64,000 bases of DNA, taken from the NCBI GenBank assembly GCA_049976425.1, contig JBMFIG010000004.1, positions 1-64,000 on the forward strand, read 5' to 3'. Shown here piece after piece: positions 1 through 64,000 of the stretch. Every line of letters starts with the position of its first letter. Positions within the stretch are counted from its first letter, which is position 1. The DNA is from Thermoproteus sp. Lineage in GTDB: Archaea > Thermoproteota > Thermoprotei > Thermoproteales > Thermoproteaceae. Position numbers and translations under genes: made by a program. Below the pieces are notes generated by a model that saw nothing but the letters and a program-made list of their open reading frames with translations, ran no database searches and had not been told where the DNA came from.

Positions 1-1
1 C

Positions 2-136
2 GCCGAGAGGTTCGTCGGGTCTCGGGCGTACCTCAAGGTGGTCGCCGTGGAGTTCGCCCCGAAGGACGCCGCCGAGCATCTGAGGAAGAGGGCCGAGGAG
101 GAGGGGGTATACCTAATATCGGGACGGGAGTATTAA
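2..136 (+). CDS. 3' end of a CDS entering the window (…AERFVGSRAYLKVVAVEFAPKDAAEHLRKRAEEEGVYLISGREY*), possibly a paREP/nuclease-like family protein
   Basis: Open frame with typical codon usage ending in TAA at 134-136; family is a guess. Confidence 0.55.
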   Translation, partial: AERFVGSRAYLKVVAVEFAPKDAAEHLRKRAEEEGVYLISGREY

Positions 137-341
137 AGGCCGAAGAGACGCGCCGGCCGCCGCGGCCTACGCCGCCTCTCCTCTGGATCAATATAAAGCG
201 AAAAACTCGGCATAATTTCGGCGCAGTTCTCCAGCGCCTCTTTATTTAATCTAAATTCTCTTAATATATACAAATTTTTCTCTCTGGATATTCTGAAATC
301 TATACAGAAAAACTTTATAAGGTAGAGATTCCGATAGGCCT

Positions 342-452
342 ATGTCGGGCAAGGTAACCTACGTCTCGGTCCTTGCCGACGAGTCCATCCACCCGGCGTA
401 CTACTACCTCCTCAACTTCGCGAGGGAGCAGGCGAGGACCGTCGTGTACTGA
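342..452 (+). pseudogene. Collapsed aldehyde dehydrogenase (P5C dehydrogenase-like) remnant, [36 protein letters not shown]
   Basis: ATG at 342 downstream of TTTATAA (314-320); first half resembles an ALDH N-terminus, second half an ALDH C-terminus (YYLLNFxREQxxTV). Confidence 0.45.
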
Positions 453-819
453 GGCGCCGGCCGAGAGGCTGAGGGACATGTACCTCTACGACCACGAGGT
501 CTTCGCGGCAGTCGCCTTGATAGCCGAAGTGAGGGACGTGGACCACGCCATAGCTCTCGCCAACGGGCGTAGGTACGGCCTCGACGCGGCGATATTCGGA
601 AACGACATCGTGAAGATCAGGAAGGCCATAAGGCTCCTCGAGGTGGGCAATATCTACGTCAACGACTACCCGAGACACGGCATCGGCTACTTCCCGTTCG
701 GCGGCAGGAAGGACTCCGGGATCGGGAGGGAGGGGATAGGGTACCCCATAGAGTACGTCACGGCCTACAAGACCGTGGTGTACAACTATAGGGGGAGAGG
801 CGTCTGGGAATATCTGTAG
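451..819 (+). pseudogene. gapN: C-terminal fragment of non-phosphorylating GAP dehydrogenase (GAPN)-like ALDH
   Basis: [57 protein letters not shown] match the GAPN C-terminus; about 380 N-terminal residues including the catalytic Cys are missing. Confidence 0.8.
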
Positions 820-826
820 TTTTTCC

Positions 827-2524
827 CTACCTGATCTCGAAGTCCCTGTAGGCGCCTTCTGCGGGCTCCCACGCCAGCTCGGCCACCCTGCAGTTGAAGC
901 GGGCGCAGAGCTCCTGCAGGAGCTTCTCCACCCTGTCCCTATCCCCCTCCACCACCAGCTCGACTCTGCCGTCGGGCAGATTGGCGGCGTAGCCCGTCAG
1001 GCCCAGCGCCCTCGCCTTAGCCCTAGCCGTCGGCCTGAACCCGACCCCCTGCACGTCGCCCTCGAGGTAGGCCCTCGCCCTGACGGCCTTCCCGGCGAGG
1101 CCTCCCAACACCTGCGCGGCGCCGACTAGCTTCTCCTTGAGCTTCTCGCTGGAGATGTACGCCAGCGCCTCCCTGGGCACCGCCAGCCTGCCCTCGCCCT
1201 TGCCCAAGACCCTCCCCACGACGGCGGGCCTCAGCCTAGGTATCTTTGACAGCTCGTCGAGCACCTCGTCGGCGAGCTTTTTGTGGAGGAATACGGCAAT
1301 GGCGCCGTTGGTCCCAGCCGTGGCGTCCGGCATTATGAAGTTCTCCGCGGCGAATCTGGACACGGACGGGCCGAGGAGCGGCACGTCCCACAGCTCCACG
1401 TCGACGCCGGCCCGCTCGGCGACTTCCTTGAACACGAAGACGCCTGGCCCCGATATGTCTATGGTGACCGCTATGTGGGCCTCGGGGTCGAACCTCTCGC
1501 CTAGGTCGGGCAGGTGGTCGTATATGACCCTCGCCACGTCCGCGTTGGGGGCCGCCATGAGCTCGAGAACCCTCCTCTTCTCCTTCTCGAACTGGTCCAG
1601 CGGCATGACTGACTTCTCGAAGGCCTTGAGGAGCTCCTCGTCGGTATTCACGGCCACGTAGGTGGTGAAGTAGGCGAGCTCGCCGAAGGGCCTGGTCACA
1701 AGCACCACGAAGCCCTCCCCCAGCTGGCTGTAGTAGGTGGGGGGCTCTCTGTCGAGGCGGCCGTAGGCAGTGGCCCCCAAGAGCAGATAGCCTCTGCCCG
1801 GCTGCGGGGCCTCGACGAGCTTGCCCAAGGAGGCCGCGTAGGACTCCACCGCGGCCTTGACCCCGGCGCGGTAGGGCTCGGGGGCGTCGTAGACGGGCGC
1901 TATCTCCACGTCCTTGTAGACCCCCTTGACGTACAGGTCGTTGAGGGCGTTGTTGACGGCGACGGCCGCTTGTAGGGGCGAGTCGAAGTCCTCGGAGGGG
2001 TCTATGACCTGTATGGTGTCGTTGTTCGCCAGGACGTAGCCCTCGCCCGGCTCCGCCTTGAGGAAATCCACCATGAAGAACTCGGCGCCTTTCTTGGTGC
2101 TGACTATGGAATGGCCCTTGCCCAGCCAGACCCTGTGCCGCGAGGAGCCGAGGGCCTTGTACAGCCTCGCGGCGTATTCGGCGAATTTGGAGGGGGTGGC
2201 GGCCTTGGCCATGTAGAGCTGGACCAAAACCACGGCGAGGTCCGGCGCGTAGGACTCGAGGAAGGCGGGGTCTATGTGGGGATCCTCGGGGTCTAGGTAC
2301 AGCCTCCTCAGCTCCGCGCCTGCCCCCCTCATTATCGCGGCGTCCTCCCTAGGCGCTATGACCAAGTTGAGCCTCCTCACGTCGTCTCTCAGAAGCTCCA
2401 GCGCGGGGTACAACACGTCGTAGAGATCCACCTTGACGGAGCACCCCAGCGATAGGGACTCCAGCGCTATCCCCGCCTCCCGGTAGAGCCGCACCCGCTC
2501 TCTGAACTTCTCGCGGGGGTTCAT
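827..2524 (-). CDS. SelD-like (selenophosphate synthetase-related) protein fused to a C-terminal acylphosphatase domain
   Basis: SLGCSVKV, NNALNDL and DISGPG motifs; C-terminal GDVQGVGFR…GYAANLPDGRVE acylphosphatase signature. Confidence 0.85.
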   Translation of the reverse strand: MNPREKFRERVRLYREAGIALESLSLGCSVKVDLYDVLYPALELLRDDVRRLNLVIAPREDAAIMRGAGAELRRLYLDPEDPHIDPAFLESYAPDLAVVLVQLYMAKAATPSKFAEYAARLYKALGSSRHRVWLGKGHSIVSTKKGAEFFMVDFLKAEPGEGYVLANNDTIQVIDPSEDFDSPLQAAVAVNNALNDLYVKGVYKDVEIAPVYDAPEPYRAGVKAAVESYAASLGKLVEAPQPGRGYLLLGATAYGRLDREPPTYYSQLGEGFVVLVTRPFGELAYFTTYVAVNTDEELLKAFEKSVMPLDQFEKEKRRVLELMAAPNADVARVIYDHLPDLGERFDPEAHIAVTIDISGPGVFVFKEVAERAGVDVELWDVPLLGPSVSRFAAENFIMPDATAGTNGAIAVFLHKKLADEVLDELSKIPRLRPAVVGRVLGKGEGRLAVPREALAYISSEKLKEKLVGAAQVLGGLAGKAVRARAYLEGDVQGVGFRPTARAKARALGLTGYAANLPDGRVELVVEGDRDRVEKLLQELCARFNCRVAELAWEPAEGAYRDFEIR

Positions 2525-2757
2525 CTCCTCCTTATGACTATCCTCCAGAGGCCTTCGCCGACCTGCTCCACGCCGACGACCTCGTGCCCCTCCCTCCTCG
2601 CTATGGCCGGGACGTTCTGGACAGACGGCGGGTTGTCGGTCAGCACCTCCAGCACCTCGCCGGGCTCCATGGACCGCAGTGCCTTGAGCGCGGCCAGCTG
2701 GGGGTAGGGGCAGACGTAGCCTCTGAGGTCCAACACCCTCCTCTTGACGAGCTCCAT
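2521..2757 (-). CDS. tusA: TusA/SirA-family sulfur carrier
   Basis: LDLRGYVCPYP motif; start moved to ATG 2757; 4-nt overlap with the SelD-like gene. Confidence 0.9.
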   Translation of the reverse strand: MELVKRRVLDLRGYVCPYPQLAALKALRSMEPGEVLEVLTDNPPSVQNVPAIARREGHEVVGVEQVGEGLWRIVIRRR

Positions 2758-2807
2758 GTCCCGGATCCCGACCGGGGCCCTTAAACCCCGCGGAGAGTGC
2801 AATTATT

Positions 2808-3812
2808 TCACTCCTCGGCGACGGCGAGCCCCGATCTGTAGAGGAGGTCTACGAGATGTTCGTGGACCGGCCTCTGCCTCTCGGGGTAGAACACCTTGGC
2901 CCCCTCCTCGTACAGGAAGACGAACATGTCCCGCCGCCTCCTCAAGCCGGAGGATGGGGGACTGCCCCAGATGACGAAGACCTTGTTGACTCTGCCCCCT
3001 CTCGAGACAAATGTGGGGACCGCTATCCAGGGACAGATGTAGACCTCGGCGCTGCCCTCGGCCGTCCCGTCCATGGAGAGGTACGCCAGCCCGCAACGGG
3101 ACCTCTCGTCGAACTCGTACTCGCCGTGTAGGCCGAGCATCGACGCCAAGCGCCTCGCCCTCCTCTCCTTAAGCGAGAGCAGGGCCTCTAGGACTTGGTC
3201 CGGATAGGTCGCCGGGTTCACCACGAGGCCGTGCTCGGGGTCGTACGCGGCCAGCCTCCCCATCATGAGCCTAGACCGCGGCTTGGGTCCGTAGACCTCC
3301 TCGTAGAGCTCCCAGTCGGCGTCGCCGGCGGCTTCGCCCTCTATCAAGGCCAGCGAGCTCTCGCCCAGCGCCGACAGCTCCCCCACGACGTCCACCTCCA
3401 CGGCCGGCCCGGACGCCATGTAGCGGCTCAAGAGGCCGGCCAGGTAGGGAGGCGCGGCGACGACGTCGTCGGAGAAGTGCATGGCGAGCCCCCAGCGTAT
3501 CAGCCTCTCCAAGGCCTCCGGCAGCCCCAACAGGTCGAGCCCTATCCTCAACTGCCCCTCGACGGCCAAGCTCCTGGCGTATTTGGCGTAGATCGCGGCG
3601 ATCCTCTCGTCGTCTACCCTCGACGAGACGAGGGCGGCGAGCTCCCCCGCCTTGGCCTCGGCCGCCTTCACGTCGTCCTCCCCGGCCCCCTCCGCGGCCT
3701 CCAGGAGAGCCCTCCATCGGGAGCCGTACCGAGCCTCGAAATCGGCCTCGAGGACCTCCTCGGAGCCTTGGAAAACCGCTCTCTGGAACCTCGCCTCAAG
3801 GATCTCTGCCAC
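2808..3812 (-). CDS. Hypothetical protein
   Basis: 334-aa ORF with genome-typical composition. Confidence 0.75.
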   Translation of the reverse strand: MAEILEARFQRAVFQGSEEVLEADFEARYGSRWRALLEAAEGAGEDDVKAAEAKAGELAALVSSRVDDERIAAIYAKYARSLAVEGQLRIGLDLLGLPEALERLIRWGLAMHFSDDVVAAPPYLAGLLSRYMASGPAVEVDVVGELSALGESSLALIEGEAAGDADWELYEEVYGPKPRSRLMMGRLAAYDPEHGLVVNPATYPDQVLEALLSLKERRARRLASMLGLHGEYEFDERSRCGLAYLSMDGTAEGSAEVYICPWIAVPTFVSRGGRVNKVFVIWGSPPSSGLRRRRDMFVFLYEEGAKVFYPERQRPVHEHLVDLLYRSGLAVAEE

Positions 3813-3848
3813 TATACCGCCTTATCCGCGGTATTTTACCTTTGCCCC

Positions 3849-4478
3849 CTAGAACAACGAGTCGTAGGCCTTTAGGGCTATGAGCATATGCCCCTTCCTA
3901 GTCGGGTGTACGGCGTCGGGGGCGAGCTCCTCCGCCGGCACGTGCTCCAGCAACCTCTGGAACTCGGCGTGCAGATCCACGTAGAGAGTCGAGTACTCGG
4001 CGCTGAGCCGCTCCACGGCCTCCACGTAGTGGGGTACGACCTCGAGCACCTTCTTGCGGAAGGTGTCCATCGACTGCGGCCGCGCGACGTAGAAGGGGGC
4101 CATCAAAAGGAGGACGGCGTCGAGGCGCCTCGTCGTGGCCTCCAGGATCTCCCTATAAGTCTCGTAGAAGCCGTCCGGCGAGAGCCCTTGGTCGCCGCCC
4201 AGATATCTGTGGAGGTCGTTTATGCCTATGAGCACCGACACCGCCTGGGGCCCGAGCGCCAGCACGTCGTCCTCCCACCTCTCCTTCAGATCGCGGACGG
4301 TGTTGCCGCTGACGCCCTTGTTGACCACGTTGAGCCTCAGCTCGGGCCTCCTCACGTCGACGAGGTCCTTGAAGAGCGCCACGTAGCCGTTGCCCAAAGG
4401 CGGCGCCGCGTCTCTCCTGCCGGAATCGGTTATGCTATCCCCTATAAACACCACCGTGCTGTCCCTGCCCAGCCCCAT
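3849..4478 (-). CDS. SGNH/GDSL-family hydrolase
   Basis: FIGDSITD, NKGVSG, GIND and DAVHP blocks; start moved to ATG 4478. Confidence 0.9.
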   Translation of the reverse strand: MGLGRDSTVVFIGDSITDSGRRDAAPPLGNGYVALFKDLVDVRRPELRLNVVNKGVSGNTVRDLKERWEDDVLALGPQAVSVLIGINDLHRYLGGDQGLSPDGFYETYREILEATTRRLDAVLLLMAPFYVARPQSMDTFRKKVLEVVPHYVEAVERLSAEYSTLYVDLHAEFQRLLEHVPAEELAPDAVHPTRKGHMLIALKAYDSLF

Positions 4479-4587
4479 AGCCGCGGCCTCGCCCCTACTT
4501 AAAACGGTTGCAGTGCATCGAAAGTTTCTGCCACCTCCCCTCCGGCCGCATAAGGAAGCCCTATATATTTGCTGTAGCCAATATGGC

Positions 4588-5877
4588 GTGGACCACTTCT
4601 TCGACCTGTTCGTCCAGGAGGCCAGGGGGAGGATCGCCAAGTACGTGGAGCACAAGAGGTCCGAGCCCTCCCTGGACTTCCTCCTATCCCGCATACCCGT
4701 CGAGAGGGCGCCGGAGGCCGAGGCCGATCTCCCCGCGGTCGCCGTGGACGGCGGGATAGGGGTGGTGGAGCTTGACAACGGCCACAAGATACTCCTGGCG
4801 AGAGCCGCCGCCGTGGGGAGGGGCGTGCTGAAGCGCGAGTTCCTGGCCGACGTCCTCACGGTCGACTCGTCGGCGGTTTCCTGGGCCTATCTCATAATGG
4901 CCGAGGCCCTCGCCGCCGCGGCGGCCGTGGAGGAGGGCGGCTTCGACTACCTCCTCATGGACGGCTCGCTCTACGCCAAGGCGATAATGCTCGTCCACAA
5001 CTTGATACTGACTAGGGAGTTCCAGTCCATCTTCTACGTGCCGGAGATGATCGCGGCTCTCTACGCCCTCGCGCACCTCCTCGTGAGGGCGGAGGAGGCG
5101 GGGATCAAGACGGTCTTCGTCTCGAAGGACAGCCGGTTCAAGGTGCTTAAGGAATACGCCGCGTTCGAGGCGTTGCGGGGGCGGCTGGACGACTACATAG
5201 TGGAGAGGGGGCTGGCGTGGTACTCGGTCATGTGGCTCAGGAGGTTCAGAAAGGCCATCTTCTCCGCCTACCAGAAGCTCAGAGGAGACCGGGAGGCCCA
5301 AGCCGCCCTCGACGCCCTCTTCAGGCAGTCTGTGGCGGACCCGGTCGTGTTGTGGCGCATGGAGGCCCGCGGCTACACGACCCCCATGCTCCTCGGCGCG
5401 TGCGACGCCTATATGAACTACAAGGGGCTGACGTCGGTGTCGAGGCTGCTCGACGCCGTTGAGGACAGGGTGGAGGACGCCTTGGCCTTCAGAGGGGAGA
5501 GGCCCGGCTCGGCCTCGGAGTACCTCGAAAAGGCCCGGAAAGCCCTGTCGACCCTGCCCAAGATACTCATGTTCTACCTAAAGCCGGCCCAAGGCTCCGA
5601 GCCCCTCCTGGTCGAGACCCCGTTGCCCAACAGCAGGATGTTCGACGGGGCGCCTGTGAAGGCGTTCTACCCACAAGCCTCGGTCGACGACGTGGTGTCG
5701 CTTCTCCTGGCCCAGTACAGAGACGAGGCGCACTACAACTACTGGCTCTGGTACGCCCACGAGGTCGCCTCCTTCAAGTCGGGGCAGCTGGCCGAATACG
5801 CCGTGTATATAAAACAGATGTTGAGAGGCGCCGGCGTGTCCACGGCCAGGAGGGTCAAGATGGCCATGGGTCTGTGA
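4588..5877 (+). CDS. NurA-domain nuclease paralogue
   Basis: AVDGG, LLMDGSL, VFVSKDS and terminal AHE motifs; GTG 4588 lies about 26 nt after CTATATA. Confidence 0.75.
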   Translation: MDHFFDLFVQEARGRIAKYVEHKRSEPSLDFLLSRIPVERAPEAEADLPAVAVDGGIGVVELDNGHKILLARAAAVGRGVLKREFLADVLTVDSSAVSWAYLIMAEALAAAAAVEEGGFDYLLMDGSLYAKAIMLVHNLILTREFQSIFYVPEMIAALYALAHLLVRAEEAGIKTVFVSKDSRFKVLKEYAAFEALRGRLDDYIVERGLAWYSVMWLRRFRKAIFSAYQKLRGDREAQAALDALFRQSVADPVVLWRMEARGYTTPMLLGACDAYMNYKGLTSVSRLLDAVEDRVEDALAFRGERPGSASEYLEKARKALSTLPKILMFYLKPAQGSEPLLVETPLPNSRMFDGAPVKAFYPQASVDDVVSLLLAQYRDEAHYNYWLWYAHEVASFKSGQLAEYAVYIKQMLRGAGVSTARRVKMAMGL

Positions 5878-6696
5878 TCAGTAGACGCTGAGCTCCACGC
5901 TCAGCCACTCCTTGAACTCCCTATAGAGGGAGTCCAGCTCCTTCCTGGCGTCCTTGTCCTTGACGTACTCCATGGCGGGCACTCTGGTGTAGGCGACTCT
6001 GTTGGCGACCGCGGTCTGGAACCTGGGGAGGTTGAGGGTGCGCTCCACTATCTTGTACGCCTCCCTCCCCTCCTTCGTCCTCACGTCCACCTTGTTTATG
6101 AGAACCCTCGCCTTGATGTCCACGGCGGCCTCGGCGACCTCGGCCAGCTTGCCGTACATCCTCCTGACCCGGGCCGGCTCCGAGCCGTAGGGGTGTGTCA
6201 CCACCACGATCTTGTCGGCGGTGTAGGCAGCCGTGAGGGTATAACGCCGCTCGTAGAAGGGGAGAGTATCCAGCAGAACCACGCCCCACCTGCCGGCGCC
6301 GGACCTCTCCAGGAAGTCCTTGACGATCCTCTCGGGGCTCGGCCTACTGCCGGAGAACCACGCTATTCCCATGGCGTCGCTGAGGGAGTCCCCGCCGGGC
6401 ACGAGCCCCGCCCTATACCTCCCCACGTTCACGGCCACGACGTAGTCTGCGAGGTCGACCTCCTGCCCCTTCATGAACCTAAGCAAGGCGTCCCCCACGG
6501 TCCTCCCCTCGGCCTCCAGCTCGCCGACCCCGCCGTCGCCCAGCAAGGCGGCGCTCAGACCGGCGCTGGGGTCCAGATCGACCAGAAGCACGTCGATCCC
6601 CTCCTCGAGGAACTTGTGGGCCAGATGCAGGGCCATCGTCGTCTTGCCTACTCCCCCGCTCGCGGAGAGAAAGGCTATCGTCGTCACTACAGACAA
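5878..6696 (-). CDS. ParA/MinD-family ATPase
   Basis: SASGGVGKTT Walker A, VDLDPSA, LLDT and INK motifs. Confidence 0.85.
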   Translation of the reverse strand: MSVVTTIAFLSASGGVGKTTMALHLAHKFLEEGIDVLLVDLDPSAGLSAALLGDGGVGELEAEGRTVGDALLRFMKGQEVDLADYVVAVNVGRYRAGLVPGGDSLSDAMGIAWFSGSRPSPERIVKDFLERSGAGRWGVVLLDTLPFYERRYTLTAAYTADKIVVVTHPYGSEPARVRRMYGKLAEVAEAAVDIKARVLINKVDVRTKEGREAYKIVERTLNLPRFQTAVANRVAYTRVPAMEYVKDKDARKELDSLYREFKEWLSVELSVY

Positions 6697-6875
6697 CTGC
6701 CGTGAATATTTAACGGTATTCCACTGTCCGCGGCGCCTCCCCCAGCCGCTCCGAGCCCGCGCCTCCCCACGCCATCAGCCTCCGTCGGCAGGCGATAGCC
6801 CACGGCACGTTCAGCCGCGACGAAGCCGTCACCGCACGAGCCAAAAGTTTTTTAATAAGGCGGCTGGTTTAGTCA

Positions 6876-7061
6876 GTGGGTCTGGATTGGGGTAGGCTTG
6901 AGGAGGTTGTGGAGAGGGCTGTTAGGAGGGCTAGGTCGGAGGAGCTTAGGGAGATGGCCGACGCGGTGAAGGCCCTCGCCGAGTATATGAAGACCGGCTT
7001 TAGGAGGTTGCCAGACAACTCGCCGAACAAGGCAAGAGGCTGGAGGCGCACGAGAAGCTGA
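6876..7061 (+). pseudogene. Truncated paREP-like coiled-coil gene fragment
   Basis: LEEVVERAVRRARSEELREMADAVKALAEYMKTGF resembles N-termini of Thermoproteales coiled-coil repeat families, then degenerates. Confidence 0.45.
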
Positions 7062-7102
7062 ATACTGGCCGACGCGCGGGCGGCAACTCGGAGGGCCGAC
7101 CT

Positions 7103-7447
7103 TCAAACTAGGAGGTGGCCGACCTTCTCTATCCTCCCAGTCTTGGGATCCACGACGTATCCCAGCCTCTCGAGTGCCTGTGCCCCCACCAACACATCCA
7201 GCGGTAGCTCGTCGACGATCTCCACGAAGGCCTCCGTCTCCTCCCCGCCTATCTTCACGACGCCGACTGCGACCTCTACCCTTATGGCTTTCCCGTCGGC
7301 GAGGATCCTCTCCTTGATCCTAGACGGCTTAAGTCCGGCCTCCTCAGCGACTTTCCGGGACACGGCCACCTCTCCGTTGAAGCCCGTGTTTATCAACGCC
7401 CTGTATTTCCTGCCCCCTATCTCCACCTCGACGAATGCGATGCCCAT
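7103..7447 (-). CDS. Clan AA (retropepsin-like) aspartic protease homologue with NTG instead of DTG
   Basis: ALINTGFNG and VLVGAQALERLG motifs. Confidence 0.75.
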   Translation of the reverse strand: MGIAFVEVEIGGRKYRALINTGFNGEVAVSRKVAEEAGLKPSRIKERILADGKAIRVEVAVGVVKIGGEETEAFVEIVDELPLDVLVGAQALERLGYVVDPKTGRIEKVGHLLV

Positions 7448-7955
7448 ATACTTAACAGCGCCTTAAAAATTATCGGTCCCATGCCCCATCCGCCGAGCCC
7501 AGCCGGCGGACGTATGGATCTCCTCGATAACGTCTGGAATCTGCAAGCCCCCTCCCTCAAGCTCCCCGTATGCTGGCGGGAGCCCAGCGCCTCCGCGCTC
7601 GCCGACACGCCCTCCGCCCTTCCCACGTCCGCTAAGCCGCATCGGCGGGCTATTCCGAAGGCCGCCCCCTCGACATCCCCGGTAGCTCCTTATTCGGAGC
7701 TCGTCGACGCACCGGCTAGGTAGGCCTCCTCAGATCGGCGTGTATCTGTGGGGCTTAGAGGACTCCGTACAGCTCGAATGCGTTGCAAATACGCCGAACC
7801 GCGCACTATCGGCCAAGCGCTACGCAGACTCCCGGCAGTTGCCCGGACCTGCGGGCAGAGATCGATAGCTTGCCCCAGCGTACTTCGGCTCCTCTATGCC
7901 GCCGTAGGCTGTCACGCCATTCCAGCGCGTTGAGATACGCTGTACTCTATGGGGG

Positions 7956-8738
7956 TTATTCCTTGTAGAACTCCCTTGTGGGGAACCGGGCCGCCTTCAC
8001 CTCCTCTACGTACTGCCTCACAGCGTCGCGTATGGCCGCGGCCACGTCGGCGTATTTCTTAGCGAACGAGGGAGGCCTCTCCGACAGCCCCACGACGTCG
8101 TGTAGGACCAGTATCTGGCCGTCGCAGTGGGGGCCGGCCCCTATACATATCGTCGGTATGTCCACAGAGTCCGTGACCTCCTTGGCCAGAGAGGCTGGGA
8201 CGAACTCTATGACGAGGGCGAAGGCGCCGGCGTCTCGCAGAGCCTTCGCGTCTTCCAGGACCTTACGCCTCTGCTCCTCCGTCTTCCCGACCAGCTTGAA
8301 TCCGCCCAGCGCGAGGACCCTCTGGGGGTTTAGGCCTATATGCCCCATTACCGGCACGCCGGCCTTCACAAGCCTCTCCACCACGTGGGCATACTCGGCG
8401 CCTCCCTCGAGCTTCACGGCGTCTGCCCCGGCTCTTATCAGCCTCGCCGCGTTCCTCAAGGCGTCTCTCGGCCCGGTTTCGTATGTCATGAACGGCATGT
8501 CGGCCACCACCAAGGCCCTGGGCCTTGCTCTGGCCACCGCCTGCGTGTGTCTGACCATATCCGCCAAGGTGACGCCCAACGTGTTGGGCAACCCCAGGAC
8601 GACCATTCCGAGGGAGTCGCCCACCAAGATCCCGTCGACGCCGGCCTCGTCCACCAGCTTGGCGGTGGGGTAGTCGTACGCCGTTATCCAGACGTACGGC
8701 CCGCCGCCCTTCGTGAAGTCCGAGATCCGCCTCCTCAC
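7956..8738 (-). CDS. panB: Ketopantoate hydroxymethyltransferase
   Basis: ITAYDY, ILVGDSLGM, VKLEGG, GHIGLNPQ and DGQILV motifs. Confidence 0.97.
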   Translation of the reverse strand: MRRRISDFTKGGGPYVWITAYDYPTAKLVDEAGVDGILVGDSLGMVVLGLPNTLGVTLADMVRHTQAVARARPRALVVADMPFMTYETGPRDALRNAARLIRAGADAVKLEGGAEYAHVVERLVKAGVPVMGHIGLNPQRVLALGGFKLVGKTEEQRRKVLEDAKALRDAGAFALVIEFVPASLAKEVTDSVDIPTICIGAGPHCDGQILVLHDVVGLSERPPSFAKKYADVAAAIRDAVRQYVEEVKAARFPTREFYKE

Positions 8739-8769
8739 ATAATATTATACCCCCAGGTTTATATCGTTC

Positions 8770-9606
8770 GTGTTCCGCATCGTCGGGCTCGGCGCCGTGG
8801 GGTCGCTGTTCGCCTACTTCCTCAACCGCGCCGGCTACACGCCCGGCGTAGTACAGAGGCGCGCTTGCGACGAGTACCTCTTCTGCGCCGATGGCGCGTG
8901 TGAGAGGTTGAGGTTCGCCGCGGCTGGGGCGGAGGGGGCGAAGTACACCGTGGTTGCGGTCAAGGCGTACGACTCGCTCTCGGCTATCCCGTACCTACGG
9001 GGGACCGCCGTCGTGGCGCAGAACGGCATTGGGGGATACGAGGCGATTAGGGAGGTGTACCCCTCCAGCGTGGCCGCCGTGGTGACCTACGGCGTTTACA
9101 GGGAGGGGTGCAGGTCTGAGCTCAGAGGGCGCGGCGAGATCTACCTGCCGCGCGCCGTCTCAGACTTCGCCGATGTTCTTGAGAGGGGCGGGGCGAGGGC
9201 CGTGGTTGTCGACGACGTGGAGCCGTACCGTTGGCTGAAGCTCGCGGTGAACGCGGCCATTAACGCGATAACCGCCTTGTTGCAGGCGCCCAACGGCGTG
9301 ATCGTCTCGGTGGACCGCGCGCGGGATCTGGCGCGCGCCGTCGTCGCCGAGGTCGCCAGAGTTGCCGAGGCCGCCGGGGTGAGGATGCCTGCGGATCCCT
9401 TCGAGGAGGTCCTCCGCGTAGCCTCGGCCACCGCTGAGAATGTCTCCTCCACGGCGCGCGACTTGGCCCGATGCGCCAGGACGGAGGTCGACTTCATAAA
9501 CGGCGCCGTTGTTAAATACGGCGAGAGGCTCGGCGTGGGTACGCCCGTGAACGCGGCGCTGTACAGCCTAATTAAGGCCAAGGAATCCCTCTGCGGCCGT
9601 GGGTAG
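8770..9606 (+). CDS. panE: Ketopantoate reductase
   Basis: GLGAVG, VKAYD, QNG, WLKLAVNAAIN and TEVDFING motifs. Confidence 0.93.
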   Translation: MFRIVGLGAVGSLFAYFLNRAGYTPGVVQRRACDEYLFCADGACERLRFAAAGAEGAKYTVVAVKAYDSLSAIPYLRGTAVVAQNGIGGYEAIREVYPSSVAAVVTYGVYREGCRSELRGRGEIYLPRAVSDFADVLERGGARAVVVDDVEPYRWLKLAVNAAINAITALLQAPNGVIVSVDRARDLARAVVAEVARVAEAAGVRMPADPFEEVLRVASATAENVSSTARDLARCARTEVDFINGAVVKYGERLGVGTPVNAALYSLIKAKESLCGRG

Positions 9607-10375
9607 GAGGCTCTTCATCCCCCACCACGTGACCGGCTTCTGGATCCCCACATACGCCGAGGATCCCCTCTCCACCGGCTCCGTGGGGGCCGGCGTCTTG
9701 ATAGGCGGGGCTGTGGCGGCCTACGGGGAGGAGGAAGGCGTCTGGTACAACGATCTGTTGCTCGAGCCGGGCGGAGGCGTGAGGATCTCGTCGGAATTCC
9801 CCTTGGGCTACGGCTACGCCGCCTCTGCGGTGGTGTCCATCGCAAAGGCCGTCGGTGCGTTCGGCCTCTCCCGCGAGGCCTTCACAAAGGCCCACGTAGA
9901 GGAGGCGACCCGCAGGACCGGGCTCGGGGACGTGCTGGCCATATATACAGGGGGTTGCCTAATCGTCAGGACCAGGCCGGGGGCGCCGGGCGTCGGGGCG
10001 GCCCACTCCCTGACCTGCCCCAACGTGTACGCGGTCACGGCAGATCTGGCGCGGATAGACACGAGACACATGCTCGCATCCCGCCACGAGGCCATAGTAG
10101 AGGCCGGCTCGGAGGCCCTCCGGATATTTATGCGGGAGCCCTCCTTCACATCTTTTCTGGAAGCCGCCGAGCGCTTCTCTAGAAGGGTGGGCTTCCTCGA
10201 CGAGAGAGCTGAGGCGTTGCGCAGACGCAGAGGAGTCCTGGGGCTTTTTGTGAAGAAAGGCGTGTTGGCGATCTTCGTGGAGAGGGAATGGGCGACCGAC
10301 GTGGCGGAGGAGGCTAGGAAGTTCGGCGAAGTCCACGTAAAGGAGCTGAGGGAGCTACGCGTCTCGTGGATATAG
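9599..10375 (+). CDS. Pantoate kinase (GHMP family, PoK)
   Basis: PHHVTGFW, GSVGAG, PLGYGYAASA and TGLGDV motifs; pantothenate cluster context. Confidence 0.9.
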   Translation: MGRRLFIPHHVTGFWIPTYAEDPLSTGSVGAGVLIGGAVAAYGEEEGVWYNDLLLEPGGGVRISSEFPLGYGYAASAVVSIAKAVGAFGLSREAFTKAHVEEATRRTGLGDVLAIYTGGCLIVRTRPGAPGVGAAHSLTCPNVYAVTADLARIDTRHMLASRHEAIVEAGSEALRIFMREPSFTSFLEAAERFSRRVGFLDERAEALRRRRGVLGLFVKKGVLAIFVEREWATDVAEEARKFGEVHVKELRELRVSWI

Positions 10376-11128
10376 GCCGCTCGCCAGCTCCTCCAGCCTC
10401 CTTAGGATGTGGCGCAGAGCCGAGGCCAGCACCTTGTCGTTGTTGTATTTACGCAACGCCTCTTCGAGCTCCCGGCGCTCTCGGCCCTTCATCGACCTCA
10501 CAGCCTCCACGAGCTTCGGCATAGCCCTCGTCACGTTGTCGACAATGGTGATAGTGGCCGACCTGGCCGTGCGGCTCATAGGGTTTAGGTCTATGGCTAT
10601 GACGGTCTTCCCCATCCTCCTTAAAGCCTCCGTCCTGTCGCCGTCCTCCAACGGCACTAGGACCACGTCGGCCTTGTAAATCCCCTCACAGCTGACCCTC
10701 CTCCTCTCGCTGAAGAGCTCCGGTATAGTGCAAGAGGCGTCGTCCCCCACGCCCAACACCCGCCTCGCCCCATGCCTCCTCAAGACCTCCGCGATCTTCT
10801 CCTCCCTCTCCCTCGTGCGGTAGAACAAGTTAACCTCAATGAGAGCCGGCACGACGTCGGCCAGCTCCACCACCGCCCCCGGCGTCAAGGCGGCCACGTT
10901 GCCGTTGACGCTGAGCACCGGATGCCGGGCGAGGAGGAGGGCCGCCGCGGCGGCCCTTATAGCCTCTAGGGCAAACGGCTGTGTCTCCTCGCCTATGAGG
11001 TAGTCGAAGCACTCGCCCCTACCCTGGGCGATCAGCCCCTGGACGGCGACGTACCCGTCCCTAAAGCCCTCCACCACCCTTTCCCGCTCCAATAAGCTCC
11101 TATAACGGGGGTGCGTCGGCGGGATCAC
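10355..11128 (-). CDS. Phosphopantothenate synthetase (PPS)
   Basis: HPRYRSL, GRGECFDYL, SVNGN, VPLEDGDR and IDLNPMSRT motifs. Confidence 0.95.
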   Translation of the reverse strand: MIPPTHPRYRSLLERERVVEGFRDGYVAVQGLIAQGRGECFDYLIGEETQPFALEAIRAAAAALLLARHPVLSVNGNVAALTPGAVVELADVVPALIEVNLFYRTREREEKIAEVLRRHGARRVLGVGDDASCTIPELFSERRRVSCEGIYKADVVLVPLEDGDRTEALRRMGKTVIAIDLNPMSRTARSATITIVDNVTRAMPKLVEAVRSMKGRERRELEEALRKYNNDKVLASALRHILRRLEELASGLYPRDA

Positions 11129-11249
11129 GTGGCTATGCTACAACGTCAATAAAAACGCAACTGCGGATCCGCCAGTAGGCGACAAAAAACATATGGGGCA
11201 ATTGCTATAAACAGCCATCGTCTCTAAATATTCTAATAATATTTAAAAA

Positions 11250-11852
11250 TTATATTATTGTATTTCTTTTTCGCGTAAATACTATTATAACTACTATAAT
11301 TATAACTAATACTATAGCTATTATGTAATAGATGGCGTTTAGGCTGAATAGTTGCGTGGTTTGAGTTGTGGACTGCGATACGGCTGTCGGGGCAATGGAC
11401 GCCGAAGTGTACGGAGCGGCGCTTGTAGACGTGGCGGGGGCGGCCGGCGCGAGGGAGAGCCTTATGGCGTAATACGATATGGTGATGGGGCCGGGCCCGA
11501 TCTCTATATACGTCCCCGTCTTGTTCACGGCGAGCACCTTATATGCGCCTGATATGTCCTGCGGCATGATGCCCGGCGGCACTACGACGACCGCCCCCTG
11601 GTCTAGGCTCAAGGAGACGGAATAGACGCCGCTTGAGTTAGCGTAGGCTGGGACGTACTCCACGTAGGCGGGCGCCCAGTCTTGCAAGACGTATACTCTT
11701 CCGCTGTAGGCCAGGGCGGGTAGAGGCGTGCCGTTGGTCGAGAAGGCGGCCACCGCCGAGGCGTTAGGCGCAGGCATGCTCACGTTGGAGAAAGCCGCCG
11801 GCGCCAGCATTATGAAAAGGAGCGGCGGTATCGTGAGGTTCAGGACTATCAT
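11250..11852 (-). CDS. Membrane-anchored surface protein with Ser/Thr/Ala-rich linker
   Basis: Hydrophobic N-terminus, several NxS/T sequons, C-terminal transmembrane helix followed by RKR. Confidence 0.75.
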   Translation of the reverse strand: MIVLNLTIPPLLFIMLAPAAFSNVSMPAPNASAVAAFSTNGTPLPALAYSGRVYVLQDWAPAYVEYVPAYANSSGVYSVSLSLDQGAVVVVPPGIMPQDISGAYKVLAVNKTGTYIEIGPGPITISYYAIRLSLAPAAPATSTSAAPYTSASIAPTAVSQSTTQTTQLFSLNAIYYIIAIVLVIIIVVIIVFTRKRNTII

Positions 11853-11853
11853 A

Positions 11854-13533
11854 TCAAGGTTTCCCGCCGCCCATCTTGCCCGTGCCGTTTATAGAGCCGG
11901 AGCCGCCCATCCCCCCGTTCCCCATCCCGCCGGACCCAATCGACATACCGCCGCCGGCAGAGCTGCCTCCGGAGACGCCGCCAGATACAGAGACGCCTCC
12001 GCCTGAGGTCGTTACAGTGACGGGGATGCCGACGATGGAGCTTATGGACGACGTAGATATGCCGAGACCGTGTTCTAGATCGGCTATGTGGATCAGTATC
12101 AGCTTGAGCCTATAGATATCGTTTAGAGCGGCAAGCCCGCCGTAACTGTCTACGTATACCTTCAGCTGCCGCAGTTGTTCCATGGGCACGTATACGCCTC
12201 TGTGCGTTTTCTCGACGTAGTACTGCCAATCCAGCAACTTAGCTATCTCGCAGAGCGTCGCGTACTTCAGCCGCATAGCCGACACGTTCGCGAAGCCCTC
12301 TCCGGCATATTTGGCCAACAGCTCGGTCACGTTGAAGTCGATACAGAGGGCGGCTATCTGGGGGCTAGTCGGCTGGCTCACCTCCAACGAGTTGTAGATG
12401 CTCTGCACCAAGCCGGCCGGGCCCCCGACTGACTCCAACGCCTTCAATATCCCTAGAGCCCTCTCGTGGTGCTCAACCGCCGCCTTGACCGCCTCGACGG
12501 CCGACGCGCTGGCGTTGACGCTCTCGAGGAGCTTCAACGTCTCGTTCAGCCTTTCTACCGACAGCTCGACGCGGATTAGGGCGTTCTGAACGCCGTACGT
12601 GCCGTTGAGGACGGCCAGCAGATCTCTGTCGGTTGCGTTGGAAATGGCGCGGAGGCCCCCCTCCACGCCTATATAGGCCAGCGCCGTTGCGGACTTGTTG
12701 AACAGCTCGGCCTCGCGGGCCAGGCGCGCGGACACCGTGGCGTTGACGCCGGCCAGCGCCCTCGCCAACGCGTTCAGCTTGCCCGCCAGATCCTCCAAGG
12801 CGGCCGACGCCGCGAAGTAGCCCCTATCGTTCGCGACTACGGAGCTCAGATTGGCCGCGGCCCTCGCCTTAACCCCGGCGAGCCCTCCGTTTGTCCATAT
12901 GTACCGGAGGAGGTCCGCCACCTCCTCGTGCCTCAGGCTGGCGTTCAAGACCTCCTCGACGGCCGTCTTGTTCGCGCCGACTTTCTGGAGTATCTCGGCC
13001 ACGGCCTTCAAGACAGCGGACGCGTTGGCGTTGGCCTCTACGGCTCTCCTATACCCCGAGTCGCGGGCGAGGGCTTGAGCCGCCTCGCGCAGGCCGCTTA
13101 CCTCCAGCGGGCGTAAATACCTCGTCAAGTTCGCCATGGCCTCCATCCTCGCCTCCTTCAGCCTCTGGAACACGGCCTTAGCCTGGGTTATGTTGAGGCC
13201 TAGCTTCTTCAGCTCGCCCACGCCCACAGCCGGAGCGAAGAACGCCTTTGTCCCGTTGGGCAACGTGGCGTTGAGGGAACAATACGGCACGGTCAGCTTG
13301 ACGCCGGACACCTCCACGGTGAAGTTGCCGGAGGCTTGCGCCTCGGCGATCAGCCGAGACGCGTTCTGGCCCGAGACGTAGGCCAGGTAGTTCACCAACG
13401 CGTACCACTTGACCTCCACGTCCGGAGGACACATCTGTTGCTGGGCCGAGGCGCCCAGGGCCAACGCCCCGAGCGCGGCCAGGCCTAGTATTATCCCTCC
13501 CACTATTATTCCTAGTGTTATTTTCCTTTCCAT
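11854..13533 (-). CDS. Secreted helical-repeat glycoprotein with Gly-rich tail
   Basis: Signal peptide, many NxS/T sequons, internal repeats, Gly/Ser/Met-rich C-terminus. Confidence 0.8.
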   Translation of the reverse strand: MERKITLGIIVGGIILGLAALGALALGASAQQQMCPPDVEVKWYALVNYLAYVSGQNASRLIAEAQASGNFTVEVSGVKLTVPYCSLNATLPNGTKAFFAPAVGVGELKKLGLNITQAKAVFQRLKEARMEAMANLTRYLRPLEVSGLREAAQALARDSGYRRAVEANANASAVLKAVAEILQKVGANKTAVEEVLNASLRHEEVADLLRYIWTNGGLAGVKARAAANLSSVVANDRGYFAASAALEDLAGKLNALARALAGVNATVSARLAREAELFNKSATALAYIGVEGGLRAISNATDRDLLAVLNGTYGVQNALIRVELSVERLNETLKLLESVNASASAVEAVKAAVEHHERALGILKALESVGGPAGLVQSIYNSLEVSQPTSPQIAALCIDFNVTELLAKYAGEGFANVSAMRLKYATLCEIAKLLDWQYYVEKTHRGVYVPMEQLRQLKVYVDSYGGLAALNDIYRLKLILIHIADLEHGLGISTSSISSIVGIPVTVTTSGGGVSVSGGVSGGSSAGGGMSIGSGGMGNGGMGGSGSINGTGKMGGGKP

Positions 13534-13575
13534 GGCCGGCCCTACGCAGAGGCCTTAAGTCGAATTTCCCGGAAA

Positions 13576-14223
13576 CTACGGGGGAACGACGGCGCGCTTT
13601 CTATTTCCCACGCGGTGAACGACGGCGTCGGCGAAGGCCCGATACCGGCCGTCCGCGACCAGCCGCGAGTAGGCCTCGTCTACGTTTATACTCGACAGGA
13701 GGAGATCTATATACTCCACTACGTATCCCACCAGCTCTCTCTTCTCGCCCTCCTCCAGCGAGCTCCAGAAGGCGGCCGCCAGCTCTAGAGGGGTCGGCGT
13801 CGGCGCGCCGCACACCACCGCGTCTCTCCCCCAGTAGCCTATGGCCAGCGAGGGCCTCGGCGGCTCGTAAGGCGGCGACGCGAAGAGGAGGTCCCACTGC
13901 CGTAGATCCACAGAGCCGAAGACCTTCGCCCTGACCACGAGGCCCGCCAGCCTCGCCGTGGCGAAGGCCCTCCTCCGCAGATCCTCCAGAGAGCCGTAGC
14001 AGGCCCACCTCCCCGGCCTCTCGCGGTATATGTAGAGCAGAGGCTCGAGGATCCACCCCAGGGCGCCCAGATCCGCGAAGGCCCCTCTACACACCTCGAC
14101 GGGTATGGGGAGGTAGAGGACGCCGACTCTCTCCGCAACCGCGTCTACGAGGTCGACGCAGGCCTCCACGCCGGCGCGCACCGCCGCCGTGGTGAGGATC
14201 AGATCCTCAGCGCTCCGCCGCAT
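13576..14223 (-). CDS. Hypothetical protein
   Basis: ORF with typical composition; start taken at ATG 14223. Confidence 0.65.
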   Translation of the reverse strand: MRRSAEDLILTTAAVRAGVEACVDLVDAVAERVGVLYLPIPVEVCRGAFADLGALGWILEPLLYIYRERPGRWACYGSLEDLRRRAFATARLAGLVVRAKVFGSVDLRQWDLLFASPPYEPPRPSLAIGYWGRDAVVCGAPTPTPLELAAAFWSSLEEGEKRELVGYVVEYIDLLLSSINVDEAYSRLVADGRYRAFADAVVHRVGNRKRAVVPP

Positions 14224-14573
14224 ACGCAGTCCGCCTCCTCGCAGATCCCGCGGCGCGTGCACGTCAACGCGATCACCCTGACGCCTCTAGGCGGAGGGAT
14301 AGGCCCCTCGATATACACCACCACGTCTGCCCCCGCCATGAGGGGTCCGAGATCGCCCGAGGCGTGTACGGCGTAGACGTCCCTGTAGAGGTCGGGAGGA
14401 GCTCCGGAGAAGTCCGAGACCGCCACGCCGCCTATCCTCCTCGCCACGGCGACGGCCTCTCTGGGAGGGCCCACGACAAGCCTCTTGAAGGGGTTCTTGG
14501 CGGAGAGGGGAGAGATCAAAAGGTCGGCGCCCAGTTCCTCGTCACCGCTCGGCGTTGCGGGTCCTCTCCACAC
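14199..14573 (-). CDS. Hypothetical protein
   Basis: ORF abutting the ridA stop codon. Confidence 0.55.
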   Translation of the reverse strand: MWRGPATPSGDEELGADLLISPLSAKNPFKRLVVGPPREAVAVARRIGGVAVSDFSGAPPDLYRDVYAVHASGDLGPLMAGADVVVYIEGPIPPPRGVRVIALTCTRRGICEEADCVCGGALRI

Positions 14574-14959
14574 TACCTAACCGCAATGACGGCTATTTCA
14601 ACCAACACGTCCCTGGGAAGCCTGGCCGCCTGCACCGTCACCCTCGCCGGAGGCTTCTCCTTGAAGTACTCCGCATACACCTCGTTGAACTGGCCGAAGA
14701 GCGACATGTCGGCGAGGAAGACGAAGGACATGACGACGTCAGACAAGCCGTAGCCCGCGGCCTCCAGCACCGCCTTTATGTTCTCGAGCACCCGCCTCGT
14801 CTGCTCCTTGATATCCCCCTTGACGACTTCGCCCGTCCTTGGATCTATGGGTATTTGGCCGGAGACAAACAACATGTTGCCCACCTTCACCCCCTGGCTG
14901 TACGGCCCAATAGGCTCGGGAGCGGCCTTTGTGTACACAACCTCCTTCATGACCGGCAT
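14573..14959 (-). CDS. ridA: RidA (YjgF/YER057c/UK114) enamine/imine deaminase
   Basis: [23 protein letters not shown] and LVEI motifs; start at 14959 or 14950. Confidence 0.93.
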
Positions 14960-15278
14960 TGCGTAGCCCCTTTTTAGGCTTTGCCCGAAGGCCCTCGCCT
15001 TCTGGACGGACAGAACGCCGGCAGGTCCGCGCCTCAACTCTCCGACCTACTGATTAGGCTGGGCTACAGGCAAAGGGCCGAGATCCGCGTACCGAGCTAC
15101 GGCACGGCTGTGTAGCGTATATACCGCAATAGCCGGATAGTTTGGAGGCGATCAGGACCGCGCAGATCCTCAGCCGGTAACAGAGACCAGATCCCTGGAT
15201 AGGGCCACCTTCCGGGGGTCTGTCGTTGGATCCTGGCAAGTCGGCGTAGGCGAAAACCGTACGGCTTTCCAGAAGGGT

Positions 15279-15371
15279 TGGTGGACCGGCCGGGATTTGA
15301 ACCCGGGATCTCCCGCGCGCCAAGCGGGCCTAAGGGAACGGCTTTCAATCCTTCCGCTAGACTACCGGCCC
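15279..15371 (-). tRNA. tRNA-Ala(GGC) with encoded CCA and an 18-nt intron at position 25/26 (15330-15347)
   Basis: Acceptor stem GGGCCGG/CCGGTCC with G3:U70, anticodon arm CCCGC-TTGGCGC-GCGGG, T-loop TTCAAAT; intron junction forms a bulge-helix-bulge. Confidence 0.95.
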
Positions 15372-15491
15372 TTTACATATATTTCTATTGGTTTTTAAGC
15401 TTTTCCCCGGTTGCCGCCTCCGGCAGATCTTCCGCACCTCGTGCAACATCTGGCCGCCTTTGGCGTTGCTCGCGTAAGGCTGTCGGCTTCC

Positions 15492-15746
15492 CTAGATATC
15501 GCTGTCCTCGCCTCCTTTAAGCCGCTGGAGCGCGTCTCTGGCCTTTTCTAGATGCCAGAGTAGCTCGTCTAGCTCGGCCTCGGTGAGGTCTGCGTTCCAC
15601 TTCTCGAAGAGCATCTCCATAGCCTGGGCGAGATAGTGCGCCGCCGGCCAGTAGGGGTGGTGCTCGGCCACGCCGGACAAGAGCGAGGATATCTCTCTGG
15701 CCCGCCGCAAAAGCGCTGAGGATACGTCGCCGGAAAAATCGCTCAT
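15492..15746 (-). CDS. Small helical hypothetical protein coupled to rps30e
   Basis: 84-aa ORF; ATGA overlap with the rps30e stop. Confidence 0.75.
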
Positions 15747-15910
15747 TCGGCCTCGGCTGTCTGCGCCGCGGAGGCGGCGTAGACCACCCTCCTTCTGTAG
15801 TTCCTGGAGTTGCGCCTTCGCGGCGTCAGGTTTTTCTTGGGCTTCGGCGGGATCTTAGGCGTCTGCGATCTGACCTTGCCCGCCTTTGTCAAGCTTCCGT
15901 GCGAAGGCAT
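15743..15910 (-). CDS. rps30e: Ribosomal protein S30e (absent from the ORF track, 55 aa)
   Basis: Translation [41 protein letters not shown]…. Confidence 0.95.
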
Positions 15911-16009
15911 ATGTCGGCTACCGCGTCTGTATTTAAGCTTAGCGCCCGGCGTCAGTTACGGCTAGGGCAGAGCACCGCAACCAATATATTTCGGGGAAAT
16001 TATCTTGGC

Positions 16010-16354
16010 GTGAGGCTGTATATGGCCGCATCTCTGGCCGTCGCAATATACCTATTTTACGCCCTTCACGTAAACTCCGTGGGCGCCGCGCTGTCGGTGA
16101 TAGAGGCGTCCCTCATACTGGGCTTCGGCCTCATAGCCTCGTTGGCGCCGGCGGCGGGCCCGGCCCTATATGCCGAGATCATGGCCCTGGCTCAGTCCGC
16201 AACCGGCGTTGCCCTGCCGCCGGTGCTGTACGTGGTCCTGACCTGGCTGTCGTTTGCCCTATCCGGCATGTCGACCGCCTTCCTCGCCATGTACCTCCTC
16301 CAGATGGGTAGGTGGGCCGCCAAGAGGGCCTTCAGGTTCCTCCTGTACTGGTAG
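16010..16354 (+). CDS. Small membrane protein
   Basis: About 3-4 hydrophobic segments; GTG start at 16010. Confidence 0.65.
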   Translation: MRLYMAASLAVAIYLFYALHVNSVGAALSVIEASLILGFGLIASLAPAAGPALYAEIMALAQSATGVALPPVLYVVLTWLSFALSGMSTAFLAMYLLQMGRWAAKRAFRFLLYW

Positions 16355-16367
16355 CGGGATCCCGTCC

Positions 16368-16697
16368 TCAATACTGCTGGTAGTAGTAGTACTGTTGATA
16401 GTATCTCTGGAGCTCCCTCTCGCGTCTGGCCTCCCTCCTCTCCTTCAGCCCTATCTCGAGAAGCTTGCCTCCCGTGAGGCCTATCGCTATTAGGGCCAGG
16501 GCCCGTATAGCGGCGGCCGCCACGGCGCGGGGATCGGGCATGTTGCCCAGATTTAGTTGGCCCAGCCCGGTCTGCACGATTATTGTGGTCTCAGGGATCT
16601 TCTGCAGATACAGCAGGGCCGCGGCGGCTACCGCGAACGCGACCAGCGCGGCCCCTACCCCTATGGCCGCATAGGCCTCGACCATATCGGCGTCCAT
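16368..16697 (-). CDS. Two-helix membrane protein with Tyr/Gln tail; similar to 31490-31780
   Basis: TM-loop-TM layout ending in TGGKLLEIG. Confidence 0.7.
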   Translation of the reverse strand: MDADMVEAYAAIGVGAALVAFAVAAAALLYLQKIPETTIIVQTGLGQLNLGNMPDPRAVAAAAIRALALIAIGLTGGKLLEIGLKERREARRERELQRYYQQYYYYQQY

Positions 16698-16715
16698 GGA
16701 ATATTAGAACCTCTT

Positions 16716-17351
16716 TTAAATTTCGACGACGCACCAGAAACAAGGCGTCTCGTCTCCGGCCCTCCTCACGGGTAGCCGGGGCCCGCCAGTCGCCAGCTCG
16801 TAGTAGCGCTTTTTAGGTATGTCGAGGAACTTGACGGAGCCGGGGCCCTCTATCTCGATCATCCTGGTCAGCGCGACGGCCCGTGCCCCTCCGGAGATGA
16901 CGCCGCCTTGAAGTATGATCCCGTGTCTGCTCTCGCCGATGCGCGCTAGGCGGGCTATGTACTCCCGCCGGGGATCGTCGCCGGATATGAATATGGGCCC
17001 GTACCGGGGCAGTAGATCGAGCGCCTCCAGCGCGAGGGCCGCGTGGATCCTCGCGAGGGCCTCGACGGGATCTCTAGGGGCCGGGAAGTAGGTCCTCGAC
17101 GCCACGTACTCAGCCGCCGCGTTTTCGGCGAGCGCCACTACGTACTGCCCAGTCTCGGCGCCCGATCCCCCGACCACGTTGCCGAAGGCCCAGCGAGCTA
17201 TCTTCTCCAGCCCCCTCGATGCGGCCCAGACGCTGTAGTCGTCGAGGAGGAAGGCCTTGACCTTAACCGCTATGTGGCCTCTCGGCACGTGGAGGAACGG
17301 CCTCTCCTCCTTGACCCACCTCCCGCCTCTGTAGAGGAGCTCCCACATCAC
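16716..17351 (-). CDS. Hypothetical protein (possibly degenerate MDR/alcohol dehydrogenase fold)
   Basis: ORF overlapping the upstream stop; only weak fold resemblance. Confidence 0.6.
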   Translation of the reverse strand: MMWELLYRGGRWVKEERPFLHVPRGHIAVKVKAFLLDDYSVWAASRGLEKIARWAFGNVVGGSGAETGQYVVALAENAAAEYVASRTYFPAPRDPVEALARIHAALALEALDLLPRYGPIFISGDDPRREYIARLARIGESRHGIILQGGVISGGARAVALTRMIEIEGPGSVKFLDIPKKRYYELATGGPRLPVRRAGDETPCFWCVVEI

Positions 17352-18256
17352 TTTATGAGCGACCTTATGCCGAAGGCCGCGCTTAAGGCGTCGCCGAGGA
17401 AGTAGGCGAGTGCGGCCACCCCCAGCAGAAGCCCCACCGTCTGGACGAACTCGCTTCTGAAGTCCCTGTCGGCGTAGACGCTGCCTTGGTAGGTGAACAT
17501 GAGGGCGAGCACCACGCTGACGGCCAGCGACGCGGCGAACGCCGCATAGATATTCTCAGCGAGGAAGTACGGGAGCGACATGAGGGCGGCCGCGACGACA
17601 TAGCCCACGCCGGTCACCAACGCGGCCACCGTCGGCGATTTGCCCGTCTCGTGCTTCGTCTGGAGGTAGGACGCAGAGGCCATGGATATGGCGGCGGAGA
17701 CCCCCACCACGAGGCCCACCACGCCTGTGATTATGGCGGAGCTCGTGGTGCCGAGAGCCCCCGCGTGGGTCCCCGTGATCTCTATGATGGCGTCGGCCAT
17801 GCCCAGGACGAGGGCGCTCATGTACTTCACGATCGCCTCGTCGAGCTGGCCTATGAACTCCTTCTCGTGCTCCATCTCGTCGGCTATAATGGCCTCGAGC
17901 GTCTTCCTGTCGTCGGGCGTCTCCATGAGGTCCAGCGCCATCTTGTACCTCTCGACCGCCTTGTCCTCGCCCCTCTCGAGCAGTTTGGCCGCGAAGGTCG
18001 CTCCGAAGAAGAGCCGCAGGAAGGCGAATAGATATGGGTAGATACGGGCCTTGAGGGAGGGCTTGTAGGAGCCGGCGAACTTGAGCCAGAAGTCGAAGTG
18101 CCGCTTCTCGACGTCGGACAGCCTCCTCAAGACCTCCCTCCTCTTCTTGTTCCACTCCACGCCGGCCAGCACCGCGTATACCCTATGGTCTAGGTACTCG
18201 TCGTCGCAGAACTCCGCCGCTAATTGAACTAAATTCTTTTTAGAATTAGCTTCCAT
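17348..18256 (-). CDS. Ferritin-like (rubrerythrin) domain fused to VIT1/CCC1 membrane domain
   Basis: ExxH motifs (EKRH, EMEH) followed by VLGMADAIIE…AISMA CCC1-type helices. Confidence 0.85.
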   Translation of the reverse strand: MEANSKKNLVQLAAEFCDDEYLDHRVYAVLAGVEWNKKRREVLRRLSDVEKRHFDFWLKFAGSYKPSLKARIYPYLFAFLRLFFGATFAAKLLERGEDKAVERYKMALDLMETPDDRKTLEAIIADEMEHEKEFIGQLDEAIVKYMSALVLGMADAIIEITGTHAGALGTTSSAIITGVVGLVVGVSAAISMASASYLQTKHETGKSPTVAALVTGVGYVVAAALMSLPYFLAENIYAAFAASLAVSVVLALMFTYQGSVYADRDFRSEFVQTVGLLLGVAALAYFLGDALSAAFGIRSLIK

Positions 18257-18433
18257 GTGAAGCTCGTTCGAATACCCTTTATAAGCCATATAGGCGTATG
18301 CGGAGGTGAATAAAACCTGCAGATCCTACGCCAATAGGCGGCACGGTATTACGCCGACCTCGCAGCGCCCAGCCGCCTGCGTTTGCCTTTCTGAACGGAG
18401 GACGGAAAACCTTTCGGCGGAAAAGGGGGGCGT

Positions 18434-19072
18434 TTAGAGCCGTTTTGTGCAGAACCACCAGGTCTTGCACTCGATGCCGGGCTCCTTGAGCCTCTTCTCG
18501 GCGTCGGCGTAGTTGTGCGGCGGAGGCACTATGACGGGGTCTCCGGGCTTCCAGTTGGCAGGCGTGGCGACGCCGTACTTGTACGTTGTCTGGACCGCGT
18601 CTATTACGCGTATTATCTCGTCTATGTTCCTGCCGTTGGAGAGCGGATACAGCGCGAACCAGGCGAGTCTCAGATCGGGATCTATAAGCGCCACCATCCT
18701 TACCGTCGCGGTGGTGCCGGGCGGTATCGCGTTGAACAAGCTGGCGACCTGGAAGTCCGGCACGTCGGCGATTATGGGGAACGGTATCTCGACGCCCCAC
18801 AGCTGTTTGATCTGCCTCTTCCACTCTATGTGGCTGATGTCGGTGTCCACGCTGAGGCCGAGGAGCTCGACGCCCCTCTTCTTGAACTCGTCGTACTTCT
18901 TGGCGAACTCGATGAACTCGGTGGTGCACACCGGCGTGAAGTCGCCCGGGTGGCTGAAGAGCAACAGCCACTTGCCTTTGTAGTCCTTGAAGCACCTCCT
19001 GCCCATGTCTGTGTTGAAGCACAGATCCTCGGGTATCTGCATCCCGAGGTAGGGACCTTTCACCTCGACCAT
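18434..19072 (-). CDS. Peroxiredoxin (Prx6/archaeal type)
   Basis: SHPGDFTPVCTTE, GRNIDE, PANWKPGD and WWFC motifs. Confidence 0.95.
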   Translation of the reverse strand: MVEVKGPYLGMQIPEDLCFNTDMGRRCFKDYKGKWLLLFSHPGDFTPVCTTEFIEFAKKYDEFKKRGVELLGLSVDTDISHIEWKRQIKQLWGVEIPFPIIADVPDFQVASLFNAIPPGTTATVRMVALIDPDLRLAWFALYPLSNGRNIDEIIRVIDAVQTTYKYGVATPANWKPGDPVIVPPPHNYADAEKRLKEPGIECKTWWFCTKRL

Positions 19073-19076
19073 GGGG

Positions 19077-20783
19077 CTAGGTTCGTTTGGACTTATAAAG
19101 ATTTCTTCTCCGAACTAATTTCAGAAAAATTAGGAGGAAGGGCAGAACAATATAGGGGCTTATCGGGATCGCGTAGAGACGCGCGGAGCACGGCGACGAC
19201 ACCCCGGCGACTTCCACGCGGAACCCGCCTCCAGGCCCCGCCACGGCGTAGGCCGACGCGCCTCCGCAGACCAACTGCGCCACGGATAGAGGGCTCGGCA
19301 GTCCCAGCAGATCGCGGGCGGCCCCGCTATATACGGCTATATACCTCGGCCTCAGCTCGAGGGGACCGCGGACCTCCACCTCGCCTATCTCGCCTAGGTA
19401 GAGGACGCCGTCTTGGGCCAGGGCGAGCGCGCTCGCGTTCAAGACGGTCCCGTTGGGGGCCCAGAGGACGCGGGGCCCAAACGGCGTCGAGACGTTGACC
19501 ATGTACGCCGCTTGATAGGCCGGCGTGAGGGCGGCGGGACCTGCAACCTCTATGGAGACCGTCGGCGTGGCCGGCACGTAGAGGGTCCCTCCGGATCTAA
19601 TCAAGGGCAATTCCACCTCAAGGCGCCCCGGCTCGGCCCACAGAAGCCTCGTGCCGTTAGGCAACTTGAGCGCGACGAGGTACAGCGTCCTCCCTCCGCA
19701 CAAGGCCGTGCCGTTTAGGAAATAAATACAGGGGAGGTCGGCCCAGAGCTCGGTCGCCGCAGGCGCGCCTTTGGCCACGACGGCCGAGAAGCCGGCGGGC
19801 TCCGCCGCCGCTATCGCCGACTCCTCTGTGGACAGCCCCAGGCTCCATGCGGCTGGAGGCCGGACGTAGGCCGTGCCGTTCCAGATATAGAGCGCGAGCT
19901 CCGCCTCCCCGTTCACGATCTCCGCCACCGACATCCCGGCGTCGTAGCCGCCGACGATAAACTCGAGGTCTATCGGGAGGCCTCTGGCGTTGACCTGCGG
20001 CTTGACCACTATACGGGCGGGCCCCGTCAGCTCAATCCTGTCCATCGCCGTCCCGTTAAGCGCCAGCTCCACGTATCTGCCCGACGTCCTTATCTCCAGA
20101 CAGGCCGCCTCCAGAGGAGGGAGCTCGGATACGTAGAAGTAGTACTCGTCGCGGCCGAGGAAGGTCGTCGAGCCGAACCCGGCGATGCTGGACAGCGTGG
20201 AGACGGGCCCGGTCATGTTCCAGACGTTGTCCAGGAACTCGTAGGAGCCGTCCCTATACCTCACCAGCGCCTGGACCCAATATAGGCCTCCCCCCGCCTC
20301 CACATAGGCGTTGAGCTGTATCGAGTATGCCTCGGCCCTCCCCAGCGGCGAGAGGCTGTAGGCCCTAAACCCTCTGAGCGAGAAACAGCCCTTGACAGCG
20401 CCTCCTTCGTAGGGCACGGGGAACGGCCTCCCGTCCACCACGGCGAGGCCGTAGTACACCACGCCGAGCGGCGCGGCGGGGCCCCAAGGCGTAGACGAGG
20501 GCCTTAGCCTGTCCGTCAAGAGCCTCAAGTCGACGCAACGCGTCGCGTTCAGCAGAGTCGAGGCGGCGTAGGCGCCGCTTGAGGCTGGGGCCAATAAGCC
20601 ACTTCCCGGGCCCTCCAGCAGAGCCACGGGCGCTCCCGAGGAGTTGTACACGACGGCGGTGCCGCTCCACTGGGCGTAGTATACAGCTCCGTCCTCGAGC
20701 TTCAGCGATGTGGACGTCTGGGTTATACAGAGTTGCGCCGATGCGAGGAACGCCGCTAGCAACAAAGCCAATACGAGCCGCAC
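19077..20783 (-). CDS. Thermopsin-like (peptidase A5) membrane-anchored protein
   Basis: SIQLNA, YWVQ, FLDNVWN, DLEFIVGG and STEES motifs; signal peptide and C-terminal TM; GTG start at 20783. Confidence 0.75.
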   Translation of the reverse strand: MRLVLALLLAAFLASAQLCITQTSTSLKLEDGAVYYAQWSGTAVVYNSSGAPVALLEGPGSGLLAPASSGAYAASTLLNATRCVDLRLLTDRLRPSSTPWGPAAPLGVVYYGLAVVDGRPFPVPYEGGAVKGCFSLRGFRAYSLSPLGRAEAYSIQLNAYVEAGGGLYWVQALVRYRDGSYEFLDNVWNMTGPVSTLSSIAGFGSTTFLGRDEYYFYVSELPPLEAACLEIRTSGRYVELALNGTAMDRIELTGPARIVVKPQVNARGLPIDLEFIVGGYDAGMSVAEIVNGEAELALYIWNGTAYVRPPAAWSLGLSTEESAIAAAEPAGFSAVVAKGAPAATELWADLPCIYFLNGTALCGGRTLYLVALKLPNGTRLLWAEPGRLEVELPLIRSGGTLYVPATPTVSIEVAGPAALTPAYQAAYMVNVSTPFGPRVLWAPNGTVLNASALALAQDGVLYLGEIGEVEVRGPLELRPRYIAVYSGAARDLLGLPSPLSVAQLVCGGASAYAVAGPGGGFRVEVAGVSSPCSARLYAIPISPYIVLPFLLIFLKLVRRRNLYKSKRT

Positions 20784-20806
20784 CGAGTCTAGGAAAAAGA
20801 GAGGTT

Positions 20807-22075
20807 TTATTGTTGGGCGGCGGTCTGCGGCTTGGGGCGCCAGGTGAATACCAGGTAGAAGCCTCCGAGCAGTATTAGGTTGAACACCACGAACATGACA
20901 AGAGAGAAGCTCAGAAGCCACGGCTGGGCTCCTATGAGTTGCACCAAGGAGTTTATCTGCGGCGTTATGAGCGTGGAGACCTTGAGCGTGTCCGCCACCT
21001 GGAGGGCGAAGTTGGCGCCGTAGGCGTTTATGAGGGCGAGCGCTATGGGAGGCGAGGGGACTATGGCGTAGGGCAGATGGGCCAGTCCGTTGAGGATCTC
21101 AGCGCCGTCCATCAAGGCGATGACGGCCACGAAGGCGGCCATGGCAAGGCCGGCGTTGGCCGACCTGAGCGCCGTGGCGAGGAACGCCAGCACCACTACG
21201 CCGAGAACTATGTCTAGGTAGAACAGCCAGCTGAGGTTCAACGTGGGCTGGTAGACGGGCTGTAGTTGCGCCGGCAGGTAGGACGGCGGGGATCCGAATA
21301 TGGACCAAGCCATGGTGGGGCTGTATTGGTACACCTCGTAGAGGTACCAGACGCTGGCGAGCACGTAGATGACGCCGAATATTAGGCCGACCTTGGCGCC
21401 GAACTCCTTCCCTATCTTGTAGTGCTCGTCCTTGGTCTTGGCGTAGCGCCACGTGTAGACAGCCGATATCAGGACTGCGGTGAAGGCTATTGCGCCAGCC
21501 AGCGTGGCTATAAGCAGAGGCGGATAGGTGGGGTTGCCCAGCGCTTGCCAGAGGTCGATCCCTAGGTCGAAGCCCACGATCGAGTTGGGATCCGGCTTGG
21601 CGGTGACCCCCAGCGGGTAGTTTATGAAGGCGAAGACCAGCCTGAACATGGCCGGTATCACGGAGGTGACGACGGCCAGCCCGTACCCCAGCGCTATGTG
21701 TTTGGCGTCGTCCATCTTGCCGAAGGAGCGGTAGTAGAACCCTATGAGCGGTAGCGATATGGCAACGCCGAAGACTATGGCGACTCCCCAGACCGGCCAC
21801 AACAACACGCCGGCGGCGTTGGTGAAGACCGGCAACAAGCCGGCGAGGAACACCGTCACGATGGTCCCGAAGACGCCGCCTATCGCGTAGGTGAATATGA
21901 GGTAGCGCGACAAGCTCTTGGCTATGTCGAAATACCTGTCGTCGCCTTTCCTAAGCCCTACGAGCTCAAGCGTCGGCAACAACCACGTCAAGCCCAGCAC
22001 GGTGTAAACCAGCGGCAGATGGACGGCGAAGGCCCAAGCGATCAGCCCCACCGTGATGGCGGTTAGGGCGTCCAT
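20807..22075 (-). CDS. Cytochrome bd oxidase second subunit, CydA'-type
   Basis: Multi-TM protein with CydA-like N-terminus (VHLPLV, GGVFGT), directly after cydA. Confidence 0.75.
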   Translation of the reverse strand: MDALTAITVGLIAWAFAVHLPLVYTVLGLTWLLPTLELVGLRKGDDRYFDIAKSLSRYLIFTYAIGGVFGTIVTVFLAGLLPVFTNAAGVLLWPVWGVAIVFGVAISLPLIGFYYRSFGKMDDAKHIALGYGLAVVTSVIPAMFRLVFAFINYPLGVTAKPDPNSIVGFDLGIDLWQALGNPTYPPLLIATLAGAIAFTAVLISAVYTWRYAKTKDEHYKIGKEFGAKVGLIFGVIYVLASVWYLYEVYQYSPTMAWSIFGSPPSYLPAQLQPVYQPTLNLSWLFYLDIVLGVVVLAFLATALRSANAGLAMAAFVAVIALMDGAEILNGLAHLPYAIVPSPPIALALINAYGANFALQVADTLKVSTLITPQINSLVQLIGAQPWLLSFSLVMFVVFNLILLGGFYLVFTWRPKPQTAAQQ

Positions 22076-22077
22076 GG

Positions 22078-23445
22078 TCAGTACTCGACCAGCCTCTTCA
22101 GTAGCTTGGGCGGCCTAGCCAGCGCGAGGTACACCATATAGCCGGCGAGCGCCGGCATGGCCACCTCGACTATCAATATTAGGGCCGCCAGCCACGGCGT
22201 GAGCTGGAGCGTCGGATTGAATAAGCCGCCTTGGTATACCGGCACTCCGGTGATCTGCGGAGGCCCGTCGGCGCTGGGGACGGACTGCACCAGGATGAAC
22301 GGATAGCGGCCGGACTCGGCTGATACGGCGCCGCCAATAGACGCCAGCGCCGCCAGTATGGGTATCAGGTAGACGCTCGGCTTGAGGAGAGGCGGCACTA
22401 TGCGCTTGAACCAGCCGAACAAGAGGTAGAGGCCTATGCCGGCCGTCAATATGCCTAGCAGTATCCCGACGCCCACCATGAAGCCTAGGTAGAACACCGA
22501 GACGAAGGCCGGAGGCCTAATGTCGGCTGGCCAGGAGTAGTAGCCCCAGAACTGGTGGTTGAGGTCTCCATACGCCACGAAGCTCGTGAGCGGATCGGGC
22601 CTTAGCCCCGACCAGAACATGCCCTCGAAGGCCGCCAGCTTCAACGGGTCGTGCTCCAGCACCAGCTCTCCTTGGAGGTGGCCGAGGACGAGACCCTCTA
22701 CGGCGGTCAGTACAGCTATGACCGGCACCACCAGCCTCAACACCTTGTACTGCCAGTCCTTCTTCTCCTTGAGGTATAGGTAGAGGACCACCCCGGCTAC
22801 GCCAGCCCAGCTCAGTATAACGGCGGCGAGTATGCCGTGGAGTATAAAGACGTTAGCGCCCCACCAGAATATGTTCCAAGCGTCGGTGGGGTTCTGGAAC
22901 ACGGCGAGCCAAGTTATCGCGCCGGCCACGTTCTTGCCCTGGGCCGCTAAATCCACGAGCTGGAGGCCCGGCGGGGCTACGCTCAATGCCGACATGACGG
23001 CCAGGATGTTGTAGGCCGAGTAGTAGCCGCCGAACGCCGCGATCAAGCCGATGGCCCAGTGCACCCACTGGTTCGAGAAGCGGTTCCAGGTAAAGGTGTA
23101 GAGCGGCAGGAATATGACCTCGAAGAGGAAGGCGAAGAGCTCCAGGAAGAACGGGAGCGCTATGGCGGTGCCGATTATAGCTATGAAGTTGGACCAGATG
23201 GTGACCAGCCCGAACTCGACGAGCGTGCCGAAAGCGGCGCCTACCCCGAAGAATATAGTGGCGGCTATATTGAACTTCTTGGCGAGGTCGAGCCACTGCT
23301 GGTCCTTTCTCCTAAGCCATATATACTCGCCGATAACCGCCAGCGCTATGGTGCCCAGAAACGCCGAGGCCAGGGACAGATGCGCCAGAACTCCGACAGC
23401 CGACACGAGCCTCGCCAAATCTAGTTCTAGAGAGGGATCCGGCAT
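22078..23445 (-). CDS. cydA: Cytochrome bd quinol oxidase subunit I
   Basis: Heme-ligand His, ELFAFLFE, GHLQG…PLKLAAFEG and ESGRYP motifs. Confidence 0.9.
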   Translation of the reverse strand: MPDPSLELDLARLVSAVGVLAHLSLASAFLGTIALAVIGEYIWLRRKDQQWLDLAKKFNIAATIFFGVGAAFGTLVEFGLVTIWSNFIAIIGTAIALPFFLELFAFLFEVIFLPLYTFTWNRFSNQWVHWAIGLIAAFGGYYSAYNILAVMSALSVAPPGLQLVDLAAQGKNVAGAITWLAVFQNPTDAWNIFWWGANVFILHGILAAVILSWAGVAGVVLYLYLKEKKDWQYKVLRLVVPVIAVLTAVEGLVLGHLQGELVLEHDPLKLAAFEGMFWSGLRPDPLTSFVAYGDLNHQFWGYYSWPADIRPPAFVSVFYLGFMVGVGILLGILTAGIGLYLLFGWFKRIVPPLLKPSVYLIPILAALASIGGAVSAESGRYPFILVQSVPSADGPPQITGVPVYQGGLFNPTLQLTPWLAALILIVEVAMPALAGYMVYLALARPPKLLKRLVEY

Positions 23446-23524
23446 AAGTTAGGAATCGCTTCCACTTAAAAATTTTATCCTCAATAGCTTCTTAATCAGA
23501 TATAAAATAGAATCAATTTTCCTT

Positions 23525-24646
23525 TTATTTTTTCTCTGAGATTCTCGATATTCTGAAGACCTTGATTTTTCTCCTGCCCAAGGCCCTATAGCTATATGTG
23601 ACGAATTTTCTTGATGCAAGTGTCGATAGGGCCTTGTAGACGCCCCTCAAGCTGGCCGTCCCGCCCAGGGCCTCCCATATCTGGTACGCAGTCATCTCGC
23701 GGCCGGACAAGACCTCTAGGATCCTCCTCTGTAGCTCGCCGCCTCTGCGACGGCCCGCCAGACCCGGCCGCCTCAGCCCCGTGCCCGTCACGACCGCGAC
23801 GGCGTCCTTCTCGGAGGAGGCTACTGCGTAGGCCATCGCCGATAGGGGCCTCGCGTAGACGCCGCGCCTCGCTAGATAGACCGCGGCCTCGACAGCCTCG
23901 GCGGGATCTACCTCGGCCACCCTCGCGCCCTTCTCCCTCAGCCACTGCGCTATCTCCGATAGGGGAGCTCCCTTGTGCGCGGCCAGGACGAGGCGGGGGG
24001 CCTCCACGAGGCCCCACTCCTCCAGCTCCCGGAAGCCCATATACACGGCGAGCGCCAGGAGGCCCCGCTCCAGAGGAACCGCGACCGAGTCCACGCGCCG
24101 GGCGCTCTCGAATATCTCGTAGGCGATGGTCTTGACGCCTGCCAGGAAGTACGGATCGCCGTATTCGACGTCGAAGGGCCCGGCCTTGCCGAACCTTATC
24201 GTTACTGAGGGCAATACGGCGAGCGATATGAAGTCGGCGTATGCGGCCTCGGCAGGGTCCATGTGGACCTCCACGGAGACGCCTTTAGCAGATAGGTAGG
24301 TGGCGGCGGACACCGTGAAGTCCTCCAGGAAGGGCAACGAGGCCTTGTCGCCCGAGAAGACGGAGGCGAGGACCGCCGATCCCCTATCCATGAAGGAGCC
24401 CGTGGGGTTCCTCGACTCGTCCTTGACGAGGATCCCGCCCACCTTTCTGAGAGGCGTCATGCCCTCGCCGAGGGAGACGCCCTTGGCAACCCCAACTGCC
24501 GAGGAGTACCTCCACATGGAGGGCTCCGTCCGGTCTATCTTGAGCCGGCCGGGCGGCTCCAGGACGAGGGGGAATCCGCAGTTGGGGCAACGGACGCCCG
24601 ACGCCGCCCTGTATCCGCAACGGGGGCAACGGAGCCTCGCCTCCAC
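23525..24646 (-). CDS. Threonine synthase-like protein lacking the PLP lysine, with Zn ribbon and C-terminal winged HTH
   Basis: CPRC/CPNC, SLGEGMTPL, NPTGSFMDRG (K replaced by M), C-terminal ILEVLSGREMTAYQIWEAL…VYKALSTL. Confidence 0.8.
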   Translation of the reverse strand: MEARLRCPRCGYRAASGVRCPNCGFPLVLEPPGRLKIDRTEPSMWRYSSAVGVAKGVSLGEGMTPLRKVGGILVKDESRNPTGSFMDRGSAVLASVFSGDKASLPFLEDFTVSAATYLSAKGVSVEVHMDPAEAAYADFISLAVLPSVTIRFGKAGPFDVEYGDPYFLAGVKTIAYEIFESARRVDSVAVPLERGLLALAVYMGFRELEEWGLVEAPRLVLAAHKGAPLSEIAQWLREKGARVAEVDPAEAVEAAVYLARRGVYARPLSAMAYAVASSEKDAVAVVTGTGLRRPGLAGRRRGGELQRRILEVLSGREMTAYQIWEALGGTASLRGVYKALSTLASRKFVTYSYRALGRRKIKVFRISRISEKK

Positions 24647-24647
24647 G

Positions 24648-25592
24648 TCAGCCCGAGGCCAGCTCCTCGACCAACTGAGACGCCGTGCGCTCGACGGCCT
24701 CCTTGGAGCCCATGGTGGGGGACCAAGAAGCGTACTGCGTAATCCTCTCTATGCTCAAGAGCATGGTCTTGACGTCGCCGGGCCACCCCCTCCCGTCTGG
24801 GGTCGCCGGCTTGAAGACCAGCTTGGGCGAGAGGCCCATGGCCCTCGCGACGGCCGCCGCTATGTCCTTCACCGACGCCGCGTCCCTATTGCCGACGTTT
24901 AGGGCGAGGAACGGCTTGTCGTCCTCCATGAACCTCCTCCAGGCGGCTAGGGTGGCCTCGACGGCGTCGCGGACGTGTAGGTACGACTTGGTCTGGGTGC
25001 CGTCGCCCAACACCTCCAGCACCTCTGGGTTCCTCCTCAGCTTCATTATGAAGTCGTATATCGCGCCGTGTCTGAGCCTGGGCCCCACTATGTTGGCGTA
25101 TCTGAGGGCCAGGCACCTCACGCCGTAGAGCCTCCCGTAGGTGCCGCACAGCACCTCGCCGGCCGCCTTCGCGGCGCCGTAAACTGATATGGGGGCTATG
25201 GGGGCGTCCTCCGGCGTGGGCAAGACCGCCGCCTCGCCGTAGACCGTCGACGAGGATGCGAAGACGACGGCCCTCGCCCCGCTCTTCCTGGCCCACTCCA
25301 ACACGTTGAAGGTGGCCAACACGTTCTCGTCGAAGTGTATCCTCGGCTCCGTGGAGCTGACCCTGACCTCGGGGTTCGCCGCGAAGTGGAAGACGGCGTC
25401 GACCGCCCCGATCCCCTCGCCCCAGCCGGGATCTTTGAGATCCCTCACGACCAGGCGCGCGCCTCGGTTCACGTATTCCCTCCGCCCCGTCGACAGGTTG
25501 TCTACGACGACAACCTCGTGGCCCATCTCGACGAGCCGATCCACAAGGTGCGACCCTATAAAGCCGGCGCCGCCGGTGACCAATATCCTCAT
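24648..25592 (-). CDS. galE: NAD-dependent sugar epimerase (UDP-glucose 4-epimerase-like)
   Basis: TGGAGFIGSH, SSSTVYG, YGAAK and GDGTQTKSY motifs. Confidence 0.88.
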   Translation of the reverse strand: MRILVTGGAGFIGSHLVDRLVEMGHEVVVVDNLSTGRREYVNRGARLVVRDLKDPGWGEGIGAVDAVFHFAANPEVRVSSTEPRIHFDENVLATFNVLEWARKSGARAVVFASSSTVYGEAAVLPTPEDAPIAPISVYGAAKAAGEVLCGTYGRLYGVRCLALRYANIVGPRLRHGAIYDFIMKLRRNPEVLEVLGDGTQTKSYLHVRDAVEATLAAWRRFMEDDKPFLALNVGNRDAASVKDIAAAVARAMGLSPKLVFKPATPDGRGWPGDVKTMLLSIERITQYASWSPTMGSKEAVERTASQLVEELASG

Positions 25593-25628
25593 ATCGGGAT
25601 CTAAGCCCCCTTTTAATATGTGGAGCGC

Positions 25629-27146
25629 CTACCTGCCCGCCAGATCCGCCAAGAGCATCGAGATGTTCCTCACGACGGCAGTAAGCAACTGTCTGAAGTT
25701 GCTGGAGAGCGCGGCGGAGATGCCCACGTACACGGCGCCGGTTATCAACAGCGCGAGGATAATCTCGGCGAGAGATAGAAACGCAGACGGAAGTAGAGGC
25801 AGAGGGAGGGCCCTCGACACGGCCCACAACAACGCCGAGGAGGCGGCGAGGGGCAACGCGTAGTCCCGTAGGAGGGCGCGCCACTCGAACAGCTTGGCGG
25901 ATCTTCTGTCGAGAACGGCCGCCCTGAGAGCCAGCGCGGCGGCGTTCGCCAGAAACGATGCGGCGACTACGCCCTCTATGGCGTAATAGGCGGAGCCGAG
26001 GCGCTTGAACAGCTCGACTAACGGCACTATCGAGGCGAGGTAGACCGCGGTGAACGCAAGCTCGGCGAGATGCGCGTACATGACCAAGCTCCCCAGGTAG
26101 GCCCTCGCCCTTATCTCGCCCGACTGGATATCCCTCTTGTCTATCCCCTGCATGGCGTTGGTCAGAAAGTAGTTCAGATTGCCCAGTATATTGGCGGCCG
26201 ACCACACCGCCAGAGGCGCGAAGAGCGGGGCCAGATACTGGGTCTGTCCAGGCCTCAAGAAGTTTACGAAGTAGGGCTCGAAGAATATATAGGACAGCGA
26301 AATTATCGTGCTGAGCGACATGACCATGAGGAGGTCCTTGTACAGCCCTCCCCTCCTCCCCTCCAGAAGCTCGCCGTAGGTGATCCCCGAGAGGAGGGTG
26401 GAGAAGGCGTAGGGCTTGGACAACATGAAGAAGACGTACCACAGCCCTACCTGATCCATGGCGCCCAATACGCCGATCAGCGCCGCGTCGAGGGACCGGA
26501 ACGAGTTCATGGCGTAGCCCATCAACGGTACCCACGACGCGTTTAGGACCTCCCTCAAATAGCGGCGGAGCGAGCCCGGCGCGTAGTAGCGCGAGGCGTA
26601 GTAGAGCCCGTAGAGGGCGGGAGCCGCCGATATGGCCACGGAGCTCCAGAGCACCGCGGACACGGACCATCTGGCCGCGTAGATGGCGCCTACAGCCGCC
26701 AGCTTGACGCCGGCCTGTAGCAGATTCGAGACGACGAAGCGCCCTCTGTCCTTGACCATAAGTATCGAGGACGCCACCGACGAGATATACGCCGAGGCCT
26801 CGGCGGCTAGGGCGGCGAACGCCACCAACGGCCCGTAGGGCCCCATCTCCTCCCAGACGGCGGCCAGATACGCGGCGGTCAAGCCGGCAGACGCCGTGAA
26901 GAAGAGCGTCGAGGCCCCCAAGGCGGACCTTATGTCCAGCCCGCCGTCCCTCGCGGCTATTCTGGGCAGGGCGAATCCCAGGATCGCGTTGGGGAGCAAC
27001 GAGAAGGCCGTGGACGCGTTGAGGAGCGTGACGAGCCCCAGATCGTTTATGGGCAGTTTGCGCGTTATCGCTATGTTGTACAACAAGCCGACCGCGAGCG
27101 TCAAGAGAGACGTCGAGATCCCCAACAGCCTCACGTGTCTAGCCAC
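25629..27146 (-). CDS. Polysaccharide/lipid-linked glycan flippase-like membrane protein (MOP superfamily)
   Basis: About 12-14 TM helices; adjacent to the epimerase. Confidence 0.65.
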   Translation of the reverse strand: MARHVRLLGISTSLLTLAVGLLYNIAITRKLPINDLGLVTLLNASTAFSLLPNAILGFALPRIAARDGGLDIRSALGASTLFFTASAGLTAAYLAAVWEEMGPYGPLVAFAALAAEASAYISSVASSILMVKDRGRFVVSNLLQAGVKLAAVGAIYAARWSVSAVLWSSVAISAAPALYGLYYASRYYAPGSLRRYLREVLNASWVPLMGYAMNSFRSLDAALIGVLGAMDQVGLWYVFFMLSKPYAFSTLLSGITYGELLEGRRGGLYKDLLMVMSLSTIISLSYIFFEPYFVNFLRPGQTQYLAPLFAPLAVWSAANILGNLNYFLTNAMQGIDKRDIQSGEIRARAYLGSLVMYAHLAELAFTAVYLASIVPLVELFKRLGSAYYAIEGVVAASFLANAAALALRAAVLDRRSAKLFEWRALLRDYALPLAASSALLWAVSRALPLPLLPSAFLSLAEIILALLITGAVYVGISAALSSNFRQLLTAVVRNISMLLADLAGR

Positions 27147-27185
27147 GCTGTGGAGGCCGCCGGTTAATAAATCCTCAACGCCGGC

Positions 27186-28817
27186 CTACCTCCTGACGGC
27201 CCGCAACAGCTCCTCCCTCAAGCCCATCCTCCCAGGCCTGAAGATCCTCCTGTCCATCTCCTCGAGGCCGCCGACAACGGGCTTGAAGGCCATGCGCGAC
27301 AACACGTCGCGCTCCAGATCCACGCCGGGCGCTATCTCGGCCAGCGCGAGGCCGCTGGGCGTCAGCTTGAACACGGCGCGTTCCGTGATGTACACGACCT
27401 CCTTGCCCTCCTCCAATGCGTACCTCCCGCTGAACACTACCTTGTAGACCGAGTCCACGAACTTCACTATGTTTCCGTCCGCCTTGATCTTGACGCCGCC
27501 GTCGGCCACCTCGATCGACCTCCTGCCGGCGGTGAACTCGCCTGCGAAGTAGACCCTGGGCGAACCTATGGCTATGACGGGGAAGCCGCCGGGGCCCGTC
27601 ATGCGGCCTGGTATAAACGCGGGGTTTACGTTCCCCTGGGCGTCCACCTCCAAGAACCCGAGCGAGGTTGCGTCTATGGCCCCGCCCTCGTAGAGGAGGA
27701 ACTGGTCGGGCATGGGTATAACCGCGTAGTGGCCCAGCACTGCGCCGAAGTCGGCGCCGGTCAAGGCGTAGCCGCCCCACTGGCCGGACTCCACCGTTAT
27801 GTGTATGAACTCCTCCACGTCCTCCTCCCTTATCACGTCCGCCGCGACTGCGGGTATGCCGATGCCTAGGTTGACCACCACGGGCCTGCCCAGCCTCTCG
27901 ACAAGCCCCGCCAGCTCCAGCACGACCCTCCTCGCTATGGCCTTATCCACGTCGAGCGGCCGCGGCTCGTAAGACGCCCTATACGGCGCGTCGCCGCTCA
28001 CTATGGGGTTGTAGTCGAAGCTGTAGGTCTGCCAATGGAACCGCTCCGCCTCGTTTCCCCTCGGCGCCACCACCACGCAGTCCACCAAGGGGCCCGGCAC
28101 GAAGACCAACTTCGGGTGTATCTCGCCGGCCGTCACGACGCGGAGCACCTGCGCCGCGACCAGCCCGCCGGGGTGGGCCTTGGCCGCCTGCACCATGGCG
28201 AGGACCGACCCGTACATGGCCTCGCGCTCCATGGAGAGGTTGCCGATCTCGTCAGCCGTCGTGGCTCTGACAAACGCGACGTTGGGCTTAGGGGCCCTAT
28301 AGAGCAGGTATTCCTTCCCGTCTATCGTTACCACCTCGACCCTGGCGGTCCTCCTCTCCTTGGCCAGGTCGTTCAACATACCGCCGTCTTGTCTCGGGTC
28401 GATGAAGGTGCCGAGCCCGACGCGGGATATCACGCCCGGCGCCCCCGCCGCTACGTCTCTGAGCCATCTCGTGACTATCCCGATGGGCCAGGTATATGCC
28501 TCGACCAAATTCCGCGCGGCGGCTGTCTGGAGCGAGGGGGCCCAGCCGTAGAACGGCAGTAGGAATCCCCTGACGAGCCGCTGGTCGGGGTGCTCCAACA
28601 CGTAGCGGCCGATCTCGTCTAGCCCGAAGCCGGGGACTGCGGGAAGGGCGTCGGATACTATGAACAGATCCCTCGGTCTGCCGACCTCCTCGTAATGCCT
28701 CAAGAGGGCGTGTATGAGGTAGAAGGGGGCAGTGGCCGCGTTGAAGCCCGATATCGCTACGACGGAGCCGTCTCCGATTCTCTCGAGCACGCGTTCCAGG
28801 TCGAAACACTTAGCCAC
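27186..28817 (-). CDS. Family I acyl-CoA transferase, fused alpha/beta (YdiF/propionate CoA-transferase-like)
   Basis: GLGTFIDPR, NLGIGIP, TVESG (catalytic Glu), GPGGF and YITERAVF motifs. Confidence 0.9.
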   Translation of the reverse strand: MAKCFDLERVLERIGDGSVVAISGFNAATAPFYLIHALLRHYEEVGRPRDLFIVSDALPAVPGFGLDEIGRYVLEHPDQRLVRGFLLPFYGWAPSLQTAAARNLVEAYTWPIGIVTRWLRDVAAGAPGVISRVGLGTFIDPRQDGGMLNDLAKERRTARVEVVTIDGKEYLLYRAPKPNVAFVRATTADEIGNLSMEREAMYGSVLAMVQAAKAHPGGLVAAQVLRVVTAGEIHPKLVFVPGPLVDCVVVAPRGNEAERFHWQTYSFDYNPIVSGDAPYRASYEPRPLDVDKAIARRVVLELAGLVERLGRPVVVNLGIGIPAVAADVIREEDVEEFIHITVESGQWGGYALTGADFGAVLGHYAVIPMPDQFLLYEGGAIDATSLGFLEVDAQGNVNPAFIPGRMTGPGGFPVIAIGSPRVYFAGEFTAGRRSIEVADGGVKIKADGNIVKFVDSVYKVVFSGRYALEEGKEVVYITERAVFKLTPSGLALAEIAPGVDLERDVLSRMAFKPVVGGLEEMDRRIFRPGRMGLREELLRAVRR

Positions 28818-28916
28818 AGGTTAAAGTATATCGTTATTTTATATATCTTATTTCGTTTCTATGTAAAATATTTTTTCGACAATATAAAAGCTCTATTCGC
28901 CGGAAGCGTGGAATAC

Positions 28917-30074
28917 CTAGCACTTGAGCTTTACCCTCCCCGGCGTCTCCGACATCATGTAGGGCGTCCCGGGCACCAAGATCTTCCTGCCCCTACACTC
29001 CATCTCGACTATGGCGCCTCTCATACGCCAGTGCGGCTGGGACGCGATCCACTCCACGGACTTGACCACGGCTATCGGCGGCCTCCCCTTCTCCCGACTC
29101 GCCTTGACCAAGTCCTCGGCCTTGTACTTGGCGACCTCGGCAAATACCTCCTTCTCCAGCTCCTTCAACTGTCCCGGATCCTTCTCCCAGACCTCAAGGG
29201 CCTTTTTCCACCTCTCTGCCAGATCGGGCCTCCCGATGATTTCGAAAAACGCCTCGACCTCCGGCCATATCACTGTGGCCAGCGCCACGAAGCCGTCGCT
29301 GGCCCTCGCCGTGGTGTACGTAACCAAGATATTCGCGTCGATTGTGGGAGATCTCTGGCGAGGCGCGCCGAGGACGAAGGGGGCCCCTATCTGGTAGGGG
29401 TGGTCGACCGACAAGACCTCGTTTATGGCCACGTCTATGAACTGCCCCTTGCCGCTCCTCATCCGAGCCCAGTAGGCGGCTAGGGCTGATAGGGCGCCCG
29501 CCGCGCCGGCGAACGCCCAGGCAAGCCATATCCCGGCTCTTATGGGGTAGGAATAGGGCTCGGGAAGCGCCGGGTTCCCCAACATGGCCATGTACCCGTT
29601 GTAGGCCTGGCCCGTCAAGTCGGAGTCGGGCATATCGGCGTACTCCTCGGCCTTCCTCCCGTAGTGCCCGAACTGGGATATGGCCACGTAGATGAGCTTG
29701 GGGTACCTCTCGGCCAACTGCGGGTAGCCCAGGCCTCTTGAGTAGAGCTTCCCCGGCCCAAGCCCGTCTATGAGTATGTCGAGCTCGGGCAACAGCTTCG
29801 GCACGTCCTCCAACGCCACCTCGCGCTTCCCGCGGCCCTCCACGAAGTAGGGTATCCCGACGCCCTCGATCGTGGCTCCGTGGGGCGTTATCCTTTTGGC
29901 GTCCTCGTCGGGCACCGTGTAGACCTCTGCTCCGAGCTCAGACAAGAGCGACCCCGCGATTCTGCACCCGAAGTTGGTCCCGCATATCTCGACCGCCTTG
30001 ACGCCCTCAAGAGCCTCCGGCTTGGCCTCCCTATCGCCGAACAGCTTCCTGAGGATCTCCTCTCTGTCGCTCAT
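28917..30074 (-). CDS. Family III CoA-transferase (CaiB/BaiF), divergent subunit
   Basis: ALEGVKAVE, LSELGAEV, ISQFG and GKGQFIDV motifs. Confidence 0.85.
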   Translation of the reverse strand: MSDREEILRKLFGDREAKPEALEGVKAVEICGTNFGCRIAGSLLSELGAEVYTVPDEDAKRITPHGATIEGVGIPYFVEGRGKREVALEDVPKLLPELDILIDGLGPGKLYSRGLGYPQLAERYPKLIYVAISQFGHYGRKAEEYADMPDSDLTGQAYNGYMAMLGNPALPEPYSYPIRAGIWLAWAFAGAAGALSALAAYWARMRSGKGQFIDVAINEVLSVDHPYQIGAPFVLGAPRQRSPTIDANILVTYTTARASDGFVALATVIWPEVEAFFEIIGRPDLAERWKKALEVWEKDPGQLKELEKEVFAEVAKYKAEDLVKASREKGRPPIAVVKSVEWIASQPHWRMRGAIVEMECRGRKILVPGTPYMMSETPGRVKLKC

Positions 30075-31402
30075 GGCTCCACCTCGTCTTTTTCTCCCCT
30101 AAACACGGGGTCGCTTTCGGCGCTCCATCCGGGCGGCGGCATGTTGCCGAGCTGTCCATCCCAGTACCCCACCACGCCCTCTCTCTCCAGCCTTTCGACC
30201 TCGGCCGGCGGGAGCCCCAGCTTCCTCGTGAGCACCAGCTTGTTGTGGTAGCCCACGGGCCTAGCCACCCATCTGACGGCCAGCGGCGTCCCGCTCATCT
30301 TGACTATGGGGCCCGGCACCACGATCTCGCCGTACAGCCTATCCCTTATCTTGAGGACGGACCCCCTCTCGGCCCTCCAGGGATCGTCGAGGACCTCCTT
30401 GTCGTTGAGCACCGGCTGTATCGGGACGCCGGCCTTCTTGCCGAACTCCAGAAGCTCGTCGAGGGTCTTGCCGGAGGCCCACGCCTTCACGGCCTCGTAC
30501 TTCCTCCAGAGCGACTCGGCGTCTCTGGCCTCCCTCAGACCTCTGAGGCCCGGCACGACCTCGGCCAAGGCGTCGTACTGACGCTGTGTCATGGCCGCCA
30601 GCGCCGCGAACTTCCCGTCCGCCGTCTTGAAGACCCCCGAGACGTAGGCCGAGGGGTCTATGAAGCCGCTTCTCTTGAGCCTGGACCCGGTCAACGACAT
30701 GTAGGTGAAGTGGTACATGAACCGCTGCATGCTCGCCGCCTGAGAGAGGTCTATGTACTGCCCCTTGCCGGTCCTCTCCCTGTATATCAACGCAGCTATT
30801 ATCGCCGATACGGCCATAGTGGACGGGAGCCAGTCGCCGGGATAGTCGGGCAGTCTGTAGGCCTCGTTGACCCCGTCCTCCCATCCGGTTATGTCTATCA
30901 TGCCGGACTCCGCCTGGCCTATGATGTCGTAGCTGGGCAACTTAGAGAGAGGCCCCCAGTTGCCATAACCGCTGGCGCTCACATAGATAAGCCTCGGGTT
31001 GACCTCCCTCAGCTGTAGATAGCCCAGTCCGTACTTGTCGAGGGTGCCCGGCTCCATGTTCTCCACGAACACGTCGGCCCTCTTGGCCAACTCGACCACA
31101 AGCTTCCTGCCCTCCTCCTTCCTGAAGTCGATGCCGACGAAGTACTTGTTAGAGTTCAAGTAGAGGTAGTCTATCCTCATGCCCTTGTAGAAGCCCTTGC
31201 CGCCCCACATGGACGCGTACTTCCACCGATCGCCGCGTGGCGGCGGCTCTATCTTTATCACCTCGGCCCCTAGCTGGGCCAGAAGCCTCGGTATGTTGGG
31301 GCCGAGTATGTAGTGGGAGAACTCGACAACCTTGACCCCCTCCAGCGGCGGCGATCCTCCTGCGTTTTTTATGAGATTTTCTATTATTCCGAAGTAGCTC
31401 AT
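30071..31402 (-). CDS. Family III CoA-transferase (CaiB/BaiF)
   Basis: LGAEVIKIEPP, ADVFVEN, SGYG, PGD (catalytic Asp) and GKGQYID motifs. Confidence 0.9.
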   Translation of the reverse strand: MSYFGIIENLIKNAGGSPPLEGVKVVEFSHYILGPNIPRLLAQLGAEVIKIEPPPRGDRWKYASMWGGKGFYKGMRIDYLYLNSNKYFVGIDFRKEEGRKLVVELAKRADVFVENMEPGTLDKYGLGYLQLREVNPRLIYVSASGYGNWGPLSKLPSYDIIGQAESGMIDITGWEDGVNEAYRLPDYPGDWLPSTMAVSAIIAALIYRERTGKGQYIDLSQAASMQRFMYHFTYMSLTGSRLKRSGFIDPSAYVSGVFKTADGKFAALAAMTQRQYDALAEVVPGLRGLREARDAESLWRKYEAVKAWASGKTLDELLEFGKKAGVPIQPVLNDKEVLDDPWRAERGSVLKIRDRLYGEIVVPGPIVKMSGTPLAVRWVARPVGYHNKLVLTRKLGLPPAEVERLEREGVVGYWDGQLGNMPPPGWSAESDPVFRGEKDEVEP

Positions 31403-31489
31403 ATAGCTAAGAAAATTTTTATTTTAAAGTATTCACTTTTATAGACAACGTAGGCGGCGCAATACGTTTATACCGGCCATAGATATGAC

Positions 31490-31780
31490 ATGGCCAGCGC
31501 GTTGGGGTACGGCCTGCTGGCGGTCGGGATAATACTGATCGCAACCGCCGTATTCATGGTCTACGCCGCTCTGGCGGGCTACGTGGAGCCGTTCCACATA
31601 TTCTCCTTCAGCGACGTCGTGGTGGACTACGGCTCTGCCCATATCAAGGTGCTCGACGGGAGCCAGCTGAGCAAGATGGCCGACCTCTCCTTCTGGGCCC
31701 TTCTGGCCGCCTTCGTCGCATCCGCAGGCGGGAAGTTGGCGGACCTAGGCGTGAGGCTGATAGCCGGCTCTGAGAAGTGA
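31490..31780 (+). CDS. Two-helix membrane protein
   Basis: TM-loop-TM layout ending in AGGKLADLG. Confidence 0.7.
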   Translation: MASALGYGLLAVGIILIATAVFMVYAALAGYVEPFHIFSFSDVVVDYGSAHIKVLDGSQLSKMADLSFWALLAAFVASAGGKLADLGVRLIAGSEK

Positions 31781-31810
31781 ATACTTATATATGCTAAATA
31801 GGCTGTCGCC

Positions 31811-33052
31811 ATGACTACATGGACGGAACATGTCTTTGCCAAGAAGCTGGGCAGGGCGCCGGCCCCCGGCGAGGTTGTTGAGCTGGTCCCCGATCTGGTA
31901 GCCTTCCACGACCTCACAGGCTACCACGTGCTCGAGATGATGGAGAAGATGGGCGGCGTCGAGGTGTTCGACAAGGACAAGCTGGTTGTGGCGTTCGACC
32001 ACCTGTCGCCCGCCCCCACTGTCAGAGCCGCTGAGATACAGGTCTACATCCGCCGCCACGTGAGGTCCCTCGGCCTAAAGAACTTCCACGACGTGGGGGA
32101 GGGTATAATGCACCAGCTGATCCTCGAGAAATACGCCATGCCGGGGCAGTTCGTCTTCGGCGCCGACTCCCACACGAACATGGCGGGCGCCGTCGGCGCG
32201 TTCGCGCAAGGCATGGGCGCCTCCGACATAGCCGCCATGTTGAAGCTCGGGAGGACTTGGCTAGTTGTGCCCCAGCCCGTGAAGATCGAGATAAGGGGGG
32301 AGCCCCCCAAGGCGGTCACCGGCAAGGACGTGGTGCTCCACCTACTGTCTGTCTACAAGGCGGAGGGGCTCAACGGCTACTCCGCCGACGTATACGTGGA
32401 GAGGCCCTCCGCGTTCCCCATGGACTACAGAGCCACGGTGGCCAACATGTCGACGGAGCTGGGCGCAGACGCGTTGATGTTCGTGCCCGATTCCGAGACG
32501 GCCGCGTTCCTCGAGAAGACCAGAGGCGCCGTCCCCAAGATAGACTTCGCGCCGGGCGGAAAATACTCCGACGAATACGCCGTCGAGCTCGGCAGGCTGG
32601 AGCCCCTAGTCGCCGCGCCGCACAGCGTGGACAACGTCAAGGCCGTGTCGGAGGTCGAGGGCGTCGAGGTCGACCAGGTCTTCATAGGTAGTTGCACCAA
32701 CGGGAGGCTCAGCGACATAGAGGCGGCCGCCAAAATACTCAAGAGGGGTAGGGCCAAGGCCCGTTGTATAGCGATACCCGCCTCCTACTCGGTCTTCCGG
32801 CAGGCCTTGGAGGCCGGCTATATAGATATCTTGACCAAGGCAGGCTGTGTGGTGACCTACGGCACCTGCGGCCCTTGTATAGGAGGCCACTTCGGCGTCT
32901 TGGGCCCCGGCGAGGTGGCCGTGTCGACTAGCAACCGCAACTTCGTGGGCAGGATGGGCGCAAACGACTCCAAGGTGTACCTAGCCAACGCCTACACTGC
33001 GGCGGCCGCCGCGTTGGAGGGCAAGATAGTCGACCCGAGGAGGTATCTCTAA
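31811..33052 (+). CDS. leuC: 3-isopropylmalate dehydratase/homoaconitase large subunit
   Basis: [21 protein letters not shown] and [10 protein letters not shown] motifs. Confidence 0.93.
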
Positions 33053-33066
33053 CGCCGGAAGCCTTT

Positions 33067-33097
33067 TAACTTGGGGTACCCCAAGTTACTTGGGGTA
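33067..33097. repeat. Three alternating copies of ACTTGGGGTA forming overlapping palindromes; putative operator
   Basis: Perfect 22-bp palindrome TAACTTGGGGTACCCCAAGTTA (33067-33088) plus inverted repeat 33077-33097. Confidence 0.8.
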
Positions 33098-33147
33098 TGT
33101 TGTTTAGCGTCGAGCCCAAAAGCAGAAGGGTGAATCTATATCAATAG
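33097..33147 (+). pseudogene. 5' stub of an archaeal ATPase gene (MLFSVEPKSRRVNLYQ*)
   Basis: Resembles the MLFxxxPKxxxEDLYDR N-terminus of archaeal ATPases. Confidence 0.45.
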
Positions 33148-33181
33148 CGGATCCCGTCTATAGGCTGGCGGCGTCGCGGCT

Positions 33182-33871
33182 CTAACATATCGCGAGCGCC
33201 CTCGCCGGCCCTCCCTCGCCTCCCCTTATCTTTATGGGAGCGAAGACGAAGAGAGCCTCGCCGCCGCATTCGCGCAACACCGACTCCAAATTAGCCAAGT
33301 TCTCTACGATGATCACGCCGCTCGACAATAGCCTGTGGTGGACGTAGACCACGTCGTCCTTAGAGACCCGCGGTGGGTACGGGAAGCCCTCGACGCCTGC
33401 ATAGCCGGCGACAGACATGCCCTCCACACCCACGGCCGCAACGCCGGCATTTGCTAGGTAGTCCGCCGCGTCTCTGTCCAGATAGGGCCAGTCGTAGAGG
33501 AACTCCTCAGTGCCGTATTTGGACGAGAAGCCCGTGTATATCATGACGGCCCTCCCCCTAGATATCTTGTCGGAGAATCTCGAGAGGTCCGAGGCCGTTA
33601 TGGCCTCGCCGGGCCTCTTCCAGCTGAGGTCCAAAACGTGGCCCCTCACGACGAACCTCTCCAGAGGGATTCTCTCTATGGTGTCGCCGCCGGGCACGAA
33701 GTGGGCAGGGGCGTCTATATGGGTCCCCGTGTGGCTGCCCATCTCGAGCCTGGACAGTGTCACCTCGCCGTACTTCTTGGCCAGGGACACGTACTCGTGC
33801 CTATACGGCGGATCGCCGGGGTAGGTCTGCATACCGTTGTACAGCTCCCGCGAGAGGTCTATGACCTTCAT
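33182..33871 (-). CDS. Cyclase/kynurenine formamidase-family metal hydrolase
   Basis: HTGTHIDAPAH, IVENL and GGEGGPAR motifs. Confidence 0.9.
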   Translation of the reverse strand: MKVIDLSRELYNGMQTYPGDPPYRHEYVSLAKKYGEVTLSRLEMGSHTGTHIDAPAHFVPGGDTIERIPLERFVVRGHVLDLSWKRPGEAITASDLSRFSDKISRGRAVMIYTGFSSKYGTEEFLYDWPYLDRDAADYLANAGVAAVGVEGMSVAGYAGVEGFPYPPRVSKDDVVYVHHRLLSSGVIIVENLANLESVLRECGGEALFVFAPIKIRGGEGGPARALAIC

Positions 33872-33886
33872 GGAGGGAGATGGGAT

Positions 33887-35031
33887 CTATAAAAATACGG
33901 GAACTCCTCTGAACTCCTCCACAAAGGCCTTGATCGCCTTTTCGTCCACGGGCCTCTTCCTTGCGGCGTAGTCCTTGACGCGCCTCAAGATATAGTCGAC
34001 GAGCTCTGGGCTGGGCTCCAGCCCCATCTGCTTCAAGGCCCACTCGACGGAGTGCCTCCCCGAGTGCTTCCCCAGCACTATCCTCCTCCTGTTCCCCACG
34101 GCCTCGGGCATCATGGGCTCGTAGGTGAAGGGGTTGTTGAGGACGCCGTGGACGTGGATGCCGGACTCGTGGCTGAAGGCGTTGTCGCCCACGACTGCTT
34201 TGTTGGGCTGTAGCTGGATCCCGAAGAGCCTAGCCACCAGCCGCGACGTCTCGTAGAGCCGCTCCATCCTAAGGCCGACCTCGCGGCCCAGCAGAAAGCG
34301 GGCGGCGGCGGCCACCTCCTCCAGCGCCGCGTTGCCGCCCCTCTCGCCGAACCCGTTGACAGTGACTTGGGCCACCTCGGCGCCCGCCTCTATCGCGGCG
34401 ATGGTGTTGGCCACCGCCATGCCGAAGTCGTCGTGGCAGTGCACGTGCATGGGGACCGGCGGGAGCTCGGCCTTGAGGTGCTCCACCAGATACCTCATCC
34501 TGCTGGGCGTCATCACGCCGACGGTGTCGGGCACGTTTATCTCGTCGGCGCCTGCCTCTATCGCCGTTCTGAACGCCTCGACGAGGAAGCCCAAATCGCT
34601 CCTGGTGGCGTCCTCGGCGCTGAAGAGAACCCTAACCCCTCTGGACTTGGCGTACTCCACAGACTCAGCGATCCTCCGCAACACCTCGTCCCGCGTCATC
34701 CTCAGCTTGTACTTCATGTGTATATCGCTCGTCGCTATGAAGACGTGGACCATGTCCACATCGGCGTCGACGGCGGCGTCTATGTCGGCCTTGTTGGCCC
34801 GCGCCAGGCTGGCCACCTCTGAATACGCCGCGTCCCGCGCTATTCTCCTCACCGCCTCGGCCTCCTCGGGCGACACGGCCGCGAAGCCGGCCTCTATATA
34901 GTCCACCTTTAGTTCGTCCAACGCCATGCCTATCTGGACCTTCTCTTCGACGGTCAGAGAGATGCCGGGCATCTGTTCGCCGTCTCTGAGGGTGGTGTCG
35001 AAGAACCTCACCCGGTGAGCCCCGAATCCAT
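33887..35031 (-). CDS. leuA: 2-isopropylmalate synthase without C-terminal regulatory domain; predicted -1 frameshift near the start
   Basis: [22 protein letters not shown] and HESGIH motifs; ATG 35031 opens ATG GAT TCG GGG CTC ACC GGG TGA, enzyme in the -1 frame (in-frame GTG at 35011). Confidence 0.88.
35008..35031 (-). promoter_or_regulatory. Putative Leu-sensing frameshift cassette (TCG GGG CTC)
   Basis: ATG about 25 nt after TTTTATATA; G-GGG followed by a Leu codon. Confidence 0.75.
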
Positions 35032-35117
35032 ATAGCCCAGAAGCGATCTATATAAAAGGTTTTCGCCCTATATAATAGTTCACATCCGTGCTTATAAATA
35101 GAAGTCGGGTAGGCGTC

Positions 35118-35678
35118 ATGCTGAAGAAGGAAGGAGTCGAAAAGGCGGAGGCCGCCGTAACGTCCTTGTTGATCCACCTCGGCGAGGATCTATCGAGGCC
35201 CGGCGTGGCCAACACGCCGAAGCGCTTCGTCAAGGCCATGGAGGAGCTCACGAGGGGGTTGAGGGAGCCGGCGCCCGAGGTGGTCTTCTTCCCTCTGGAG
35301 TACGAGGCGGATCCGGGCCCCGTCGTCATCGAGAACATAAGGGCGGTATCCCTCTGCGAACACCACCTGCTCCCCATAGTGCTCAACATATCTGTGGCCT
35401 ACCAGCCCGGCGACGCCGTGCCGGGGCTCAGCAAGGTGATAAGGCTGGTCAAGTGGGCCGCGGCGAGGCCCATAATGCAGGAGAGGTTCACCGAGTGGCT
35501 GGCCGACCTCCTCATGGACAGGCTGAAGGCCAAGGCGGTCAAGGTCAAGGTGTGCGGCGTCCATATGTGCTCCTTCATAAGAGGCGTCAAGGACGAGCAC
35601 CACACGATGATCACCGAGGCCAGGAGGGGCGATCTGGACGTAAGGCTCGACTGCAAACGCCCCCTGGCCTGTAGATGA
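35118..35678 (+). CDS. folE: GTP cyclohydrolase I
   Basis: NTPKRF, SLCEHHLLP, GLSK, MQER and HMC motifs. Confidence 0.93.
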   Translation: MLKKEGVEKAEAAVTSLLIHLGEDLSRPGVANTPKRFVKAMEELTRGLREPAPEVVFFPLEYEADPGPVVIENIRAVSLCEHHLLPIVLNISVAYQPGDAVPGLSKVIRLVKWAAARPIMQERFTEWLADLLMDRLKAKAVKVKVCGVHMCSFIRGVKDEHHTMITEARRGDLDVRLDCKRPLACR

Positions 35679-36349
35679 GGATAGTCGTAACGGGCGCCAG
35701 CGGCGGCATAGGCAACGCGTTGGTCGAGCTGGCGAAGTCCAGGGGGGATTTCGTCGTCGGCATTTCGAGGAGGCCCTCCAAGGCCGACCTCCACTACGCC
35801 TGCGACGTCCTGGACCTCGAATGCCTCAAGACAGCCGCGGAAAACGTCGGCGCCGTCGACGGCTTGGCGCTACTGCACGGACACGGCGATCCGGCGGTAT
35901 GGAACAAGGGCGTGGAGGAGCTAGACGCCCGCGACCTCCTCACAGTCTTCGAGGTGGACGTGGTGGGTAGCCTCAACGTTGTGAAGGCGTTTATGAGGAA
36001 CCTCAGAAGCGGCTCCTCCATAGTCTTCGCCGCGTCGACGCCTGCCTTGGTGGGCGACCGCTACGGGATACCCTACGCTGTTGCTAAAGGCGCTCTGGTG
36101 GCCCTCGCCAAGAGCCTTGCCAAGGCCCTAAGCCCCGTGAGGGTCAACGCCGTGGCGCTGGGCCCCATAGCCACCCGGTGGACGGCTTGGATATCGGAGG
36201 AGGAACTCGCAGGCTTTAGGGAAAGGACTCTGTTGAGGAGGCTGGGCGATCCCAGAGAGGCCGCCGAGGCGATCTACTGGCTCCTCTCGCCGGCGTCCAG
36301 CTACGTCACGGGCCAGGTGCTGGTCGTAGACGGCGGGGAGTCCCTCTAG
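35675..36349 (+). CDS. Short-chain dehydrogenase/reductase
   Basis: TGASGGIG, YAVAK, VRVNAV and TGQVLVVDGG motifs. Confidence 0.9.
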   Translation: MRIVVTGASGGIGNALVELAKSRGDFVVGISRRPSKADLHYACDVLDLECLKTAAENVGAVDGLALLHGHGDPAVWNKGVEELDARDLLTVFEVDVVGSLNVVKAFMRNLRSGSSIVFAASTPALVGDRYGIPYAVAKGALVALAKSLAKALSPVRVNAVALGPIATRWTAWISEEELAGFRERTLLRRLGDPREAAEAIYWLLSPASSYVTGQVLVVDGGESL

Positions 36350-37437
36350 GGCCTGTACGACTGGAAGAAGCGCTCCACCTCCGGCGATAGGGCCACGCCG
36401 AAGGTGGGGTCGTTCCAGGCCCAGATGCCGACGTATTTGGGCCGCACCGCCGAGACGAGCTGCGGTATGACTTGTCCGAAGAACTGGATGGTGGCGGAGC
36501 AGTTGCGCTCCTTTATGGGTATGGTCCAGTTCCACGGCTGTATATAGCCCTGGGCGTCGCACACCCTGAAGCCCACCTCGCCAACCATAACCTGCAGACC
36601 CGAGGCCCTCAGAGCCTCCATGTTCTTCACGAAATAGCCGGGCACCTCCAAGACCCCGTTGGAGTATACGTAGTCGTAGATATCCTCGCCCACTAGATTC
36701 AAGCCGGCGGCCTTGGCGAGCGCCAGTATGTCCGAGGGCGACTCCGAGGACGTCCCGTAGTAGAAGAGGGAGGCCTCCGGGAACACCTCCTTCAACTCCC
36801 TATAGGCCTGGGCCAGCTCCGCCCTGCAAGCAACGTCGGCGACGCATGTGGACATCTCGCTGAAGCCTATGTAGACACCAGATCCGTTTCCCAGATATAG
36901 CTTAAGGGCGTTGAGGAACGTCGAAGCGTAGGAGAGATCCACCTGTCTGAGCTCGCCCCTCCAGCCGGAAGCCGCGCAGAAGAGGTTTACGAAGAGAGGC
37001 GACGCCGATCTGTACTGCTGTATGAAGGCCAGCGAGAGCTCGAATTGGTTGAAGTCGGCGCCGGTCTCCGGGGTACAGGGGATTACGACAACGATGCCTG
37101 GCGCCGAGCATTTAGGCACGGGCGGCACGTCGGCTCTGCCCCACGGCACAATCCAGAATATCAGCTCGGTCGGCCCTTCTTCGCAGGAGGTCGCGGAGCT
37201 ATTCACGGCCGCCGACGAGGACGTCGTGGTTTCGCGGGAGGTTGTGGATACTGGCGTAGCAGTCGTTGTGGTGGTTGTGGACCTCGATGTGGCGCTCTGC
37301 GTCGTGGACAGCGGCAACTTGCTGGAGCTTGAGGAAGCCGGAGGGGGCGGAGCCCGCGTTTGTTGCAATTCTACTATAGATATAATTACCAGGATAAGGA
37401 CGGCTATAAGCAACGCTAGGGCAGGTCCTCTCGACAT
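36346..37437 (-). CDS. Membrane-anchored extracellular protein with Ser/Thr linker and probable glycoside hydrolase-like barrel
   Basis: N-terminal TM, Thr/Ser linker, VGEVG and IWAW motifs reminiscent of clan GH-A; last gene of the ABC operon. Confidence 0.65.
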   Translation of the reverse strand: MSRGPALALLIAVLILVIISIVELQQTRAPPPPASSSSSKLPLSTTQSATSRSTTTTTTATPVSTTSRETTTSSSAAVNSSATSCEEGPTELIFWIVPWGRADVPPVPKCSAPGIVVVIPCTPETGADFNQFELSLAFIQQYRSASPLFVNLFCAASGWRGELRQVDLSYASTFLNALKLYLGNGSGVYIGFSEMSTCVADVACRAELAQAYRELKEVFPEASLFYYGTSSESPSDILALAKAAGLNLVGEDIYDYVYSNGVLEVPGYFVKNMEALRASGLQVMVGEVGFRVCDAQGYIQPWNWTIPIKERNCSATIQFFGQVIPQLVSAVRPKYVGIWAWNDPTFGVALSPEVERFFQSYRP

Positions 37438-37440
37438 GCA

Positions 37441-38387
37441 TCAGCCGTAGAGGTGGCACGCCACTAGGTGTTGCTTCTCGGCCTCCACGATCCTCGGCTT
37501 CACGTTTCTGCACGTCTCCGTGGCGTATGGACATCTATCGGCGAATGGGCAACCTCTGCCTGCCAGAGAGAACTCTATCGTCACACTGGTTATCCTAGAG
37601 CCCCACCGCTCCTTGACCTTGGGCACGGACGACAGAAGCAGTTGCGTGTATGGATGCAGAGGCTTGCCGAACACGGCGTCCACAGGCCCGTACTCGACCA
37701 TGAGGCCCTTGTAGAGGACCAGTATCTTGTCGCCTATATAGGACGCGAGGCCCATGTCGTGCGTTATGAAGAGCACCGTGAGGCCCATCTTCTCCCTTAT
37801 CTCGTGGAGGAGGTTCAGCACGGAGACCCTCAGAGAGGCGTCTATCATGGAGACCGGCTCGTCGGCAAGCAACACCTTCGGCTGTATCAACAAGGCCCTC
37901 GCTATGGATATCCTCTGCAGTTGGCCGCCGGAGAACTGATGGGGGTACTTCCCCATCACGTCCCTAGGCGTGAGGCCCACGAAGGTGAGCGTCTCCTCTA
38001 TCAGCTTGGTTCTATCGGCCTCTGACAGCTCAGGCCTATATTTCTGCAAGGTCTTGTGGAGTATGCGATCGACCCTATAGAACGGGTTGAAGGACGAGTA
38101 CGGATCCTGTAGGACTGCTTGAACCTCGCGCCAGTAGTCCCTAGTCCTCCACTCCCTTAGGGGGCGGCCTCTGTATTTTATCTCGCCCGACGTCGGCTCC
38201 AGCGCCTTCAGAAGTATCCTCAACAGGGTGGTCTTCCCGCTACCCGACTCGCCCACTATGGACAAAATCTCGCCCTCGTTTACGTCGAAGCTCACGCCGT
38301 CTAGCGCCAAGATATTCACAGTCCGCAGAAATCCGGTCGCGAATACCTTTGTCAGATCCCTTACTTCGTATATCCTCTCGCCGGAGC

Positions 38388-38391
<4 letters not shown>
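37441..38391 (-). CDS. Opp/Dpp-type ABC transporter ATPase (OppF-like)
   Basis: GESGSGKT, FSGGQ, LADEP and C-terminal Cys cluster. Confidence 0.93.
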
Positions 38392-39374
<983 letters not shown>

Positions 39375-39375
39375 A

Positions 39376-40236
39376 TCACTCCTCCCTCAGCCTCGGGTTG
39401 AACGCCTTGTCCATGGACATCGCTATCATGGAAAGCGCGGTTGTGGCCAACATGACTATTAGGCCGGGCGGGAGGAACCACCACCACGCGCCGTAGCTAG
39501 GCGCGCTGAACGCAACGGCCCAGAACAACATAAAGCCTATCGTCATCGTCTTGTAGGGCAGTAGGCCCAAGGCTTCCAAGCCTATATCGGCCACTATGGC
39601 GCCGCTGAACTGGAGCACGAAGACGAGGAATATATAGGCCAACATCTGCGGCATGACCTCGGTGAAGGCCACCTCTATGGGGGTCTCGCCGCTCAACTTA
39701 GCGACGAGTATGAACTCGCGCCCCCTTATGCTCATGGCTATGGCCCTCACTGCTCTGGCCGACCAAGGCCAGGAGAAGAGACCTATTAAGAGGCCTAGAG
39801 TCGTCGTGGTGATCCAGCTACGGGGCATGTATATGGCTATTAGAAGAATTATCACCACGTTGGGTATCGTGAGGATGGTGTTGGTCAAGAAGTTGAGGAC
39901 GACGTCCGCCTTCCCTCCGAAGTAGCCCGCTATAAGGCCTATGGAGACGCCTATTGCAGTGGCCAAGAGGCCCGCCACCAAGGCTATGTATAGGCTGTTG
40001 CCGAGCCCGTAGACCAGCTGGGAGTAGACACTTCGGCCGAACGCGTCGGTTCCGAGCCATAGTTGCCAATTAGGCGGCCCGTAGGCCTGCCCGACTACGT
40101 CGAAGGGGCCGTACTTGGTGGTGAACGGCCCCACTATGGCGAACACGACGAGAGCCGCCAAGATGGCCAAGCCCGCCTTGAAGTAGCCCTCTCTGAATAG
40201 GCTTAGGAAGAGTTCCTTGTAGAGGGGGGCGCTCAT
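39376..40236 (-). CDS. Opp/Dpp-type ABC permease (OppC-like)
   Basis: WLGTDAFGR, EAA-like loop, WWWFLPPG. Confidence 0.92.
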   Translation of the reverse strand: MSAPLYKELFLSLFREGYFKAGLAILAALVVFAIVGPFTTKYGPFDVVGQAYGPPNWQLWLGTDAFGRSVYSQLVYGLGNSLYIALVAGLLATAIGVSIGLIAGYFGGKADVVLNFLTNTILTIPNVVIILLIAIYMPRSWITTTTLGLLIGLFSWPWSARAVRAIAMSIRGREFILVAKLSGETPIEVAFTEVMPQMLAYIFLVFVLQFSGAIVADIGLEALGLLPYKTMTIGFMLFWAVAFSAPSYGAWWWFLPPGLIVMLATTALSMIAMSMDKAFNPRLREE

Positions 40237-41243
40237 GATACGGCGGCTCTAATCCTCGGGTCTATGAACGCATATACCACCTCAATTATGAAGTTCATTA
40301 TCAGTATCATCGTCACCACAAAGAAGAACACGCCCTGTATCAGGAAATAGTCGTAGTTGCCTATGGCGTTGCCCAATATGAGGCCGACGCCGGGGTACTG
40401 GAAGGTGAACTCGAGCACGGCGTTTCCGGCGACTATGTAGCCGAGGCTTATCGCGAGGCCCGTGATCTGCGGAAGTATCGCGTTCTTGTAGGCGTACCTC
40501 CTCAATACGCTCCGCGTGAGGCCGAGCGCCTCGCCGTACGCCATGTAGTTGCTCCTGACTTCGCCGAGCATGTTCTGCCTCATGCCGATGGCCCAGCCCC
40601 CGAGGGACACAATGAAGAGGGACAGGAACGGGAGGGCCATATGCCTTAAGAAATCCGAAATATAGGACCAGGACAGCGACGGTATCATGGAATACGGAGT
40701 GCCCGTCGGCGGGAATATCGGTATGTACGACGCGAATATGAGTATCAGGAGAAGCGCGAACCAGAAGTACGGCGCGTTGTTTAGGGCGTAGAAGGCGGGG
40801 AGGGCTACCTTGTCAGTCAAGGCACCTCTCTTGTCGAAACCCAAGTAGGCGCCGAGCTTATTGCCCACATACCAAGACAACAATATTGCGGGGACGAGTA
40901 AGACTATGTCGTAGGGAAGAACCCTAAGTATTATCTCCGATACAGGGGTGCCGAATAGCCAGACGGAGACCCCGAGATCTAGATGGAGGGCGTTCCAGAT
41001 AAAGAGGAGGTACTGCATGTAGAGCGGCTGGTTGAGGCCGAACATGGCCTCGATATGGTTCACGAGCTCCTGCAACGCCTGGGGCGTCATATAGCCCGTT
41101 CCCGCCGACATTATCCTGGACACCATGACCTTGACAGGATCTATAGGCAGTAGCCTAGGCAGTATAAAATCTAGGCTTATAGCTACATACCAAGTAATGA
41201 TATATTCTACTGCTCTCCTACCGATATACTTCCAAATAGTCAT
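40233..41243 (-). CDS. Opp/Dpp-type ABC permease (OppB-like)
   Basis: FGLNQPLYMQY, YPGVG, DYFLIQG and IDPRIR motifs. Confidence 0.92.
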   Translation of the reverse strand: MTIWKYIGRRAVEYIITWYVAISLDFILPRLLPIDPVKVMVSRIMSAGTGYMTPQALQELVNHIEAMFGLNQPLYMQYLLFIWNALHLDLGVSVWLFGTPVSEIILRVLPYDIVLLVPAILLSWYVGNKLGAYLGFDKRGALTDKVALPAFYALNNAPYFWFALLLILIFASYIPIFPPTGTPYSMIPSLSWSYISDFLRHMALPFLSLFIVSLGGWAIGMRQNMLGEVRSNYMAYGEALGLTRSVLRRYAYKNAILPQITGLAISLGYIVAGNAVLEFTFQYPGVGLILGNAIGNYDYFLIQGVFFFVVTMILIMNFIIEVVYAFIDPRIRAAVS

Positions 41244-41275
41244 AAGAAATAAGAAAAATCTTATTTAAAAATTTA

Positions 41276-43789
41276 TCACCTACGCCTCAGAGCCAGTACC
41301 GCCACTACTATTATGACTACTATTAGGAGGCCTACTACGCCCCATACCCAAGACGGCACTGCAGAGACGGTGGTAGTGGCTACGGAGGTGACCACGCTAG
41401 TCACAGGCACGGAGGTAGTCACAGTGACAGGCACAGTCGTCGTGGTGCCCGATATCACAGTAGTCGAATAAGTAGTGGTGACGGTCGTCGAGTATGTTGT
41501 GGTCACGGTCGACACAGCCAACGAGGCCGGTTTGAGGTGCAACACGACTAGTATGTCGTCGGGCGGCGACCAGGCAGGTACAAACACCGGAGCTGGGTTG
41601 CTCGCATTAGGCCAGCCCGTCCAGTAGGTGGTGTCGTAGGCATACCAGTAGGCGCCGGAGAGCAGAGGTATCGCTGGAGCGCACTCGAAATACGCCTTAA
41701 TCAGCTCTGTGTAGTATTTCTGCAGAGTCTGGTAGTCGGTGATCGGGGTGGCCATTATCTTCAAGAATATGTCGTATATCCCGGACTTGTAGAACCTCTC
41801 GTAGTCTCCCCACGTCGCCTGGCCCGGCGGAACAGGTGCGCCGTTAGTGCCTGTCGGATACATAACCTCCTGGAAGTACGGGAACGGAGTGAAGCCGGTC
41901 CAGCTCCACATAATTACGGCGGAGAAAGTGCCTTGCTGGACGTTGGTCCACCACGCGCTGAACTGTGGCGCGGCCATCTCGGCCTTTATTCCGAAGGCGC
42001 TCAGCTGATCTGCCAACATCTGCGCCATCTGCATCCAGTCGGTCCAGCCATAGGGAACGGCTATGGTCAGGCTGAGGATCGTCCCGTTAGGCGTACGCCA
42101 GTAGCCGTCGGAGCCCTTGTAGAAGCCGAGGCTCTGCAGTATCTGGGCGGCCTTCTGCGGGTTGTAGCTCCAGCCGTATTGCTGTACGTCAGTCCAGTTT
42201 ATGTAGGGAGCCCAGGAGTTCTCGAATACAGTGCCGGTAATACAGAGCGGATCCTTGCACGGCAGTTCGTATCCGAACTCGGCTACCTGGGACAGCGGCG
42301 TCGCGTTTATCACCATCGCGACGGCGCGACGCACAGCGCAGATATTCCACGGATAGGTATTATTAGCTATCATCAACATGACGGAAGGATACTGGAGGAA
42401 GTAAGGCGGATTCGGCAGATATGTATACATTCTATATTTGGTGAAGGTCTGTATGTTAGGCACGAAGAAGCTGTTCCAGTCTAGCATATGTTGCTGGATC
42501 ATTGTCGGGACCAACGCATTGGACGTCACGTAGAGCTGGACGAGGTACTTGGGCGGATAAGCGGGGTTCAGCCCGAACAACTTCCAGCCCCACCAGTTAT
42601 CCCACTTGATAAAGACAACCTCTGTCTGGCCTAGGTAGAAGGCCTTGTAGGGACCGCTACCGACCGGGTTGGGGTTAGTCCAAGTCAACGGCGTTGACAC
42701 GTTGTACCATATATGTTGCGGCAGTATCGGGTAGTATCTGAGCTGAGTCGCTAGCCAGTTGTCCATGTTGGGCGTGCCGTTGAATACGAATATCGCGGTC
42801 GTGGTGTTGTAGGGCAACACCGAGATTAAGTTGCCGCCGAACGAAGATGGACCCCATATCCAAGAGTTGCCCAGCTCGGGGTGCTGTAGCTCGTAGTAGA
42901 ACGAGAAGGCTACATCTTGGCTGGTTATGGGCTGGCCGTCCTGCCAGTACTCGCCCGGCCAGAGAGTCACTACGAGGAACGCTCTATCGAAGCTCAACGT
43001 CACTGGCAGAGTGGTCTGGGTCACGCCCGTTAGATTCATCACTATGAACTTGGACGCGGTGACTTTGAATGGGGCGGTGAACACGGGCAGGCCGGTGCGG
43101 GGCACCGGCGTTATCTTGAACACGTCGCCGGGTGCGTAGTAGGCCAGCAGGGTGTACTCGTTGCTGACCTGCAACTGGGTTGGGTAGACAACCGTCACGT
43201 TGAAGAAGACGGGGTTCGATGCGCTGACCGTCACGGTCTTGGTAGACGTAGAGCCGACCACGGCGGTTATGTTGACCACGGTGATAGTGACGTTACCTCT
43301 GGTGGTTATCCCTATGAACTGCGGCGATCCGCCCTTGATATTGCCTATATATTTATACGCCGGCCAGTTAACCGTCGGCACGTTCGCCAAGTTTATCCGC
43401 GTGGTGTACACCTGAACGTTGGTCGCATTGACGGTTATCGTCGCCGACCCTCCGCTGACCGATATCTGTATCGGGACGTTGGCCGAGTACGAGGAGAACT
43501 GCCACCCGTACCACTTGCCCAGCGCCGGGAGCAGGAGGCCTTGATACGGATTCCAGAAGAACAAGGGCCAGTAGACGTAACCGAATACCCCGTAGGCGGC
43601 ACCGGAGGCCCAGAGCTGGGCGAGCGGGTTCCAGTTGGTCGGCGTGTACCACATAGCGCCGCCGGCGTACAGAGTTTCGTTCCTGGGGAGGGAGATCGCC
43701 GTAGTTGTGGTCGTGGTCTGGGCGTATAGGTTAATCGCCAACAGCCCGAGCACCAACAGGAGTGTGGTGTATACCTTGTGCATATACAT
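41276..43789 (-). CDS. Family 5 substrate-binding protein, probably for cello-/beta-gluco-oligosaccharides
   Basis: LPRNETLY, WQDGQPITSQDV, PVGSGPY and VPYGWTDW motifs; Thr-rich linker and C-terminal TM. Confidence 0.9.
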   Translation of the reverse strand: MYMHKVYTTLLLVLGLLAINLYAQTTTTTTAISLPRNETLYAGGAMWYTPTNWNPLAQLWASGAAYGVFGYVYWPLFFWNPYQGLLLPALGKWYGWQFSSYSANVPIQISVSGGSATITVNATNVQVYTTRINLANVPTVNWPAYKYIGNIKGGSPQFIGITTRGNVTITVVNITAVVGSTSTKTVTVSASNPVFFNVTVVYPTQLQVSNEYTLLAYYAPGDVFKITPVPRTGLPVFTAPFKVTASKFIVMNLTGVTQTTLPVTLSFDRAFLVVTLWPGEYWQDGQPITSQDVAFSFYYELQHPELGNSWIWGPSSFGGNLISVLPYNTTTAIFVFNGTPNMDNWLATQLRYYPILPQHIWYNVSTPLTWTNPNPVGSGPYKAFYLGQTEVVFIKWDNWWGWKLFGLNPAYPPKYLVQLYVTSNALVPTMIQQHMLDWNSFFVPNIQTFTKYRMYTYLPNPPYFLQYPSVMLMIANNTYPWNICAVRRAVAMVINATPLSQVAEFGYELPCKDPLCITGTVFENSWAPYINWTDVQQYGWSYNPQKAAQILQSLGFYKGSDGYWRTPNGTILSLTIAVPYGWTDWMQMAQMLADQLSAFGIKAEMAAPQFSAWWTNVQQGTFSAVIMWSWTGFTPFPYFQEVMYPTGTNGAPVPPGQATWGDYERFYKSGIYDIFLKIMATPITDYQTLQKYYTELIKAYFECAPAIPLLSGAYWYAYDTTYWTGWPNASNPAPVFVPAWSPPDDILVVLHLKPASLAVSTVTTTYSTTVTTTYSTTVISGTTTTVPVTVTTSVPVTSVVTSVATTTVSAVPSWVWGVVGLLIVVIIVVAVLALRRR

Positions 43790-44033
43790 GAGAAGTACTG
43801 AGTATATAAGCATTGTTCCTAATATATGTAAAGTTAAAATATATTAAAGTAAAGGGAATCCTAAATTATTCAAAATAATTTATTTATATATTTATAATAG
43901 ATTTTTTAAATTCTAAGACAGCTATTGTTTTTATCATGATATATTTAGTGTCAGATAAACTGCATTTGCTGATGTTTTTATCGTTGGAATAATGATATAC
44001 CTAATGTATATAACCGGGTGTAGTTCAACATGT
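43790..44033. promoter_or_regulatory. AT-rich divergent promoter region between the ABC operon and the GH1 gene
   Basis: Very AT-rich with several TATA-like elements. Confidence 0.6.
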
Positions 44034-45515
44034 ATGCGGAAGTTCCCAAGTGGATTCAGATGGGGCTGGTCGGGCGCCGGCTTCCAGTTCGAGATGGGCC
44101 TCCCCGGGTCGGAGGATCCCAACACGGACTGGTTCGCGTGGGTGCACGATCCCGAAAACATAGCAGCTGGCCTCGTAAGCGGCGACTTCCCGGAGAACGG
44201 AGTGGCCTACTGGCACCTCTACAAGCAGTTCCACGACGACACGGTCAAAATGGGGCTCAACACGATCCGCTTCAACACCGAGTGGTCGAGGATATTCCCT
44301 AAGCCGACCTTCGACGTCAGGGTCCACTACGAGGTTAGAGAGGGCAGAGTAGTGTCGATAGACATTACGGAGAAGGCGCTGGAGGAGCTCGACAAGCTGG
44401 CCAACAAGGACGCCGTGGCCCACTACAGGGAGATTTTCTCCGATATAAAATCGCGGGGGCTGTACTTCATACTGAACCTATACCACTGGCCTATGCCGTT
44501 GTGGGTGCACGACCCCATAAAGGTGAGGCGAGGCGATCTCTCGGGGAGGAACGTGGGCTGGGTCGCCGAGACGACGGTGGTGGAGTTCGCGAAGTACGCG
44601 GCATACGTTGCGTGGAAGTTCGGCGACCTGGCCGACGAGTTCTCGACGTTTAATGAGCCCAACGTGACGTATAACCTGGGGTTCATAGCCGTCAAGGCGG
44701 GCTTCCCTCCGGGCTACCTCAGCTTCCAGATGGCGAGGAGGGCCGCGGTGAATCTGATAACTGCGCACGCCAGGGCGTATGACGCAATTAGGCTGACCTC
44801 CAAGAAGCCCGTCGGCGTCATATACGCGGCGTCGCCCGTATATCCCCTCACCGAGGCCGACAAGGCCGCGGCCGAGAGGGCGGCGTACGACGGGCTGTGG
44901 TTCTTCCTCGACGCGGTGGCAAAAGGCGTCTTGGACGGAGCTACCCAGGACGATCTGAAGGGCAGGCTGGACTGGCTCGGCATAAACTACTACAGCAGGT
45001 CCGTTGTGGTCAAGCGCGGCGACGGCTACGCCGGGGTGCCCGGCTACGGCTTCGCCTGCGAGCCCAACTCGGTGAGCAGAGACGGCAGGCCCACCAGCGA
45101 CTTCGGCTGGGAGATATACCCGGAGGGCCTCTACGATATATTGACCTGGGCCTGGCGGCGTTATGGGTTGCCTCTCTATGTGACCGAGAACGGCATAGCC
45201 GACCAACACGACAGATGGAGGCCGTACTACCTCGTCTCGCATCTGGCCCAGCTACACAGGGCCATACAAGATGGGGTCAACGTCAAGGGCTATCTGCACT
45301 GGTCGCTGACCGACAACTACGAGTGGGCGTCCGGCTTCTCGAAGAAGTTCGGCCTCATATATGTGGACCTCTCAACCAAGAGGCATTACTGGAGGCCCAG
45401 CGCGTACATATACAGAGAGATAGCCGCGTCGAACGGCATACCCGACGAGCTGGAGCACCTAGAAAAAGTGCCGGTTGCCTCCCCCGAGGTCTTGAGGGGC
45501 CTCAGATCGCTTTAA
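44034..45515 (+). CDS. GH1 beta-glycosidase (LacS/CelB-like)
   Basis: GFQFEMG, TFNEP (acid/base), VTENG (nucleophile) and DNYEW motifs. Confidence 0.95.
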
Positions 45516-46564
45516 CCGGACCACCTCATTTTTAGAGTCCACCTAAAGGCGGCCTCCGTGGTGAACGGACTGCCGAACTCCGAGCCCAGCTCCACGTCGT
45601 TGAGCCACATGTCGGGGTAGTTGGACAAGGCGGTGTAGGCCGCGGCGGCCCTTATGAAGTCGGCCAGTCTGAAAGACACAGAGCCCGATCTCATGGGCTT
45701 GCTCAATACGAAGGCGATATACTCCCAAGGCATGCCCTCCTTCCTGTACACGTGGAAGACGGCCTCCACGGGCGATCCGTTAACCACGAGGGGTATGCGG
45801 ACCTCGCCGACTTTCTCGCCGGCGGGTATCAGTTGCTGGTAGTAGAGCCATATCATTATCTCTTGCTCCCCCTGTCCCACCGACCTCTCGCCGGTCGATT
45901 TCGTTACCCAGAGATCGAACGCGAAGTCGAAGGGCAGAGTAGGATCGGGCACCTCCACGCTGTACTCCACAGATATGGTGAAGTTCGACGACTCGGCGGC
46001 AGATATCTTGATAGGGAACGGCGAGTTCGGGGACGCCGCGCCTGCCCAGGGCTTGTACCCCAGCCATATCTCGGGATATCCGGCTACCCACGCGTTGGGA
46101 TCGGCCTCGGCTATGTCCTTGAGGGCTTGTTCGTAGTAGAAGACGCCGTCGCAGTAACGCATGGTGGCCGTGCCCGATGCGGACTTGATGTTCCACATAT
46201 TGATCTGCATTATGTAGCCGCCGACGCTGGCCGTCGGGTACTGGGACGGGCCCGTCCACGTCAGCACTACGCAACCGCCGGAGGTCTGCGTTGCGGACGC
46301 GGAGGTAGTGGCTGTGGCTGAGCTATTCACGGACGTCTGGTTGCTCTGAGTTATAGTCGTTACGGCTGTGGAGCTCGGCCCGACCGACGTGGTGTTTTGA
46401 TTTGGAACAACAGACGTGGAGCTCTCTGTGGAGATCTGCGGCGCAACCGAGGCGTTTGTCCGCGGCTCGACGGGCGGCGCCGTCGATCTATAGATTACTA
46501 ATAGCATAACTAGGACGGCGGCCGCGGCTAATACGATGACAGCGGCTAGAGCCTTCGGCATCAT
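45512..46564 (-). CDS. GH12 endoglucanase, membrane-anchored
   Basis: [22 protein letters not shown] and ELGSE motifs; N-terminal TM and Ser/Thr linker. Confidence 0.9.
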
Positions 46565-46603
46565 GGGTATGCATGACGATATACAAAAACGTTTTCGGCA
46601 AGG

Positions 46604-47491
46604 TTAGTAGACGGGGGTCAGCCAAGCTAGGTACTTCTCCTCCTTGCCCAGCACAATCCGCCTATACGTCTCGGCTATCTTCTGCGTTATGGGGCCCTTC
46701 TGCAACACCCTTCCGTCTATTTCTATTATCGGCGTGATCTCGGCGGCTGTCCCGACGAAGAACGCCTCGTCGGCCGCGTAGAGCTCCTCCCTCGTTATGC
46801 TCTTCTCCAGGAGCGGTATCCCCAGATCGCCCGCTATCGAGATGACCGTCTCCCTAGTTATGCCCTCGAGGATGCCGTCCTCCAGAGGAGGCGTCATGAG
46901 GACCCCGCGGCGCACTATAAATATATTCTCGCCGGACCCCTCCACGACCTTGCCCTCGGCGTTCAGCATTATGGCCTCGTCGTATCCCCTGGCCCTCGCC
47001 TCGACGGCCGCCATTATGGAGTTGAGGTATATGCCGGTCGCCTTGGCCATGACGGGCATCATGGAGGTGTGGACCCTCCTCCAGCTCACCACGGCCGCCC
47101 TCACGCCCTCGACCTTCAGGTACTTGCCGAAGGGTATAGCCGCTATGGCCACAGACGCCTGTAGCCCCCTAACGTCTAGGCTGATCTGGGGCTTGGATAT
47201 GTACGCCACCGGCCTTATGTAGAGGTCCTCCTTGAACCCGTTGGCCCTCACAGTCTCGACGACGGCCTTGGAGAGCTCCTCAGCCGTGTAGGGCACGTCG
47301 AGGCCTATTATCTTGGCGGATCTCAGAAGCCTCTCCATGTGGTCCCTCAGCCTGAAGACGTAGAGGTTCTCGCCGTTCCAGTAGGCCCGGATCCCCTCGA
47401 ACACGCCGAAGCCGTAGTTGAGGCTCGGCGAGAGCACCGTCACCTTGGCCTCCTCCTCATCCACAAGCCTCCCGTCCAGCCAGACCTTCAT
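46604..47491 (-). CDS. ilvE: Branched-chain amino acid aminotransferase
   Basis: [27 protein letters not shown] and GTAAE motifs. Confidence 0.96.
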
Positions 47492-48474
47492 CTCCCTCCG
47501 AACATCAACCTCCTTATCTCCTCGCCGACCTTCTCGGCGGGATGTCCCCTAATCTCCTCGAGCATCCTCTTGAGGTTGGGCGCGCCTCTGGAGTACTCCT
47601 CGACCCACTCCCGGGCGAACGACCCGTCTCTGACCCTGGCCGCCGCCTCCTTCATCCTCTGCTTCACTGAGTCGTCTATCACCTTGGGCCCGACGGTCAG
47701 CCCTCCGTATCTGGCCGTCTCGCTCACGCCGGTCAACATGCCGTAGAAGCCCCTCTGCCAGATGAGGTCCATGATGAGCTTGGCCTCGTTTATGGCCTCG
47801 AAATACGCCACCTCGGGCTGGTAGCCCAGCTCCACCAACACCTCGAAGCCCTTCCTCAGAAGCTCCAGGAGGCCTCCGACGAGGACGTTCTGCTCCCCTA
47901 TGAGGTCCGTCTCGGTCTCCTCCTTGAACGTCGTCTCTATCACGCCGGCTCTGGTGGCCCCTATGCCTTTGGCTATCGCCAAGGCGTACTCCATGGCCCT
48001 CCCCGAGTAGTTCTGGTGGACCGCGACCAAGGCGGGGACGCCGCGGCCCGCCAAGAACTCGTCGCGGACCAGCCGCCCCGGCCCCTTGGGCGCCACCATC
48101 ACTACGTCGACGTTGGCGGGCGGCTTTATCAAGCCGAAGTGTATGTTGAAGCCGTGTGCGAAGTCGACCACCGCGCCGGGCTTCAGATTGGGCTCTATCT
48201 GCTCGCGCCAGATCTTGGGCTGCTCCATGTCGGGCAGTAGGACCAGCAACACGTCCGCCCTCTTTACCGCCTCGCCCACCTCGTACACCTCGAACCCCTC
48301 CGCCTTGGCTTGGTCCCAGGACTTCCCCCTCCTGACGCCCACCACGACGTTCAGCCCCGAGTCTCTGAGGTTCAAGGCCTGCGCCCTTCCCTGGATACCG
48401 TAGCCGAGAACCGCTATGGTCTTGCCCTTGAGCGGCTCGAGGGAGGCGTCCTTGTCCGTATATATCCTCGCCAT
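47488..48474 (-). CDS. ilvC: Ketol-acid reductoisomerase
   Basis: GYGIQG, AHGF, VAPKGPG and [10 protein letters not shown] motifs. Confidence 0.97.
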
Positions 48475-48502
48475 GGCCCTCAATAGGCTATGTTTTTAAC
48501 AG

Positions 48503-48766
48503 TCATCGCCTCTCCCTCAACGCCACGGCCATCGCGGGCGCAGTCTGTAGCTTGCCTATCTCGAGGACCTCCGGCAGTTTGTCCAGCTTGGCCACCAGCC
48601 AGTTTATCTCGTCGGCCGGGCCCTCCACGTCCATAACTATGTGGTACGTCGAGTCCCTCGCCTCTATCTCCATGCGCCTCACGAACACCTTCGCCCTCCT
48701 CACTATGCTGACGACCCTCCCGACGTAGTCCATCGAGGAGGGTATCCTTATGCTAATGGCGCTCAT
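48503..48766 (-). CDS. ilvH: Acetolactate synthase small (ACT) subunit
   Basis: ACT-like fold, KLDKLPEV; lies between ilvB and ilvC. Confidence 0.75.
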   Translation of the reverse strand: MSAISIRIPSSMDYVGRVVSIVRRAKVFVRRMEIEARDSTYHIVMDVEGPADEINWLVAKLDKLPEVLEIGKLQTAPAMAVALRERR

Positions 48767-50527
48767 ACCTCAACGACACGTCCTCCATCCCCTCGGGCAG
48801 AATTGCTTGGGTTAGCCAATCGCCGGGCTTCACCCAAGGCAACACGATGTCCTTGTCCTCGTCTATGGTCACGTCTATCACTATAGGCTCGTTGTTCCTC
48901 ACAGCCCACGACACGGCCCTCTCCAGCTCCTCGTAGGTCGACGGCTTGACGCCCTCTATCCCGTAGGCCTCCGCTATCTTCAAGAAGTCGGGGTTCCTCG
49001 CGAACCTCACGGCGATCTGCCTATTGCCGTACATGTAGACCTGCCACTGCTTGACCAGCTGTAAGGACGCGTTGTCGAATATCACCTCGACAAAGGGCAG
49101 ATCGTACTCCCTCACCAGCGCGAGGTTGTTGAAGGTCATCTGGAACGACCCGTCGCCGTCTATACACACGACGGGCCTAGAGCGGTCGGCGAGCTTGGCG
49201 CCGAGAGCCGCAGGTATGCCGAAGCCCATCGTGCCCAGGCCGGCCGACGTTATGAAGGTCCCCGGCTCGTACACCTCCCACCAGATCTCCGACCACATCT
49301 GGTGTCCCCCCACGCCCGTCACGGTGACGGCGTTCGGCGGCGTGGCCCTCCTCACCGCCTTTAGCACCTTCCAGGGCGCGAAGTACTTGAACTTGCCGGC
49401 GGCCTTCTCCATGGCCTCTTCGTACCTCCTCCTGATCTCGTAAAGCCAGGCGAGGAACTTGGGGCTCCTCGCGGCGGCCGACGGCATTAGGTCCAGCATC
49501 TCCCTAAGAGCCTCCTTGGCGTCCGCTATTATGCCGACGGTGGGCTTCACGTTCTTCCCCACCTCGCTTCGGTCGATATCTATATGGATCAGCTTGACCT
49601 CGCCCGACCTAACCATCTCCTGGAGCTCCTTGAACCTCCCCCAAGTCCTGTCGCTGAACCTGGTCCCCACGGCCACCACCACGTCGGCGTTTGCCAAAGC
49701 CGCGTCCGCCTCGGCCCTCCCGTGCATCCCGGCCGGCCCCATATACAGCGGGTGGTTGTGGGGGATGGCGGCCTTCCCGGGCAAGGTCGACACGATGGGC
49801 GCATTGAGCCTCTCGGCGAGCTCCAGCACCTCCTTGGTGGCGCCCGACCACAACACTCCGCCTCCCGCCAGCACCACCGGCCTCTCCGCCTCCAAGATCA
49901 TCTTGACGGCCTTCGCCACGTCCTCCTCCCTGGGCTTGGGAGGTATGAACTTTGCCGCGTTTATCTGTATCTTGGCCTCGCCCCTATACTCCATCAGCTG
50001 GAGATCCCTCGGCAGATCCACCAAGGTCGGTCCGGGCCTCCCCAGCATCGAGATCTCGTAGGCGATCTTGACGGCGGCCGTGGCCTCCTCCGGCCTCTTC
50101 ACCTGGTACACCCACTTGGTTATAGGCGTCGCCACCCCCAATATGTCGGTCTCCTGGAACCCATCCCTCCCGAACACCCACGTGGCTACCTGCCCCGTTA
50201 TCGCCGCGACGGGCACCGAGTCCATGTAGGCGTCGGTCAAGCCAGTCACCAAGTTCGTGGCGCCGGGGCCGCTCGTAGCGGCCACCACGGCGGGCCTCCC
50301 CGCTACTCTGGCGTAGCCCTCGGCTGCGTGCACGGCGCCCTGCTCGTGGCGGAACATGACCACCTCTATGTCGTCTACGAAATACGCCGCGTCGAATAGG
50401 GCCATTATAGAGCCGCCCGTTATTCCGAGGATGTGCCTTACCTTGAGCTCCCTAAGCGTGTCGATTATTCTGTCGACGACTCTATTGGGGCGATCCCCTC
50501 GAGCCCCGAAGCGACCCCCGAATCCAT
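48753..50527 (-). CDS. ilvB: Acetolactate synthase large subunit; predicted -1 frameshift near the start
   Basis: [19 protein letters not shown] and GDGSF motifs; ATG 50527 opens a 20-codon ORF and the enzyme is in the -1 frame. Confidence 0.93.
50465..50527 (-). promoter_or_regulatory. Putative Val/Leu/Ile-sensing frameshift cassette (TCG GGG GTC; TCG GGG CTC; GAG GGG ATC)
   Basis: Three tandem G-GGG sites, each followed by a branched-chain amino acid codon. Confidence 0.8.
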
Positions 50528-50630
50528 ACGGCAACTATTTAACCTATATTTAAAGATTGTCTTCCTACATAAAAGGCGGAGGAGGCGCCGTACGAGCGGA
50601 ATGCTTAAAAGCTATATAGATACCTGCGCC

Positions 50631-51119
50631 ATGGAGATAAGAGGTCGGGCACTGGTCTACGGCGATAAGATAGACACCGATATAATCATACCGGCCCGCT
50701 ATCTGGTATACACCGACCCCAAGATCTTGGGCGAACACGCCATGGAGCCTCTGGACCCCGACTTCCCCAAGAAGGCCAAAGGCGCCATACTGGTGGCCGG
50801 CAGGGCCTTCGGGATGGGCAGCAGCCGCGAGCAGGCGGCGACGGCCCTCAAGGGCGCCGGCGTCTTAGCCGTCGTGGCCGAGTCCTTCGCCCGCATATTC
50901 TTCCGCAACGCCGTCAACGTAGGCCTTCCCGTCCTTCAAGCCCCCGCCAGGAGCAGAGTGAGAGAGGGCGACGAGCTCCTCGTGAGGCTGGACGCGGGCG
51001 AGGTGGTGAACCTCACCACTGGCGAGGTCATCAAGGGGAAGCCGCTCTCCGGCTTGGTCCTCGACATAATAAAAGCGGGCGGCCTCGTGGAGTACCTAAA
51101 GGCCAGGCCCCGTATATAG
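50631..51119 (+). CDS. leuD: 3-isopropylmalate dehydratase/homoaconitase small subunit
   Basis: [16 protein letters not shown] and SFARIFFRN motifs. Confidence 0.93.
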
Positions 51120-51168
51120 AGCGAATATAGTCGGCGCTAGGCTTAAATATCCCGCGGCCTCTGCCGCC

Positions 51169-51189
51169 ATGCGTTCGGGGAAAACGTAA
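51169..51189 (+). promoter_or_regulatory. Putative Lys-sensing frameshift cassette (TCG GGG AAA)
   Basis: ATG 26 nt after TTAAATAT; no in-frame ATG/GTG/TTG before the catalytic DSTLREGEQ. Confidence 0.8.
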
Positions 51190-52562
51190 AGATCCTCGAC
51201 TCGACGCTGAGGGAAGGCGAGCAGACCCCCGGCGTCGTCTTCTCCGAAGATTGGAGGATTAGGATCGCCAAGGCCCTCTCAGATGCCGGCGTCCACATGA
51301 TAGAGGTGGGCGATCCCAACGTGGCGCCCGACATAAGGTCGGCCATAGCGAAGATAGTGGCCATGAAGAGAGACGGCGAGATAGCCGGCGAGATCGTGGC
51401 CCACAGCAGATCGGTCAAGGCAGATATAGAGAACGCCGCGTCGCTCGAGCCCGACAGGGTGGCTATATTCTACGGCGTGAGCGACATACACTTGAAGCAC
51501 AAGCACAGGAAGTCGAGGGAGGAGGCCCTGTCCATAATTGCGGAGCACGTGGAGTTCGCGAGGAGCCACGGAGTGCGCGTGAGGTTCACTGCCGAGGACG
51601 CCACGCGGGCCGACCCCGACTACTTAATACAGGTGGTCAAGACGGCGAGGGATGCGGGAGCCGACAGGGTGAGCATCGCCGACACCGTGGGTATCTTGAC
51701 GCCCGAGAAGGCGCGGCGGCTGTTCGCCGAGGTCAAGGAGGCCGTGCCCGACGTGGGGCTCGACATACACGCCCACAACGACCTCGGCATGGCGGTGGCC
51801 AACTCCTTGGCGGCCGTCGAGGGGGGAGCCGACGTGGTCCACACGACGGTGAACGGCCTCGGCGAGAGGGCAGGGATAACGCCGCTCCAGACGTTCGCCG
51901 CGGCGTACTACTACCACAGGGGGGTGAAGCTGATAGATCTGACTAAGTTGCCCTACCTGGCCTCCTTGGTGGAGGCGGCCAGCGGCATAGCGCAGATGCC
52001 CACGTTCCCCGTGACCGGCGACAACGCCTTCACGCACAAGGCCGGGGTCCACCAGGCCGGCGTGTTGGCGAGCCCCGAGACCTACGAGCCGTTCCCTCCC
52101 GAGGTGGTGGGCCGCACGAGGGACTTCTCGTTGGACAAATACAGCGGGAGGAAGGCCGTCGCCCACAGGCTCGAGAGGCTCGGCGTCAAGGTCGACGAGG
52201 AGGTCTTGGGGAAGCTCGTGGAGGAGCTGAAGTCCACCAACGCGCGGAGGCTACGCGACGAGGATCTCCTCGAGATGTTGGAGAAGATAACCGGGATGAG
52301 GTACAGGGCGCAGGTCAACAAGCACATAGAGGCGTACGTCTGGGTGAAAGTCGACGAGAACGTCTACACGACGTCGGTGGCCAGGAGGATCATGGCGATA
52401 AGGGGCGTGACCGGCGTCGGCGAGGTGACGGGCGAGTTCGACATAGTGGCCAAGATATCGGCCGAGAACGCCGAGGAGCTGAACAGGATAATCGAGGAGG
52501 TGAGGGCCGTCAAGGGCGTCAAGTCGACGCTCACCAATATAGTCCTGAAACAGCTTTCATAA
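51169..52562 (+). CDS. Homocitrate synthase with C-terminal RAM/AsnC domain; predicted -1 frameshift near the start
   Basis: ILDSTLREGEQ (upstream of the ORF-track start), HAHNDLG, GERAG and HKAGVH motifs; ATG CGT TCG GGG AAA ACG TAA, enzyme in the -1 frame. Confidence 0.88.
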
Positions 52563-52582
52563 ACCCCTCCGTCCCGCATCGA

Positions 52583-53257
52583 GTGCCCCTGGTTTCTTGG
52601 GACGAGGTTACGCCGGAGGAGCTCAAGCGTAGATATAGGGGAGGGCCTCTGCTGATACTGACCCACTGCACCAAGACCAAGAACGTCGAGTGGCGCGCCG
52701 TCGCTGACGCGTTGGCGTCCGCCGGGCTCCCCACGCCCGGCATGGATCTAGAGAGGGAGGAGCTCTATAGATCCGCCTTGAGGGATTTCGTCAAGCCCGC
52801 GGCTGAAATGTATGGGGGCTCCTTCAAGAGGGTCAGGGAAATCGCCGAGGCGGTCGCCAGATGCCTCCCCGTCGACCTCTATATACTGAGCGCGAGATAC
52901 GGCTTGATAAGGGCCGACGAGATCGTGGTGCCCTACGAAGCCACGCTGAACGGACTGAGCGCGGCTGAGCTGGAGCGGTGGGCCGAGGCCAGAGGCGTCT
53001 GGGACAAGGCGGTCGAGCTTCTGGAAAAGGGGTACGGGATGGCCGTGGCCTTCCTCCCCGGCAATTATGCCAGAGCCCTCGGGCCGGCTCTAGGCAAGAT
53101 GCTGGCCTCGGAGAACGCCCTTCTGTTGATCCCCCAGAGGCTGGCAGGACGTAGCCCCAGAGCGCTTGTGGTGAAGAACAGAGGGATTTTCAGCAGATAC
53201 GGCGATCTGTCCAACGCCAGACGCCTTCTAGAGAAAGCCCTCTGCGATCAATATTAA
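52583..53257 (+). CDS. Hypothetical protein (YaaA/DUF6884-like)
   Basis: CTKTK, AAEMYGG and ILSARYGLI…PYEATL motifs. Confidence 0.65.
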   Translation: MPLVSWDEVTPEELKRRYRGGPLLILTHCTKTKNVEWRAVADALASAGLPTPGMDLEREELYRSALRDFVKPAAEMYGGSFKRVREIAEAVARCLPVDLYILSARYGLIRADEIVVPYEATLNGLSAAELERWAEARGVWDKAVELLEKGYGMAVAFLPGNYARALGPALGKMLASENALLLIPQRLAGRSPRALVVKNRGIFSRYGDLSNARRLLEKALCDQY

Positions 53258-53276
53258 AAGGGGGCTTTACCGATAC

Positions 53277-54257
53277 ATGAAGCTCGCGGTCATCCCAGGC
53301 GACGGCATAGGGCCCGAGGTGGTGTCGGCCGCGATGAGGGTCGTCGAGGCCGCGGCTAGGAGGTTCTCCATAGACATAGAGGCCAAATACGTCGAGGCGG
53401 GAGACGCGGCGTTGAGGAAGTACGGCAGAGCCATGCCCGACGACGCCTGGCGCGTCGTGGACTCGGCCGACGCCGTCCTCAAAGGCCCCGTCGGCGAGAT
53501 CGCATACGACGTCACCTCGGCTATAAGGATGAAGTACGTCCTCTACGCCAACATAAGGCCGGCCAAAAGCCTTCCGGGGGTGCCCTCGGTGAAGCCCATA
53601 GACTGCGTCTTCATTAGAGAGAACGTCGAGGACGTATACGTGGGGGCCGAGTACAAGGTCGGCGACGTGGCCATCGCGCTCAAGGTCATCACGGGGCAGG
53701 GCACCAGGAGAGTCGCCAGGATGGCCAGACGCTACGCGGAGATGAGGAGGAGGAAGGTCACCATAGTCACCAAGTCCAACGTGTTGAGGGTGGTGGACGC
53801 CTTCTTCAGAGATGTGGCGAAGGAGGAGCTCAAGGGGCTTGAGGTCGAGGAGATGTACGTGGACGCGGCTGCCATGGAGCTCGTGAGGAACCCCGCCCGC
53901 TTCGACGTGGTGCTCACGACCAACCAATACGGCGATATACTCACCGACCTCGCGGCGCAGGTGGCCGGAAGCCTCGGGCTGGCGCCGTCGGCAAATATAG
54001 GGGACTCCAAGGCCATGTTCGAGCCGGTCCACGGAGCCGCGTTCGACATAGCCGGCAAGGGCATAGCGAATCCCGTGGCGACCATACTCTCGACGGCTTT
54101 GATGTTCGAGTGGATGGGGCGCAACGACGCGGCGGCGGCCGTGAGGAGGGCTGTGGAGGAGGCTCTGAGGCGCGGCGTCGCTACGCCGGACGTGGGAGGC
54201 CGCTCCACCACCGAGGAGGTGGGCAAATATATAGCATCCCTCGTCGAAAATATATAA
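53277..54257 (+). CDS. leuB: Isopropylmalate/homoisocitrate dehydrogenase
   Basis: PGDGIGPEV, RENVE, KSNV, YGDILTD and EPVHGAAFDIAG motifs. Confidence 0.9.
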   Translation: MKLAVIPGDGIGPEVVSAAMRVVEAAARRFSIDIEAKYVEAGDAALRKYGRAMPDDAWRVVDSADAVLKGPVGEIAYDVTSAIRMKYVLYANIRPAKSLPGVPSVKPIDCVFIRENVEDVYVGAEYKVGDVAIALKVITGQGTRRVARMARRYAEMRRRKVTIVTKSNVLRVVDAFFRDVAKEELKGLEVEEMYVDAAAMELVRNPARFDVVLTTNQYGDILTDLAAQVAGSLGLAPSANIGDSKAMFEPVHGAAFDIAGKGIANPVATILSTALMFEWMGRNDAAAAVRRAVEEALRRGVATPDVGGRSTTEEVGKYIASLVENI

Positions 54258-54277
54258 CTCGGCGTAGGACATATAGA

Positions 54278-54550
54278 ATGGACTGCGCGTCTATCTGCGG
54301 CGTCTCCTTCTCCGCAGATTTCGGCGAGGACGAGGCCTCGTTGTTGAGGGCCATCTATGCCGCCGCGATCCGCCTCGGCCCTCCGGGCGCTTGCTACGTG
54401 ATATGCAAGTCCGTCGAGAGGCTGTGCGGGATCTCGGGCGACTGCAACGCAGCCCTTAGGGAATTCGTCAAGAAATACCCCAAGGCGGCCGAGCTCTACC
54501 GGTCCGAGCTCCTACGTATCGCCGCTGGCGTGCGGGAGAAGCCGGCTTAA
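54278..54550 (+). CDS. Small Cys-rich hypothetical protein
   Basis: MDCASICG…CYVIC…C…C. Confidence 0.6.
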   Translation: MDCASICGVSFSADFGEDEASLLRAIYAAAIRLGPPGACYVICKSVERLCGISGDCNAALREFVKKYPKAAELYRSELLRIAAGVREKPA

Positions 54551-55060
54551 CGCCTGCGAGAAGTAGTCGACGAAGCCCTCCTGTTCGAATAGAGGAGGCA
54601 GAAGCTTTCCGCGGCAACCGGCGTCCCGCCAAGCCGCCTCGATCCTGTCGTATATGATACCCCTCGTCAGAACCACCGGGGCCGCCAAATCTCTACAAGA
54701 GGACTGCTGTATAGACGGCTCGCCTTCTAGGAATACGTAGGGAAGGCCTAGGGACTTCACATCGGATATGTACTCCTCGTCGTCGCCGCCGTGGAATATG
54801 TAGAGATAGGCGCCCAAGCTCCTCAGATAGTCGCCGAACCCCGGCCAGCGCGCGAGAGGCGGTATGGAGGACCCCGCCAACGCCGCCGCCCTCTTGTAAT
54901 CCCCGCCGCCCGCCACGAACACGGGCACGTAGAGCGCTCCCGACGGCTTCGTGGGCTCGTTAAGGAAGGCGTATCTGACGCCGAGCCTCTCGGCGAAGGC
55001 CTTTACCGACTCCTTATATCTGGGATCGCGCGATCCGTGGAGAAGGAGGACGATATCCAC
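54512..55060 (-). CDS. CbiX-like sirohydrochlorin chelatase
   Basis: LLLHGSRD, YAFL, PVFVAGG; duplicated HG…FLEGEP half. Confidence 0.7.
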   Translation of the reverse strand: MDIVLLLHGSRDPRYKESVKAFAERLGVRYAFLNEPTKPSGALYVPVFVAGGGDYKRAAALAGSSIPPLARWPGFGDYLRSLGAYLYIFHGGDDEEYISDVKSLGLPYVFLEGEPSIQQSSCRDLAAPVVLTRGIIYDRIEAAWRDAGCRGKLLPPLFEQEGFVDYFSQALSRLLPHASGDT

Positions 55061-55132
55061 GCGGCTTTCCCGACTGATCTTGAAAAGCCTTAATGTCATG
55101 GTGGACAGGAATCTATATACTAGGCGGGGAAG

Positions 55133-55297
55133 TTATGTAACTTCTATATGTTCGGTGAGCAACTCCGTGCCGCAACGGGGACAGCAATAGGTCACCAGTA
55201 TGTACCTTTTGGATAGGGATTTCCTGCTACATTCTTTGGGCTTCACCGGACGTTTGCAGTTCGGGCATACGACCGTGGAGAGTCTGCGTTCCCCCAT
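55133..55297 (-). CDS. Small Zn-ribbon protein (54 aa, absent from the ORF track)
   Basis: MGERRLSTVVCPNCKRPVKPKECSRKSLSKRYILVTYCCPRCGTELLTEHIEVT*; CTATATAAA about 25 nt upstream. Confidence 0.7.
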   Translation of the reverse strand: MGERRLSTVVCPNCKRPVKPKECSRKSLSKRYILVTYCCPRCGTELLTEHIEVT

Positions 55298-55438
55298 CGA
55301 CGTCTAGAGAGCCTCCCTTTATATAGCTTTTTATCCCTTTTTCTAGAGTAATATCGATCTCTATATAGAGACTCTCAAAGAAAATTATAAGCAATTTTCA
55401 AAGTTAATACTATAATAAATAACTTTATTATTAGAGTT

Positions 55439-56661
55439 TTATTTCTTATCCATAGATCTTTTACTTAACGCCGTCAAGCTATGTAGCGACCACATCTCTA
55501 TGAACCCCCTCGCCTCCTCGTCGGTCGGGTACCACCCCTTGGAGTAGTCCGCCAGCTCCTTGCTGTAGGTGCCGTATTTGGAGTCCCTGGCGACTATCTG
55601 CACAGATCCCTTGTAGAGCTTCGCCTTCACCCACCCGTCGACCCACCTCTCCATCTCGCCGGCGGCCGCCTCGATGGCGAGCCTGAGCGGCTCCACCCAC
55701 AGCCCCTGGTAGACTAGGTCTGCCCAGTAGGGGTCGAGGACGTTGTGCTTGAACCTGAGCTCCCTCGGCGTGAGGACCAGCTTCTCGAGATCCCTATGCG
55801 ACTCGAAGAGTATGACCGCGGCGGGGGCCTCGTACACCTCTCTGCTCTTGAAGCCCACCAGCCTGCTCTCGATGTGGTCTATCCTCCCGACCCCCGCGGC
55901 TCCGCCTATCTGGTTAAGCGCCTTCACGAGGGAGAGCATGTCCATGCGCTCGCCGTTGATAGCCCTAGGCAGGCCCCCCTCGAACTCTATCTCCACGTAG
56001 GTTGGCTGGTCGGGCGCCTTCTCGGGCTGGACGGTCCACTTGAAGGCGTCCTCGGGCGGCTCGAGCCTCTGGTCGTCGACGGGCCCTCCCTCTATGGAGC
56101 GGCTCCAGAGGTTCTCGTCTATGCTGTACTTCTTGTGGGCCTCCGGCACAGGTATGCCGTGCTTCTTGGCGTACTCGATCTCCTGCTCCCTGCCCATGCC
56201 CCAAACCCTCGCGGGGGCCAACACCTCCAAGTCGGGCGCAAGGGCCTTTGCGGTGACGTCGAAACGGACCTGGTCGTTTCCCTTGCTGGTGCTCCCGTGG
56301 GCTATGGCGTCAGCCCCCTCGCGCCTCGCCACCTCGACGGTCTTCGCGACAATCAGCGGCCTGGCCAACGCAGTGCCTAGGGGGTACTTCCCCTCGTACA
56401 TGGCGTTCATGAGGACGGCCCTGCCGACGTACTCCTCGGCGAATTCCCTCTTGGCGTCTATGGTGTAGTGCTTGACCGCGCCGGCCTTATAGGCCCTCGC
56501 CTCGACCTCCGAGAAGTCCTCCTCCTGCCCTACGTCGACCGTGACCGTGATAACCTCGGCGTTGTACTTCTCCGAGAGCCACTTGATGGCGACCGTGGTG
56601 TCGAGCCCGCCCGAGTAGGCGAGCGCGATCCTGCTTATTCTCGCCCCGACTTACTCGCCAT
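55439..56661 (-). CDS. argG: Argininosuccinate synthase; predicted -1 frameshift near the start
   Basis: LAYSGGLDT (upstream of the ORF-track start), HGSTSKGNDQVRF, YSIDENLW and KSREVYE motifs; ATG 56661 with GGAGG SD is out of frame. Confidence 0.92.
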
Positions 56662-56669
56662 AGTCCTCC
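56635..56669 (-). promoter_or_regulatory. SD plus putative Arg-sensing frameshift cassette (ATG GCG AGT AAG TCG GGG CGA GAA TAA)
   Basis: GGAGG at 56665-56669; G-GGG followed by Arg codon CGA; no canonical in-frame start before AYSGG. Confidence 0.8.
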
Positions 56670-56836
56670 ACATCCCCCTTGAACTCCTCTAGGGTTACCG
56701 AGCCGCCCTTGAGCCTCACAATATACCGGGTCCCGCACGTGGGGCAACTGGCTATCTCGCCGTCCATCACGTCCTCCGGCAACTCGAACTCCGTGCCGCA
56801 GACCTTGCACTGGACCACCAGCTTTTGGGTTGCCAT
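56651..56836 (-). CDS. lysW: LysW amino-group carrier protein
   Basis: CKVCG…CPTCG Zn ribbon, acidic, C-terminal EDYGE. Confidence 0.93.
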   Translation of the reverse strand: MATQKLVVQCKVCGTEFELPEDVMDGEIASCPTCGTRYIVRLKGGSVTLEEFKGDVEDYGE

Positions 56837-56906
56837 ATGGGCGAGTTCTGGGGTATATAAAACCTTTACCGACAAGGCCGGGCGGCCTCGCCGCGGGCGG
56901 CCAGCC

Positions 56907-57890
56907 TCAGCCGGTCCGCCTCAACGCCAGCTTGACCAGCTCGCGGTGGAGCGGCGTCTGCCACGCGTAGTCCTTCCCCACCCCGAGATCCTTACCTCCC
57001 TCGATCGGGGCTAGGGGATCCACGATCTTTACCACTAAGTTTTTCGAGACCAGATATCTAATGAGCTCTCTGGGGGCATCCAGCAGAACGTCGGGGTCGG
57101 CCAGCGCCTCCTCGACGACCTTTCTATACTTCGCCAGCAACTGCACGTCGATACCCCTAACCTTATACATCTTCTCCACAAGCCTCTCGACCGACCAGCC
57201 CTCCCCGGCGAGCAGCTCAACTAATCTAGGGTTGCCGCCCGCGGCGCTCCAGAGCCGCTCCGCGTCTTGGCCTGCATCGGGTATCTGCCCCACCAGCTCC
57301 TTGAAGCCCGCCTTGTTGAGGTTCCAGATAGTCCTCACGTCGGCCCACAGATGCCGGCCGATGGCCTCGAGGCTTTCTCCCTCAGACGAGGCCAAGATCA
57401 CGAATATCTTCCCCACCTCCACGGGCGGGTGCTCGGCTAAGTTGAGAGCCTTCTTTACGTATAGCTCTGCGTTGCTTACTGACTGAAATACGTCGTCTAG
57501 GAGCAATGCGAGGCTGTCTATCCTCCTCACGCCTAGCCTTCTGGCGAATATCTCGCCGATCGCCAACACGGCCTCGGCCACGGCCGAGGCGAGTTCTCCT
57601 CCAACGGCGCGGGCGAGGGACGTGACGGCCTTCTTTACGTCGTCTGGCGCCGTCAGCCCCTCCTCGGGGCCGTATAGCGGGGAGTAGTAGATCACGTAGT
57701 CGTAGGACCCGGAAAGCCTCTTGTGCAAGTACCTCAGAAGGGAGGTCTTGCCGCACCCCTCGGGGCCGTATATGACCAGAGGCACCGAGCGGCCGCGCTG
57801 GGCGAGGTCCAACAGCCTCTCTGTCTCGTCGCCGCGGTCGGCGAAACAGACGTAACGCCCCAAGAACTTCACCCTAAAGCCGCAGTCCAC
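56907..57890 (-). CDS. Archaeal ATPase (AAA/ATPase_2 family)
   Basis: FADR, YGPEGCGKT, LLLDD and GGNPR motifs; GTG start at 57890. Confidence 0.85.
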   Translation of the reverse strand: MDCGFRVKFLGRYVCFADRGDETERLLDLAQRGRSVPLVIYGPEGCGKTSLLRYLHKRLSGSYDYVIYYSPLYGPEEGLTAPDDVKKAVTSLARAVGGELASAVAEAVLAIGEIFARRLGVRRIDSLALLLDDVFQSVSNAELYVKKALNLAEHPPVEVGKIFVILASSEGESLEAIGRHLWADVRTIWNLNKAGFKELVGQIPDAGQDAERLWSAAGGNPRLVELLAGEGWSVERLVEKMYKVRGIDVQLLAKYRKVVEEALADPDVLLDAPRELIRYLVSKNLVVKIVDPLAPIEGGKDLGVGKDYAWQTPLHRELVKLALRRTG

Positions 57891-57946
57891 CGGCGTAGAG
57901 GGGACAACGATATAAATCTTTGGCGGGACCTTCGGCAGGCCGCGCG

Positions 57947-58726
57947 CTACCCGACCACGTGGGTCCCCGCGCCGTTGAGGGCAACATCTATGGGGGCCTC
58001 CACCAAGCCGCTGGATATTATCACCTCGATCCCGGCCTTGGCGGCCTCTGCGGCCATCAACAGCTTCCTCTTCATGCCGCCTTTGACCTCCTCGTTCTGG
58101 ACAAGCCGCTCCGCCTCTTCGGCCGTGAGGCGCGGCACCACCCTCCCGCCGATATAGAGGCCCTCGACGTCGCTGAGGAGCACCAGCTTCTCGGCGCCTG
58201 TCCTTTTGGCCACGTCGAACGCCAGCTGGTCGCCGTCTATGTTCAGGAGCTCGCCCCTCTCCGACACGGCGATGGGGGCCAGCACCCTCAACGGCGGCGG
58301 CGCCAGCTTGGAGGCGTCTATCTCTGTTATACGGCCCACGTAGCCCCCGTCCACGACCCTCTGCCTCCCCCTCTCGTCGACCACCAGCACCTTCTCCTTG
58401 CGCTTGGCCCTCACCACGCCTAGATCGGCCCCGGTTAGGCCCAGCGCCGGCACGCCCATGCCGTGTAGCGAGGCGACTATGGACTTGTTTATCCAGCTCA
58501 TGGCCATGACGAAGGCCTTTAAGGTCTCCCAGTCCGTGTAGCGGCTTACGAGCCCGCCGGGGTGCGTGAGGAATTTCGGCTCTATCCCCATCCTCTTCAT
58601 CAACTCGTTGACAAGACACCCCCCGCCGTGGACCACGACCGCCTTGTCGGCGTATTTGGGCAGGTTGCGGATCGCCATCGAGGCGTCCTTGCAGATAACG
58701 GATCCTCCTATCTTGATCACGATCAT
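57947..58726 (-). CDS. lysZ: [LysW]-aminoadipate/glutamate kinase
   Basis: KIGGS, VHGGG, SRYTD, NIDGD and GGMKRK motifs. Confidence 0.93.
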
Positions 58727-59778
58727 ATGGGGTGGGGAGGTATGTACCTAAGCCCTTGATCCTCGGGGAACCCCGCCGCTATGTTGAACGCCTGCACGGC
58801 CTGCCCGGCGGCCCCGCGCACCAAGTTGTCTATGGCCGAGAACGCGACGACCCTCCTCATCCTGGGATCTATCTCGAAGCCCACGTCGACTATGTTGGTG
58901 CCCAGTACATATTTTATATTTGGATAGCGCGCTAGGCCCAGCTTGTCCTTCACGATCCTCACGAACTTCGAGTCGCCGTACATGGCCCTATACGCCTTCC
59001 ACAACGTCGGCTCGTCCACGTCGCGTTCGGTGAACACGTGCGCCGTGGAGAGTATGCCCCTCACGGCGTCGACGGCGTGCGGCGTGTAGGCCACCCTCAC
59101 CTCCCTCCCCGCAAGCCGCGAGAGCTCCTGCTCCACCTCCGCCGCGTGTCTGTGGTGAACCGGCTCGTAGGGCCTTATGACGTAGGTGCGGTGGCTGTGC
59201 ATGTCGAGGACCGACCCCTCGGCCCCGGCGCCTGAGGAGCCCATCTTCACGTCGATTACCGGCGGGAGGGGGCCTAGAAGCCCGTATTTGGCCAGAGGCG
59301 CGAGCGCCATTATGGATGCAGTGGCGGTGCACCCGGGAGACGCTATGAGCTTGGCGCCGGGTAGCTCGTCCTTGTGCAGTTCGGGGAGGCCGTAAACCGC
59401 CTTCTTCAAGAGATCGGGGTAGGGATGCGGCTGCGGCCACTTATACCACTCCACGTAGGCGTTGGGATCCTTCAGCCTGAAGTCGGCCGACAGGTCGACC
59501 ACCATGAGGCCGTGCTCGTACAGCTGGGGGACCCACTTGACCGACTCGCCGTGGGGAAGCGCCAGGAAGACCACGTCGGCCTTCAACGCGGCGTCGATGC
59601 TGGGCTCCACGAACTTGAGGTTTGTGAATCCCCTGAGGTTTGGGTGGATCCTGTAGACGTACTCCCCCTTGAACTTCCTAGAGGTGGCGCAGACTATCTC
59701 GACCCCTCCGTGCTGTAGCAAGATGCGCAACAGCTCTCCGCCGGTGAATCCGGAGGCCCCCACTACGCAAGCCTTCAT
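58723..59778 (-). CDS. lysY: [LysW]-aminoadipate/glutamate phosphate reductase
   Basis: [24 protein letters not shown] and [11 protein letters not shown] motifs. Confidence 0.94.
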
Positions 59779-60460
59779 GCCTCCTCCAGCCCGACCTCGG
59801 CCAGGAGCCTCGCCCTAGCCTCGTCCAGCTCCGGCACGGGGTCTACGTCTATCACGCGCTCCCCGTCGTCGTAGACGCCGAGCGTGATCTCAGCGTACTT
59901 GAGGCCCAGCGACCTCAACACCTCGCCCGCTATCCCGTCGATCCCGGGCACGGCGAACACCTTCCTGACCTCTCTGGGCTTGGGCATGGCGATGCTACCC
60001 TTGGCCAGGGGGTTCCTCATGTAGTTGCGGTGCTCCACGACGCTTTTGGCCCCCTCTACGCTAGTCACCGACACGTCTAGGCCCAGGCGCCAGACGGTCG
60101 CGAGGAGCCACGGCGGCTTGAAGTCCACCTTCTCCACGGCCTCCTCGTCGGAGAACACGAAGAAGTGGGGGCCGTATTTGGGCAACCAGTACAGCCTATT
60201 GAGCGCGTTGTATATGGCGTATGAGGGGTTTATCGATCTGCGGAACAGGGAGGCGTACACAGCGCCGAGGTACTGGTTCCTCGTCCTTATGAAGACGGTG
60301 AAGTCCCCGCCCTCGACATGTCCCTGGGATATATCGAGGATATCGGCATGCGCGCCGCGGGCCGATAGGAGCTTGGCGAGAAGCCTCTCGCCTAGCTCGG
60401 GCTTCTCGGATAGTATGAGTATCCTCGCCCCGTTGGCCCCGCTTTCCCCGCAAGGTCCAT
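59775..60460 (-). CDS. Divergent LysX/ArgX (RimK ATP-grasp)-like protein; predicted -1 frameshift near the start
   Basis: Frame stays open upstream of the ORF-track GTG (ILILSEKPELGERLL…FIRT…SINP); KSVVEHR…NPL and IDVDPVPE resemble LysX; ATG 60460 is out of frame. Confidence 0.7.
60392..60460 (-). promoter_or_regulatory. Putative Lys/Pro/Arg-sensing frameshift cassette (GCG GGG AAA GCG GGG CCA ACG GGG CGA)
   Basis: ATG about 27 nt after TTTATATA; three tandem NCG GGG sites. Confidence 0.8.
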
Positions 60461-60519
60461 ATAGGCTGGGCTGGGGACTATATATAAACTTAACGGGCTA
60501 TTACGCAAAAACCGATTTC

Positions 60520-60786
60520 TCAGTTGCCTATCGCCTTTCTCTGTAGCCACTTGGCGTACATTATCATGAATACGTCTGCGTTGTGTTTTCCTACGGCTTT
60601 GGATAGGGCTTGGTAAATCTCGTCGGGTTTTTCTAGGGCTATCTCCTCGAAGGTCTTCCCCAAGACTCTAGCCAGCCTCACGTCCAGCACAGCCCTATAG
60701 CTGTTATCCAGAGAGCTGTAGAACTCCAACAACCTCCCTCTAGACATCCTCACATCACCAGCCCAAGTCCTCACAACCGCCGTCAT
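60520..60786 (-). CDS. Small hypothetical protein
   Basis: 88-aa ORF, lower GC than its neighbours. Confidence 0.65.
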   Translation of the reverse strand: MTAVVRTWAGDVRMSRGRLLEFYSSLDNSYRAVLDVRLARVLGKTFEEIALEKPDEIYQALSKAVGKHNADVFMIMYAKWLQRKAIGN

Positions 60787-60853
60787 GCCTCCACTTTACC
60801 TTTAAAAATAAAAACTTGCGAAGCGCCGAGAGAACACATCCCACATATAAAAA

Positions 60854-61480
60854 TTACGGAGTTGCGCGCCGGCACGCGCTCGGGTCTGCGCCCGATATTG
60901 AGAACCAGAAGGAGCATTCGTACGTCTGTATAGCCCGCGCCACGAATAGATAGCGCTGGCGGTCGTAGTACCTCTCGGCTATGCGCTCCGCTACGGCCTC
61001 CATGTCCTCGTAGGGCCGCGAGAAGAGGTCGAGGAACTCGGTCGACTTGAACCCGTTGGATTTAAGCCAGGCCGAGAGCCGGGCGCATGCGCGGCCCCAG
61101 ACGGGCAGATTCACCGTCATGGCGACGGCCAGATCGCCCATGGTGCCGTTCAGGGCCAGCCAAGAGAGGAAGTGCGTGTACGCTACGGCAAATGGGTCGA
61201 GCGCATCCCAGCTGAACGCGACGCCGAGCTCTCTCGCCATCTCGCCGAGGGCCTTAAGGGCGGCGTAGTCGCCGTCCACGAGCGCCTTCAAGAAGGCCAG
61301 CTCGACGCCGTCGCCGGCCCTCCCCATGGCGGCCGAGAGCGCCCTCAAGTCGTACTGCACTATATAGAGCTGGTTCGCCACAAACCTCTTCACAGAAGCC
61401 GTGTCGGGGCTCCGCAACGCCGGCGCCTCGAAGATCCTCTCGTTCAACGCCGCCAGCTCCCGCCTAAGCTCCTCGATCAT
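60854..61480 (-). CDS. TenA/THI-4 family protein lacking the catalytic Cys (TenA_E-like)
   Basis: NQLYIV…D, AYTHFL, NLPVWG and YECSFW motifs. Confidence 0.8.
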   Translation of the reverse strand: MIEELRRELAALNERIFEAPALRSPDTASVKRFVANQLYIVQYDLRALSAAMGRAGDGVELAFLKALVDGDYAALKALGEMARELGVAFSWDALDPFAVAYTHFLSWLALNGTMGDLAVAMTVNLPVWGRACARLSAWLKSNGFKSTEFLDLFSRPYEDMEAVAERIAERYYDRQRYLFVARAIQTYECSFWFSISGADPSACRRATP

Positions 61481-62130
61481 GCCGGCCATGCCTCCCCCGA
61501 ATAGGCGGCGTTCCAGAAGGCCAGCTCGTAGAGCGAGGCGGTCTTGAAGGGCCCCCACACCTCGTCGAACGGCGGGGAGAGCGCATCGAGGAGATCTCTG
61601 AGCTTTTTGACAAGCGATCTGTACCCCTCCGAGAGGTAGACAGAGGCCCACCTCCTATATACGGAGACGGGGTTCTCAGCGAGGAGGCCGCGGTGGGCCT
61701 CCGCGATCTCCATATACGTCCAGAAACACGGGAGAAGCGCCGAGAGGCATTGGGCGAAGGTCCCCAGAGCGCAGGTCGAGGCGAGGTAGGACATATAGCC
61801 GACGTTGGTGGGGCTCGGGCGGGCCCTCGCGGCGTCCTCCAGCGACAGGCCCAGCTCCCCCAGTAGCGCCTCGTAGCTCGCCAGCTCGCCCGTCAACTCG
61901 CCGTAGGCCAGCTCGGCCATGGCCCTCATCGACCTCACGTCGGGCGCTCTGGCCGCGGCCAAGGCGAGAGCCCGGGAGAACCCGACCAAGTAGCTGTAGT
62001 CCTGGAGGACGTAGTTCTTGAACTTCTCCAGAGGGAGATCGCCTCTGTAGAGGCCGACCACGAACGGGTGGCGCAGTATGGCGGACCATATATCGTCTGC
62101 GGATCGCCTCAGCCTCTCGGTAAGAGACAT
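61477..62130 (-). CDS. tenA: Thiaminase II
   Basis: HPFV, YVLQDYSYL, LLPCFWTY and ELAFW motifs. Confidence 0.9.
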   Translation of the reverse strand: MSLTERLRRSADDIWSAILRHPFVVGLYRGDLPLEKFKNYVLQDYSYLVGFSRALALAAARAPDVRSMRAMAELAYGELTGELASYEALLGELGLSLEDAARARPSPTNVGYMSYLASTCALGTFAQCLSALLPCFWTYMEIAEAHRGLLAENPVSVYRRWASVYLSEGYRSLVKKLRDLLDALSPPFDEVWGPFKTASLYELAFWNAAYSGEAWPA

Positions 62131-62182
62131 ATAACTTATCGTAAGTCAATTAATAAATTTTTGGCGTCGCAAGCCTTTAAGC

Positions 62183-63106
62183 ATGGCCGTGACGCCGTCT
62201 GTGGGATACCTCGGCTCCCTCCTCCTCCGCGAGCTGGAGCGTATGGGGCTCGGCAGGCCGGCGGTCCCGAGGAGGCTTAGGTGCAGATACGAGCCGGAGC
62301 AGTGCGCGGCTGTGAGGATACTCCTCGGGGGGTACCGGCTCTGCAGGTTCCCCGACGGCGTCGCGTTGGTGCGGGAGGGCCGGCCGTGTCCGGAGCCCGT
62401 CGAGGTGCGGCTGGAGCCTCCGGAGACGCCGAGGATATACATAGACCTGGGGCTTTGGGATATCCACACCGACTCCGAGAAGAACGAGCTGGTGGAGCAA
62501 GTCGTGGCCTCCATAGCGGCTGTGAGGAGGCAGCTGTGGGACGGCAACCTCTATCTGTCTAGGGCGCCTCCCGAGTTCTTGGAGAGGTTCCGGAGGGCGG
62601 CCCGCGGCATGAGGCACGCCGTGAGGTTCCAGGAAGGCCCCCCTCCGCCTACCAGCCTCGTGCTGGATCCCGAGGGGCCGTGCGCCGCCGACGAGGAGGT
62701 CTTGAGGAGCGCCTCGGACATAGTCCTGGGCGGGATAGTCGACAAGGAGCGGGTCTACAAGGGCGCGACGGCCCGCCTAGCGGCGTCTATAGGAGTCCCC
62801 GACCGGCGCCGTTGCAGGATAGAGCTGAGGGGCTCCACGGTGGGCGTGCCGGACAGGATAAACAAGATCGTGGAGATAGTCCTGTCGGTGAGATTTGCCG
62901 GAGTCTCTCTAGAGGACGCCATAATAGGTGCCCAGGCCAAGAGGGACAAGGTGTATAGGCTGATGCGGGAGTTCCAGAAGGCGGGCAGGTGCGTGGACCC
63001 GGCGCTGGCCGACGAGCTGGCCAGGTGGCTGAAGGCGGATCGCAAGGCGGTGGAGCTGGCCGCCGCCAAGGCCCACGTGAAGATCGGTTGCAATCTATAT
63101 AAATAG
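62183..63106 (+). CDS. trm10: tRNA m1A9/m1G9 methyltransferase (Trm10)
   Basis: EKNELVEQ, LDPEG, LGGIVDK and GVPDRINKI motifs. Confidence 0.85.
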   Translation: MAVTPSVGYLGSLLLRELERMGLGRPAVPRRLRCRYEPEQCAAVRILLGGYRLCRFPDGVALVREGRPCPEPVEVRLEPPETPRIYIDLGLWDIHTDSEKNELVEQVVASIAAVRRQLWDGNLYLSRAPPEFLERFRRAARGMRHAVRFQEGPPPPTSLVLDPEGPCAADEEVLRSASDIVLGGIVDKERVYKGATARLAASIGVPDRRRCRIELRGSTVGVPDRINKIVEIVLSVRFAGVSLEDAIIGAQAKRDKVYRLMREFQKAGRCVDPALADELARWLKADRKAVELAAAKAHVKIGCNLYK

Positions 63107-63117
63107 CCGCCGCGGCT

Positions 63118-63930
63118 ATGCATATGAAGCTGGCGATATTGGTGGACAACTACCTCACACAGCCCTCCTCCCTCCGCCTGAGGCTCCTCGGCGAGTGGGG
63201 CTTCTCCGCCTACGTCTACGACTGGAGGATACTCTACGACACCGGCCTCTCGGGCACCGCCCTCCTCAACAACATGAAGGCCCTCGGTATATCCCCCGAC
63301 GACCCCGACGTCTTGGTAATCAGCCATAGGCATATAGACCACACGGGCGGAGTTAAGGCGTTGCTCTCGGCGAGGTCTAGACCCCTCACCGTGGTGGCCC
63401 ACGAGAACCTCTTCGCCAAGGCGTACGCCAAGGACGAGATGGGGGAGGTGGAGATAGGGGTCGACTTCACCCGCGACTTCCTCGAGTCGAGGGGCGCCAG
63501 GCTTGTGCTGATAAGGGAGCCCTACAAGATCGCCGAGGGGGTCTGGGCCTCCGGCGAGATCCCGCGGAGGTGGGGCCCGTCGCACACCGGCGCCGTCTCC
63601 GACCTTGTGCCTGACGACATGGCCCTCTACATAAGACATCCCAAGGGCTTGGTGGCCCTCACCGGTTGCGGACACGCAGGCGTGGAGAACATAGTGGAGT
63701 ACGGGCTACAGGTGACCGGCGCCGATAGGCTCTACGCGATTATCGGCGGGCTACACTTCATGGGGTTGCCCGAGGCTAGGGTGAGGGAGGCCGCCGGCTA
63801 TTTGAGGTCGAAGAGCCCCGGACTCGTCGTGGGGACCCACTGCACCGGCGTGGCCGGCATCGCGGCGTTGCAAGCCGCTCTGCCGGACGTAGCCAAGGCA
63901 GGAGGGGCCGGCGCTGTCTTCGAGATATAG
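63118..63930 (+). CDS. MBL-fold metallo-hydrolase (MJ0301-like)
   Basis: EWGFS, YDTG, SHRHIDHTGG, GCGHAG, GGLH and HCTG motifs. Confidence 0.85.
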   Translation: MHMKLAILVDNYLTQPSSLRLRLLGEWGFSAYVYDWRILYDTGLSGTALLNNMKALGISPDDPDVLVISHRHIDHTGGVKALLSARSRPLTVVAHENLFAKAYAKDEMGEVEIGVDFTRDFLESRGARLVLIREPYKIAEGVWASGEIPRRWGPSHTGAVSDLVPDDMALYIRHPKGLVALTGCGHAGVENIVEYGLQVTGADRLYAIIGGLHFMGLPEARVREAAGYLRSKSPGLVVGTHCTGVAGIAALQAALPDVAKAGGAGAVFEI

Positions 63931-63957
63931 CCCTTTAAGGGATGTCTTTTTCCCTTC

Positions 63958-64000
63958 ATGTACCCGCTCGACGTAGAGAGGGCCAACTCGGTTATCTGGG
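63958..64000 (+). CDS. 5' start of a CDS leaving the window (MYPLDVERANSVIW…)
   Basis: ATG about 24 nt after TTTAAG; frame open to the window edge. Confidence 0.5.
   Translation, partial: MYPLDVERANSVIW

What the first reader, a model, noticed from the sequence alone, without database searches (positions are those of the whole stretch)
50465..50534. ilvB leader is a three-input OR gate for Val, Leu and Ile
Seen (minus strand from 50527): ATG GAT TCG GGG GTC GCT TCG GGG CTC GAG GGG ATC … TAA. Three G-GGG sites are followed by Val, Leu and Ile, the three products needing acetolactate synthase. The -1 frame is open through all three sites. Inference: shortage of any one triggers the shift, paralleling the Ile/Leu/Val codons in bacterial ilv attenuator peptides. 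ilvB heads ilvB-ilvH-ilvC-ilvE, so coupling or polarity could spread the effect to downstream genes.
Basis: partly seen in the sequence, partly recalled or inferred. Interest (0 to 1): 0.9.

Follow-up and report, generated by a model that had tools for sequence, protein, structure and literature searches.

The report
Amino-acid-sensing frameshift leader of ilvB
The acetolactate synthase gene of this hot-spring archaeon has no dependable start codon of its own and appears to be reached only when ribosomes slip back one base at G-GGG sites placed just before valine, leucine and isoleucine codons, a design conserved across its family and repeated on about fifteen other amino-acid genes, so that shortage of an amino acid would switch on its own synthesis.

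Summary
On the minus strand, ATG 50527 opens a 20-codon ORF ending at TAA 50465. It lies +1 to the ilvB frame and carries TCG-GGG-GTC, TCG-GGG-CTC and GAG-GGG-ATC.

It is not chance. In 28 of 28 genomes of the family the same out-of-frame ATG lies 27-30 nt after a TATA box, which is the leaderless start position calibrated in this genome. It is followed by invariant TCGGGGGT (27/28) and TCGGGGCT (28/28). TTG 50534 is not conserved: 21 of 28 genomes have no in-frame ATG/GTG/TTG upstream.

In this genome, 15 of 32 hit loci of a screen for 'leaderless ATG, few codons, G-GGG, codon X, long ORF in the -1 frame' have X matching the product. These include leuA/Leu, cimA/Ile, thrC/Thr, homocitrate synthase and LysX/Lys, trpE/Trp, pheA/Phe, carA/Arg, and CysRS, IleRS and TrpRS. 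The codon is conserved in relatives: leuA 28/28, cimA 23/23, thrC 26/28.

Best reading: a hungry-codon programmed -1 frameshift acts as an amino-acid sensor, with ilvB as a multi-input version. Val and Leu are universal. Ile is found in all 9 genomes of the genus and in 14/28 overall.

Nothing has been shown experimentally, and no RNA data exist. Ten paper searches and two reviews gave no description of it.

The parts
50547..50554 (-). TATA box TTTAAATA of the ilvB promoter; its first T lies 27 nt upstream of ATG 50527
   Evidence: sequence; the same box lies 27-30 nt before the leader ATG in 27 of 28 family genomes; in this genome, starts of long ORFs peak 25-30 nt (mode 27) after the first T of TTTA[AT]ATA.
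50532..50534 (-). In-frame TTG that an ORF finder takes as the ilvB start. It is probably not used, and probably not even transcribed
   Evidence: it is present only in L001/L002 of 9 genomes of the genus; it lies 20 nt from the TATA box, a distance at which 0 ATG and 2 GTG/TTG long-ORF starts are seen (background).
50465..50527 (-). Leader ORF (20 codons plus TAA), in the +1 frame relative to ilvB; predicted leaderless start
   Evidence: An out-of-frame ATG is conserved in 28/28 genomes, with leader ORFs of 9-20 codons.
50513..50521 (-). Site 1: TCG GGG GTC. This is a P-site slip site G_GGG with a Val codon in the A site. After the -1 slip the A-site codon is GGT
   Evidence: TCGGGGGT is invariant in 27/28 genomes and the next codon is GTC/GTT/GTA in 28/28 (alignment).
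50501..50509 (-). Site 2: TCG GGG CTC. G_GGG with a Leu codon in the A site. After the slip the A-site codon is GCT
   Evidence: TCGGGGCT followed by C or T in 28/28 genomes.
50492..50500 (-). Site 3: GAG GGG ATC. G_GGG with an Ile codon in the A site. After the slip the A-site codon is GAT
   Evidence: G GGG ATY is found in 9/9 genomes of the genus and 5/17 of the second genus (with five different preceding codons), and in 0/2 of the third genus.
48753..50519 (-). ilvB (acetolactate synthase large subunit) reading frame, from the first codon reachable by a slip at site 1 to its stop
   Evidence: translation. Pfam TPP_enzyme_N covers residues 19-132, plus the M and C domains. The three possible junctions all lie upstream of the domain.
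48503..48766 (-). ACT-domain small subunit (ilvN/ilvH); its start overlaps the ilvB end by 14 nt
   Evidence: PF13710.
47488..48483 (-). ilvC (ketol-acid reductoisomerase)
   Evidence: PF07991, PF01450.
46604..47491 (-). ilvE (class IV aminotransferase); overlaps the ilvC end by 4 nt
   Evidence: PF01063.

Best explanation
The ilvB mRNA is leaderless and begins at or next to ATG 50527. Ribosomes start there, in a frame that ends after 20 codons. Acetolactate synthase is made only by ribosomes that shift one base backwards into the ilvB frame.

The shift happens when peptidyl-tRNA-Gly sits on GGG in the P site and can re-pair with the overlapping G-GG one base upstream. This is favoured when the A site stays empty because the next codon is slow to be read.

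The three such sites are followed by GTC (Val), CTC (Leu) and ATC (Ile). A ribosome meets them in turn and has three chances to shift. Shortage of any one charged tRNA therefore raises ALS synthesis, and plenty of all three sends the ribosome to the leader stop. This is multivalent, OR-like feedback.

After the slip the A site shows GGT, GCT or GAT (Gly, Ala, Asp), so decoding resumes without needing the scarce amino acid. The three products differ only in a few residues ahead of the TPP-binding domain.

Shown here: the anatomy, its nucleotide-level conservation, the lack of a conserved in-frame start, the promoter geometry, and the genome-wide match between the codon after G_GGG and the pathway.

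Inferred: that the 5' end is at the ATG, that the shift is ribosomal, that it responds to charged-tRNA supply, and that downstream genes follow by coupling.
For: (1) Geometry. ATG 50527 lies 27 nt after the first T of the TATA box, the modal distance for starts of long ORFs in this genome. Thirty-five ATG starts fall at 25-30 nt, among 313 TATA sites.

(2) Family conservation. Of 29 family genomes, 28 were examined; G059 (61% complete) was not. All 28 have the out-of-frame ATG. TCGGGGGT is present in 27 and TCGGGGCT in 28. Val follows site 1 and Leu follows site 2 in 28/28. Twenty-one of 28 have no in-frame ATG/GTG/TTG upstream. The pattern is absent from 33 of 33 genomes of the sister families, whose ilvB has ordinary in-frame ATG/GTG starts.

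(3) Constraint in the leader frame. The T of GGT and of GCT is a silent position in the ilvB frame, yet it is invariant. The base after it varies (C/T/A at site 1, C/T at site 2), changing the ilvB-frame residue (R, Q, Y, F, I, S, N) while keeping Val/Leu in the leader frame. As a control, 0 of 6 conserved four-fold codons downstream keep their third base.

(4) Own-genome screen. The criteria were an AT-rich box, an ATG, a short ORF, an in-frame G_GGG and an ORF of at least 150 codons in the shifted frame. It gave 33 hits (32 loci) for -1 against 12 for +1. In 15 loci the codon after GGG is the cognate of the product (NCBIfam/Pfam):
- threonine synthase (ACA)
- isopropylmalate synthase (CTC)
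- citramalate synthase (ATC)
- homocitrate synthase and LysX (AAA)
- TrpE, a TrpB-like enzyme and TrpRS (TGG)
- transketolase N-part (TAC and TGG)
- prephenate dehydratase (TTC)
- CarA (CGA)
- a cysteine-synthase-fold enzyme (TGC)
- CysRS (TGT)
- IleRS (ATT)
- ilvB

The preceding codon is TCG in 10 of the 20 hits of the first screen, against 0 of 26 in-frame long ORFs with an early NNG GGG. The effect is specific to G: at -1 there are 29 hits for G against 10, 8 and 5 for A, C and T.

(5) The cognate codon is conserved in relatives: leuA 28/28, cimA 23/23 assessable, thrC 26/28, trpE 9/9 in the genus.

(6) No stimulatory structure is seen: alifold -3.9 kcal/mol, and the own sequence has z = -0.57. 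This fits one-tRNA slippage at a vacant A site, which the 2021 review describes as independent of stimulators (passage read).

(7) Public gene calls for this ilvB start at many different places, and none of 28 inspected begins in the leader frame.
Against: There is no experimental datum of any kind. No RNA run holds this sequence, so the 5' end, possible G insertions in the RNA and the junction peptides are all unseen.

In this particular genome an in-frame TTG (50534) does exist, and it could serve if transcription started further upstream than predicted. Seven of 28 genomes have some in-frame GTG/TTG/ATG upstream.

For Trp and Cys sensors the -1 frame necessarily reads GTG, so those loci could use an ordinary GTG start.

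Seventeen of the 32 screen loci show no pathway match or were not annotated. Of these, 2 have a stop right after GGG, 4 were examined and have no relation or no family, and 11 were not examined.

The Ile site is missing or degenerate in 14 of 28 genomes. The tRNA-Gly set could not be determined.

Hungry-codon slippage in E. coli is usually inefficient (my recollection, not a call). Whether it can supply an essential enzyme is therefore open.
Confidence: 0.75

Rival explanations
1. Ordinary initiation. ilvB starts at TTG 50534 (elsewhere at some rare in-frame codon), and the short ATG ORF and the G runs are by-products of a Gly-rich N-terminal tail.
For: An in-frame TTG exists here. Seven of 28 genomes have some in-frame start upstream. 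Some public records use rare or downstream starts.
Against: The TTG is not conserved even within the genus (2 of 9), and it lies 20 nt from the TATA box. Twenty-one of 28 genomes have no canonical in-frame start, and in at least 7 the first one downstream is the ATG inside the conserved GGSIM block. Silent positions of the ilvB frame are frozen, while the residues they flank vary. The rival also cannot explain the cognate-codon rule at 14 other loci.
Confidence: 0.05
2. Transcriptional slippage. RNA polymerase adds one G in the G runs (G5 at site 1), restoring the frame in a fraction of transcripts.
For: The shift needed (+1 base in the RNA) would give the same protein as a -1 ribosomal slip at site 1. 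Site 1 has five Gs. No RNA data are available to exclude it.
Against: Most leaders of the system have only four Gs, for example TCGGGGACA and TCGGGGCTC. By my recollection this is far below the run lengths known to slip. It gives no reason for the codon after the run to match the pathway, nor for two or three sites in ilvB.
Confidence: 0.07
3. Constitutive -1 frameshift. The slip is obligatory for expression but is not regulated by amino-acid supply.
For: The slip-site anatomy alone would allow it. No starvation data exist.
Against: A fixed-rate shift needs one site, yet ilvB keeps two invariant sites and often a third. The A-site codon tracks the product in 15 loci and is conserved. These codons are common ones (GTC is 40% of Val codons and CTC 36% of Leu), so they were not chosen for being slow as such.
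Confidence: 0.08
4. An RNA or protein sensor without translation. The codon-like triplet after GGGG is read by a tRNA or a regulator, as a T-box specifier is.
For: The triplet-to-pathway match and the inclusion of tRNA synthetase genes recall T-box regulons.
Against: No Rfam family matches (0 matches at E up to 1). There is no conserved structure. Only 6-15 nt lie between the predicted 5' end and the triplet. The triplet is always in frame with a leaderless ATG, and the long ORF is always in the -1 frame (33 against 12 hits). Many target ORFs have no start codon of their own.
Confidence: 0.03

Closest known systems
Autoregulatory +1 frameshift of bacterial release factor 2 (prfB)
   Same: A short upstream frame ends early. 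The main frame is reached by P-site tRNA slippage while the A site waits for a scarce decoding factor. The frequency of the shift therefore reports that factor's supply and sets synthesis of the protein that relieves the shortage. (From my knowledge of the literature.)
   Different: Here the direction is -1 rather than +1. The A-site signal is a sense codon and charged tRNA, not a stop codon and RF2. No Shine-Dalgarno stimulator is seen. The mRNA is leaderless with the site at codons 2-11. The device is used on many genes, each with its own codon.
'Hungry codon' leftward frameshifting in E. coli (Gallant and Lindsley 1992)
   Same: [quoted passage not shown] This is described in the 2021 review (passage read) and the 2016 review (passages read).
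   Different: That is a laboratory error phenomenon. The 2016 review states that for useful trans-frame products of this kind 'no examples are known'. Here it would be a conserved, obligatory route to essential enzymes.
Bacterial attenuator leader peptides (ivbL/ilvL, leuL, thrL, trpL, pheL, hisL)
   Same: A short leader ORF whose cognate codons sense charged tRNA. The ilv leaders combine Val, Leu and Ile codons for multivalent control, and thrL combines Thr and Ile. The thrC leaders of the second genus do the same.
   Different: There is no terminator/antiterminator. Each amino acid has a single sensor codon rather than a run. The read-out is the reading frame, not transcription, and the leader overlaps the enzyme gene itself.
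T-box riboswitches of Gram-positive bacteria
   Same: The regulon content is similar: both amino-acid biosynthesis genes and aminoacyl-tRNA synthetase genes are controlled, each through one specifier triplet.
   Different: There is no T-box RNA. The triplet is read by the translating ribosome.
Sulfolobus solfataricus fucA1, -1 frameshift
   Same: It is a programmed -1 frameshift in a crenarchaeon. According to the 2021 review (passage read) it is the only -1 case reported in Archaea.
   Different: By my recollection fucA1 uses an A-AAA-AAT heptamer inside the gene. It joins two halves of an enzyme and is not known to sense a metabolite.

Membership tests
Programmed -1 ribosomal frameshift, one-tRNA (P-site) slippage type | Two overlapping ORFs, with the downstream one in the -1 frame and lacking its own start | tested here: met
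   There is no conserved in-frame start: 21 of 28 genomes have none upstream.
Programmed -1 ribosomal frameshift, one-tRNA (P-site) slippage type | A P-site codon whose tRNA can re-pair fully one base upstream | tested here: met
   G_GGG occurs at all three sites. Sites 1 and 2 are invariant in 27-28 of 28 genomes.
Programmed -1 ribosomal frameshift, one-tRNA (P-site) slippage type | Conservation of the site beyond what either protein frame requires | tested here: met
   Silent third bases are frozen in the motifs, against 0 of 6 in downstream control codons.
Programmed -1 ribosomal frameshift, one-tRNA (P-site) slippage type | A trans-frame protein is actually made | not testable with these tools
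   No proteomic or ribosome-profiling data are available. No RNA run is listed.
Canonical tandem-slippage -1 PRF (X XXY YYZ plus downstream structure) | A heptamer in which both the P- and the A-site tRNAs can re-pair | tested here: not met
   The A-site codons GTC, CTC and ATC cannot re-pair as GGT, GCT and GAT.
Canonical tandem-slippage -1 PRF (X XXY YYZ plus downstream structure) | A conserved downstream hairpin or pseudoknot | tested here: not met
   The family consensus structure scores -3.9 kcal/mol, and the own sequence has z = -0.57 against shuffles.
Transcription-attenuation leader peptide | A short leader ORF with codons of the regulating amino acids | tested here: met
   Val, Leu and Ile codons are present. 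The cognate rule holds at 15 loci.
Transcription-attenuation leader peptide | Alternative terminator/antiterminator hairpins between the leader and the gene | tested here: not met
   The leader overlaps the gene. There is no terminator-like site in the leader and no conserved structure.
T-box riboswitch | Stem I, specifier loop and T-box sequence | tested here: not met
   Rfam scan of 50300-50750 gave 0 matches at E up to 1.
Leaderless archaeal mRNA | A start codon at the transcription start, about 25-30 nt after the TATA box | tested here: inconclusive
   The distance of 27 nt equals the genome's mode and is 27-30 nt in relatives. However, no 5' end has been mapped.

The most novel reading that the evidence does not exclude
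This archaeal family (public relatives are named Pyrobaculum and Thermoproteus) runs a regulon-wide translational feedback system with no dedicated regulator. Amino-acid biosynthesis genes and aminoacyl-tRNA synthetase genes are encoded one base out of frame behind a leaderless mini-ORF. The ribosome enters the enzyme frame by a -1 slip at G_GGG only when the next codon, the cognate of that pathway, is starved of charged tRNA. ilvB is the multi-input member (Val or Leu or Ile), and thrC in the second genus is a two-input member (Ile or Thr). This would be the first natural use of hungry sense-codon frameshifting, and a functional counterpart in Archaea of attenuation and T-boxes.
Probability: 0.7. 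Interest if true: 0.95.

Novelty: new variant of a known kind. Interest (0 to 1): 0.93.

Why it matters
How hyperthermophilic archaea with leaderless mRNAs sense amino-acid supply is largely unknown. By my recollection, they have no attenuators and no T-boxes.

If this reading holds, the reading frame itself is the switch. One slippery Gly codon plus one sensor codon, nine bases in all, would replace the leader RNA structures of bacteria. The device is easily rewired by changing one codon and can be stacked into logic, as in ilvB.

It would be the first natural case of a phenomenon known only as a translation error. The 2016 review says 'no examples are known'. It would also add many loci to the single -1 frameshift reported in Archaea.

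It has a practical consequence too. The starts of these essential genes are mis-annotated in public records, and gene finders will keep truncating them or giving them false starts.

The hypothesis is directly testable in cultivated relatives.

Tried and rejected
RNA evidence: the look-up of sequencing runs listed no RNA holder, only 4 DNA metagenome runs. Read laying was therefore not used. The transcription start and possible G insertions in RNA remain untested.

tRNA-Gly repertoire: aragorn with default and intron settings found 16 and 29 tRNAs and no tRNA-Gly. Lowered thresholds gave hundreds to thousands of false calls. Whether a CCC-anticodon tRNA-Gly exists is therefore undetermined.

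RNA structure: no conserved structure was found in or after the leader, no Rfam match and no terminator in the leader.

Rare-codon idea: rejected. GGG is 25% of Gly codons, TCG is the commonest Ser codon (31%), and GTC and CTC are common.

Shine-Dalgarno idea (GGGGGT as a ribosome-binding site for a downstream start): considered and dropped, because no start codon follows in the ilvB frame.

G-quadruplex: considered and dropped. There are only three G tracts here and two in most relatives.

Screen hits without a pathway match, or with no family found, were treated as chance: an MBL-fold hydrolase, a CDF transporter, and two ORFs with no family. Eleven further hits were not annotated.

In one search the script's pattern matched upstream coding sequence in L109, L142 and L158. 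I count these as no leader. It also missed ATG GGG TGC in L128, which I read by eye.

Literature: ten searches (and the two listed there in pairs) found no paper on a frameshift in these genes. For PMC8211752, PMC5009743 (only the first 300,000 characters are held) and PMC3711429 I saw search listings and 'find' passages only, not whole texts. Supplements are closed, and the GeneTack cluster tables (PMC3711429) could in principle list such genes. The genus names used as search words were first a guess and were later borne out by source names.
Full report
THE OBSERVATION

On the minus strand the window reads TTTAAATA (50554-50547), then 19 bases, then ATG GAT TCG GGG GTC GCT TCG GGG CTC GAG GGG ATC GCC CCA ATA GAG TCG TCG ACA GAA TAA (50527-50465). 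The long ORF 48753-50534 is a thiamine-diphosphate enzyme of the acetolactate synthase type. It is followed by an ACT-domain small subunit, ketol-acid reductoisomerase and a class IV aminotransferase. A LeuD-like gene runs divergently on the plus strand.

The ATG ORF lies +1 to the ilvB frame, so a -1 shift joins them.

WHERE ilvB STARTS

The only canonical in-frame start is TTG 50534, 7 nt upstream of the ATG. I fetched ilvB loci from relatives and later added three more genomes. This gave 28 of the 29 genomes of the family; G059, 61% complete, was not examined.

In all 28 an ATG in the +1 frame lies 27-30 nt after the first T of a TTTA[AT]ATA box (one genome has CTTAAATA). The TTG is present only here and in the 98%-identical genome. 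Twenty-one of 28 genomes have no in-frame ATG, GTG or TTG between the upstream stop and site 2.

I calibrated the promoter geometry in the window's own genome. Among 313 TTTA[AT]ATA sites, starts of ORFs of at least 100 codons pile up at 25-30 nt (35 ATG starts, mode 27). At 20 nt, where the TTG sits, there are 0 ATG and 2 GTG/TTG starts. The ATG is therefore where a leaderless mRNA of this organism should begin, and the TTG is most likely not transcribed.

Public gene calls for this protein begin at many different points: rare codons, or positions 20-45 residues downstream. None of the 28 I inspected begins in the leader frame.

CONSERVATION OF THE SITES

TCGGGGGT is identical in 27 of 28 genomes (one has CCGGGAGT), and TCGGGGCT in 28 of 28. 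The spacing between them is 0, 3 or 12 nt. The pair occurs once in the own genome and in none of 33 genomes of the two sister families, whose ilvB has ordinary in-frame starts.

The pattern of change tells which frame is under selection. The T of GGT and of GCT is silent in the ilvB frame yet never changes. The next base does change, altering the ilvB residue (R, Q, Y, F, I, S, N after site 1; R, S, Y, H, Q, P after site 2) while always keeping GTN = Val and CTY = Leu in the leader frame. Downstream, in six four-fold-degenerate codons whose amino acid is conserved in at least 27 of 28 genomes, all four bases appear at the third position.

Site 3 (G GGG ATY) is present in all 9 genomes of the genus. 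In the second genus it is present in 5 of 17, with five different preceding codons. It is absent or degenerate elsewhere.

THE SAME DEVICE ON OTHER GENES

I screened the own genome for a defined set of features: an ATG 24-32 nt after an AT-rich octamer, opening an ORF of at most 45 codons that contains an in-frame G_GGG, with at least 150 open codons in the shifted frame. There were 33 hits (32 loci) for -1 and 12 for +1, four of the latter being the same leaders. With other homopolymers the -1 counts were 10 (A), 8 (C) and 5 (T), against 29 for G under the same limits.

Family assignments show that in 15 loci the codon after GGG is the cognate of the product:
- ACA before threonine synthase
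- CTC before isopropylmalate synthase
- ATC before citramalate synthase
- AAA before homocitrate synthase and before LysX
- TGG before TrpE, before a TrpB-like enzyme and before TrpRS
- TAC and TGG before the N-terminal transketolase subunit (its link to aromatic synthesis is my recollection)
- TTC before prephenate dehydratase
- CGA before CarA
- TGC before a cysteine-synthase-fold enzyme (a weak match, below the curated cut-off)
- TGT before CysRS
- ATT before IleRS
- GTC, CTC and ATC before ilvB

Ten of the 20 first-screen hits have TCG before GGG, against 0 of 26 ordinary long ORFs with an early NNG GGG.

The other 17 loci break down as follows. Two have a stop after GGG. Four were looked at and are unrelated or without a family. 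Eleven were not annotated.

CONSERVATION OF THE COGNATE CODON

Across the family:
- leuA has ATG NNN TCG (or ACG) GGG CTC in 28 of 28 genomes.
- cimA has ATG (T/C/A)(C/A)G GGG AT(T/C) in 23 of 23 assessable genomes, often as the six-codon ORF ATG TCG GGG ATT ATG TAG.
- thrC has TCG GGG AC(A/G) in 26 of 28. The two genomes of the third genus instead have a Shine-Dalgarno sequence plus GTG. Many members of the second genus add G GGG ATT (Ile) just before the Thr site.
- trpE has the leader in 9 of 9 genomes of the genus.
- cysS has it in 5 of 7 assessable genomes of the genus, plus one read by eye.

Most of these target frames also lack any in-frame start. In the sister family, leuA has no such leader (0 of 23).

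MECHANISM

The simplest account is one-tRNA slippage. With GGG in the P site and the sensor codon unread in the A site, peptidyl-tRNA-Gly re-pairs with G-GG one base back. The A site then shows G plus the first two bases of the sensor codon (GGT, GCT and GAT here; GAC, GAA, GCG, GTT and GTG elsewhere). These are codons of Gly, Ala, Asp, Glu or Val, and the ribosome continues in the enzyme frame. Ribosomes that read the sensor codon promptly terminate a few codons later.

This gives negative feedback by charged-tRNA supply. For ilvB it offers three successive chances to shift, which is an OR-like sum. That matches the multivalent control of bacterial ilv leaders (my recollection).

No stimulatory structure is seen, no Rfam family and no terminator. 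The codons used are common ones. The three products differ only ahead of residue 19, where the Pfam domain begins.

Coupling to ilvN and ilvE is suggested only by overlaps of 14 and 4 nt.

RIVALS

Ordinary initiation fails on conservation and geometry. Transcriptional G insertion cannot be excluded without RNA, but it explains neither four-G sites nor the cognate rule. A constitutive shift does not explain the sensor codons or the multiple sites. A T-box-like RNA fails on structure, on length, and on the constant frame relations.

KNOWN OR NEW

The 2021 review of archaeal recoding says that only one -1 frameshift has been reported in Archaea (passage). The 2016 review by Atkins and colleagues says of useful products of hungry-codon shifting that 'no examples are known' (passage). 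It contains none of the words Pyrobaculum, Thermoproteus, acetolactate or leaderless in the 300,000 characters held. The GeneTack survey text does not mention these genes, and its supplements could not be read. Ten full-text searches found nothing.

I file it as a new variant of regulatory programmed frameshifting, closest in logic to prfB. It is unusual in sensing sense codons, in acting at the very 5' end of leaderless mRNAs, and in forming a regulon.

VERDICT

Confidence is 0.75 for the regulated -1 frameshift. It is higher (about 0.85) for an obligatory recoding event of some kind, and lower (about 0.6) for a working Ile input in this genome.

Noticed in passing
window 51169-51189 (+), long ORF 51177-52562: The same device sits on the neighbouring gene. 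TATA CTTAAATA lies 26 nt upstream, then ATG CGT TCG GGG AAA ACG TAA. Homocitrate synthase (TIGR02146, above its cut-off, with a LysM-like C-terminal part) lies in the -1 frame, and the sensor codon is Lys.
   Followed up: partly
window 35008-35031 (-), long ORF 33890-35023: ATG GAT TCG GGG CTC ACC GGG TGA, with isopropylmalate synthase in the -1 frame. The Leu sensor is conserved in 28 of 28 family genomes.
   Followed up: yes
window 60392-60460 (-), ORF 59778-60449: A leader-like ORF behind a TATA box has three G_GGG sites followed by AAA (Lys), CCA (Pro) and CGA (Arg). A 224-residue ORF lies in the -1 frame and matches no NCBIfam or Pfam family. It may be a real target or a chance hit.
   Followed up: partly
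own genome, 11 further loci (L061-L071, L214): Cognate-codon leaders precede thrC, the transketolase N-part, a TrpB-like enzyme, citramalate synthase, TrpE, CysRS, IleRS, CarA, LysX, a cysteine-synthase-fold enzyme, prephenate dehydratase and TrpRS. No sensors for His, Met, Pro or Ser were recognised in this screen.
   Followed up: partly
L085-L099 (thrC loci of the second genus): Many thrC leaders there carry two sites, G GGG ATT (Ile) and then TCG GGG ACR (Thr). This is the same Thr-plus-Ile pairing as in the bacterial thr leader.
   Followed up: no
L216-L238 (leuA loci of the sister family): There is no G_GGG leader, but another conserved element sits at the leuA 5' end: GGTGG.TTAGATTGCTCAG. 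It reads ATT GCT CAG in the gene frame, with no canonical start nearby. It reads TTG CTC (a start plus a Leu codon) in the +1 frame, followed by an early stop in at least L220. It may be a different Leu-dependent start or recoding device.
   Followed up: no
own genome contig C1, minus strand, ATG at 250279: ATG GCT TCA AAA CTC ... lies behind an AT-rich box, with a 601-codon ORF in the -1 frame and no in-frame start. This is a possible A_AAA slip site before a Leu codon. The product was not identified.
   Followed up: no
public proteins P0003-P0069: Annotated N-termini of this ilvB in the family differ widely. Some begin at rare codons just upstream of the G runs. Others begin 20-45 residues downstream, inside the conserved domain. 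The start annotation of these genes is unreliable.
   Followed up: partly

Follow-up and report, generated by a model that had tools for sequence, protein, structure and literature searches.

How is the homocitrate synthase (HCS) gene of this Thermoproteus genome translated, when the frame that carries its presumed catalytic motif offers no start codon of the usual kind? The gene lies in the window, by which we mean the whole stretch of 64,000 nucleotides analysed here, taken from a draft assembly of 96 contigs. The stretch KILDSTLREGEQ (K at 51189-51191) sits in the -1 frame relative to an ATG at 51169, and this enzyme frame is open only from 51147. No ATG, GTG or TTG occurs in it between 51147 and the motif, an interval that reads ISRGLCRHAFGENV and leaves 14 open codons ahead of the motif. 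The first canonical in-frame start is ATG 51297, and the ORF beginning there (51297..52562, 421 aa) would have lost the motif. A first-pass annotation had described the enzyme frame as closed by a TAA and devoid of a canonical start before the motif, which we confirm. The elements of the locus are as follows.

51142..51149, plus strand: HCS TATA-like box, letters CTTAAATA, kept in alignment A1
51144..51146, plus strand: TAA that shuts the enzyme frame on its upstream side, inside the TATA box
51169..51189, plus strand: HCS leader ORF in the zero frame, ATG CGT TCG GGG AAA ACG TAA
51177..51183, plus strand: shift site G GGG AAA (P site, Gly codon; A site, Lys sensor AAA)
51177..52562, plus strand: HCS ORF, read in the -1 frame, which begins at the GGG that the slip would reach and ends with the stop codon

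The leader thus runs from its ATG (51169-51171) through six codons, MRSGKT, to the TAA at 51187-51189. Counted from the first base of the box, the leader ATG follows the TATA-like sequence by 27 nt, the same spacing as in ordinary genes of this genome, and the ATG is presumed to be the very 5′ end of a leaderless mRNA. Leaderless transcription is described as having first been found in Pyrobaculum aerophilum (PMC6028130).

The protein scores 514.5 bits against NCBIfam TIGR02146 (LysS_fung_arch; cut-off 413.55) and 607.5 bits against NF002085 (cut-off 517), with the HMGL-like barrel PF00682 over residues 1-261, PF22617 (HCS_D2) over 275-353 and a C-terminus that is an Lrp/AsnC-type (RAM) ligand domain. 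The substrate/metal motif LDSTLREGEQ, which we take to be catalytic, is present at the N-terminus. Paralogues in the same genome score as 2-isopropylmalate synthase (IPMS) and citramalate synthase, and together with the equivalog score this suggests that the substrate is 2-oxoglutarate rather than 2-oxoisovalerate or pyruvate.

We compared the locus in 19 family genomes of three genera, whose best database matches are named Thermoproteus and Pyrobaculum. The TATA-like box, the out-of-frame ATG and the heptamer G GGG AAA are kept in all 19 HCS orthologues, the heptamer being invariant (alignment A1, columns G65-A71), and indels on either side of it are all multiples of three. The base ahead of GGG is always G although the codon differs (TCG, CCG, CAG), and the third A of the sensor is constant although the corresponding enzyme-frame residue varies (N/S/R/T), a pattern that suggests constraint on the shift site at the nucleotide level. 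The recurrence of the out-of-frame ATG and of GGGGAAA in 19/19 genomes lies far outside what chance would give. The ORF itself is intact, with 74-99% protein identity to the family orthologues. The first-pass annotation had proposed that a -1 shift at TCG GGG AAA is needed, and the recurrence of the heptamer and of the frame relation in 19/19 orthologues bears this out. It had also anticipated that automated annotation would go wrong here. None of the 30 database N-termini that we inspected begins at the leader ATG; they range from truncated MIEVGD forms to forms beginning within the TATA box, and one entry from Pyrobaculum aerophilum is titled 'with possible unusual start codon'.

We suggest, with a probability of roughly 0.78, that HCS is expressed via a programmed -1 ribosomal frameshift that doubles as a lysine sensor. 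From the architecture, its conservation and the match of codon to pathway described below, we infer a leaderless 5′ end, a slip and a direction of regulation as follows. Transcription would start about 27 nt downstream of the TATA box and give a leaderless mRNA from ATG 51169, on which the ribosome would translate Met-Arg-Ser-Gly and come to hold peptidyl-tRNA-Gly on GGG in the P site, with the Lys codon AAA exposed in the A site. When Lys-tRNA is ample, AAA would be decoded, the stop two codons on would be reached, and no HCS would be made. When charged Lys-tRNA is scarce, the A site would remain empty and the tRNA-Gly could slip one base back, from GGG onto an identical GGG; the new A-site codon GAA would then be decoded and the ribosome would go on in the enzyme frame. 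The predicted HCS N-terminus after the slip is MRSGENVKILDST, and a P-site slip would yield the peptide MRSGENVK. The same device with other sensor codons would serve at least 15 further genes for amino-acid biosynthesis and aminoacyl-tRNA synthetases in this genome, and pathways with more than one end product would have more than one sensor, arranged in tandem.

Scanned without bias for a TATA box with a short ATG frame and an extended frame at -1, the genome gave 24 TATA-associated sites of this layout, 16 of which are amino-acid genes. These 16 have in common a TATA box, an ATG, 0-4 codons, nnG GGG XXX and the enzyme in the -1 frame. Where a single amino acid is defined for the gene, as in 13 cases, the sensor codon specifies the amino acid of the pathway every time (13/13): Lys for HCS and LysX, Leu for IPMS, Val for acetolactate synthase (ALS), Ile for CimA and IleRS, Trp for TrpE, a TrpB-like protein and TrpRS, Phe for PheA, Thr for ThrC, Cys for CysRS and Arg for CarA. 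Sensors for His, Met and Ser, among others, did not turn up in this genome. The product of amino-acid frequencies puts the chance of 13 matches at 3e-20, and none of 1,000,000 label permutations reached 13 matches, the maximum being 10. The Lys sensor, guessed in the first-pass annotation from one gene, is therefore borne out by the genome, and its reading of HCS is supported as one case of a regulon-wide system. The layout is specific to G: with an AT-rich box in place, G_GGG was counted 15 times, A_AAA and C_CCC twice each and T_TTT not at all.

Eight of the 24 sites are not amino-acid genes, having no family, a junk-like composition or short ORFs. The candidates set aside as unsupported are C1+172965 and C5-79723 (no family), C38, C12 and C1-101578 (junk-like composition), and C14+24032 and C19+22851 (short ORFs). 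We also rejected C5+20594, a membrane-like ORF with its own GTG, and C5+31531, a proteasome-like ORF with its own ATG 7 nt downstream.

Further leaders of this kind lie in the window, on the minus strand.

50465..50527, minus strand: ALS leader ORF, ATG at 50527-50525, 20 codons
50519-50513, 50507-50501 and 50498-50492, minus strand: tandem ALS sensors G GGG GTC (Val), G GGG CTC (Leu) and G GGG ATC (Ile)
about 50548-50555, minus strand: ALS TATA-like box
48753..50519, minus strand: acetolactate synthase large subunit ORF, -1 relative to its leader (TIGR00118, 594.6 bits, cut-off 538.35)
35008..35031, minus strand: IPMS leader ORF, ATG GAT TCG GGG CTC ACC GGG TGA
35023-35017, minus strand: IPMS shift site G GGG CTC (Leu)
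about 35049-35057, minus strand: IPMS TATA-like box
33887..35023, minus strand: 2-isopropylmalate synthase ORF, -1 relative to its leader
60392..60460, minus strand: leader ORF of the lysY/lysZ operon, ATG at 60460-60458
60449-60443, 60440-60434 and 60431-60425, minus strand: lysY/lysZ leader sensors G GGG AAA (Lys), G GGG CCA (Pro) and G GGG CGA (Arg)
about 60480-60489, minus strand: TATA-like box of the lysY/lysZ leader
57947..60449, minus strand: lysY/lysZ operon, in the -1 frame of its leader
59775-60449, minus strand: 224-aa protein heading the operon, without a Pfam or NCBIfam family
58723-59778, minus strand: argC/lysY
57947-58726, minus strand: [LysW]-aminoadipate/[LysW]-glutamate kinase gene

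The ALS sensor leader is found in 19/19 family genomes, with Val first in all and all three sensors in 13, and the CTC sensor of IPMS is likewise kept in 19/19. IPMS scores 525.7 bits against NF002085 (cut-off 517) and 512.2 against TIGR02090 (cut-off 484.75). The lysY/lysZ operon (TIGR01850, 407.9 bits; NF010662, 270.9 bits) has overlapping stops and starts; its Lys, Pro and Arg sensors are present in 6/6 genomes, one genus having them as K-P-R and the other as P-K-R.

Across the family we collected 173 leaders with 223 sensors from 13 genes, leaving loci cut at contig ends outside the denominators and dropping two within-family rows as noise (CysRS in one genome of genus g2, GTG GGG TTG; TrpE in one Pyrobaculum genome, GTA). 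Every change of sensor codon in this set is synonymous (ATT/ATC, TTC/TTT, TGT/TGC, GTC/GTT/GTA, CTC/CTT and ACA/ACG). G GGG is present in all 223 sensors, which in part follows from the detection criterion, and it is invariant in the HCS alignment, which was made without that criterion. G GGG AAA precedes LysX in 17/19 family genomes, and the ThrC leader of Pyrobaculum carries Ile-Thr sensors. Multi-sensor leaders thus go with multi-product pathways, as in ALS, the lysY/lysZ operon and Pyrobaculum ThrC. Family members that lack the motif have a canonical in-frame start there instead. Outside the family, motif-like sites at 3/53 loci were judged to be noise, as two of the three start with TTG and not ATG, and the codons match in none of the three. 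Among the 164 leaders with a 7/8 match to the TATA-like 8-mer, 144 have it at -30 to -26, which is also where it peaks ahead of ordinary long ORFs of the genome (238/414). It seems likely to us that Thermoproteus and Pyrobaculum share a regulon built on a modular hungry-codon -1 sensor on leaderless mRNA, which would operate without RNA structure or a protein regulator and in which tandem sensors would act as a logical OR.

The sequence of the shift sites bears on how such a slip could take place. The P-site part, G GGG, fits -1 re-pairing, since an identical codon is available in the new frame, and no stop can arise from a -1 codon whose first base is G. The sensor codons in the A site (AAA, CTC, TGG, ATT, TTC, CGA and others) would be unable to re-pair with GAA, GCT, GTG and so on, and the sites do not follow the X XXY YYZ pattern in which both tRNAs re-pair. 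A conserved shift site lies at the junction of the overlapping frames in HCS (19/19) and in the 173 leaders of the 13 genes. Folding of 45 nt downstream of the sensor in 16 leaders gave no common stem-loop or pseudoknot of the sort that classical -1 frameshift sites have 5-9 nt downstream (mean z = -0.07 against shuffled sequences) and, by the same folding, no excess structure that could form terminator and antiterminator alternatives; the structural gene moreover overlaps the leader. Neither a Shine-Dalgarno-like nor a structural stimulator was found at these leaders. In long ORFs of the genome, in-frame nnG GGG is not depleted (observed/expected 1.06), and 35 of 90 TATA-associated ATG..G GGG sites belong to ordinary genes in which the ATG frame is the long one, from which we conclude that G GGG alone is not very slippery and that its efficiency depends on context. 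Sensor codons are rare in part only: in a crude ORF set AAA, ATT, ACA, CGA and TGT are minor codons, but CTC, GTC, TTC and TAC, also sensors, are used more often than any synonym. ARAGORN predicted 15 tRNA genes without introns and made 42 calls with introns, some of them doubtful; this incomplete set includes tRNA-Gly with CCC and UCC anticodons.

Several other explanations can be weighed against the frameshift. We give next to no probability to an origin of the layout in faulty sequencing or assembly, or in a gene that is decaying into a pseudogene. Errors are common in homopolymer runs and the assembly behind the window is a draft, but the 19 genomes with the same layout include complete single-contig ones, and a separately assembled contig (DNA run X1, possibly from the window's own sample) has the same G4 and A4 run lengths and 0 gaps against the window over 50400-51600. 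The orthologue comparison thus also disposes of the homopolymer error or strain-specific deletion against which the first-pass annotation had cautioned. A slip of RNA polymerase could also restore the frame, as one G added to the G4 run would put the ATG in frame in the RNA, and the run is 6-12 nt away from where transcription is presumed to start. Short RNA-DNA hybrids near the transcription start can slip, in what is known as reiterative transcription. A run of four bases is short for slippage, however, and this explanation accounts neither for the codon-pathway match, nor for the synonymous-only changes, nor for tandem G GGG XXX units in one frame, and we regard it as very unlikely. We give similarly little credence to the possibility that the enzyme frame begins directly at an unusual codon other than ATG, GTG or TTG, with the out-of-frame ATG and the G-run being irrelevant. 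The title of the Pyrobaculum aerophilum entry makes this guess, annotation pipelines assign various non-canonical starts, and the frame is indeed open before the motif; yet no candidate codon is kept, as the enzyme-frame codons ahead of the heptamer vary freely across the 19 orthologues, and the frame of two genomes opens just 9 codons before K. Nor would such a start explain the invariant G GGG, the conserved ATG at the standard TATA distance or the 13 matches.

The leader could also be an independent mini-ORF, with the enzyme made by termination and reinitiation at a start overlapping the leader stop. HCS leaders in the window's genus have a stop that overlaps an enzyme-frame Val codon (GTAA, or GTGA in one genome), and at the CarB locus the -1 frame runs on to a point 19 nt beyond the CarB ATG. 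The IleRS leaders in the window's genus end in GTGA or GTGATG, so that a canonical GTG or ATG overlaps the leader stop; in Pyrobaculum, IleRS has an in-frame ATG 2-3 codons upstream, and ordinary initiation could be enough for this gene in both genera. The need for a shift is also called into question by 61/173 leaders that have some enzyme-frame ATG, GTG or TTG ahead of the shift site. Trp and Cys sensors, for their part, unavoidably make a GTG in the enzyme frame. Against reinitiation, GTA is not a known start codon, and in 3 of 8 Pyrobaculum HCS orthologues the leader frame stops only after LDST, an overrun that excludes reinitiation there, while a canonical start overlapping the leader stop is found in 0/8. 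Leader length varies from 3 to 26 codons, G GGG would have no role, and a ribosome stalled on the sensor would lower expression, which is the wrong sign for biosynthetic genes. We therefore consider reinitiation improbable as the explanation of the layout, and suggest that some synthetase genes may gain basal expression from it.

To our knowledge, archaea have neither T-boxes nor classical attenuators, so that how they match amino-acid synthesis to supply is largely unknown. If the frameshift reading is true, these leaders would be an archaeal counterpart of both, and they would give hungry-codon frameshifting a conserved natural use, in the first natural system with it as a regulatory principle. 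They would report tRNA charging directly in vivo for 11 amino acids and, the sensor being very simple, would be easy to test and reuse, as one codon change could reprogram the specificity. The reading would also explain a long-standing annotation trouble, the many copies of these genes in the databases that are truncated or given a wrong start, and it would give a clue to function for the 224-aa protein heading the lysY/lysZ operon, tying it to the supply of Lys, Pro and Arg.

One mechanistic likeness is to hungry-codon frameshifting in starved E. coli, in which the P-site tRNA is described as slipping when the A-site codon lacks charged tRNA (PMC5009743). That account treats the shift as an error phenomenon of unclear extent under natural conditions, whereas here it appears, from the sequence patterns, to be harnessed, conserved and gene-specific. 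Among archaea, a cellular case described is the -1 frameshift in fucA1 of Sulfolobus solfataricus (PMC8211752), and a likely magnesium chelatase frameshift is mentioned for Methanocaldococcus and Methanococcus (PMC5009743). Like the genes discussed here, fucA1 is an archaeal cellular gene that requires a -1 shift, but it is described as having an A-rich heptamer, rare codons and a putative stem-loop in mid-gene, in particular strains only, with full-length relatives and an unknown purpose (PMC8211752), whereas the sites here are kept from genus to genus and follow an evident logic. Frameshifting at pheL is called 'apparently incidental' in the title of one report (PMC3082878). In the main text of openly accessible papers, we found no published report of amino-acid sensing by frameshift like this.

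In bacterial leader-peptide attenuation (trp, thr, ilv, pheL) the leader likewise contains codons for the end product of the pathway, leaders of multi-product pathways likewise combine several (Thr and Ile in thr; Val, Leu and Ile in ilv), and more enzyme is likewise made when charged tRNA is scarce. Attenuators differ in relying on terminator and antiterminator hairpins, for which there is no counterpart here, and on runs of codons, whereas these leaders use one codon per amino acid and the enzyme ORF overlaps the leader in another frame. The +1 frameshifts of prfB (RF2) and antizyme share with the proposed sensor a slow A-site codon, at which the P-site tRNA can move into the productive frame, a short zero-frame ORF followed by a long shifted ORF, and a full-length yield that reports the supply of a decoding molecule. 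As in prfB, the A-site codon would be decoded by the molecule that the gene product controls, to judge from the codon-pathway matches and the synonymous-only changes. In the leaders described here, by contrast, the sensed codon would be a sense codon read by an aminoacyl-tRNA, the shift would be -1 on G GGG, 2-12 codons in from the 5′ end of an mRNA that is presumably leaderless, and one design would be reused with different codons throughout a regulon.

As the first-pass annotation had described, the enzyme frame of homocitrate synthase (HCS) lies in the -1 frame of a short leader, and our own reading of the sequence agrees. The long ORF with KILDSTLREGEQ is shut upstream by TAA at 51144-51146, and the stretch from 51147 to the motif, ISRGLCRHAFGENV, contains no ATG, GTG or TTG; the earliest canonical in-frame start is the ATG at 51297 (421 aa), with which the catalytic motif would be lost. 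Leaders located in the window include the following, a sensor being the codon that follows G GGG:

51169-51189, plus strand: HCS leader, ATG CGT TCG GGG AAA ACG TAA (MRSGKT), ATG at 51169-51171, stop at 51187-51189
50527 (ATG), minus strand: acetolactate synthase (ALS) leader, ATG GAT TCG GGG GTC GCT TCG GGG CTC GAG GGG ATC
60460, minus strand: leader with Lys, Pro and Arg sensors

The HCS assignment is given by NCBIfam TIGR02146 (514.5 bits, cut-off 413.55), with Pfam matches to an HMGL-like barrel, an HCS_D2 domain and a C-terminal Lrp/AsnC-type ligand domain. By analogy with Sulfolobus, where a RAM-type domain is reportedly linked to lysine feedback, this C-terminal RAM-type domain may exert lysine feedback on the enzyme itself.

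A homopolymer sequencing error or a strain-specific 1-nt deletion, which the first-pass annotation named as fatal to its own reading, is ruled out by the comparison of orthologues that it proposed. The HCS protein was searched against 31 related genomes and the 5′ ends were read on both strands; the layout is common to all 19 genomes of the window's family (nine from the window's genus, eight from a second and two from a third), and the best database matches were named Thermoproteus and Pyrobaculum. In order, it consists of a TATA-like box, about 20 nt, an out-of-frame ATG, 1–3 codons, G GGG AAA and the enzyme in the -1 frame. In the alignment of these 5′ ends GGGGAAA is invariant (19/19), as the proposed shift at TCG GGG AAA would have it, and indels on either side of the heptamer, from the ATG up to it and from it to the LDST motif, are multiples of three without exception. 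As the G before GGG is fixed while the codon that it closes differs (TCG, CCG, CAG), and the third A of AAA is fixed while the enzyme-frame residue begun there differs (N, S, R, T), the constraint acts at the nucleotide level. The sole orthologue from outside the family (59% identity) lacks the heptamer and starts at an ordinary ATG in frame with the enzyme. An independently assembled contig from a DNA run, possibly of the window's own sample, shows no indel at the site. We consider it very likely that HCS requires recoding at G GGG AAA.

Reinitiation or an unusual start codon would not, on the sequences compared, account for HCS. Among the nine genomes of the window's genus the leader stop shares bases with an enzyme-frame Val codon, GTA in eight and GTG in one, and in the second genus three of eight leader frames extend 13–14 codons and end past LDST. 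No conserved enzyme-frame codon was found upstream of the heptamer in the HCS orthologues, and the leader Met was the first residue in none of the 30 database HCS N-termini inspected. One database entry is titled 'with possible unusual start codon'; the starts are MIEVGD (421–427 aa), MFSEEW, MREGEQ, M(I)LDST, MKILDST or inside the TATA box. In the database proteins P0002-P0071, public annotation places the HCS-family start at seven or more sites, and the catalytic motif is missing from many of these annotated proteins. The truncated or confused annotation that had been predicted for this gene is thus found, and the remaining regulon genes probably suffer the same mis-started annotation.

The window's whole assembly was scanned for ATGs preceded by a TATA-like box and followed within six codons by nnG GGG, where the ATG frame is short and the -1 frame long. 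Of 90 TATA-associated ATG..G GGG sites, 24 combine a short ATG frame with a long -1 frame; in 35 it is the ATG frame that is long (ordinary genes), in 6 the +1 frame, and 25 have no long frame. NCBIfam identified amino-acid genes at 16 of the 24; the other eight are ORFs without a family, of junk-like composition, or short. Under stricter criteria G_GGG shows the architecture 15 times, A_AAA and C_CCC twice each and T_TTT never.

Sensor codons in the window's genome and, where given, family genomes with the leader and the codons found there.
HCS: AAA (Lys); 19/19, AAA
LysX (TIGR02144, 321.6 bits): AAA (Lys); 17/19, AAA
Isopropylmalate synthase: CTC (Leu); 19/19, CTC
ALS (TIGR00118, 594.6 bits): GTC (Val); 19/19, Val first in all (GTC/GTT/GTA)
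Citramalate synthase (TIGR00977, 618 bits): ATC (Ile); 16/16, ATC or ATT
Isoleucyl-tRNA synthetase (IleRS; TIGR00392, 834 bits): ATT (Ile); 16/18, ATT or ATC
Anthranilate synthase I (TrpE): TGG (Trp); 3/6, TGG
TrpB-like enzyme: TGG (Trp)
Tryptophanyl-tRNA synthetase: TGG (Trp); 11/12, TGG
Prephenate dehydratase (PheA): TTC (Phe); 17/19, TTC (11), TTT (6)
Threonine synthase (ThrC): ACA (Thr); 17/19, ACA or ACG
Cysteinyl-tRNA synthetase: TGT (Cys); 7/11, TGT (5), TGC (2)
Carbamoyl-phosphate synthase small subunit (CarA): CGA (Arg); 6/6, CGA
Transketolase N-terminal subunit: TAC (Tyr)
3-Dehydroquinate dehydratase fused to chorismate mutase: TAC (Tyr)
224-aa protein without a family, operon head: AAA, CCA, CGA (Lys, Pro, Arg); 6/6, AAA, CCA, CGA

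The agreement of the Lys sensor with HCS, to which the first-pass annotation had pointed, extends to all 13 genes with one defined amino acid: in each the sensor codon is that of the pathway amino acid. The product of amino-acid frequencies for this match is 3e-20, and none of 1,000,000 label permutations reached 13 matches (maximum 10). Across the family there are 173 leaders (172 ATG, 1 GTG) with 223 sensors; differences in sensor codon among orthologues are all synonymous in the leader frame, and a canonical in-frame start takes the motif's place in family members that lack it. In the two other families of the order, motif-like matches occur at 3 of 53 loci, which we regard as noise: the codons match the pathway at none of the three, and two start with TTG rather than ATG.

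Tandem sensors, as predicted from their codons, track pathway logic. In the ALS leader the Val, Leu and Ile sensors share one frame and each leads into the enzyme frame. Threonine synthase has a lone Thr sensor in all nine genomes of the window's genus and Ile then Thr in six of eight in the second. The amino acids of these two kinds of leader are also those combined in the E. coli thr and ilv leader peptides. The leader at 60460 heads an operon of the 224-aa protein (59775-60449, minus strand), argC/lysY (TIGR01850, 407.9 bits) and a [LysW]-aminoadipate/[LysW]-glutamate kinase gene (NF010662, 270.9 bits), in which the stop of one gene overlaps the start of the next. Lysine and ornithine/arginine are both made by the LysW route, and ornithine is a possible proline source. 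In the second genus the sensors of the 224-aa gene are ordered Pro, Lys, Arg (3/3 genomes), and between genera its leaders keep solely the codon identity read in the leader frame. Its place at the head of the lysY/lysZ operon, after sensors for Lys, Pro and Arg, makes the 224-aa protein a probable component of the LysW-dependent lysine/ornithine route.

The 224-aa protein matches no Pfam or NCBIfam family, and Atlas hints only weakly at a RimK-like ATP-grasp domain at its N-terminus (score 0.91); in Pyrobaculum its gene is divergent and adjoins threonine synthase. Near HCS the following genes were also noted:

50631-51119, plus strand: LeuD/HacB-type small dehydratase subunit (TIGR02087, 199.9 bits), with an ordinary in-frame ATG, its own TATA box and no sensor, though it lies between the ALS and HCS leaders
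52583-53257, plus strand: 224-aa ORF without an NCBIfam family, between HCS and the next gene
53277-54257: isopropylmalate/homoisocitrate dehydrogenase-type gene (TIGR02088, 401.2 bits, slightly below the cut-off of 409.8)

A TATA-like 8-mer starts at -30 to -26 in 144 of the 164 leaders with a 7/8 match, and at the same position in 238 of 414 ordinary long ORFs of the window's genome. As the spacing matches that of ordinary genes, and a passage of PMC6028130 places the first finding of leaderless transcription in Pyrobaculum aerophilum, we infer that the leader mRNAs begin at the leader ATG, with no alternative ribosome entry point. Tandem slippage is impossible for most sensors: the -1 codon, made of G and the first two sensor bases, offers their tRNAs no pairing. 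No downstream structure common to the leaders was found (16 leaders, mean z = -0.07), and the feature common to all sensors is G GGG. From these points, the best-supported model is a slip in the P site, gated by an empty A site. On G GGG the peptidyl-tRNA-Gly would re-pair perfectly one base back, and the new -1 A-site codon begins with G and so is never a stop. Plentiful charged tRNA would give in-frame reading and early termination, and scarce charged tRNA a -1 slip and enzyme, a sign of control that suits biosynthetic enzymes and synthetases; several sensors in tandem would give OR logic. We put the probability that the device is a charged-tRNA sensor working in this way at roughly three in four.

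Several observations weigh against this charged-tRNA sensor or narrow it. nnG GGG is not depleted in ORFs (observed/expected 1.06) and 35 ordinary genes carry G GGG near the start, so the slip should occur rarely except at a starved A site, or else depend on closeness to the 5′ end. Several sensors are the commonest codon for their amino acid. In 61 of the 173 leaders the enzyme frame has some canonical start before the shift site, and one is always nearby at the three synthetase genes, so frameshifting is not strictly required there: Trp and Cys sensors generate an enzyme-frame GTG, and in IleRS a GTG or ATG overlaps the leader stop in one genus and an in-frame ATG lies upstream in the other. 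Such starts may provide basal expression of essential genes. In second-genus IleRS the codon before Gly is NAT in seven of eight genomes and CGT in one, which preserves the out-of-frame ATG or GTG, and NAT is kept whatever the residue. At these loci (L055-L062) an in-frame ATG stands 2–3 codons upstream of a conserved out-of-frame (A/G)TG GGG AT(T/C), and the two overlapping starts may serve basal plus regulated expression.

TCG precedes GGG at 110 of the 223 sensors, and among 194 unique site contexts 64% have C at -2; this bias goes further than a final G would require and may come from an effect of the E site or of context on slippage. Upstream of CarB on one genome contig (G000 C34, locus L042, ~391-490) stands a leader with an Arg sensor, ATG TCG GCG GGG CGA ATA TAG (MSAGRI*), whose -1 frame of 29 codons ends 19 nt past the CarB ATG, itself in the third frame; it may represent a coupling variant or a relic, or have arisen by chance.

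Passages of the 2016 frameshifting review describe a likely frameshift in the magnesium chelatase of two methanogen genera and call the extent of hungry-codon frameshifting under natural conditions unclear; Pyrobaculum, Thermoproteus and leaderless were not found in its first 300,000 characters (PMC5009743). The cellular -1 case described in a part of the 2021 archaeal recoding review is the strain-specific fucA1, and homocitrate, isopropylmalate, Pyrobaculum and Thermoproteus were not found in its text (PMC8211752). A passage of PMC3082878 terms frameshifting at E. coli pheL 'apparently incidental'. We found no report of a regulon-wide G GGG sensor system in the full-text literature searched. 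As judged from sequence, the interpretation first offered for HCS alone is supported and much widened. In their logic the G GGG sensor leaders come closest to prfB and antizyme, from which they differ in being regulon-wide, modular and archaeal.

Follow-up and report, generated by a model that had tools for sequence, protein, structure and literature searches.

How does a ribosome enter a gene that has no start codon of its own? The question is raised by the lysX-like-lysY-lysZ operon of a Thermoproteus sp., which lies in the 64,000-nucleotide stretch of DNA that was analysed here (the window). Inspection of the sequence and its open reading frames (ORFs) places a short frame and the LysX-like gene on the same, minus, strand, with the following features:

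60481 to 60488, minus strand: TATA box TTTATATA, the operon promoter, 20 nt upstream of the ATG at 60460
60458 to 60460, minus strand: ATG, putative start codon of a leaderless mRNA in frame 0, present at 27 of 27 related loci
60392 to 60460, minus strand: 0-frame ORF of 22 codons plus TAG (ATG 60460-60458, TAG 60394-60392), product MDLAGKAGPTGRGYSYYPRSPS followed by the stop
60443 to 60449, minus strand: unit 1, G_GGG_AAA, candidate slip site and Lys codon, at 25 of 27 loci
60434 to 60440, minus strand: unit 2, G_GGG_CCA, candidate slip site and Pro codon, at 26 of 27 loci
60425 to 60431, minus strand: unit 3, G_GGG_CGA, candidate slip site and Arg codon, at 26 of 27 loci
59778 to 60449, minus strand: -1 frame ORF, a shortened LysX/ArgX-like ATP-grasp protein by profile and fold
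58723 to 59778, minus strand: lysY/argC, N-acetyl-gamma-glutamyl-phosphate reductase type (TIGR01850, 408 bits against a cut-off of 234)
57947 to 58726, minus strand: lysZ, [LysW]-aminoadipate/[LysW]-glutamate kinase (NF010662, 271 bits against a cut-off of 194)

The short 0-frame ORF reads ATG GAC CTT GCG GGG AAA GCG GGG CCA ACG GGG CGA ... TAG and overlaps the LysX-like frame by 69 nt. A first-pass annotation had seen in it a sensor for lysine, proline and arginine spanning 60392-60488; the TAG end of that span is right but the upper bound is not, as 60488 is the 5' edge of the TATA box and the ATG stands at 60460. The same layout occurs at all 27 loci of Thermoproteus (9) and Pyrobaculum (18), which bears out the conservation that the annotation had proposed to check. 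A regular expression found a TATA-like octamer 24-29 nt ahead of the ATG at 26 of these loci, and at the 27th, L010, which it missed, TTTATATA is visible in the printed sequence. The base directly 5' of the ATG is a pyrimidine at all 27, as expected if the A of the ATG is the transcription start, and we take transcription to start at ATG 60460. A search of sequencing runs gave three DNA metagenome runs, two of which contain part of the stretch, and no RNA run with the locus. The short ORF has 22 codons at all nine Thermoproteus loci and 13-26 codons across the 18 Pyrobaculum loci (24-26 at 17 of them). At every one of the 27 loci its ATG is offset by one base from the reading frame of the LysX-like ORF.

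That the LysX-like ORF has no start of its own is a conserved property of the locus. Its frame is open from 60497 to 59778, so that the -1 frame does run into the LysX-like protein as described at first sight, and its conserved core of 216 aa begins at 60425 (RILILSEKPE...). None of the 27 loci has an in-frame ATG, GTG or TTG between promoter and core; the earliest in-frame start falls at core residues 5 to 56, differing among the loci, and the overlap of the 0 and -1 ORFs with a -1 ORF that has no start is found at all 27. Two codons had been named as starts that would undo the sensor reading, and neither survives the comparison: the ATA near 60422 is ATA, GTA, GTC or GCC in relatives, and initiation at GTG 60260 would cost 55 residues of the conserved N-terminal domain. 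Codon periodicity in the -1 frame begins directly after unit 3, with variable columns at codon positions 1, 2 and 3 numbering 18, 10 and 28 of 32 in Thermoproteus and 23, 11 and 32 of 32 in Pyrobaculum; by this pattern of substitution the N-terminal strand (RILIL...) is evolving as coding sequence in the -1 frame. Initiation at an internal GTG was considered and rejected for AAA, CCA, CGA and most other sensor codons; it is feasible only with a TGG or TGT sensor, because GGG GTG then arises in the -1 frame. The short frame would on this evidence be the beginning of the LysX-like gene itself, read by a -1 frameshift, rather than an attenuator leader in its own right.

The protein encoded in the -1 frame has no match in Pfam or NCBIfam, the RimK/LysX family models included, and its relatives give weak pre-ATP-grasp matches (Rimk_N in 5 of 24, LysX_preATP_grasp in 2 of 24). 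Its profile matches ArgX (3vpb_A, E 3e-8), with an alignment that starts from chain residue 2. The predicted structure (pLDDT 95.9) superimposes on ArgX and LysX structures with TM scores of 0.80-0.86, the best Foldseek match being 3vpb_A (ArgX; E 2.9e-13, TM 0.86), with 5k2m and 3vpd also found, and by this model the protein has the LysX/ArgX fold. It is about 60 residues short of LysX, and four true RimK-type genes are present elsewhere in the genome. Gene callers disagree on the length of the LysX-like gene, giving 166-248 aa. Its stop, TGA 59775-59777, overlaps the lysY ATG; this ATGA overlap can be read at 24 loci out of the 27 (it is absent from L015, L020 and L022), and lysZ in turn overlaps lysY.

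The array itself is the 9-nt periodic repeat that was originally reported, GGGGAAAGCGGGGCCAACGGGG at 60449-60428. In the window the pattern GGGGN5GGGGN5GGGG has a single occurrence where 0.06 would be expected, at least one match being seen in 5 of 100 shuffles, and of its 13 matches genome-wide the Lys/Pro/Arg array is the sole copy behind a promoter. At each unit a G precedes the GGG, so that identical re-pairing of the P-site codon is possible in the new frame. None of the three units forms an X_XXY_YYZ slippery heptamer: G_GGG_AAA, G_GGG_CCA and G_GGG_CGA permit re-pairing of the P-site tRNA only. Among about 1760 ORFs of the genome, chosen by our own ORF scoring and not by annotation, AAA makes up 15% of Lys codons, CCA 4% of Pro codons and CGA 2% of Arg codons, the last two being the rarest for their amino acids; the impression that these codons are uncommon is thus correct. 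Rarity is not a general principle, since the sensor codons found elsewhere (GTC, CTC, ATC) are not always rare.

In the alignment of the region from the ATG to the core, the GGGG tracts and the AAA, CCA and CGA codons are invariant while the two bases 5' of each GGGG vary freely, and tract length is the same at all 27 loci. The order of the units differs, being AAA-CCA-CGA in Thermoproteus and CCA-AAA-CGA in Pyrobaculum, and two loci have reduced arrays, with two units in L015 and one, CCA only, in L021. One unit appears to suffice, given these two loci, and this speaks against both a G-quadruplex and a shift in two steps. From the ATG to the core, one of 12 third positions is variable across eight Thermoproteus loci, compared with 28 of 32 in the stretch that follows directly (Fisher p 1.9e-6, indicative only, as the sequences are kin); the constraint on this stretch is, judged from the alignment, one that acts on nucleotides. 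In one sister-family genome used as an outgroup, none of four matches to ATGNNNTCGGGG has a promoter, and ilvB has ordinary starts in five of five sister-family genomes.

The arrangement is not peculiar to one operon. We scanned the genome for a TATA element, an ATG, a short frame-0 ORF with G_GGG within 14 codons and a -1 ORF of at least 120 codons, and obtained 16 matches, against one in the reversed genome. Other combinations of homopolymer and direction gave 0-4 matches, G with a +1 shift giving three. Besides the Lys/Pro/Arg array there are 15 matches, and in all 15 the -1 ORF specifies either an enzyme of amino-acid biosynthesis or an aminoacyl-tRNA synthetase, to which the codon that follows the GGGG is cognate (11 of these ORFs score over their NCBIfam cut-offs and four below):

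Threonine synthase, sensor ACA
Homocitrate synthase, sensor AAA
LysX, sensor AAA
Acetolactate synthase, sensors GTC, CTC and ATC
Isopropylmalate synthase, sensor CTC
Citramalate synthase, sensor ATC
TrpB-like protein, sensor TGG
TrpE, sensor TGG
TrpRS, sensor TGG
CysRS, sensor TGT
IleRS, sensor ATT
CarA, sensor CGA
Prephenate dehydratase, sensor TTC
AroD with chorismate mutase, sensor TAC
Transketolase N-half, sensors TAC and TGG, where the match to Tyr and Trp is only indirect

Most of these sister elements have a single GGGG. Relaxed promoter rules returned 25 and 13 rows and gained a Cys (TGC) element before a cysteine-synthase-family gene, as well as argG, which lies in the window, has no in-frame start and is in the -1 frame relative to a short ORF that bears G_GGG_CGA. 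The remaining rows were judged to be chance, among them a proteasome subunit with its own ATG and an RNase Z gene with the site at codon 19, and a scan with no TATA requirement gave 449 matches that are mostly noise. In the ilvB leader the sensor codons show synonymous changes only at 28 of 28 loci of the family (Val GTC, GTT or GTA; Leu CTC or CTT; Ile ATC or ATT), which indicates that they are read as frame-0 codons. Together with the retention of the Lys, Pro and Arg codons at 25-26 of 27 loci, the 15 cognate elements lend comparative support to the sensor reading with which the first-pass annotation began. The codon that would occupy the A site matches the pathway in the 15 other scan matches and in argG; for Pro we infer the match.

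These observations suggest a regulatory switch that works as follows. A leaderless mRNA for the LysX-like protein, LysY and LysZ would begin at ATG 60460, and a ribosome in frame 0 would encounter G_GGG_AAA, then G_GGG_CCA and then G_GGG_CGA, each unit placing tRNA-Gly on GGG in the P site and presenting the A site with a rare codon for Lys, Pro or Arg. With the matching charged tRNA plentiful, frame 0 would be kept, translation would terminate at TAG 60392 after 22 codons and no enzyme would be made. With that tRNA scarce, the A site would stand empty and peptidyl-tRNA-Gly could slip back by one base onto the overlapping GGG, after which the -1 frame would be translated through the LysX-like protein and then lysY and lysZ by way of their ATGA start/stop overlaps. 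Placed in series, the three units would form an OR gate over the three end products that need LysY and LysZ: lysine and, by way of ornithine, arginine and probably proline. In E. coli, slippage of the P-site tRNA while the A site is vacant is an established pathway, as described in PMC8915115. We consider it quite probable, on the comparative evidence, that hungry-codon P-site -1 frameshifting of this kind turns the operon on in response to a shortage of Lys-, Pro- or Arg-tRNA; the slip itself, and its dependence on tRNA charging, are what we deduce from the anatomy of the element.

No conserved downstream stimulatory hairpin or pseudoknot was found, RNAalifold giving compensatory changes at 1 of 26 predicted pairs in Thermoproteus and 0 of 10 in Pyrobaculum, and Rfam had no match at E up to 1 in 60200-60700. 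The 16S 3' end (...GGAUCACCUCC), taken from two relatives as the assembly has no SSU rRNA match, contains a CCUC with which GGGG could pair only via a G-U pair, and no dedicated Shine-Dalgarno-like element was seen. ARAGORN reports 15 tRNAs when run with no intron option and 40 with it, the latter including implausible introns of hundreds of bases; it is unreliable for these intron-rich tRNA genes.

Several other explanations have to be weighed against this switch. The need for recoding would also be met by a constitutive -1 frameshift, a translational correction in which ribosomes slip at a fixed rate on runs of G that are prone to slipping, three serial sites lifting the total yield and the codons that follow having no sensing role. 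This is unlikely, because it leaves unexplained the cognate codons after the GGGG of the 15 other matches, the synonymous-only changes in ilvB at 28 loci and the retention of AAA, CCA and CGA despite their swapped order. Lysine genes of Thermus are under leader-peptide control, and a short ORF with cognate codons precedes biosynthetic genes here much as in bacterial attenuators, so a classical leader peptide could be imagined at which stalling on Lys, Pro or Arg codons alters RNA folding or termination, with no frameshift and with the LysX-like ORF translated by non-canonical initiation. The short ORF, however, overlaps the structural gene rather than preceding it; there are no conserved hairpins, no Rfam match at E up to 1 and no conserved near-cognate start in the place taken by ATA, GTA, GTC or GCC; and the strict -1 relation with a G_GGG before every sensor codon (16 matches versus three for G with +1) would go unexplained. 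We rank this explanation below the constitutive slip and hold it, too, to be improbable.

The slippage might alternatively take place at the level of the nucleic acid. Homopolymer runs can cause transcriptional realignment, as noted in PMC5009743, and RNA polymerase or replication could add or drop a G in a GGGG so that the gene is in frame in some mRNAs or cells; but the runs are just four G, their length is the same in 27 independent genomes and the cognate codons would be left with no role, which makes this very unlikely. Lowest of all we place a protein- or DNA-binding site, or else a G-quadruplex or other G-rich structure in the RNA, with an accidental likeness to codons: three G4 tracts with 5-nt spacers and conservation at the nucleotide level would suit it, but L021 has one tract, L015 two and most sister elements a single GGGG, and the missing start codon finds no explanation. 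That the triple-GGGG motif stands at a promoter only once in the genome also contradicts a shared operator. The single unit in L021 and in most sister elements leads us to reject a quadruplet decoding of GGGG or a pair of +1 shifts.

The hungry-codon switch carries a metabolic prediction, already made from the Pro codon in the first-pass annotation, that proline comes from this route, and the gene content supports it. We found neither proA nor proB in the genome, and two genes of the ornithine cyclodeaminase family; these are family-level matches, and the ornithine cyclodeaminase/mu-crystallin family includes other enzymes. A proC-like gene is present, which counts against the prediction. The T. 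tenax genome paper proposes the same proline route via ornithine, and a putA route is suggested there as an alternative. We conclude that the LysY/LysZ route probably also feeds proline, via ornithine.

The proposed switch shares traits with several known systems. Bacterial prfB, which encodes release factor 2, is autoregulated by a +1 frameshift, a case treated in the review PMC5009743. There, as proposed here, the tRNA in the P site re-pairs with an identical codon that overlaps the first one, at a time when the codon in the A site awaits a scarce factor; frame 0 ends early, the shifted frame yields the full protein and the scarce factor is the regulated thing. The element described here would differ in shifting by -1, in having a sense codon that awaits aminoacyl-tRNA where prfB has a stop codon that awaits RF2, in lying at codons 4-12 of a leaderless mRNA, in using up to three serial sensors, in serving a whole set of operons and in showing no clear Shine-Dalgarno-like stimulator. 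Attenuators and T-boxes are bacterial. With leader-peptide attenuation (trp, his, thr, ilv) the element would share cognate codons in a short 5' frame that report charging of the end-product tRNA and, as in ilv attenuation (Val, Leu, Ile), several kinds of codon for a pathway with several products; unlike the attenuators it has no terminator or antiterminator hairpins, its short frame overlaps the structural gene, its output would be a change of reading frame and not of transcription, and it has one codon per amino acid and not runs. T-box riboswitches, of Gram-positive bacteria, are structured leader RNAs that bind uncharged tRNA directly. With them, as in the scheme proposed here, biosynthesis and synthetase genes are each induced through a specifier codon when the charged tRNA of their own amino acid is lacking, but no such structure was found here and the ribosome itself would be the reader.

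In archaea, fucA1 carries a canonical A_AAA_AAT heptamer in mid-gene. It would resemble the LysX-like gene in being an archaeal cellular gene split over frames 0 and -1 and expressed via a ribosomal slip, and differs from it in having no known amino-acid codon logic, in being a single gene and in not having the site at the 5' end. This -1 programmed frameshift is that of Sulfolobus solfataricus, cited in PMC8915115. The elementary step proposed here is that of the hungry-codon frameshifting of E. coli (work of Gallant and co-workers and Caliskan 2017, to which PMC8915115 and PMC5009743 refer), in which a vacant A site leads to a P-site slip and a new frame; unlike that laboratory or error phenomenon, the element proposed here would be an evolved, conserved switch. 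A 2016 recoding review (PMC5009743) states that no case is known in which starvation yields a functional trans-frame protein. In searches of the main texts of full-text papers, no description of a G_GGG_codon device was found.

We think it likely, though we hold it less firmly than the reading of the Lys/Pro/Arg operon, that in the Thermoproteaceae (Thermoproteus, Pyrobaculum and a third genus) at least 18 operons are jointly under one hungry-codon -1 frameshift at G_GGG_codon sites, located at the 5' end of mRNAs most of which are leaderless. Such a regulon would take in the biosynthesis of Lys, Arg, Pro, Val, Leu, Ile, Thr, Trp, Tyr, Phe and Cys together with TrpRS, CysRS and IleRS. To our knowledge, little has been described of the means by which archaea adjust amino-acid synthesis and tRNA charging to demand. 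If the proposal is true, the ribosome itself would be the amino-acid sensor, serving in archaea the function that attenuation and T-boxes have in bacteria, and hungry-codon frameshifting would have here its first evolved, natural use. It suggests a minimal solution for leaderless mRNAs, in which about ten nucleotides hold one slippery glycine codon and one specifier codon. It would also correct the annotation of a class of genes that is now given arbitrary starts or hypothetical-protein labels, and could supply thermophile engineering with a tiny, programmable, amino-acid-responsive switch. The sensor codons would be a direct readout of the end products of a pathway, which here would extend LysY and LysZ to proline and predict that these organisms make their proline from ornithine.

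The element lies on the minus strand: past the stop of an 88-codon ORF (60786-60520) there are, in this order, a T-rich stretch, a TATA box and the ATG at 60460. We found a periodic array and a -1 frame that runs into the LysX-like protein, as the first-pass annotation had described; each unit of the array is a putative G_GGG slip site followed by a proposed sensor codon.

Features of the LysX-like locus and its operon, and a carrier gene in the window
60488-60481, minus: TATA box TTTATATA, with 20 bases between it and ATG 60460
60460-60392, minus: frame-0 ORF of 22 codons, ATG GAC CTT GCG GGG AAA GCG GGG CCA ACG GGG CGA GGA TAC ... TAG
60449-60428, minus: GGGG-N5-GGGG-N5-GGGG array
60497 to 59778, minus: open -1 frame encoding a conserved protein of 216 residues
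58723-59778, minus: lysY/argC, stop/start overlap with the gene before
57947-58726, minus: lysZ, stop/start overlap with lysY/argC
56836-56651, minus: LysW/ArgW-like carrier, 61 residues, ending EDYGE (NF041070, 64 bits, below the cut-off of 75)

The array pattern occurs once in the window against 0.06 expected, and among its 13 copies in the genome only this one sits behind a promoter. The 88-residue ORF just upstream on the same strand has no family assignment (weak NitrOD5 match, E 0.004); a related frame can be seen upstream in several Thermoproteus loci and is not visible in Pyrobaculum.

The -1 frame has no ATG, GTG or TTG upstream of the GTG at 60260, and that codon, considered earlier as an alternative start, falls 55 residues inside the conserved protein. 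Pfam and NCBIfam gave no match for this protein. A profile built from 24 relatives matches ArgX of Sulfolobus tokodaii (3vpb_A, E 3e-8), the first conserved residue pairing with chain residue 2, and an AlphaFold model (pLDDT 95.9) aligns with ArgX, the bifunctional LysX/ArgX and LysX at TM 0.80-0.86 (on the query) and 16-18% identity. The profile and structural matches together identify it as a shortened, divergent LysX/ArgX-like ATP-grasp protein, which may be an enzyme or a non-catalytic partner and for which the name LysX-like is fair. Four ordinary RimK-type genes sit elsewhere in the genome, and the carrier gene has an ordinary leaderless ATG behind a TATA box.

The LysX-like protein is present in 38 of 41 related genomes and in all 29 genomes of the family. 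We compared the 5' regions of every locus in the window's genus (9) and in a second genus (18), the names Thermoproteus and Pyrobaculum being taken from the source names of protein matches; a degenerate second copy with stops (L044) was left out, as were two loci of a third genus, whose homologue has an ordinary in-frame ATG (MRVAIVYD...). All 27 loci have an ATG that is offset by one base from the frame of the LysX-like protein and follows a pyrimidine, and a TATA-like octamer starts 24-29 nt upstream of it (26 by regular expression, the 27th by eye in the sequence). G_GGG_CCA and G_GGG_CGA each occur in 26 loci and G_GGG_AAA in 25. Thermoproteus arranges them as Lys-Pro-Arg, Pyrobaculum as Pro-Lys-Arg; there are two units in one species and a single unit in another. 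The dinucleotide ahead of each GGGG is free (GC, GT, TC, AC, CT, CA, GA, AT and CC are all seen). Because the first canonical in-frame start past the promoter varies between loci, from conserved residue 5 to 56, gene-caller products range from 166 to 248 residues, every one labelled hypothetical. The degenerate copy, from genome G019, still carries ATG AAC GAG GGG CCA GAG... behind a TATA box.

Just past the last unit the alignment has the coding signature of the -1 frame, with variable columns at codon positions 1, 2 and 3 numbering 18, 10 and 28 of 32 in Thermoproteus and 23, 11 and 32 of 32 in Pyrobaculum. From the ATG to that point only 6 of 36 columns vary among eight Thermoproteus loci, and third positions vary in 1 of 12 cases, compared with 28 of 32 beyond it (Fisher p 1.9e-6, indicative only since the sequences are related). 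This scarcity of variable columns, third positions included, argues that the constraint on the array acts on the nucleotides and not on a peptide in either frame. It is very probable that the LysX-like gene needs recoding from ATG 60460.

The simplest reading that would cover all the observations is slippage at GGG when an aminoacyl-tRNA is scarce. The ribosome would initiate at the 5'-terminal AUG and reach a state in which GGG occupies the P site and the next codon awaits filling; if the matching aminoacyl-tRNA were scarce, the peptidyl-tRNA-Gly would move one base back onto the identical, overlapping GGG and translation would go on in the -1 frame, while without the slip it would stay in frame 0 and terminate early. 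Three units in series would form an OR gate, and the choice of unit would alter a few N-terminal residues and leave the conserved core complete in every product; lysY and lysZ would be expressed by translational coupling. A regulated -1 frameshift at this locus is likely, though less so than recoding as such. P-site slippage with a vacant A site, at a "hungry codon", is established in E. coli (PMC8915115, PMC5009743). We found no stimulatory RNA structure and no Rfam family at the locus; the 16S rRNA of two relatives ends in ...GGAUCACCUCC, and weak pairing of this end with GGGG is conceivable.

Decisively, the device is not unique to the LysX-like operon. Our scan of the whole genome required a TATA-like element lying 19-34 nt ahead of an ATG, no more than 45 codons in the frame-0 ORF, a G_GGG whose GGG falls among the first 14 codons, and a -1 frame that stays open over 120 codons or more. 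The 923 TATA and ATG candidates fell to 382 with a short frame-0 ORF and to 16 meeting all criteria, against 1 in the reversed genome and 0 to 4 for seven other combinations of homopolymer and shift direction.

Genes in the -1 frame of the 15 scan elements other than the LysX-like locus, with the codon or codons after GGGG
Threonine synthase: ACA
Homocitrate synthase (51177-52559, plus; TIGR02146, 514 bits): AAA
LysX: AAA
Acetolactate synthase large subunit (48756-50519, minus): GTC, CTC, ATC
2-Isopropylmalate synthase (33890-35023, minus): CTC
Citramalate synthase: ATC
TrpB-like protein: TGG
Anthranilate synthase I (TrpE): TGG
Tryptophan-tRNA ligase: TGG
Cysteine-tRNA ligase: TGT
Isoleucine-tRNA ligase: ATT
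Carbamoyl-phosphate synthase small subunit: CGA
Prephenate dehydratase: TTC
3-Dehydroquinate dehydratase fused to chorismate mutase (AroD/CM): TAC
Transketolase N-terminal half: TAC, TGG

Eleven of the 15 product identifications exceed curated cut-offs; the transketolase half, AroD/CM, TrpE and prephenate dehydratase fall below them with strong E-values. Transketolase would be an indirect match only, through the supply of aromatic precursors. The homocitrate synthase also has a C-terminal LysM-regulator-like domain (NF040947, E 3e-19). Three scan elements lie in the window, at ATG 51169 (plus), 50527 (minus) and 35031 (minus), and three further cases (argG, a Cys element and the ORF ahead of carB) came from outside the scan rules.

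Individual elements and candidate elements in the window and elsewhere in the genome
51169-51189, plus: ATG CGT TCG GGG AAA ACG TAA, single Lys unit before homocitrate synthase
50527-50465, minus: ATG GAT TCG GGG GTC GCT TCG GGG CTC GAG GGG ATC, leaderless three-unit Val/Leu/Ile element
35031-35008, minus: ATG GAT TCG GGG CTC ACC GGG TGA, single Leu unit before 2-isopropylmalate synthase
56661-56635, minus: short ORF ATG GCG AGT AAG TCG GGG CGA GAA TAA, overlapping the 3' end of the lysW/argW-like gene
55442-56647, minus: argG (NF001770, 542 bits), in the -1 frame of that G_GGG_CGA ORF
Contig C10, 12184, minus: ATG CCG GGG TGC, Cys unit before a cysteine-synthase-family ORF (TIGR01136, 76 bits, below cut-off)
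Contig C34, 543-563, plus: 6-codon G_GGG_CGA ORF, 55 nt upstream of the carB ATG
Contig C5, 77163-77190, plus: leaderless ATG GAG ATC AGT CCC CCA AAC C before a proC-like gene

The Arg unit of argG is internal and not leaderless; argG has no in-frame start, and its family alignment begins at residue 4 past the slip site. The Cys (TGC) element surfaced solely under a relaxed promoter rule. The ORF upstream of carB has a -1 frame of 29 codons that passes over the carB start and ends about 20 nt beyond it, and this ORF may be a version of the element that hands ribosomes on to carB instead of fusing frames. The codon is CGA in each of the four Arg elements and AAA in each of the three Lys elements.

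The acetolactate synthase leader was found in all 28 loci of the family, the gene being present in 28 of 29 genomes and missing from one that is 61% complete. Its Val unit occurs in 27 of the 28 (GTC 7, GTT 2, GTA 18), its Leu unit in every locus as CTC or CTT, and its Ile unit in 14 as ATC or ATT. These sensor-codon changes keep the amino acid in frame 0 and alter it in the -1 frame, a pattern which argues that the triplets are selected as frame-0 codons for particular amino acids. The Leu unit before 2-isopropylmalate synthase recurs in a Pyrobaculum genome (L087). Of 16 matches to ATGNNNTCGGGG in one Pyrobaculum genome, 3 come with both a promoter and a long -1 ORF, and their sensors are TGG, TGG and CTC; judged by N-terminal sequence only, the products resemble a TrpB-like protein, a tryptophan-pathway enzyme and isopropylmalate synthase.

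A shared route to lysine and arginine is known from Sulfolobus, and LysZ exceeds the cut-off for a model named [LysW]-aminoadipate/[LysW]-glutamate kinase, which fits such a route. The first-pass annotation had predicted that proline too comes from this route. No proA or proB was found above cut-off in a genome 99.4% complete (the best proB match is lysZ itself), two ornithine cyclodeaminase family genes are above cut-off, and the T. tenax genome paper proposes proline synthesis from ornithine by cyclodeaminase or from glutamate via putA and proC. Thus the Pro codon is consistent with proline dependence on the operon, which stays a prediction: the absence of proAB, the cyclodeaminases and the proposed route favour it, while a proC-like gene is present, below cut-off, and the putA/proC alternative stands against it. 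The CCC_C with rare CCA before the proC-like gene could be a +1 proline sensor, the ORF's GTG following in the +1 frame, or that GTG may simply be its start codon. The suspicion that AAA, CCA and CGA are uncommon was borne out by the genome codon count, in which they are the least-used codons of their amino acids, and in both genera the lysX-like and lysY genes show a similar pattern. Since sensor codons elsewhere are common, rarity is not the principle, and it may serve to tune sensitivity.

Leader-peptide attenuation and T-boxes are nearest to the array in purpose, but unlike an attenuator it lacks both a separate start for the structural gene and alternative hairpins; nor does it have the X_XXY_YYZ heptamer or downstream structure of a canonical -1 site, so that it fails the defining features of both. 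Autoregulation of prfB, in which the P-site tRNA slips while the A site awaits a scarce factor, is nearest in logic. A 2016 recoding review (PMC5009743) knows of no natural hungry-codon frameshift that yields a functional trans-frame protein, and full-text searches of literature outside most subscription journals turned up no account of elements of this kind in either Thermoproteus or Pyrobaculum.

In the sister family the starts of ilvB are ordinary in all 5 of 5 genomes and those of the LysX-like gene are in frame, and the device therefore appears to be confined to one family among those searched. In two genomes of another genus of that sister family (L030, L045) the in-frame ATG of the LysX-like gene (MTGNAGA.../MTGNSGA...) shares the bases ATGA with the stop of a 4-codon ORF, ATG GAA CGA CAA TGA, which lies at promoter distance and includes the rare Arg codon CGA; this ORF may represent a forerunner of the array or a relative that works by coupling.

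The proposed direction of control fits biosynthetic and synthetase genes alike. The sensor interpretation put forward at first is both supported and sharpened by the conserved units and by the genome-wide match between codon and pathway, and our verdict is that the LysX-like locus belongs to a conserved family of probable amino-acid sensors of the frameshift type, in which it is the sole member with three inputs (Lys, Pro and Arg).
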